DNA of 15,187 nucleotides, taken from NCBI GenBank assembly GCA_039030515.1, contig JBCCEA010000061.1, positions 1-15,187 on the forward strand, given 5' to 3'. A program made the translations under genes and the position numbers. Source of the stretch: Myxococcota bacterium (GTDB taxonomy: Bacteria; Myxococcota_A; Polyangia; Polyangiales; Houyiibacteriaceae). Below the pieces are notes generated by a model, which was not told where the DNA came from, ran no database searches, and saw only the letters and a program-made list of their open reading frames with translations. This document shows positions 1 through 15,187 of the stretch, one piece after another. Numbering within the stretch: the stretch's first letter is position 1; the number at the start of each line of letters is the position of its first letter.

Positions 1-449
1 CGCTTCGAGGGCGCTGGCTCTCTGACATCCCTGGACGGCCGCGGGGGTTGCGACAAATGCACGCCATAGAGCCGCTTACCTTCGATGCTCGTCGCTCAAC
101 GTTCCAAGAAGTACGCCTTCGCTCCTGCGCTTCGAGGGCGCTGGCTCTCTGACATCCCTGGACGGCCGCGGGGGTTGCGACAAATGCACGCCATAGAGCC
201 GCTTACCGTCTCGCGCCTCGTCGTCAGGTACCAATGTGTACCCTCCTCCTCCTCGCCCCAGCGGGCCTCGCTAGACCTGAACGCCCGCTTACCTCCCATG
301 CTCGACGTTCGAAGTAGCAAAACTACTCCTTCACGTCTGCGCGTGCGGGGCGCTGGGCGTTCAAGCCCATCGAGACGCGCTGGTCGGGGGCGCTGGCGCT
401 CTGACATCCCTGAACGGCCGCGGGTGTTTGGGGATGCACGCCATAGAGC
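1..449 (-). repeat. Cluster 1 of ~127-128 nt structured hairpin repeats (REP/REPIN/MITE-like), truncated by the window start
   Basis: Exact 80-bp direct repeat at 1-80 and 128-207 (period 127) and a third diverged copy at 388-449. 84-146 closely matches 2389-2450. 257-384 is an inverted copy of the unit at 2563-2690/2941-3065. Units fold better on the minus strand (G-T wobbles, tandem G.A). Confidence 0.92.
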
Positions 450-538
450 GGGTGAACTCCTGGAGAGGTTTGAATTGTTGCGATAGTCTTGGAGCACCCT
501 TCATTAGAGAGTGGTCTCAGTAACGAGGTGCTCCGGTT

Positions 539-970
539 GTGAAATCCGCGAATCCAGCAGCATTTACCTCAGAAGACATACGTAAGATGCTCCGGGAGGT
601 ACAGATGGAAGCAACTGTCGACGCCTCTGATGCAAGAGAACCCGTGCGAGTTTTTGCCTGCCCCTTTGCCCACCAGGGAGTGCTGGTTGCTTGGGATATG
701 GAACTTCATACCGTACAGCCTGGGCTTGCTCTGCTGACGGATGCAGTTTCCACAGTTCGACTTCAGCTCTTCTACCCGAACCAGACGACCGTGGTCCGAG
801 TCCAGACGCTGGATAGGGCGACAGATGGACATCAAGGAGCACATTTGTTTCATTTGGTATCTCTGCCGGCATACGCCGTTGCTGCGTTTGGTGTGTCCAA
901 CTCTGCAGAGTTTCTATCGCTGGCTCATACTAAAGTGCTTTGGCACGAAGCAGAACATTCGACCGCTTAG
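539..970 (+). CDS. hypothetical protein (143 aa)
   Basis: GTG start with GAGGTG at 524-529 as a plausible RBS; globular-looking composition; longest ORF in the interval. No family recognised. Confidence 0.6.
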   Translation: MKSANPAAFTSEDIRKMLREVQMEATVDASDAREPVRVFACPFAHQGVLVAWDMELHTVQPGLALLTDAVSTVRLQLFYPNQTTVVRVQTLDRATDGHQGAHLFHLVSLPAYAVAAFGVSNSAEFLSLAHTKVLWHEAEHSTA

Positions 971-1012
971 TGCGCATTCGACCGCTCAGTGCGCATTCGA
1001 CCGCTTAGTGCT
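956..1012. repeat. 3 x 19-bp tandem repeat CATTCGACCGCTYAGTGCK
   Basis: Units at 956-974, 975-993 and 994-1012; the first contains the TAG stop of the 539-970 ORF. Confidence 0.95.
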
Positions 1013-1097
1013 CATTGTCTGGCCTGACGCTCCGATGAAGTGGATGATCAGGTTGCAATGACCGATGCCTACACGCTGTTAAATGCCGTGCGACCCG

Positions 1098-1892
1098 CTA
1101 ATGCTGCTCTCCAGTGAGTGCAGTTAGGAGCGAGACGATCTCTGCAAGCCGCACTCTCGCCTGTTCACCCGCCTGGCGAGAACTCAGTTCTCTACGCAAC
1201 CGCTCTCCCTCAAAGTAGAGCTGAACCACCGTGCGAATTAGATTCAGTCTCTGTTGTTGTACCGCGCGACGTTCACGCAGCAGTCGGTATTCATCTCGAC
1301 CGTACAGGACGCGATCCAGACGAAACACCATCGAGACTTCGAGCGTGAGGTCGTCGTCTGACGAAAGTGAGGTGCGATCCACGTCGTCCGTCGCATATTG
1401 AGAGAGGTCTCGTCCCTGACCTCGACGGCCACTCATCCTTAGTGTGGGAATCCAGCCAGAACGCCTGCCGCGTCTTGTGATCTTCTTTACTTCCCGTACC
1501 GAGGATGCGTGGTGACGCAGTGCGGCTGAAACCAGTCGATCTACTCGTTGATGGGCTTCCACAGATATTCTCTGCGATCGGAGCGAAGACCGCCTCTCAT
1601 CTACACCGTCACCAGAAGACGTCTCATCGCTGGATGCTTCAGCGGCTTCGAGCGTGTATGCCCACGTGTCGGCCTCGAATGACCCCTCAAAGCCCGCCTG
1701 GGCCTCTGCCCGATATGAAACCACCGACAACATCAATGCCGCCGTGCAGTGTAGGCCTACCCTGTAAATCGATCTCCGCCTTTTCGAGGTTGTGTGGCGA
1801 TACGATTCGACTCGTGCACTGAGGAAGCTCAGATGTGGAATGGTAAGACTCAATCCGCTTTGCGGCGTAAAGTGCCTGTCACACATGTTCAA
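1098..1892 (-). CDS. exported hypothetical protein, possibly TolC/outer-membrane-efflux-like single repeat (true start probably downstream of 1892)
   Basis: Basic plus hydrophobic signal-like stretch ending AEA-Q. It is followed by a helix (LVSAAL), RSGWIPTLRMSG strand, LEVSMVFRLDRVL strand and long amphipathic helices (LIRTVVQLYFE...LTALTG), resembling one OEP repeat. Confidence 0.65.
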   Translation of the reverse strand: MNMCDRHFTPQSGLSLTIPHLSFLSARVESYRHTTSKRRRSIYRVGLHCTAALMLSVVSYRAEAQAGFEGSFEADTWAYTLEAAEASSDETSSGDGVDERRSSLRSQRISVEAHQRVDRLVSAALRHHASSVREVKKITRRGRRSGWIPTLRMSGRRGQGRDLSQYATDDVDRTSLSSDDDLTLEVSMVFRLDRVLYGRDEYRLLRERRAVQQQRLNLIRTVVQLYFEGERLRRELSSRQAGEQARVRLAEIVSLLTALTGEQH

Positions 1893-1940
1893 GACCGCAC
1901 CCAGCAGTGCTGCGTAGAGCTGGCGGGCGGATAGGCTCCC

Positions 1941-2303
1941 TCACCAAGATGCCCTTGCTTCCAGACGACGAATTGCTTCTGCGGCCTGGACTTGCTCCCA
2001 ACGGCACCATCGAGTGCACGGTAGAGGCTCAGCATGCGTCACATACTCCGGCATGGTCTGGTCGACCGGCGACTGTAGACCAGGCTTCGATATCGAAGGC
2101 CGTCTTCGGAGCCTGAGGTTCAGTACCGCCTCAACTGAAGATTCCCGCACGACCCCTCGCCGATGTTCAGACCGATCGTATCGTCGCTCCATCCGCGCTC
2201 GGACGAGAAAACGGGGCGCGAGACCACTCGTCTTCGACGGTTGGCAGGCGGTCATGTGCAGACTGAGGAGTACCCCACACCAAAGTATTTCGTCTCGGAA
2301 CAT
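1941..2303 (-). CDS. hypothetical protein, possible lipoprotein (120 aa)
   Basis: The ORF-track start at 2372 lies inside the repeat. ATG at 2303 gives MFRDEILWCGVLLSLHMTAC, a signal-like N-terminus with a lipobox-like Cys. Co-oriented with the 1098-1892 ORF. Confidence 0.45.
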   Translation of the reverse strand: MFRDEILWCGVLLSLHMTACQPSKTSGLAPRFLVRARMERRYDRSEHRRGVVRESSVEAVLNLRLRRRPSISKPGLQSPVDQTMPEYVTHAEPLPCTRWCRWEQVQAAEAIRRLEARASW

Positions 2304-2348
2304 AGCCTTGTATCGGCACTGCTGTGCTTCCAGTTTCCTCCGTTCTTT

Positions 2349-3078
2349 CCCAGGGGGCCTATGTCGGCCCAAACAGCTGCTGACCGAAGATGCTCGTCGC
2401 TCAACGTACCTAGAGTACGCCTTCGCTCCTGCGCTTCGAGGGCGCTGGCTGTTTGAACCACCCTAGGCCCCCTGGGGATGTGGTTGCTGAGTCGGCCCAA
2501 ACAGCTGCTGACCGCCTTGCGCCTCGTCGTCGTCAGGTACCCACTCGTATCCTCCTCCTCGGCCCAGCACGTCTCGATGGGTTTGAACGGCCAGCGCCCC
2601 GGAAGCACAGGAGCGCAGGAGTAGTTTCGCTACTTCAAGCTCCGAGCATGGGAGGAAAGCAGGCGTTCAGGCCTAGCGAGGCGTGCTGGGGGGCGCTGGC
2701 TGTTTGAACCACCCTAGGCCCCCTGGGGATGTGGTTGCTGAGTCGGCCCAAACAGCTGCTTGCCGCCTTGCGCTTCGTCGTCGTCAGGTACCCACTCGTA
2801 CCCTCCTTCTCGGCCCAGCGGGCCTGGGTTGGTTGAAACAGCGAGCGCCCCGGAAGCGCGGGAGCGCAGGAGTAGTTTCGCTACTTCAAGCTCCGAGCAT
2901 GGGAGGAAAGCAGCTGTTTGGGCCGACATAGGCCCGTTGGAGCGCGTCTCGATGGGTTTGAACGCCTAGCGCCCCGGAAGCACAGGAGCGCAGGCGTATT
3001 AACGCTACTTCGAACGACGAGCACGGGAGGAAAGCAGGCGTTCAGGCCTAGCGAGGCGTGCTGGGGGGCGCTCGCTGT
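2349..3078. repeat. Cluster 2 of ~127-128 nt structured hairpin repeats (six central hairpins, both orientations, nested)
   Basis: Unit 2349-2476 has a perfect 13-bp terminal inverted repeat CCCAGGGGGCCTA/TAGGCCCCCTGGG. A 70-bp exact direct repeat lies at 2440-2509 and 2691-2760. Plus-strand units are at 2563-2690, 2814-2940 and 2941-3065. Confidence 0.95.
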
Positions 3079-3086
3079 GGGCCGGG

Positions 3087-4820
3087 CTACAAATGTAGGG
3101 GGAACTGCCAGCGGCCATGTAGACCTCGGATATAGGCCCCGAGGGATACAATCGACGCAAGAGAGAGTGATCCGAAGAGCAAAGGTCCAACGGATGCAAA
3201 CAAGGAGTGGGGCACTCCGATGAGCAACCAGACAGTGCTGCCTGAGATCACTGTTAGCGATAACGGCACCCACCATTTCCAGCCTTCTGCCAAGGCATCG
3301 ACCCGGAATCGGCACACAATCCACAATGCGATAACCAAAAGCCCACAGCATTTCGCTGCAAAGAAGAAGGCGGCAAGCAAAGTGCCGTTGCCTGGCTCCA
3401 TTGGGACGGCCCATCCTCCAAAACAGAACGCGACCAGAGTCGCCACTAAAGATGCCAGGTAAAATAGCTCAATCGATGTGCAAAATGAATGTCTGCTGCC
3501 GGTCAGTCCTTTTAGTGATGCAAGGGACAGTATAATTTGCACAAAAAAAGCAGGAATTAGGGCAAGAGCCAAAGGGTTTGAGAAGGCGAACCAGGTCCAC
3601 GGATAGATGTCTTGGCCCCGAACAATCGAGTCGAGGTCTAGCGTTCCTTCGAAAGCCAGCAAAACCACCAGTAGAGCCAATACGGGAAGTAACGGCACTG
3701 TAACGCTCAGAATTCGACGGCAAGCTGATCGCGATTCTGATGATTCCGGCAGAAAGATTCTTTGTCCAGCTCTCATCACAATGCTGCTGATCAGAATCAG
3801 CCCTCCGTCTAATCCGCCTGCTAGGATGTATCCGGAATACGGCAACGCTAGAAAGTAAAAGATCAAAAAGCCTAAGATGGAGATCATTATGCCTAGCTGG
3901 TGCAGGGAAGCACTCCAACCTCTAGTTGTCTTCCGAGAGGCCGACGTGTTGCTCCTTATGCTAGCTGAAGACAGAGCTGATCTTTTGGGTAGTTGCCACA
4001 ATGGTCCTGTTGGAAGAAAACAGAACAGCAAGAAGAGTACTGCCCCAACCAAACCATGGCGAATCGTCTTCGAGCGCTCCTGTTTTTCCGCCGAATAGCC
4101 TGGCAAGGGGACTGATAGCTCCATAGTTGCCGGGGCATCGGGAGCTCTAATCTCGAGGATCGCGAATTCCTTACCGGGAACGGCTACGAAGTCTGAAAAC
4201 GAACGGACTTTCACTCTGTCTATGCTCACGATGGTATCGCCGACCGCAGTGCCGGAGTTTGCTGCACGTCCGTTTGGGTTCTGCTCCGCGATGATAAGCC
4301 CCATGCCCGTCGGATGATCCATCATCGTAACTCCCAAGAAATCAGAGATCTCTCGTGCTTGTTGCGTGCGACCAAGCGCTCGCGAAAGGCGACCCGAGGT
4401 CGTGGGAGTGAAGTCAAGAGTCACGTTTTCTAGCGTCCCTGAAACGGTGCCGCGATTGTCGGCCGCAGAAAAGAACACTCGAATGGAGCCGCGAAAAGTC
4501 ACCCGACCCCCGACGGCATTCACTAGTTCGTTTCCAACCGTAAACTGCAAAACCGACTCAGTTTGAGTGCGACCCTCTGCCTGGGCCTGCACAGCCGTCG
4601 GAAGTGCTCCCGGACGCGCTACCTCACCTTCGAAGCTCACGATGGCGCTTTGGCCTACTGGAAATCCCTCTCCCCAGATCTCTGCAGTTTCTTCAGGTCT
4701 AAGATGATCTGTCGATATCTTATGCAGCAATACAAGTGCGGCGTCCTCTGACAGCTCACATGCTACGAGCGAAACGAGGGATGTTAGTGTGAGCAGATGC
4801 AGCGGAGAAGTTCGGTTCAC
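3087..4820 (-). CDS. putative lipoprotein with PDZ domain fused to a degenerate NuoH (complex I subunit 1)-like multi-TM domain
   Basis: Lipobox LVAC (Cys21). PDZ-like segment GLIIAEQNPNGRAANSGTAVGDTIVSIDRVKV. C-terminal hydrophobic domain with NuoH-like motifs GTLDLDSIVRGQ..PWTWFAFSNPL, FGGWAVP, and RFRVDALAEGWKWWVPLSL. Confidence 0.8.
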   Translation of the reverse strand: MNRTSPLHLLTLTSLVSLVACELSEDAALVLLHKISTDHLRPEETAEIWGEGFPVGQSAIVSFEGEVARPGALPTAVQAQAEGRTQTESVLQFTVGNELVNAVGGRVTFRGSIRVFFSAADNRGTVSGTLENVTLDFTPTTSGRLSRALGRTQQAREISDFLGVTMMDHPTGMGLIIAEQNPNGRAANSGTAVGDTIVSIDRVKVRSFSDFVAVPGKEFAILEIRAPDAPATMELSVPLPGYSAEKQERSKTIRHGLVGAVLFLLFCFLPTGPLWQLPKRSALSSASIRSNTSASRKTTRGWSASLHQLGIMISILGFLIFYFLALPYSGYILAGGLDGGLILISSIVMRAGQRIFLPESSESRSACRRILSVTVPLLPVLALLVVLLAFEGTLDLDSIVRGQDIYPWTWFAFSNPLALALIPAFFVQIILSLASLKGLTGSRHSFCTSIELFYLASLVATLVAFCFGGWAVPMEPGNGTLLAAFFFAAKCCGLLVIALWIVCRFRVDALAEGWKWWVPLSLTVISGSTVWLLIGVPHSLFASVGPLLFGSLSLASIVSLGAYIRGLHGRWQFPLHL

Positions 4821-5037
4821 AAACTATTTTCGAGGCCACTTAGGTGGCTGAGGTTCTCACTTCAGAAGGCTGCTCGTCAAAAAATTGAGCGCTGTCTCGG
4901 TACTGATCTCCTTAGGGAAATTGGGGATGCGGGTTCTCTGGTCGAACGTAGAGAAAAGCAATTACGCTGGCGTACTCGAGGAGTTCATCGATTAGTAAAT
5001 AGTCCTGAAATAGACTTCGATCGTATGCAAAAGCGAT

Positions 5038-5066
5038 TTGATAATCTGAATTTCCAATGCTAAGCC
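5038..5066 (+). promoter_or_regulatory. possible sigma70-type promoter of tRNA-Ala
   Basis: TTGATA (5038-5043), 17 bp spacer, then TAAGCC (5061-5066) preceded by an extended -10 TG, 11 bp before the tRNA. The -10 element is imperfect. Confidence 0.35.
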
Positions 5067-5077
5067 CTTTCTCATTC

Positions 5078-5150
5078 GGGGCTGTAGCTCAGCTGGGAGA
5101 GCGTCGCACTGGCAGTGCGAAGGTCAGGGGTTCGATCCCCCTCAGCTCCA
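5078..5150 (+). tRNA. tRNA-Ala (anticodon GGC), CCA not encoded
   Basis: Acceptor stem GGGGCTG/CAGCTCC with the G3:U70 Ala determinant; D arm GCTCAGCTGGGAGAGC; anticodon stem TCGCA/TGCGA with loop CTGGCAG (GGC at 5111-5113); T arm AGGGG-TTCGATC-CCCCT; discriminator A followed by CAA. Confidence 0.98.
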
Positions 5151-5177
5151 CAACTTTCCCTTTAGCAAACGCAATCC

Positions 5178-5215
5178 AAAAAAAACGGGAGACCATGATC
5201 GTTTCATGATCTCCC
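5178..5215 (-). terminator. intrinsic terminator of the rplU-rpmA transcript
   Basis: Minus strand reads GGGAGATCATGA-AACGA-TCATGGTCTCCC (12-bp stem, one U-G) followed by G and T8. Confidence 0.8.
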
Positions 5216-5224
5216 AAGTCTCTA

Positions 5225-5248
5225 ACGTTCGATGTCTTCATCGAACGT
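5225..5248. terminator. perfect 10-bp hairpin between convergent tRNA-Ala and rpmA (possible terminator or processing stem)
   Basis: ACGTTCGATG-TCTT-CATCGAACGT, followed on + by AATTTAT. Confidence 0.45.
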
Positions 5249-5353
5249 AATTTATGATGCAGGAAAGAGAGGCTGTTGCCCTATGGATGCTCCGCGACAG
5301 ACCGAAGATATGACGATTGAAACGGAGCTGCGTTCCCGCGAAACCTCGTCTTC

Positions 5354-5686
5354 TTAGTTCGAGGCGCTTTCGGTCACCGATTCATTGGAAGCCGAATCGT
5401 CTAGGTCCGTCACAATAGTGGCGGCATCTACGAGAAGCGGTTCAACACTGACGATTTTCCGCGTTCGCCCCTTGTGTCCAAATTTGACTATACCGTCAAT
5501 GCGAGCCCACAAAGTATAGTCTTTACCGGTTCCAACATTGTCTCCGGCGTGGACGCTCGATCCAACCTGCCGTATCAATATGTTGCCGGCACGAACTTTT
5601 TGTCCGCCAAATACTTTGACCCCGCGACGTTGTGCGTTGGAGTCTCGGCCGTTTCGAGACGACCCTTGCCCTTTCTTATGTGCCAC
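5354..5686 (-). CDS. rpmA: 50S ribosomal protein L27 (bL27) with acidic C-terminal extension
   Basis: [29 protein letters not shown]...GNILIRQ.G...[14 protein letters not shown] is the L27 signature; GTG start; directly downstream of rplU. Confidence 0.99.
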
Positions 5687-5697
5687 TGTTGCCTCGT

Positions 5698-6006
5698 CTA
5701 GGCGCTCACGCCTGTGATCTTAAGTTCTGTATAAGGCTGTCGATGACCGGCTTTCCGTCGGTAGTTTTTTCGGCGTCGCATTTTGAACACGATAATTTTC
5801 TTGGCTCGGTTCTGAGCGACGATTTCAGCTTGAACCTTCGCTCCAGGTACGGTTGGAGCACCGACCAGCACCTTCTCGCCAGTTACCATGAGAACGTCTT
5901 CGATCTCTATTCGGTCGCCAACGCCGCCTTTGAGTCGTTCCACCCGAAGAACGCTGCCTTCTTCAACCACGTACTGTTTACCGCCGGTTCTGATCACTGC
6001 CTGCAT
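5698..6006 (-). CDS. rplU: 50S ribosomal protein L21 (bL21)
   Basis: [12 protein letters not shown]...[28 protein letters not shown]; start placed at ATG 6006 to match the family N-terminus. Confidence 0.99.
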
Positions 6007-6037
6007 GTTTTTTCCATCACCGCGCGAGCGGCCGGCT

Positions 6038-6065
6038 AACATACTAGAAAGACAAACGCCTGCAA
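6038..6065 (-). promoter_or_regulatory. possible sigma70-type promoter of rplU-rpmA
   Basis: Minus strand TTGCAG, 16 bp spacer, TATGTT, ending ~30 bp upstream of the rplU ATG. Confidence 0.3.
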
Positions 6066-6140
6066 GTTCAAAACGCGTCGACCGCAGAGTGGACGCGGCT
6101 GGCTCATGGCAAGTTACTCGTGACCTGCTAAACCTTCAAC

Positions 6141-6893
6141 GTGTCTAAGCGCGTCAAAACGGTCACTCACGAGACGATCGTGCGACGACCCCGCAGCGAA
6201 CGTAAAATCCTGGCGCCAGAGTTTGAGGCGCTAGCCCGCGGTGAACAACAGCCGTTCAGACATCGACGACCTCGTCTGCGGGATACGAGAACCGTCGCCT
6301 TGATACCGGGAGTTGCGAATCGTGATGCGCGCAGCGTGTGTGATGCGAGGACTCGAGAACTTCAGTTCTTGCTTCGTAGGATGAGCGAATCGGCGGAGCA
6401 GGACGAGTCCCACTACACGAGTGGTTTGCCTACTGAGAGCCTCACCAATGAGGTGGAAGGCGCTACGAACTTGGATTCAGACGCTAGCTTAGAAGCGGAC
6501 GAAGCCAGCATCGAATTGACAAAAAAACTCGCTGAGGCAGCTCAGCTTAGGCTTTGGCGAGGGAGAAGCGTCACCAGTTTTGAGTCGTACGCGGAGGCAA
6601 TGCTCCAGCTCGATTCCCAACACGCTAACGAGCTTCTCGCCGCTGGTCGACAAGCTTTGTCGATGGAAGAGTCCGCTGCGTCCGATGAGGCCATCGCGGT
6701 AGCGATTCGTACCGAAGCAGCCGCTCTTGAGTCCGGATTAGAGCTGCGGGTTCAAATCCAAGGTTCGTTTGGTGATGAGCGCATTGTCCTCGATGTTCAT
6801 GTTTCGTCTGCCTCTGAAACATTGCGCGCCATAGGCCGTCGGCTCACCCCGCTGGCCGCGGACCATGAAAGACAAACTCGAAACCAAGACTAA
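6141..6893 (+). CDS. hypothetical protein (250 aa)
   Basis: Long ORF filling the gap between rplU and the kinase, with a basic N-terminus, acidic linker and helical C-terminal part. No family recognised. Confidence 0.8.
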   Translation: MSKRVKTVTHETIVRRPRSERKILAPEFEALARGEQQPFRHRRPRLRDTRTVALIPGVANRDARSVCDARTRELQFLLRRMSESAEQDESHYTSGLPTESLTNEVEGATNLDSDASLEADEASIELTKKLAEAAQLRLWRGRSVTSFESYAEAMLQLDSQHANELLAAGRQALSMEESAASDEAIAVAIRTEAAALESGLELRVQIQGSFGDERIVLDVHVSSASETLRAIGRRLTPLAADHERQTRNQD

Positions 6894-6946
6894 CCGAATC
6901 AGCCTCGAGATCGATTCGATCTCCATAGTGGTTTGATGCCGATGGG

Positions 6947-9889
6947 TTAGTGACGCCCCAGGGCCATCTTTGCAGCGCGGTGATCGGGGTTTGCGTTTAG
7001 TGCCTTGGAGAAGGACTCCCTGGCCTCGCGCAGACGCCCATCGAACTGCAGCGCACGACCGTGGGCAACGTGGTAGTCCGCGTTTTGAGGTTGAAGCGCA
7101 ACTGCCTGTGCATAGGCGTCAACGGCTCGTCCCGCTTTACCTCTCTGGAGATAGCAAGCTCCAAGTCCCATGAAACCACCGGCAAATGATGGATCTAGTT
7201 CGGTGAGCTGCTGATACAAGACCGCGGCGTTTGAGTAGCGGCCGGATCGAAACGCGACCAGGGCTTTTCGATGGGTCCGCAGTGCTCTCATGCGCTGTTC
7301 GGGATCACTTTCGACTTGCGCCACGTTACTCGCACCGCGTTCGGCCGGGGTGGTGGTTGCAACGGATTCAAGACGTTCTGTTTCTTGTCCGCTTTGGACT
7401 GCCGATGCCGATTCTGTTTTTGGCGCAGCAGCACGCGTTGTTTTCCTTGCGTCCACCTCTTGTGAACCCACCGGAGCCAAAGATCCCGACAGCTTAGTAG
7501 AATCTAGACTGCTACGTCGCTTGAGCGGAACCTCGCGAGTGGCGGCTGCGAATACTTCGGGGTCGATACGAAGACGATTCCGACCAGGTTGCCGCATCGC
7601 GAAATAAACAATCGCAGCACCGAGTATCGGCCCGATCAAAGCGAGTGCCGCGACCATCAAAAACGCCGATTGAGGAACATACTTGGTTCGAACTCGAGCA
7701 GAGTCGGTCTTTTTTGTGCCGGCCTTCGGCGTCGAAGCGCCTTCTCGAGCCTGAGTAACCGAGGGGCTTGGAGTTTGAGTATTGAGAGATACCGAGCTTG
7801 CCTGTGTCGAACTCACTCGCTCTGCGGACGTGTGCGCCGAAGCGATTTCGGGCTCTACAAGTACCGGCAACGCGGTGGTGAGCTTGTCTTCTCCGGGCTC
7901 TGAACTGGACAAACGCTGACTCGGACGGGACGATCTTGAGTCTTGCGGCTCGGATATCGATGCGTGTTCGGATGCCGGTGATGCGCTCGAAGTGTCGCGT
8001 TCTGTCCCCGACGCCGGCGTCGTAGCTGATGGCCCTGCTTTTACTGGTTCGGCGGTGTGCATGTTTCGCGGCACTGGGGTCACCACGGTTGGTTCGTCCA
8101 AAATCAGAGAGTCGTCTATCCCTGCAGGGTCGAAGCTGTCAGACTGCAGCAGTTGGATGTCTTCTGATGCCGGCTCTGAGAGGTTGTCGAGCCCCGTGCT
8201 ATCGTCTCCCACGCGAGCATCCAAATGTTCCCGATCATCCAAATTTTTTGGTTCACCTGCGTGTTCTGAACGGTCTTTTGTCAGGACTGGAGCGCTTACC
8301 TTCCGGTCGCGGGATGTTGGGTGATCGTCAGATGCTGAGCTGCTCGGCGTTGGTTGGTCTAGTTCGGAACGAGCACGAACCGGGCCCTCGAGCGACAGAC
8401 TTTGAGCCTCGAGCGGCAGACTTTGAGTCTCGATCGGGGGAGTGATGTGGGTCGTCGCTCCAGAGCTTTCGAGGTCTGACTTTGTCGAACCCTTTAGATC
8501 TTGGTAGGACGTTAGATCTTCGTAAGACGGTGCGGCTTCAGCAATAAGAGATGACTCTTTCTCCGGTTCTGAAACGGGCATCTCAGGCGTGGATGATCCC
8601 GGAACTGGTGGGACCGTAGAGCGTGATTTTGCGAGCGGCGGGGGAGTCAAGGATTTCGGCTTGGTCGGCACTGAAAGGCTGGAGCCAGGCGGTGCGGTGG
8701 ACCGAGACTTGGTGAGCGGCGGGGGAGTCGATGATTTCGACTTAGCGGGCAAAGGAGGCGGAGAGGAAGATTGCGGTGCCGCTAGAGATTTTGGCCCATT
8801 TATCGTGGGCCCATTCATAGACTGAGGCGTAACGGAGGAACGTGATTTGGCCGGCAGAGGTGGTGGGGTAGTTCGGCGCTCGACCGCTCCTCCGCCTTGA
8901 CTGTGCACATCCAACTGGCTGGAACGTGAATCCACTTCCATCCATGGATCGTAGAAAGCGGTGATGATTCGAGCTCGAGTCAACTCATTCACCCATGGCT
9001 CAATGAGTCGGTAGGCATGCTCGGCAGACTCGGGACGCTCCTGAGGGTTCTTCGCCAGACAGCGTGAAATCAGTTCGACAAGCCCTTCGGAAATACCTTT
9101 TTCAAGTCGAGGGGGGGACTTTGCCAAGTGGGCTTGAACGACCTGTTGTTCTGGTGTCGTTCCAAAGGGTGGGGCGCCCTGGATGGCTTCGTACAGTAGG
9201 CATGCGAGCGAATAGAGATCGCTGGCAGATCCCTCGAGTTCTCCGCGCAGTTTTTCGGGAGCAACGTAGGGCACGGTTCCCCATGCAGTGACCGAACGGC
9301 CTGTCCCCATCGGTCCGGCGATGCCGGGGTCGATGAGTGCCACATCGCCGAGGTCTTTTGGATCACGTAAAATCACGTGCTGCGGCTTAAGATCCCGATG
9401 CAAAAGGCCCTCGCGATGCAGCTGACCCAGAGCCGCAAGCAGTCCCGCTGCGAGATCGACCGCCTCTTCGGGGTTGAGGGGTGACTCGAGAAGTCGCTGC
9501 GTCAGGCACATCCCTTCGATCCAAGGACGGAAGCACCACAGACGCTTGTTCTTCGCACGATCGGTGAACGCGCCGCACTCCGAGGGAAACGCAACCCAAT
9601 GACTGGTTCGGGTAGATTGGTGGCTCAGTTCCCGTTGAACGCGCTGTCGAACGGCGTCGGTCGCTGCTTCGTAATCCGGAATTACTTTGAGAACTCCGCT
9701 TTCTCCCGACCGCTCAGAGTACGCTCGATACAGGCATCCGCCGGCATGTAGACCTTGGGTGCCGGAAGCAGGTGGCGAATCAGTCGAGACTCGAGCGTCG
9801 ATTTTGAAGCGTTCGAGAATGGAAGGAGGTAGCTCCCATTTTTGCTGACTCTGCGCCATTTCCGGTACTTGAGATGATTCCGAGTTCAT
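6947..9889 (-). CDS. Hanks-type Ser/Thr protein kinase(-like) with Pro/Ser-rich linker, one TM helix and C-terminal TPR domain
   Basis: VLKV, HRDLKPQHV, IDPGI, GTVPYVAPE, SDLYSLACLLYE..G.PPF, CLAKNPQERP; TM segment AFLMVAALALIGPILGAAIVYFAM; TPR motifs (LYQQLTELDPSFAGGFMGLG, YAQAVALQPQNADYHVAHG, FSKALNANPDH). Confidence 0.95.
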   Translation of the reverse strand: MNSESSQVPEMAQSQQKWELPPSILERFKIDARVSTDSPPASGTQGLHAGGCLYRAYSERSGESGVLKVIPDYEAATDAVRQRVQRELSHQSTRTSHWVAFPSECGAFTDRAKNKRLWCFRPWIEGMCLTQRLLESPLNPEEAVDLAAGLLAALGQLHREGLLHRDLKPQHVILRDPKDLGDVALIDPGIAGPMGTGRSVTAWGTVPYVAPEKLRGELEGSASDLYSLACLLYEAIQGAPPFGTTPEQQVVQAHLAKSPPRLEKGISEGLVELISRCLAKNPQERPESAEHAYRLIEPWVNELTRARIITAFYDPWMEVDSRSSQLDVHSQGGGAVERRTTPPPLPAKSRSSVTPQSMNGPTINGPKSLAAPQSSSPPPLPAKSKSSTPPPLTKSRSTAPPGSSLSVPTKPKSLTPPPLAKSRSTVPPVPGSSTPEMPVSEPEKESSLIAEAAPSYEDLTSYQDLKGSTKSDLESSGATTHITPPIETQSLPLEAQSLSLEGPVRARSELDQPTPSSSASDDHPTSRDRKVSAPVLTKDRSEHAGEPKNLDDREHLDARVGDDSTGLDNLSEPASEDIQLLQSDSFDPAGIDDSLILDEPTVVTPVPRNMHTAEPVKAGPSATTPASGTERDTSSASPASEHASISEPQDSRSSRPSQRLSSSEPGEDKLTTALPVLVEPEIASAHTSAERVSSTQASSVSLNTQTPSPSVTQAREGASTPKAGTKKTDSARVRTKYVPQSAFLMVAALALIGPILGAAIVYFAMRQPGRNRLRIDPEVFAAATREVPLKRRSSLDSTKLSGSLAPVGSQEVDARKTTRAAAPKTESASAVQSGQETERLESVATTTPAERGASNVAQVESDPEQRMRALRTHRKALVAFRSGRYSNAAVLYQQLTELDPSFAGGFMGLGACYLQRGKAGRAVDAYAQAVALQPQNADYHVAHGRALQFDGRLREARESFSKALNANPDHRAAKMALGRH

Positions 9890-10039
9890 AAATATGTTCG
9901 CGGCCCTAGTTCACCCGCAGTCTACTGTTGTATCGCCCACAGCCTACTGCAGTGTCGCCTACTGTGGGGTTGCGTAGTAGAGATTATCCATTCGGATATT
10001 GCGCCCATCCGGGTTAGACGAGCTAGCGGTGTATGTGCT

Positions 10040-11674
10040 TTAAGCACAACGACCACATAGTCGTAGCAGACCTTGACGGCCCACGCTAACCGCGACGGCG
10101 CTCGCGACGAAAAGGTACTCCACGAGAAGCAACCAAGCGGGGTCCTCCCAGCGCCGAGTGAACATCCACTGTTCCAAGGGCATATAGGCAAGCAATACCG
10201 CACAGGACCAAACCAGAAACGGCCTTCTTTTGTCGGCGCACTCTAACGGAAGAATCCAAAGCAAGTACCAAGGGTGCACTTGGGGTGAGAGTAACAGTGC
10301 AGGCCAAACGATCCACCGTGTGCGGGTGATCGCCTCCGCTACCCGACAAGCGCGATCGGGCCGAAGCGTGGTGTGCTCCCGGTCAACCGATCGTTCGCTT
10401 TGCTCCGCTGGATGGCGCTCGAAGTACCGTCTGAGCGTTTTTGTGCCTCCGTTTCGGGGGCCCAGTAAGCTTAAATCAGCCTGGGCCTCCGAAACGGTCT
10501 TGGATCTCAGACTTTTGGCCGTGGCCAGGACTAGAACAACAACTACAAGAGCCACCAGAGTTCGAGTGAGTGTTCTGGCTATTGCTCGCGCAGAAAATCG
10601 GTAGTCGTGCTCTCGGGGTTTCTTCGGAGTACGCAGACCCTGATCGAAATTGAGGGGAGTTTGCTTCAGTAGGGAGACCAGCGGAGCAAGCGGTTCTAGA
10701 TCGATAGTGCCAGGAGCATCGCCAAGAGCGGCTCCAGTCACGTGCAGCGCGCCATACACCACTTCCTCAAGCACCCGGTAGGGCCCGTCGTTTCCCTGCC
10801 ATCGCTGCACGAAGTGCGACACTCCGGAAGTGGTTTCAGCGCCTGCTCCAGCGCGAAGTAAAGGAAGAAGCGACAGTAGAGACAGTCCGATCGCGGGCAG
10901 CACCCATCGTTTCCCGCTGCGCCAAGCAAGGGGAGCGAGCACGATACCTAGGAGTTTGATCCCGCTTGCCGCGGCCGCTGCGACCGTCATGCCAAGCCCC
11001 CGACCGGTGGCCAGCGCCCAGGCGAAGCAGATCACCGCAAACCCCAGCGCTGAATCGATATGCCCGCTGATCGCGGACTCCGTGAGTGCAAGCGGGTTGA
11101 GGACGCAGAGTAGGGCTGCGCGCCTGCCTTCACCTCCCCGAACCAGCCTCCAGGTGCCGATTCCGCTCAAGATCAATCCGACCAACGCGAGGCTCTTGAT
11201 CCCCCAGATAGATCCGGTGAGCGCATAAGCTCCCTGGAACAGAAGCTGGGCGAACGGGGGGTAGATCGTTGGGATGTCTGGGTGATTGATCGAAGGGTAG
11301 AGCGCGTCCCGAAGAGAGAAGAGTGCCGGGTCGGAAGGTGGATACGCGTAAGGATCGATGCCCTGGAGCGCCACCCGGGCGTCCCAAACGTATCGGTAGA
11401 CGTCGTCCGACAGAACAGGTTCCGCGGGCAGCATCGCGACTCCGATGAGAAATCCGAGCAGCACGCCCAGTAGCGCCTCGCGTATTGATGGTGCCCGTCC
11501 CAGCAAGAGCAGGCTGTACGGAACGAAGGCGGCCGCGATCGAGACGACCAAAAAAAGTGGGCGTTGCCCGCAATAAGAGAGCATGGCGCTGGCCATCAAC
11601 AGGGTCGCCGTGCCCAGTACTGCGAAGCGCGGTCCCAGTACCGGGTGGCGTGATGCGTTGTGCCTTCGGTCCAT
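10040..11674 (-). CDS. GT-C fold membrane glycosyltransferase (GT87/DUF2029-like)
   Basis: Motifs SDDVYRYVWDARV, DPYAYPP, NHPDIPTIYPPFAQ, NPL..TE.A.SGHID, IKL, SPQVHPWYLLW in a multi-TM protein. Confidence 0.88.
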   Translation of the reverse strand: MDRRHNASRHPVLGPRFAVLGTATLLMASAMLSYCGQRPLFLVVSIAAAFVPYSLLLLGRAPSIREALLGVLLGFLIGVAMLPAEPVLSDDVYRYVWDARVALQGIDPYAYPPSDPALFSLRDALYPSINHPDIPTIYPPFAQLLFQGAYALTGSIWGIKSLALVGLILSGIGTWRLVRGGEGRRAALLCVLNPLALTESAISGHIDSALGFAVICFAWALATGRGLGMTVAAAAASGIKLLGIVLAPLAWRSGKRWVLPAIGLSLLSLLPLLRAGAGAETTSGVSHFVQRWQGNDGPYRVLEEVVYGALHVTGAALGDAPGTIDLEPLAPLVSLLKQTPLNFDQGLRTPKKPREHDYRFSARAIARTLTRTLVALVVVVLVLATAKSLRSKTVSEAQADLSLLGPRNGGTKTLRRYFERHPAEQSERSVDREHTTLRPDRACRVAEAITRTRWIVWPALLLSPQVHPWYLLWILPLECADKRRPFLVWSCAVLLAYMPLEQWMFTRRWEDPAWLLLVEYLFVASAVAVSVGRQGLLRLCGRCA

Positions 11675-11727
11675 GAGCGAAGTAGAACGCAGTGGGCGAA
11701 CGAATCAATGCTGAACTGGTTAACTCA

Positions 11728-12387
11728 CTAGGGAATATTGAATGAGGCCACCTGGACGCGCTGTTGAGGATTCAGGACGTACTGATACGCGCCGATCACC
11801 TGTCCACCCACAGAAATCGATAGCGTCGTATTGGTGGGACCGGCACCGCTATTGCACTCTCCCCAATAGTGCAATTCTGCTCGATACTGGCCGCTGGGTG
11901 GCATACTTGCGTTCCAATACACGTTTTCGATTCGGTTGTTGGACTGTTCTGGACGGCAATTGCCTCGGGCGTCCTGGTCGAGGTGCCCTCCGGAATTGGC
12001 GTTGGTGTGTGAATAACTGACGGTTTCACCGAAAGGATCGGTGACGTAGAGATCGATGTCCGCACCGCTGTTCCAGGCAAGGGTGATTTGAATATCGCCG
12101 GAAGAGTAACCACAGCCCTCGTCTATTTGACCGTTGCAGTTGTCGTCAAGTCCATTGCACTGCTCATCTGCGCCTTGTATGCAATTTGTTTCAATCACGG
12201 TAACTCCGTCAACGAGCTGGGGTTCGGCTTGAACCGTTACGCCTGGTGCAGGTGGAGCTGTCGTGCTTACTTGCACTGTTGGGGTAGGAACCGTTGCGGT
12301 CGCGGTCGCGCTTAGCGTGCAACCTGTCGTGCACATCAAGAGTCCGCCAACTACGGAACCAAATTGTCTCGCACCATGTGAGAACAT
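11728..12387 (-). CDS. exported/lipoprotein with Cys-rich putative metal-binding repeat and YfaP/DUF2135-like domain
   Basis: Signal with TTGC; EQCNGLDDNCNGQIDEG repeat (MopE-like putative metal-binding motif common in myxobacteria); ITLAWNSGADIDLYVTDP.GE..SYS...GGHLDQD...ENVYW...PSGQY typical of YfaP-like domains; GGGAGAG RBS upstream. Confidence 0.88.
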   Translation of the reverse strand: MFSHGARQFGSVVGGLLMCTTGCTLSATATATVPTPTVQVSTTAPPAPGVTVQAEPQLVDGVTVIETNCIQGADEQCNGLDDNCNGQIDEGCGYSSGDIQITLAWNSGADIDLYVTDPFGETVSYSHTNANSGGHLDQDARGNCRPEQSNNRIENVYWNASMPPSGQYRAELHYWGECNSGAGPTNTTLSISVGGQVIGAYQYVLNPQQRVQVASFNIP

Positions 12388-12399
12388 CTACCACTCTCC

Positions 12400-12486
12400 C
12401 CTGTCGCCAACTGCCTGTCGCCAACTGCCTGTCGCCAACTGCCTGTCGTCAACTACCTGTCGTCAACTACCTGTCGTCAACTACCT
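12400..12486. repeat. 6 x 14-bp tandem repeat: (CCTGTCGCCAACTG)3 (CCTGTCGTCAACTA)3
   Basis: Units start at 12400, 12414, 12428, 12442, 12456 and 12470, plus a partial CCT. Confidence 0.97.
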
Positions 12487-12652
12487 TGCGATTACTTCGA
12501 TGCTATTTTCCCGCCGCGGCGCGCGTCAACGTCCTCTTTGGCCGGATTCAAACGCGCTCCTCTAGCCCAAAGAATATCCGATCATGCCTTGGCCCCGTGG
12601 GTACCTCCAAACATTGCTGGACGTCGAGGCAATTGCGTGGTTACCCAGTTGC

Positions 12653-13501
12653 ATGGAACGAAGTAGCGAACTTCAGATCGAGTTGAGGGATGCCGTTGAA
12701 GATGTGCGCGCGAAGAGCGCCCTAGAACCCCGGGTTGCCTTGGTTCTCGGTTCGGGACTGGGCTCTTTTGTCGACGCATTTGAATCTCGATGTGTCATCA
12801 AGTATGCAGATATCCGGGGCATGCCGGATTCGAGCGTGAAGGGGCATGCCGGCAATCTGATACTTGGCGAGCTTGCTGGTCTTCCCCTGGTGGTGATGCA
12901 GGGACGGGTGCATTTGTACGAGGGTCATAGCGCGGCCAAGGTCGTTTTTGGCGTTCGACTCATGGCTAAGCTTGGCGCGGATATCTTGATCCTCACCAAC
13001 GCTGCTGGAGGCATCGATGCGGGCTTCTCCGTAGGCGACTACATGACGCTATCTGATCAAATCGATTTGACAGGGACCAACTGCCTCGTTGGTCCAAACG
13101 ATCCAGGTTTCGGTCCGCGCTTTGTCGATATGACTTATGCTTTCGACTCTGATTTACGCCTTCAGGCGCGCAATGCTGCGGCACGTCTCGGGCTTCCGAT
13201 GCATGAAGGAGTCTACGCGGGATTGCGCGGACCCGCCTACGAAACGCCGGCAGAGATCCGCATGTTGCGGACACTCGGAGCATCCGCAGTAGGCATGAGC
13301 ACTGTCCAAGAAGTGATCGCCGCACGGCACATGGGGCTGCGCTGCCTCGGCATCTCTTGCATCACCAATCTGGCCGCCGGTATCGGCGAGTCACCTCTTG
13401 ATCACGAAGAGGTTCAGAAGGTTGCACGACGGGGTCGAGATGGCTTTTCCTCCCTACTCCGCCGCATCCTACAAGGGATGGACCTCTCTCACATTACGTG
13501 A
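12653..13501 (+). CDS. punA: purine-nucleoside phosphorylase, trimeric (PNP/MTAP family 2) type
   Basis: VLGSGLG, GHAG.L..G, MQGRVHLYEG, TNAAGG, GPRFVDM, GPAYETPAE, AVGMSTV.E, ITNLAAG, LDHEEV. Start placed at ATG 12653 (ATG 12584 is an alternative). Confidence 0.96.
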   Translation: MERSSELQIELRDAVEDVRAKSALEPRVALVLGSGLGSFVDAFESRCVIKYADIRGMPDSSVKGHAGNLILGELAGLPLVVMQGRVHLYEGHSAAKVVFGVRLMAKLGADILILTNAAGGIDAGFSVGDYMTLSDQIDLTGTNCLVGPNDPGFGPRFVDMTYAFDSDLRLQARNAAARLGLPMHEGVYAGLRGPAYETPAEIRMLRTLGASAVGMSTVQEVIAARHMGLRCLGISCITNLAAGIGESPLDHEEVQKVARRGRDGFSSLLRRILQGMDLSHIT

Positions 13502-13580
13502 CTCAAGAAGCCTCAGGAACGAATCCCGAGTTGGCTCTAGTACGTTTCCCTCTCCCGAGCCTTGCGCTCGGAACTGTGGC

Positions 13581-13955
13581 CTACCCGAAGTAAGGCTCTC
13601 CGCGTTCTGTTCCCTGGTCTGCAACGCTTTCCGGAGAATATCCGGTCGACGCTTGAGACTCCAGGGCAGCAAATATTCGAATACTGCTCGACTGATGTCG
13701 TAAGTCTGGTGCGACGCGCCTGAGAATCGATAGAACATTGTTCCTCAGGTCCTCAGCTTCGCCGACTTTGATCCCGGGTTCGACCACTTTGCCAATCCAG
13801 CGTTCCTCTCCCATCTCGATAATCTGGAGATAAGGCGATTCTGGGTGATCGAAGTAGCTTCGGTCTTCCTCTTTGGTTTGATCGAGAGCCATCCTTAGTT
13901 TGCTGCTTAGACGGCAGCCCACAAAAATCTTTGCGGATGCATCGAGATACATCAT
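13581..13955 (-). CDS. hypothetical protein (124 aa)
   Basis: AAGGA RBS just upstream; globular-looking sequence (KIFVGCRLSSKLR...YLQII...WIGKVV...EDLRNNVLSILRRV). No family recognised. Confidence 0.8.
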   Translation of the reverse strand: MMYLDASAKIFVGCRLSSKLRMALDQTKEEDRSYFDHPESPYLQIIEMGEERWIGKVVEPGIKVGEAEDLRNNVLSILRRVAPDLRHQSSSIRIFAALESQASTGYSPESVADQGTERGEPYFG

Positions 13956-14189
13956 TGGTCCTTACTGCGAGGGAAATTTGGCGCGGGTTCGTAGCCCTAA
14001 CGGTGGTGAATATAGTATTTGCCTGTCTTTTGTAAGCAAAGCGGCCTTTGAACTCCAAACGTTCTATCAGGAACGACCTAGTGGTTAGAGTTGCAACGCA
14101 CCAAGAGTTGTATCCGCCACATTTTGCTCCCCGACTTTTTCTACTCGCCGAGGGTTCAGTAGCCTCAAAAACACGTCGTTACCCACACC

Positions 14190-15041
14190 ATGATATCTTC
14201 GGCAAACGCTTCGAGTGCAACCGCCGAGTCCAAGAATCTCGGTTCTCAACTGTCTCGGCAGTTTGGTTCTCCAACGTACCAGCCTCCGGTACTTCCGAAA
14301 ATTGCGCTTGAAGTCCATGCACTTACCCATCGAAGCGACATCACTTTTAGGGAGGTTGTGGACACGCTTGCGATGGACCCATTGCTTGCCGGTGGCGTTC
14401 TAAGCCGGGCTCAGTCGGCGATCTTTACCGCGCGTATTCCGCCTCGCACTTTACTCGAAGCGGTTCGGCGATTGGGGCTGCGTACCACTCGTGATATCGT
14501 TTGGGAGATAGCGCTCCGCATGCGCGTGTTTGTTGCACCAGGATACGTCGAGCCAGTGGCAGCGTTGACTCGTCACTCGGCCATCACCGCCCATCTCTGC
14601 CGCACCGTATGCGCTCGAGCAGGTCTAGAGATGCCGCATGCGTTTCTTTGCGGACTCCTGCACAACGTCGGATTGCTTGCCAGTCTGGTGCTCGTCACGG
14701 AAATGTTCGACTTCTCCAACCTACCTGCCGTCACAGATATCGCGACGGGACTCGAGCCTCTGCATGAGGAGGCTGGCGGTCAGTTGGCGCGAATCTGGGG
14801 ACTAGGGGAAGAGATACAGCGAGGCGTCGAGCAACATCACCACCCAAGAAGCCTGGAGGGCTATTTGGTTTGCCTTGCCTCCACGATCGCTGCCGAGGAA
14901 TGCGGTACAGAGGAACTGCCTCGTATCGAAGAGCACGACACCGACTTAATCGACGCTGCCCGAGTGGCCCTCGGACTTTCCGATGCAGATTTAGAGGCGC
15001 TTCGGATGGATGCTGTTCATATCGGAACCGTGGTTCGCTAA
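14190..15041 (+). CDS. HDOD domain-containing signal transduction protein
   Basis: PPVLPKIALEV, DPLLAGGVLSRAQSA, AVRRLG, HS..TA, AFLCGLLHNVG, HEEAG..LARIWGL, HHHP: HDOD pattern. Confidence 0.93.
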   Translation: MISSANASSATAESKNLGSQLSRQFGSPTYQPPVLPKIALEVHALTHRSDITFREVVDTLAMDPLLAGGVLSRAQSAIFTARIPPRTLLEAVRRLGLRTTRDIVWEIALRMRVFVAPGYVEPVAALTRHSAITAHLCRTVCARAGLEMPHAFLCGLLHNVGLLASLVLVTEMFDFSNLPAVTDIATGLEPLHEEAGGQLARIWGLGEEIQRGVEQHHHPRSLEGYLVCLASTIAAEECGTEELPRIEEHDTDLIDAARVALGLSDADLEALRMDAVHIGTVVR

Positions 15042-15187
15042 CCCAGCGGGCCTATGTCGGCCCAAACAGCTGCTTTCCTCCTCGCTCGTCGTCGTCAGGT
15101 ACCTTAAGTACCCTCGTCCTCCTCGCCACGGGGGCGCTAGCTGTTTGAACCAACCTAGACCCGCTGGGGGGTGGTAGTTGAGTCGGC
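15042..15187 (-). repeat. Cluster 3 of the structured hairpin repeat family (one full unit 15042-15168 plus start of the next), truncated by the window end
   Basis: Terminal inverted repeat CCCAGCGGG/CCCGCTGGG, inner CAAACAGC/GCTGTTTG, central GGTAC-CTTAA-GTACC. Begins at the base after the HDOD TAA stop. 15169-15187 resembles the linker at 2477-2496. Confidence 0.93.

Follow-up and report, generated by a model that had tools for sequence, protein, structure and literature searches.

How ERIC-type repeats move has been an open question since 1990. ERICs are said, in work by De Gregorio (2005) and Sharp (1997), to lie in a preferential orientation beside stop codons and to harbour insertions. 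In the available extracts of PMC2229807 and PMC2759123, ERIC is classed as a TA-duplicating MITE, and its mobility is hypothesised, the mechanism being unproven. The repeat analysed here works like ERIC. It shares with ERIC/IRU/RU-1 a length of 127 nt, a single rod of which one strand folds better (9/9 E. coli copies), an apical stem-loop of similar sequence that starts at the same position (50), an opposite-strand stop codon at position 126-133 (in 4/9 E. coli copies), paired but variable termini and, in some of its subfamilies, TA flanks. It differs in its core sequence, in a longer and sequence-free outer stem, in the lack of TA ends in the source genome, in its large nested and tandem arrays, and in its hosts, since known ERICs are restricted to enterobacteria and close relatives whereas the new element occurs in Myxococcota or Polyangia records.

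Integron attC sites are structure-defined, one-strand hairpins located right after a stop codon and folding on the antisense strand. The new element shares all of these features, but it has a fixed length, forms no cassette arrays, is devoid of attC end motifs and lies behind core housekeeping genes, and no integron integrase was found in the source genome. As for REP and REPIN sequences, PMC3733652 and PMC3116915, in the parts at hand, define them by a short conserved REP, an unpaired GTAG/CGTC tag and inverted doublets. The extragenic hairpins, the tandem clusters, the insertion into or beside existing copies and the termini able to supply a stop codon are common to REPINs and the REP-RAYT system (same parts of PMC3116915 and PMC3733652) and to the new element; in the latter, however, there is no doublet of short conserved REPs, the GTAG is inside a paired stem instead of an unpaired tag, and none of the RAYT-like genes searched had a unit next to it. 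Bcr1 of the Bacillus cereus group and CIR of Caulobacter are likewise mobile-looking repeats of 110-155 bp, and bcr1 also has a fold kept by compensatory changes; compared by their description in the portions available of PMC3184786 and PMC2229807, they are two-arm cruciforms vs. a single rod here, and bcr1 has 5-bp direct repeats.

No description of this repeat family was found in the literature searched, although an earlier listing is possible, e.g. in MITE-survey supplements such as PMC11602168. A search of Rfam gave no family matching the element, only tRNA at gathering score and two chance matches (E 1.4-1.9). The element is a real, structure-constrained, ERIC-like repeat, as seen in its fold, core, fixed length, strand bias, stop-codon placement and nesting. 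With a probability of about 70%, we regard it as a mobile repeat of ERIC/IRU type, non-coding and non-autonomous, whose defining feature is its fold and not its terminal sequence.

Units in the window and anatomy of the repeat

The window, i.e. the whole 15,187-nt stretch of DNA that was analysed, is contig C61 of genome G000, hereafter the source genome (assembly of 4.08 Mb, 57% G+C, 85% complete). The units that it carries, and their parts, are the following:

1..43, minus strand: beginning of a further tandem unit, truncated by the contig end
44..171, minus strand: tandem unit with a linker tail; its arms belong to a third subfamily
172..256, minus strand: 3' part of the host unit split by 257..384; a C/A-rich linker replaces the complete right arm
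257..384, minus strand: complete 128-nt unit, inserted in the same orientation in the core of another unit
287..303, minus strand: 3' strand of the conserved core (unit positions 82-98); IS110 target elsewhere in the genome
304..337, minus strand: flagged region, i.e. middle helix, purine-rich loop and apical stem-loop of unit 257..384 (from sequence and fold)
341..354, minus strand: 5' strand of the conserved core (unit positions 31-44); insertion site for other copies
385..450, minus strand: 5' portion of the host split by 257..384, comprising left arm and half of the core, plus a remnant of an upstream copy
2349..2476, minus strand: complete terminal unit of cluster 2349-3078
2477..2562, minus strand: 3' portion of a split host (unit positions ~41-114, then linker); the matching 5' portion is 2691-2727
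2563..2690, plus strand: complete unit, inserted in opposite orientation in the core of host 2477-2562/2691-2727
2691..2727, minus strand: 5' portion of the host split by 2563..2690, comprising left arm and half of the core
2728..2813, minus strand: 3' portion and linker of a second split host
2814..2940, plus strand: complete unit, first of two inserts in the second split host
2941..3065, plus strand: second insert in the second split host, head to tail with 2814..2940
15042..15168, minus strand: complete unit; its 3' end directly adjoins the TAA (15039-15041) of a plus-strand HDOD gene
15169..15187, minus strand: linker and right-arm piece of the upstream tandem copy, cut by the contig end

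After insert 2941-3065, a short host remnant precedes the stop codon of a minus-strand gene at 3087, and both same- and opposite-orientation nestings are present in the window. For its five complete units, the fold z-scores are -7.7 to -9.6 on one strand vs. -3.9 to -5.9 on the other, and the same strand again folds better with DNA folding parameters. The window also contains two intergenic short tandem repeats unrelated to the element, at 12400-12497 and 956-1019 (14 and 19 bp, respectively), and, at 6947-9889 on the minus strand, a Ser/Thr kinase that has a long linker of low complexity and TPR repeats at its C-terminus. The genes of the window appear myxobacterial in our judgement.

As a whole, the element is a rod of ~127 nt (range 125-130 nt, mode 127) folding from its 5' end to its 3' end, and is made of a 29-bp outer stem, a core formed by a two-sided internal loop, a purine-rich middle helix of five pairs and an apical stem-loop. 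The core, AGCGCCC..GC facing GAGG.AAGC, is nearly invariant in sequence, and the TAC/GTA pairs of the apical stem are near-constant. The arms of the outer stem are free in sequence, while from genus to genus their pairing, strand asymmetry and length are preserved; the terminal sequence is the least conserved part, even inside one genome, with terminal pairs varying freely. The stem boundary is sharp: among 67 units of other genomes, Watson-Crick pairing falls from 93% to 40% between 29 and 30 bp from the core, the percentages in the source genome being 86, 70 and 47% at 28, 29 and 30 bp, respectively. The middle helix of the flagged region is the weakest part, being 70-77% paired, with all five pairs formed in 48 of the 126 unique units of the source genome (133 near full-length matches minus six misoriented or divergent rows and one duplicate) and purine-purine mismatches in many units. 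In genome G007 (loci L011-L039), most units carry, outside the hairpin, a common 5' leader that is truncated to varying extents.

Covariation in the stem and its origin

The earlier note had compared repeat copies of the window and proposed that structure rather than sequence is under selection. A direct check of the sequence located all the strings that it quoted, at the positions given. Between unit 257-384 on the minus strand (304-337) and unit 2563-2690 on the plus strand (2610-2643), the middle helix passes from GACGT/ACGTC to GGAGC/GCTCC with three double changes, and the apical stem GGAGTAG/CTACTTC differs from GGCGTAC/GTACGTT (2403-2421) by two double changes plus one G-C to G.T change. 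The three pairs of termini said to co-vary are also real. However, the two middle-helix forms are subfamily states, carried by 17 and 14 of the 126 unique units; since the cited changes thus represent few inherited subfamily events, and since termini partly mirror host bases, neither is clean evidence of selection.

In an alignment of 36 hand-picked diverse units, 90.4% of the cells pair and 39 of the 49 pairs have changes on both sides; none of 500 shuffled controls reached these values, and slid registers gave 34-40%. For 67 distinct units in a model-fitted alignment, which is biased towards structure, the values are 89.6% and 45/49 pairs. Wobble cells are asymmetric between strands, with G.T outnumbering A.C by 500 vs. 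60 in 89 complete units of the source genome and, after dereplication at 75% arm identity, by 76 vs. 6 in 33 units, which indicates that the fold of one strand is maintained. Comparing nearest-neighbour copies, 137 single vs. 7 compensatory double changes were counted in the source genome (56 pairs), and 75 vs. 22 in other genomes (35 pairs).

These data bear on the possibility that covariation is a mere by-product of template switching or gene conversion within the hairpin, the fold itself being unselected. Some units do have perfect Watson-Crick arms, left ends sometimes copy host bases, and compensatory doubles make up 22 of the 98 stem differences among close units outside the source genome. 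Yet conversion is strand-symmetric and erases mismatches, so that it cannot be the sole cause given the G.T bias (76 vs. 6, a ratio to which strand-specific deamination may contribute); differences between close copies are mostly one-sided, which also argues against template switching alone, and the internal loops are invariant and the length fixed. Template switching as the sole cause, the outcome that the earlier note had set against its own reading, is thus largely refuted by biased wobbles, persistent internal loops and one-sided differences, and we hold an unselected fold to be highly improbable. The proposal that structure and not sequence is selected stands for the arms, where sequence is free and pairing, strand asymmetry and length are kept, but not for the whole element, as the core and the apical TAC/GTA are nearly invariant. 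The constraint on the fold most likely stems from the element's own spread rather than from a host RNA function.

Distribution, arrays and insertion sites

An iterated profile found 231 matches in 87 clusters of the source genome, 133 of them near full length. Units occupy 50 of its 150 contig ends, so that the repeat also accounts for breaks in this assembly. A covariance model built from 36 units had matches in 52 of 88 genomes of the family (7 of 18 genera) and in 18 of 150 genomes of the phylum. The repeat is dispersed and young in the source genome, and patchy among its relatives. Plain hairpins score up to 34 bits with this full model, and its weak matches can be plain hairpins; distant matches were therefore inspected and a core model leaving out the greater part of the outer stem was built, which had matches in 25 of the 150 phylum genomes. 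Searches with the core pattern retrieved 34 stretches from records whose titles name Myxococcota or Polyangia, as well as a 1-kb contig with the label Zixiibacteriota, neither of them added to the genome counts above, and more than 123 stretches from metagenomes. Core patterns had no matches in viral contigs, apex-only patterns gave 10 matches, none of which was a full rod, and BLAST of four units against plasmids returned short chance matches only. Concerning variants, one of these apex-only matches (L457:330-490) has both the apex and the middle helix of the family inside a different, more A+T-rich repeat, and distant variants at L147, L149, L163 and L164 are located inside larger inverted repeats resembling MITE shells, two of which end in CTAG.

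Clusters are built with a polarity. A complete copy stands at the 3' extremity, the copies upstream of it break off near position 114 and run into a short linker, and the first of the series is often truncated close to the core. Self-insertion at the core was found in 21 of the 126 unique units, 14 in opposite and 7 in the same orientation. Linkers are variable and T-poor, and the upstream partial copies match the local unit. Such arrays, with an intact 3' end and 5'-truncated copies, are what a bacterial SINE-like element might leave behind, the RNA of the folding strand being reverse-transcribed from its 3' end after nick-priming near a stop codon, and template jumps producing truncated tandem copies separated by non-element linkers. 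This possibility corresponds to the RNA branch of our preferred reading. The wobble-rich stems, the linker composition, the local match of the partial copies and the absence of replication-strand bias (see below) agree with it, and a retrotransposed msDNA-like repeat has been proposed in a myxobacterium, judging from titles cited in PMC6868368. The reverse transcriptase data given in the next section weigh against it, and we consider it possible though unlikely.

An IS110-family element (G000:C3:161424-162726) is inserted exactly in the 3' core strand of a repeat, and further traces are a copy end at C4:1-600 and, near C21:39580-39660, a remnant. The upstream non-coding end of this element contains a stem-enclosed loop carrying both halves of the repeat-core target; by analogy with the target-binding loop of the bridge RNA, as described in the accessible part of PMC11208160, it may be a target loop directed at this repeat. 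The small contigs C71, C73 and C74 of G000 carry other IS-like transposases, whose translations resemble those of IS110 and IS1380.

According to our own gene calls, 63 of 81 array 3' ends face an opposite-strand stop codon (null 43%), and 40 of 81 overlap a stop codon or lie at most 10 nt from it, vs. a null of 2.1% that excludes overlaps and therefore flatters the contrast. Array 5' ends have no stop-codon bias (22 vs. 20). For units of other genomes, a stop codon is found 26-33 nt from the core in 51 of 64 cases, or 33 of 45 without the reductase site described below, and for metagenome units 23-33 nt from the core in 48 of 71, the 5' side giving 14 of 64. All three stop codons are used at the 3' ends of the element. 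Leading- and lagging-strand ends are equally numerous (29 vs. 28, with 27 clusters of weak skew unscored), and an IS608-type lagging-strand model was rejected on this count.

A site shared within genus g3 lies at the end of a gene identified from its translation as a predicted ribonucleotide reductase gene. A complete unit is present there in 24 of 35 distinct loci; the remaining 11 are either empty or reduced to a remnant, and the units at this position belong to different subfamilies. The left end mirrors the last codon of the host gene in 20 of the 24 units, although these genomes are related and the mirroring may thus reflect few events. Evidence for movement consists of filled vs. empty sites across species, with no excision or insertion event seen; insertion joints in four DNA contig sets of one study are confounded by other copies. 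As a rule, the genes neighbouring units are core or housekeeping genes. Judging from their flanks, units also occur in rRNA-operon spacers and beside tRNA genes (L146, L166, L161, L376, L407 and L368), folding on the transcribed strand, one of them being placed directly before the 23S rRNA start.

The long survival of units at a single gene end across a genus would also be compatible with a benefit to the host. The element could then be a host-selected RNA element (a terminator, a stability element or an antisense buffer between convergent genes) spread only by local duplication and gene conversion. Clusters are indeed enriched between convergent genes (15 of 37, vs. 468 of 2512 intergenic regions), units with an intact fold persist at one gene end in many species, some units are on the transcribed strand of rRNA or tRNA spacers, and the portion available of PMC2229807 describes an orientation-dependent effect of ERIC on mRNA stability. 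Nevertheless, the mRNA of the adjacent gene carries the weaker-folding strand, empty sites occur within the same genus, no Rfam family matches the element, and nested self-insertions together with a burst of more than 200 copies are hard to fit with a host function, which makes a purely host-selected element improbable.

As for the ends of the element, a subfamily of 23 metagenome units has the form TA-[122 nt]-TA, and TA-flanked termini also occur in G007; they are absent from the source genome, whose units end in neither TA nor a fixed duplication, and from the reductase site. A target duplication is clear only in some subfamilies. An ordinary MITE, whose terminal inverted repeats are read by a DDE transposase (with a TA or YTAR target, and with its own transposase for each subfamily), would account for the TA-flanked subfamilies, TA being rare outside stop codons in G+C-rich DNA, and ERIC itself is a TA-duplicating MITE by its classification in the extracts of PMC2229807 and PMC2759123 mentioned above. 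On the other hand, the terminal sequence is the least conserved part of the element even within one genome, TGA stops are used too, the orientation is biased, and IS630-type genes, the DDE family surveyed, do not track the repeat. We regard an ordinary MITE as quite improbable.

Search for a mobilising enzyme, proposed mode of spread and relation to ERIC

No enzyme tracking the repeat was found among Y1_Tnp, RVT_1, DDE_3, the integron integrase and RAYT-like proteins. Reverse transcriptases are present in 31 of the 88 family genomes, but were not found in G000, G009 and G015; they occur in 8 of the 55 genomes of a genus where 43 carry the repeat, and several repeat-rich genomes of 99-100% completeness gave no Pfam RVT_1 match. 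Near 12 reverse transcriptase loci, only two core-less plain hairpins scored, and no reverse transcriptase was found linked to the repeat. The units also lack the msr/msd layout of a retron. IS630-type DDE genes were detected in 20 of the 88 genomes, and not in G000, G007 and G015. RAYT-like Y1 proteins are more widespread (73 of the 88 genomes, repeat-free genera included), and were not found by this query in two repeat-bearing genera. No unit was located near the 59 Y1 loci searched (0/29 and 0/30), and no core-bearing match at six more. The source genome has a RAYT-like Y1 protein missed by the Pfam search, in a frame of 330 aa at G000:C48:3142-4131, with no unit within ~700 nt. One IS200 tnpA was seen near a unit, at a single metagenome locus (L353). 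No match above the TIGR02249 cut-off for the integron integrase was obtained in G000, and, this genome being 85% complete, a partner gene could be missing from it. Finally, 138 of 248 candidate neighbouring ORFs were scanned, yielding four mobile-element proteins, most others being housekeeping or unassigned.

Returning to the non-autonomous mobile repeat defined by its fold, we propose that an enzyme acting in trans would bind the core and apex of a folded single strand and would set the ends at a fixed distance, as a ruler. The 3' end would be joined at gene ends opened by transcription, and fill-in synthesis would complete the other side, sometimes copying a few host bases into the left arm. 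Copies losing the fold would stop spreading, and compensatory changes would arise for that reason. Given this model, an intermediate of single-stranded DNA, handled by an HUH/Y1-type or host nuclease, has somewhat better than even odds, and an RNA intermediate copied by a polymerase slightly less than even ones.

The family separates the features that a mover must read (core, apex, stem length and one strand) from the arm and terminal sequences that it ignores. Self-insertions mark likely cut sites, and both filled and empty sites are available for testing mobility; through this family, the question of ERIC-type mobility becomes experimentally testable.

Comparisons with ERIC itself gave contrasted results. 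With nhmmer, nothing significant was obtained between the element and ERIC, and the core model recovered no ERIC in E. coli K-12 (best E 0.76; ERIC loci at E >= 0.17). Eleven repeated weak matches of the core model in E. coli were rejected, as they look like one chance match within a multicopy coding sequence that we take to be IS5. The full model matched 8 of 9 ERICs end to end and on the right strand, at 12-24 bits, a range within the 34 bits reached by plain hairpins. The central alignment with ERIC scored 19.2, vs. 10.7 +/- 1.3 for pair-shuffled ERIC, and only 444 of 80,717 other hairpin apices outscored the median ERIC apex with a profile built from the family. Common descent of the element and ERIC appears marginally favoured. 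In a broader and more speculative scheme, which we find rather unlikely, ERIC would be one branch of a cross-phylum superfamily of ~127-nt rods, whose enzyme would read the core and apex, measure the stem and carry out target-primed synthesis at gene ends exposed by translation stops, possibly through an RNA intermediate (a bacterial equivalent of SINEs), the source genome representing a recent burst that exposes the cut sites. Two viral contigs, L275 and L277, carry (at about 249-376) A+T-rich rods of 127 nt whose apex is exactly that of ERIC but whose arms are not; L277 has, in addition, a core resembling that of the new family, and both are possible links between ERIC and this family.

Follow-up and report, generated by a model that had tools for sequence, protein, structure and literature searches.

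How one copy of a repeat comes to lie inside another copy, at the same internal position, is the question raised by this locus. The window, a complete 15,187 bp contig (C61) of a 4.08 Mb source genome (G000, 85% complete), contains copies of a 126 bp unit that runs from CCAGC to GCTGG and comprises a 29 nt left arm, a 68 nt core and a 29 nt right arm. The arms are complementary to each other and free in sequence, with the left arm mostly beginning CCAGC and the right arm ending GCTGG, and the core is conserved (GCTTWCC...GGGCGCT). The initial annotation had described three host units with one or two guests just before GGGCGCT, in either orientation, and had proposed a site-specific hotspot at which the element targets itself. 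All three nested arrangements were found in the sequence.

An uninterrupted unit with a 67 nt core at 15043-15167 (plus strand) defines the orientation called top throughout; its start lies 1 nt past the stop codon of a gene with an HDOD domain, and a partial next copy behind it reaches the contig end. The contig starts with tandem copies at 1-171 (plus strand), consisting of a partial unit (1-44), a linker and a unit ending at 171. In cluster 1, a host (plus strand) is split into a left part extending to unit position 86 (173-257) and a right part with unit positions 87-126 (384-423), between which lies a complete 126 bp guest in the same orientation (258-383, plus strand); the host resumes at TCGG-GGGCGCT with no base lost and none duplicated. 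Cluster 2 opens with a complete uninterrupted unit (2350-2475, plus strand), followed by a linker and a host left part that extends to position 86 and carries C>G at 85 (2477-2563, plus strand), a complete 126 bp guest in the opposite orientation (2564-2689, minus strand) and the host right part (positions 90-126; 2690-2726, plus strand), with bases 87-89 missing. A 251 bp duplication of this composite, 88% identical, supplies a second linker and host left part (2728-2814, plus strand), whose single slot holds a 124+126 dimer made up of a 126 nt member (2815-2940, minus strand) and a 124 nt member (positions 1-124, joined after GCT; 2941-3064, minus strand), before a truncated host right part (3065-3078, plus strand). 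The stop codon (3087-3089) of a minus-strand 577 aa ORF with a weak PDZ match lies 8 nt beyond this truncated end. The window also contains two stretches of short tandem repeats: three to four copies of a 19 bp repeat at 956-1016, 3' of a 143 aa ORF, and about six copies of a 14 bp (7 bp-like) repeat at 12400-12497, upstream of a minus-strand 219 aa ORF.

These assignments refine the initial annotation, which had placed the cluster 1 guest at 257-384 and the first cluster 2 guest at 2563-2690, and had counted the two units within 2728-3078, present as described, as separate guests. It had also reported host bases missing at the junctions, which holds for opposite-orientation joins (1-4 bases) and not for same-orientation guests, which are precise. 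In cluster 1 the apparent loss arose because one flanking base had been taken into the guest on each side and because the host had been compared with a ...GCCACGG allele; the ...GCTTCGG allele occurs in intact cores.

The unit is predicted to fold, and to do so better on one strand. With DNA parameters, the bottom strand, antisense relative to the upstream gene, gave the lower fold in 66/66 units, and the fold z-scores of the four closed units of the window ranged from -7.7 to -9.6. Arm mismatches on the sense (top) strand are 230 C.A versus 20 G.T in the 66 closed units of the source genome and 117 C.A versus 9 G.T in 83 units of relatives, an asymmetry to be expected if the bottom-strand fold is under selection, and also if the bottom strand is exposed and deaminated. 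Among 25 diverse units, two-sided changes were seen in 40 of 49 named pairs, inner helices included, and 92% of cells were paired compared with 33-37% when the structure was slid, although the structure was written from one member, which favors its score. Prediction and covariation together point to a folded strand that would form a rod of ~60 bp: a stem of 29 bp that is free in sequence, internal loops that are purine-rich and conserved, and a GTA[C/G/T] stem-loop at the apex. Perfect arms may be an outcome of copying, not of selection. Rfam gave no match in window 1-3300 and, among eight loci, a single miRNA match (E=0.67).

Iterative blastn identified 87 clusters (27 kb) in the source genome, many of them at contig ends, with 126 intact cores, 66 of which have fully paired arms. 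Outer left ends lie -6 to +12 nt from a same-strand stop codon in 28/55 cases (ORFs of at least 150 aa), compared with about 6% of random spacer positions within the same distance. Where cluster edges face a stop codon, the nearest intact core has its top strand as the sense strand in 42/52 cases, and among relatives' units 29/61 left ends and 6/61 right ends are at a stop. The top strand being sense at gene stops, the mRNA carries the weaker fold. A function as an mRNA hairpin was considered and is disfavored because it is the antisense strand that has the wobble pairs; a weaker hairpin in the mRNA may, alternatively, have been selected for. No link to the replication strand was seen (17 versus 23 clusters), as judged from a skew proxy that is weak.

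Genome-wide mapping of the junctions, as the initial annotation had called for, gave positions far from random. Left ends were recognized by arm patterns in an anchored census, from which all counts are taken because a jump-alignment parse over-called short segments in the flanks. Among 115 left ends in the source genome, 61 have unit DNA directly 5': 17 are end-to-end joins from position 124 or 125 to position 1, one (C4:641) was taken for a left end but is a right end, and the other 43 begin within another unit. Allowing for a C-run, 34 of these 43 internal joins are at the 86|87 site, after a conserved CT, with 9 in the same and 25 in the opposite orientation; five others are at 36-38 and four elsewhere. 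The proposed hotspot is therefore supported, with the qualification that joins overcount independent events. Same-orientation joins read 86>1 and 126>87, and all six right joins resume exactly at 87 with zero loss and zero duplication, in agreement with the reported absence of target duplication. Opposite-orientation guests follow host position 86, usually with 85 C>G, and the host resumes at 88-91; in this class the joins were read against host positions 88-91, where the C-run blurs the exact base, and one of the 25, placed at 82 by the script, was reassigned by eye. The exact pattern of the opposite-orientation join had 13 matches in the source genome versus none for a reversed control.

The CT dinucleotide is a common element of these junctions. 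CT directly precedes 86|87 on the top strand in 117/128 relative cores and 74/126 intact cores of the source genome, in which a further 37/126 have CG instead, and self-joins elsewhere also follow CT: at 124 (16/61 joins), at 38 (three joins) and at 11 (C21:43374). All of these are left joins; the right joins (GCTGG|TCG) do not fit a C^T cut. On the bottom strand, the alignment would put the 86|87 site in a conserved 3x2 purine loop, on its GNA side, the loop being our own reading. A second type of CT-ending join is seen at C46:26587-26788 and C21:43950-44021, where 38 nt left fragments (positions 1-38) are repeated before a full unit.

The reading we prefer, with slightly less than even confidence, is that the unit is a non-autonomous REPIN/ERIC-like hairpin that an HUH enzyme acting in trans would release as a folded single strand and join at nicks adjacent to CT. 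It builds on the observed ends, site, lack of duplication, strand asymmetry, stop-codon anchoring and mosaic arrays. A single-strand cut-and-join enzyme, most likely a RAYT-like HUH Y1 protein, would free the folded unit at the foot of its stem, and the freed unit would be joined at nicks beside CT dinucleotides without target duplication. The best target would be the unit's own conserved CT (85-86), in the 3x2 internal loop of the folding strand, so that copies would come to land in copies, at the positions observed. To judge from the mosaic junctions, a few such events would have been followed by local amplification and arm recombination that spread, flipped and shuffled composites in the lineage, with tandem amplification as modeled for BIMEs in the available text of PMC3333891. 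The joins 86>1 and 126>87 favor insertion, because a circular unit recombining by homology would leave 126>1 dimers instead. In the accessible portion of the same source, single-stranded DNA is the only substrate of TnpA-REP, which cleaves it at CT, joins strands and assembles tandem BIMEs, and REPINs are described as inserting into or beside REPINs (PMC3116915, available in part). Against an HUH/Y1 enzyme, the C^T rule of E. coli fails at the right join and the strand with the CT folds poorly; a GTAG foot 5' of the palindrome is absent in the unit.

The number of events behind the nested copies bears on the most serious rival, a founder effect in which, after one or two ancient insertions at 86|87, nothing but copying of composites, gene conversion and inversion through the arms took place. 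The nested copies are not independent events, and there were fewer events than joins counted. Most of the opposite-orientation class shares the junction string CTCGGC|CCAGC, the opposite junction being a G-run; a single guest left arm is common to the class, and its cores are varied (23 distinct of 28, picked by a loose rule), so founder copies were spread as composites and shuffled. On these sequence patterns, the class is probably the product of one or a few events, spread as a ~250 bp composite. Composites with mixed junctions also fit a founder effect: same-orientation guests with opposite-type right joins were found at C22:227, C24:19728 and C69 (listed also as C69/C9:1), and at C44:11957 a guest lies between inverted host-left pieces. 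Guests therefore flip or recombine through their arms, which may explain the nesting in either orientation reported by the initial annotation; both orientations are present, which need not reflect insertion in both. Pattern scans of 300 genomes of the order found nesting signatures at control level only, with a single informative case among 62 loci scored, so the nesting burst is specific to this lineage among the genomes searched. A founder effect does not readily account for guests of another arm type found right after position 86 in two hosts whose arms are private to their locus (C43:216 and C21:39464; same orientation, host-right absent), for the other joins that follow CT, or for the informative case in a relative of another genus (G121). 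There, behind a tRNA gene, positions 87-126 of an older unit directly adjoin the end of another unit, as comparison of loci L336 and L178 shows; this is an insertion or a duplication, with its break at the same site. The two hosts and the G121 locus indicate independent use of the 86|87 site, as far as sequence comparison goes, and we consider a founder effect on its own possible and rather unlikely. No pair of empty and filled alleles was seen at an orthologous locus of the source species.

Less likely still is an origin without any dedicated transposase, in which nesting, perfect arms and partial tandem copies all arise by template-switch repair after a hairpin is extruded and host structure-specific nucleases nick it at the internal loop. 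This would suit the lack of an enzyme gene flanking the units, arms that remain complementary out into stop codons differing between loci, and arrays that finish in partial copies at variable positions. Complete units with exact ends at 1 and 126, joined without microhomology, are hard to obtain by slippage, and arm types common to distant loci imply that whole units move.

A passenger role, in which the unit is moved by a resident IS110 (bridge-RNA) recombinase using a CT core, appears very improbable. IS110 elements (NF033542) are found inside units at 32|33 at four loci: C3:161434-162712 (L350), C4:1-582, the end of C58 and a remnant of ~60 bp at C21:39626-39690, the last rejoined to the core via a 9 nt match. 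The IS110 left end has this 9 nt match to unit positions 25-33, 124 nt dimers are compatible with a CT-core join, and REPs are the targets of IS621, an element with a CT core (PMC11208160, available text). However, the IS110 inserts at 32|33 rather than 86|87, its left end and the nesting site share no match as long as 9 nt, and nested guests retain the terminal GG, so CT is present only at the left join. The IS110 is a parasite of the repeat, as IS621 is of REPs, with a site and a join pattern that differ from those of the nesting. Relatives of this IS110 were detected in metagenomes at one distant locus. Finally, that the nested layout is an assembly chimera at a collapsed repeat is the least credible explanation. 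In its favor, many clusters are at contig ends, no contig piece from four runs spans cluster 2 and none listed bridges by 31 bases on each side. Against it, a k-mer assembler cannot invent joins without overlap, the opposite-orientation start join was counted 28 times, in clusters spread over 20 contigs (16/28 in contig interiors, >300 bp from a contig end), and joins are crossed by 16-29 bases in contig pieces of three runs. Copy number and order within a cluster may be wrong in the assembly.

The preferred reading, transfer of a folded single strand, places the activity in trans: the unit encodes no enzyme, so the claim that the element targets itself does not hold literally. PF01797 had no match in the source genome at E<=0.001, and an HMM built from relatives' Y1 proteins matched a single long RAYT-like Y1 gene at C48:3223-4134 (L349; E 7.6e-30), whose 303 aa product has HYH and YTLANP (YxxxNP) motifs and scores 33.8 bits against NF047646, below the cut-off of 80. 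YxxxNP is the class 2 (TnpA-REP) signature, and long members without REP-like flanks are described in the available text of PMC6006769, which also provides background on Y1 transposases. This protein is a candidate mobilizer only. No unit occurs within 8 kb around its gene, and none adjoins the Y1 loci of relatives (0/96; 30+20+17+29); in a source genome that is 85% complete, a repeat-flanked Y1 gene could be unassembled. The Y1 family is present in 71/150 Polyangiales genomes, in many as multiple copies. Among the 150 genomes, 46 have both unit and Y1, 29 the unit only, 25 Y1 only and 50 neither, an odds ratio of 3.2 among kin that are not independent, and 7/24 unit-rich genomes have no Y1 match.

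No recurring mobilizer-like gene was seen by eye in the top 45 ORF clusters from 182 unit loci and the flanks in the source genome. The flanking clusters are housekeeping genes, kinases and response regulators, the housekeeping genes including those we take, by sequence recognition, to be nrdJ-like and lepA-like. The source genome, at 85% completeness, had no match to the reverse transcriptase family PF00078, none to DUF559 and none to IS91 Y2, the control of this last search having matched nowhere either. It has one 635 aa GIY-YIG ORF, on a contig without clusters, and five tyrosine recombinases, none adjoining clusters. A short contig, C72 (62% GC), encodes a protein judged by eye to be relaxase-like and is possibly a plasmid or a misbinned piece.

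A covariance model built from 26 units matched 75/150 genomes of the order (probably Polyangiales), one unpublished genome being left out, and 27/151 genomes in a sample of the phylum, 18 of these outside the order with weaker scores. Scanning GTDB with the core pattern returned at least 121 stretches, and the titles among the 80 matches listed are mostly Polyangiales, Sandaracinaceae, Myxococcales/Myxococcota or Deltaproteobacteria. Two sequencing runs with over half of the query words are marine metagenomes from one study, and no RNA dataset was listed among the runs matching query words. Plasmid, E. coli and viral collections gave no match, with three pattern matches left unscored by the model. 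In five loci outside the order (L140, L145, L146, L148 and L153), a second, outer inverted-repeat pair encloses the core, making longer elements.

Some relatives' units follow tRNA 3' ends or sit in an rRNA spacer; in several relatives (L336, L141 and L178) they adjoin tRNA genes in this spacer, before the 23S rRNA. In several genomes, units with different arms are found 3' of the same genes, namely what we presume to be a lepA-like gene (L037, L048, L204 and L258) and a ribonucleotide-reductase-like gene (L057, L059, L065, L190 and L191). These are either old orthologous copies with replaced arms or the result of repeated targeting. A bolder version of the preferred reading, which we regard as doubtful, is that the units form an order-wide, inside-out hairpin class in which the folded core would be both recognition module and target, giving precise insertion without duplication by an enzyme other than a classical REP-flanked RAYT. 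The opposite-orientation composite, with a well-folded rod on each strand, would then be the better replicator (25 versus 9) and would have driven the burst.

No published description of the family was found in openly accessible literature, supplements excluded, or in Rfam, and look-ups of myxobacterial terms returned none in the available text of PMC3733652, PMC3184786 and PMC6006769. According to the accessible part of a 2007 review, mobilization of ERIC- or YPAL-like repeats by a transposase had no experimental support (PMC2229807). The movement of ERIC-, YPAL- and REPIN-like repeats is a question to which the self-insertions bring detail that is usually missing: element ends fixed to the base (at 1 and 126, or at 124 in a variant), a target fixed likewise (86|87, behind CT), a folding strand and an empty allele. 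With ends, target and strand defined, one can go straight to designing an in vitro cut-and-join assay based on short oligonucleotides. Besides marking gene 3' ends in half of the order as sampled, the family serves as a landing pad for IS110; lacking an enzyme, it is a well-mapped new repeat family of a familiar kind.

Among known systems, IS200/IS605 elements move by peel-and-paste and insert without target duplication 3' of a short motif, as the unit does. Unlike them, the unit has no transposase inside, a single hairpin spans the whole element and both orientations are present. Integron attC sites likewise have sequence-free paired arms and one strand favored for folding, whereas the unit lies at housekeeping-gene stop codons without cassette arrays or integron context, and insertion takes place inside its core. 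From IS110-dependent MITEs the unit differs in that nested guests have CT at the left join only and the guide-like match is to 25-33. With ERIC/IRU (127 bp) and YPAL it shares length class, a long imperfect rod and gene-adjacent, orientation-dependent placement (PMC2229807, in part). It differs from ERIC and TA-type MITEs in its CCAGC/GCTGG termini, which lack TA, and in nested joins without target duplication, and from ERIC and YPAL in being GC-rich and without an Rfam match; a blastn search of E. coli genomes at E<=10 returned nothing, a weak test because only one relative unit served as query.

The closest likeness is to REPINs and BIMEs, which are also non-coding, intergenic, multicopy hairpins (class of ~70-130 bp) with compensatory changes and tandem and nested clusters (available text of PMC3116915 and PMC3333891), and with which the unit shares CT-related joins and use as an IS110 target. 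REP ends often supply stop codons, according to the accessible portion of PMC3733652. The unit is, however, conserved inside-out, with a conserved core and free arms; its variable ends have no GT[AG]G, and GTA[C/G/T] forms the apical stem itself. It flanks no RAYT gene (0/96 Y1 loci of relatives, 0 at the C48 gene), and its self-insertions share a single fixed base, in contrast to the clusters of REPINs within REPINs, which the available text of PMC3116915 calls 'lacking obvious organization'. The unit works like a REPIN or an ERIC element, yet is a member of neither family.

Follow-up and report, generated by a model that had tools for sequence, protein, structure and literature searches.

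We found that the window, a stretch of 15,187 nucleotides that forms the entire contig C61 of its genome (G000), carries copies of a non-coding repeat of 127 nt that is real, under selection and phylum-wide. It lies behind stop codons in a single orientation. We think it likely (with a probability of roughly 0.6) to be of the ERIC kind, a mobile but non-autonomous element, and predict that it is moved in trans by an enzyme binding its folded single strand. Here F denotes the folding strand of the unit; G-, L- and C-numbers refer to the genomes, loci and G000 contigs of the analysis, and g3 is a genus label. Copies were scored with two covariance models of the repeat, R1, built on 31 diverse copies, and R2, a broader model built on 76 copies, and with R3, a covariance model of ERIC run over 91 kb of myxobacterial loci (25 loci); the E-values of all three are rough.

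Ten central hairpins are present in the window (at 101, 228, 314, 2406, 2537, 2621, 2788, 2872, 2996 and 15099), and R1 placed units at 42-173, 255-385, 2347-2477, 2562-2692, 2813-2943 and 15040-15169. Bases 1-80 are identical to 128-207 at 80/80 positions, a period of 127. The ten hairpins, the five units of 127-128 nt and the period at 1-207 that a sequence-only reading had described were thus all recovered, from the sequence and with R1. The hairpin clusters that it had seen as arrays are also there, but they are nests rather than plain arrays, with four units sitting inside others; the array at 2349-3078 is a nest with a compound period of 251 nt. The features, with the basis of each call in brackets, are:

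1-451, minus strand: array 1, truncated by the contig start, of C-type units repeating every 127 nt, with a nested unit inside one of them
42-173, minus strand: full unit with C-type arms, within the region (1-207) where the 127 period is seen (R1, 88 bits)
257-384, minus strand: full unit with B-type arms, nested in the same orientation directly after the AGCGCCCC of its host (R1, junction classing)
about 174-256 and 385-451, minus strand: the two parts of the host unit around the nested unit 257-384
2349-2476, minus strand: full unit with A-type arms, the complete 3' end of array 2 (folds, boundaries, R1)
2477-2562, minus strand: 3' two-thirds of a host unit (sequence, junction class)
2563-2690, plus strand: full unit with B-type arms, nested inverted after the host's AGCGCCCC (R1, junction classing)
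2691-2727, minus strand: 5' arm and AGCGCCCC motif of the host that holds 2563-2690 (sequence)
2728-2813, minus strand: 3' portion of a second host (88% alike at a compound period of 251 nt, shared with 2477-2727)
2814-2940, plus strand: full unit with A-type arms, nested inverted in the second host (R1, junction classing)
2941-3065, plus strand: unit with B-type arms, head to tail with 2814-2940 (profile, junction classing)
3066-3078, minus strand: truncated 5' remnant of the second host unit (sequence)
15042-15168, minus strand: full unit with A-type arms (R1, boundaries)
15169-15187, minus strand: junction plus the beginning of the 3' arm of the neighbouring unit, ended by the contig end (repeats, junction classing)

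An unpaired C/A-rich junction (about 2477-2490) links the host unit at 2477-2562 head to tail with the unit at 2349. The 3' end of unit 2941-3065 lies about 20 nt from the stop of an opposite-strand ORF (3087-4820), and that of unit 15042-15168 abuts the TAA of an HDOD gene (14190-15041, plus strand). The five named units fold on one strand, with RNA z-scores of -7.7 to -9.6 as against -3.9 to -5.9 for the other strand, and the fold of the better strand was equalled by 0/200 shuffles; DNA parameters were also run. In a public DNA sequencing run (X1), depth was 20-26 over the unique DNA of the window and 376-1243 over the repeat bins, indicating that the repeat is no assembly artefact. An Rfam search of the window returned a tRNA as its single match, the repeat reaching the threshold of no Rfam family. 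The 12 window ORFs scanned in Pfam matched a kinase, a phosphorylase, an HDOD protein, a GT87-like protein and a PDZ domain, or had no match; none is a mobility enzyme, in agreement with the earlier statement that no mobilising enzyme is adjacent.

The remainder of the window holds two short tandem repeats, one of three 19-nt copies (956-1019) that spans the stop codon of an ORF without a Pfam match (539-970), and one of about six 14-nt copies in the intergenic region ahead of the nucleoside phosphorylase gene (12400-12497). At 5078-6042 the tRNA has as neighbours two ORFs whose translations resemble ribosomal proteins L27 and L21. The kinase (6947-9889) is of the Ser/Thr type and 980 aa in length; it has TPRs at its C-terminus and a long linker of low complexity.

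On F, the unit runs from a 30-nt arm through an AGCG motif, a ladder of helices, a tip and a GnAAGC motif to a second 30-nt arm. It is a rod, made of an outer stem of roughly 30 bp that is free in sequence and a conserved core of roughly 67 nt, in which short helices are split by purine-rich asymmetric loops. The full units of G000 (n=80) measure 124-126 nt from CAG to CTG, and 127-128 nt with the outer pairs. The GTAS-loop-STAC core proposed earlier was right as to the GTA/TAC tip and too narrow at the fourth position, where 154 copies had C-G in 85, G-C in 40, T-A in 23 and no pair in 6 (complementary in 148/154). Since T/A is also allowed there, the invariant is GTA-x-loop-x'-TAC; across the class it shrinks to TA-x-loop-x'-TA. 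The outer stem had been given as CCCAG...CTGGG, which describes G000, where units end in CCAG...CTGG without TA ends; in other genomes the ends differ. Stems of at least 45 bp that end in TA or CTAG occur in some lineages, and such ends are confined to some of the lineages other than G000. Indeed, arms are wholly different between subfamilies and between genomes, and terminal letters are not conserved, while the core is kept. Several copies from genus g3 (L238, L239, L221-L224 and L237) carry extra sequence in the terminal loop or on the 3' side of the core.

The pairing itself is maintained by compensating changes. In alignment A1, 26 of 33 pairs showed double changes and 90% of cells were paired, a covariation reached by 0/500 shuffles, with slid controls 34-39% paired; the structure was derived from the same alignment, and kin share changes. 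Wobble pairs were distributed unequally between the strands: among the inner 14 stem pairs of those of the 76 copies that have both anchor motifs, F had G-T 74 times and A-C 12 times, so that selection acts on F only. The fold of the repeat is a selected single-strand structure, as the sequence-only reading had supposed.

We then considered how far the repeat extends. G000 (85% complete) gave 220 matches with an iterated profile, 122 of them nearly full length, in 87 clusters, many at contig ends. Of its 80 full units, 13 match a copy elsewhere in the genome at 98% identity or more (median 95.5%), which speaks for mobility. R1 found the repeat in 54/88 genomes of the taxonomic family and 38/151 of the class, and R2 in 37/151 of the phylum, tallies that count G000 itself. 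Copy number ranged from 0 to >200 among relatives; because 22-38 candidates were scored per genome, such numbers are lower bounds. The repeat is therefore by no means confined to the locus in which it was first noticed. Loci L038-L055 come from Myxococcota, Polyangiales or Polyangia. A search by sequence pattern badly under-reports the repeat in comparison with the covariance model: it matched 5/401 genomes, two of them chance-like, with 6 control matches. Pattern scans gave 19 loci in a collection of genome contigs, of which 2 (L037, L052) are not the repeat, and 2 loci in metagenomes, of which 1 (L056) is not. Three patterns gave 0 repeat loci in viral contigs, and neither a window unit nor L210, used as BLAST queries, matched any plasmid. 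A literature search, with most subscription journals outside its coverage, found no published account of this myxobacterial repeat family.

Arrays of the repeat are polar, the 3' ends of F being exact and the 5' ends ragged. The 3' boundaries lay at unit position 118 or beyond in 62/68 cases, whereas 5' boundaries lay at position 6 or before in 7/43; about eight of the 3' boundaries come from units nested in inverted orientation, and copies whose arms are unique come out too short in this count. The exact end also has a preferred neighbour. In G000 an opposite-strand stop codon lay within 15 nt of the 3' end of F in 29/63 cases and of the 5' end in 6/40, as compared with 4.9% of 19,394 random intergenic positions. 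The stop codon was TAA in 17 of these 29, as against 579/3093 ORFs. The same placement was seen in other genomes, at 46/66 3' ends and 16/66 5' ends (counts given without a computed null). All stop-codon and ORF statistics use ORF calls made in the analysis itself. Within units, nested inserts directly follow AGCGCCCC; 15 of them are inverted and 6 share the orientation of the host (pattern classing of 84 full units, with 19 given no class). The orientation of F showed no bias with respect to GC skew.

At three loci, judged by eye, the 3' end of F faces the 3' end region of a tRNA on the other strand. Copies at L115, L120 and L125 adjoin tRNA genes, and at L120 and L125 the 3' end of F meets the opposite-strand tRNA 3' end (also by eye). 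At L045, L050 and L057 recA is followed by a copy at a distance of 0-2 genes downstream; there is none around the recA of G000. L050 also holds, at 1988-4383, three ORFs without a Pfam match that give the impression of type III secretion translocon proteins. At L213 (1470-1620, G418) a long variant lies in frame inside a gene resembling that for an error-prone DNA polymerase III alpha subunit, and a homologue of this polymerase-like gene at L240 (G041) holds an in-frame copy at another site (6848-6980).

The histories of individual loci show gain at a fixed site. Genomes of genus g3 differ at the site behind nusG, which some have filled and others empty (L299, L304, L306, L313 and L314 being examples of the latter). 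In L297 and L326 it is filled twice, the newer copy lying between the stop codon and an older remnant. This order shows that copies are gained at a fixed site, and it accounts for the polarity of arrays without an RNA step. No clear target duplication was seen at nusG. The copy at L328 (G027) lacks its core through a deletion, and a site with a single CTAG in L337 is flanked by CTAG on either side in L329. Among the joints listed from four DNA runs there was no exact empty allele of any G000 site, so that boundaries and target duplication are not fixed. Other palindromic repeats, several with GGGGAC-type ends, stand directly behind the nusG stop in L303, L310, L311, L317 and L323.

A second g3 site is the end of a ribonucleotide reductase gene, assigned to class II on its domains. 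Of the 28 best loci taken from other genomes, 17 have a copy lying across the stop codon of this gene. The arms of these copies have diverged and yet remain paired, the 5' arm tracking changes in the last codon of the gene. For these kept copies, host selection fits as well as repeated landing.

ERIC/IRU, which the sequence-only reading had not brought up, is the closest known kind to this repeat. ERIC (also IRU or RU-1; Enterobacterales and Vibrio) is likewise a 127-bp imperfect-palindrome rod (PMC2229807, PMC3184786, PMC10969869). It has GA-rich asymmetric loops, a TA-x-loop-x'-TA tip and one strand that folds better; it is intergenic, lies near gene 3' ends and has an orientation that matters; all of these apply to the repeat. 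ERIC copies that we took from viral contigs and plasmid records fold into a similar rod on one strand, and in 4/10 copies from plasmid records the 3' end of F lies within 2 nt of an opposite-strand stop codon. Internal insertion is a further likeness, seen in ERIC copy L252 and in the g3 copies with inserts.

The covariance models matched reciprocally and in register on F. R2 aligned over its full length with 9/10 intact ERIC copies, 4 of them at E <0.01, as compared with 11 bits reached by an unrelated hairpin. R3, in turn, gave 17 matches in the 91 kb of myxobacterial loci, of which 14 are repeat copies on F, and none in 12/25 loci; its best match scored 37.6 bits, the opposite strand of that copy scored 19 bits, and long stems alone earn up to 19 bits. 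A sequence-only profile separated poorly from structure-keeping shuffles, with 1/10 ERIC copies beating all 200 and 2/19 myxobacterial copies beating all 100. The two also differ. There is no BLAST-level likeness and R1 gave no score on ERIC copies; the repeat has the core motifs AGCG and GnAAGC, longer and nested arrays, and ends that are free in sequence. As the TA ends of ERIC are missing in G000, we do not file the repeat as ERIC. The model matches and shared behaviour suggest a mobile distant relative, which works like ERIC and is probably related to it. The parts of the reviews available to us name no mover for ERIC and report a likeness to IS ends only for RUP (PMC2229807).

A relative was already in print, which confirms the mention, in the sequence-only reading, of multicopy GTAC-hairpin repeats in other deltaproteobacterial genomes. 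Geobacter metallireducens has 24 'predicted short RNA elements' (Gmet_R1001-R1024) of 111-116 nt, which were taken as regulatory RNA (PMC2700814). They are multicopy and intergenic, and their other strand has, by eye and unscored, the same core motifs and the GTAG-5-nt-loop-CTAC tip seen in L200, L201 and L229. In contrast to what we describe here, the portion of that account available to us gives no structure model, orientation rule or mobility. Its supplement lists further Geobacter repeats with a possible bearing on novelty, and the novelty of the myxobacterial repeat is limited by this published relative.

The earlier reading had advised looking for a mobility gene flanked by the repeat or co-occurring with it; none was found among RAYT/Y1 transposases, reverse transcriptases, IS630, IS91 and IS110 elements and tyrosine recombinases as tested. 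G000 (85% complete, and searched with 8,000 bases withheld) has no match to Y1_Tnp, Y2_Tnp or RVT_1, and G002, which is 100% complete and has 12 copies, none to Y1_Tnp, DDE_3, DDE_Tnp_1 or IS110. This bears directly on the proposal that the repeat is a REPIN/BIME moved by a RAYT-type HUH transposase (TnpA-REP; PMC3337134). Like those elements (PMC6006769), the repeat forms intergenic mosaics of palindromes near gene ends, here as arrays after stop codons, with a GTA tag and one-strand folding, and it is a target of an IS110-type element, as REP is of IS621 (PMC11208160). Moreover, Y1_Tnp occurs in 40/54 repeat-positive and 13/34 repeat-negative genomes (hand counts). Within g3, however, the hand counts are 34/44 and 7/11, and a copy lies within 1.5 kb of 0/30 Y1 genes, so that a RAYT flanked by the repeat was not seen. 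REP is defined by a GTAG/GTGG tag 0-2 nt 5' of a short hairpin's foot (PMC6006769), whereas the tag of our repeat is at the tip and its unit is 127 nt as against 20-40; we regard movement by a RAYT as highly improbable. A retro-element would match the polarity, the head-to-tail arrays and the G-U-type wobble: F would be an RNA, SINE-like or retron-derived, copied by reverse transcriptase from its 3' end to give exact 3' and truncated 5' ends. The paired ends, free in sequence, and the NAGC at the inner end of the 5' arm are placed as in the msr-msd of retrons, whose priming G occurs in TAGC, CAGC and GAGC contexts (PMC6868368). Nevertheless, RVT_1 is found in 15/54 repeat-positive and 16/34 repeat-negative genomes (hand count), no copy lies near any of 29 reverse transcriptase genes (0/29 within 1.5 kb), F is antisense to the upstream gene so that read-through would not make it, and serial insertion at one site accounts for the polarity without reverse transcription. 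This leaves a retro-element improbable, and an origin from retrons in particular was dropped, there being no RVT_1 in G000, no co-occurrence and no match upstream of the 29 genes.

Two further explanations also stand as rivals. A classical MITE would be cut at terminal inverted repeats by a DDE transposase of the IS630 or IS5 type, which duplicates TA or CTAG, its orientation bias arising from later selection. Several lineages do have TA or CTAG on both sides, L329 has the two CTAGs mentioned above as against one in L337, and in reviews ERIC is placed among the MITEs, with ends in TA (PMC2229807). Ends of the repeat, however, are not conserved within G000 or between genomes, whereas the core is, G000 copies lack TA ends, and one-strand wobble is not predicted by symmetric ends. 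Some long variants have terminal extensions of 20-30 bp that we take to look like IS ends; terminal repeats conserved and shared with a transposase gene of the same genome, the classical feature of a DDE MITE, were not seen. Among five multi-copy genomes, DDE_3 was present in 0, DDE_Tnp_1 in 3 and IS110 in 4 (one marginal), and no copies lie near 6 DDE_Tnp_1 loci. A MITE of this kind is thus unlikely, although less so than the other alternatives. The repeat might instead be a cis element kept by the host, a 3'-end structure to which a host protein binds (in mRNA decay, in termination or for DNA topology) and which spreads through the host's own recombination, without a mover dedicated to it. 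The orthologous copies in 17 g3 genomes that keep their pairing to the last codon of the gene agree with this, as do the effect of ERIC on mRNA stability, which depends on orientation, in Yersinia (PMC2229807, PMC10969869), and the fact that no mobile enzyme among the families tested tracks the repeat. The selected strand, however, is the one absent from mRNA, copies enter other copies at a fixed site and even a reading frame (L213), and copy number varies among relatives over the range given above; we consider this explanation about as improbable as a retro-element.

Other candidates for the mover were tried and dropped. An IS91/ISCR-type rolling-circle enzyme was set aside after Y2_Tnp gave no match in G000 and was found in 1/4 genomes as a degenerate match with no copy nearby, in a test whose control set gave no signal. 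A shared neighbour as the mover was set aside, since the genes flanking the copies are housekeeping genes. Features of integron attC sites were not seen, the ends having no conserved core site and the arrays no genes, and no copies lie near the 5 tyrosine recombinases of G000.

We therefore return to the reading of the repeat as a non-autonomous ERIC-kind element. Counting against it are the missing mover, the poor sequence-only likeness to ERIC, the kept ribonucleotide reductase copies, the lack of an exact empty allele in G000 and the absence of a GC-skew bias. The enzyme acting in trans would recognise the folded core of F and not the terminal sequence, and would act at the base of the stem, at a fixed distance set by the stem. 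The joining site would be C-T-R-R, usually a stop codon, exposed at gene ends. If the enzyme joins the repeat at the gene end, each new copy would land ahead of the last, the one site being used again and again. Slippage, gene conversion and a wearing away of the distal end would then build the polar arrays, and the first two would shuffle arms and cores. A strand-transfer reaction on single-stranded DNA is the leading candidate for the chemistry, at somewhat less than even odds over all readings taken together; it fits best because F is absent from read-through mRNA and no reverse transcriptase tracks the repeat. More speculatively, ERIC may belong, as a single branch, to a superfamily of mobile hairpins that spans phyla and has no transposase of its own kind; a conserved enzyme, probably host-encoded, would read the folded core of one strand, measure a 30-bp stem of any sequence, home to gene 3' ends (stop codons and tRNA ends) and stack copies as a polar array.

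In this repeat the features that are read (the fold of the core, a single strand and the length of the stem) are distinct from those that vary freely (all of the terminal sequence), and this speaks against a transposase that simply uses terminal repeats. Testable rules follow as well, namely one orientation, landing at stop codons and a fixed internal site. Its relatives have culturable carriers, Geobacter and, for ERIC, E. coli K-12, which open the question to the bench.

In addition to its own kind, the repeat receives an insertion sequence. A unit is interrupted, at a single position within its GnAAGC motif, by an IS110-family element 1,288 bp long (G000:C3:161433-162720, L296), and ends of this element were also found at C4 (about 590), C58 and C21. 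As the mover of the repeat it was dropped, since it lands at a site other than that of nested units and G002 has none; IS110 is a parasite of the repeat, not its mover. The left non-coding end of the element carries nine letters identical to the left flank of its target, the arrangement expected of a bridge-RNA guide (PMC11208160), and this stretch may act as one. Landing in a conserved motif, the IS110 element and the repeat form a natural recombinase-target pair of the bridge-RNA type.
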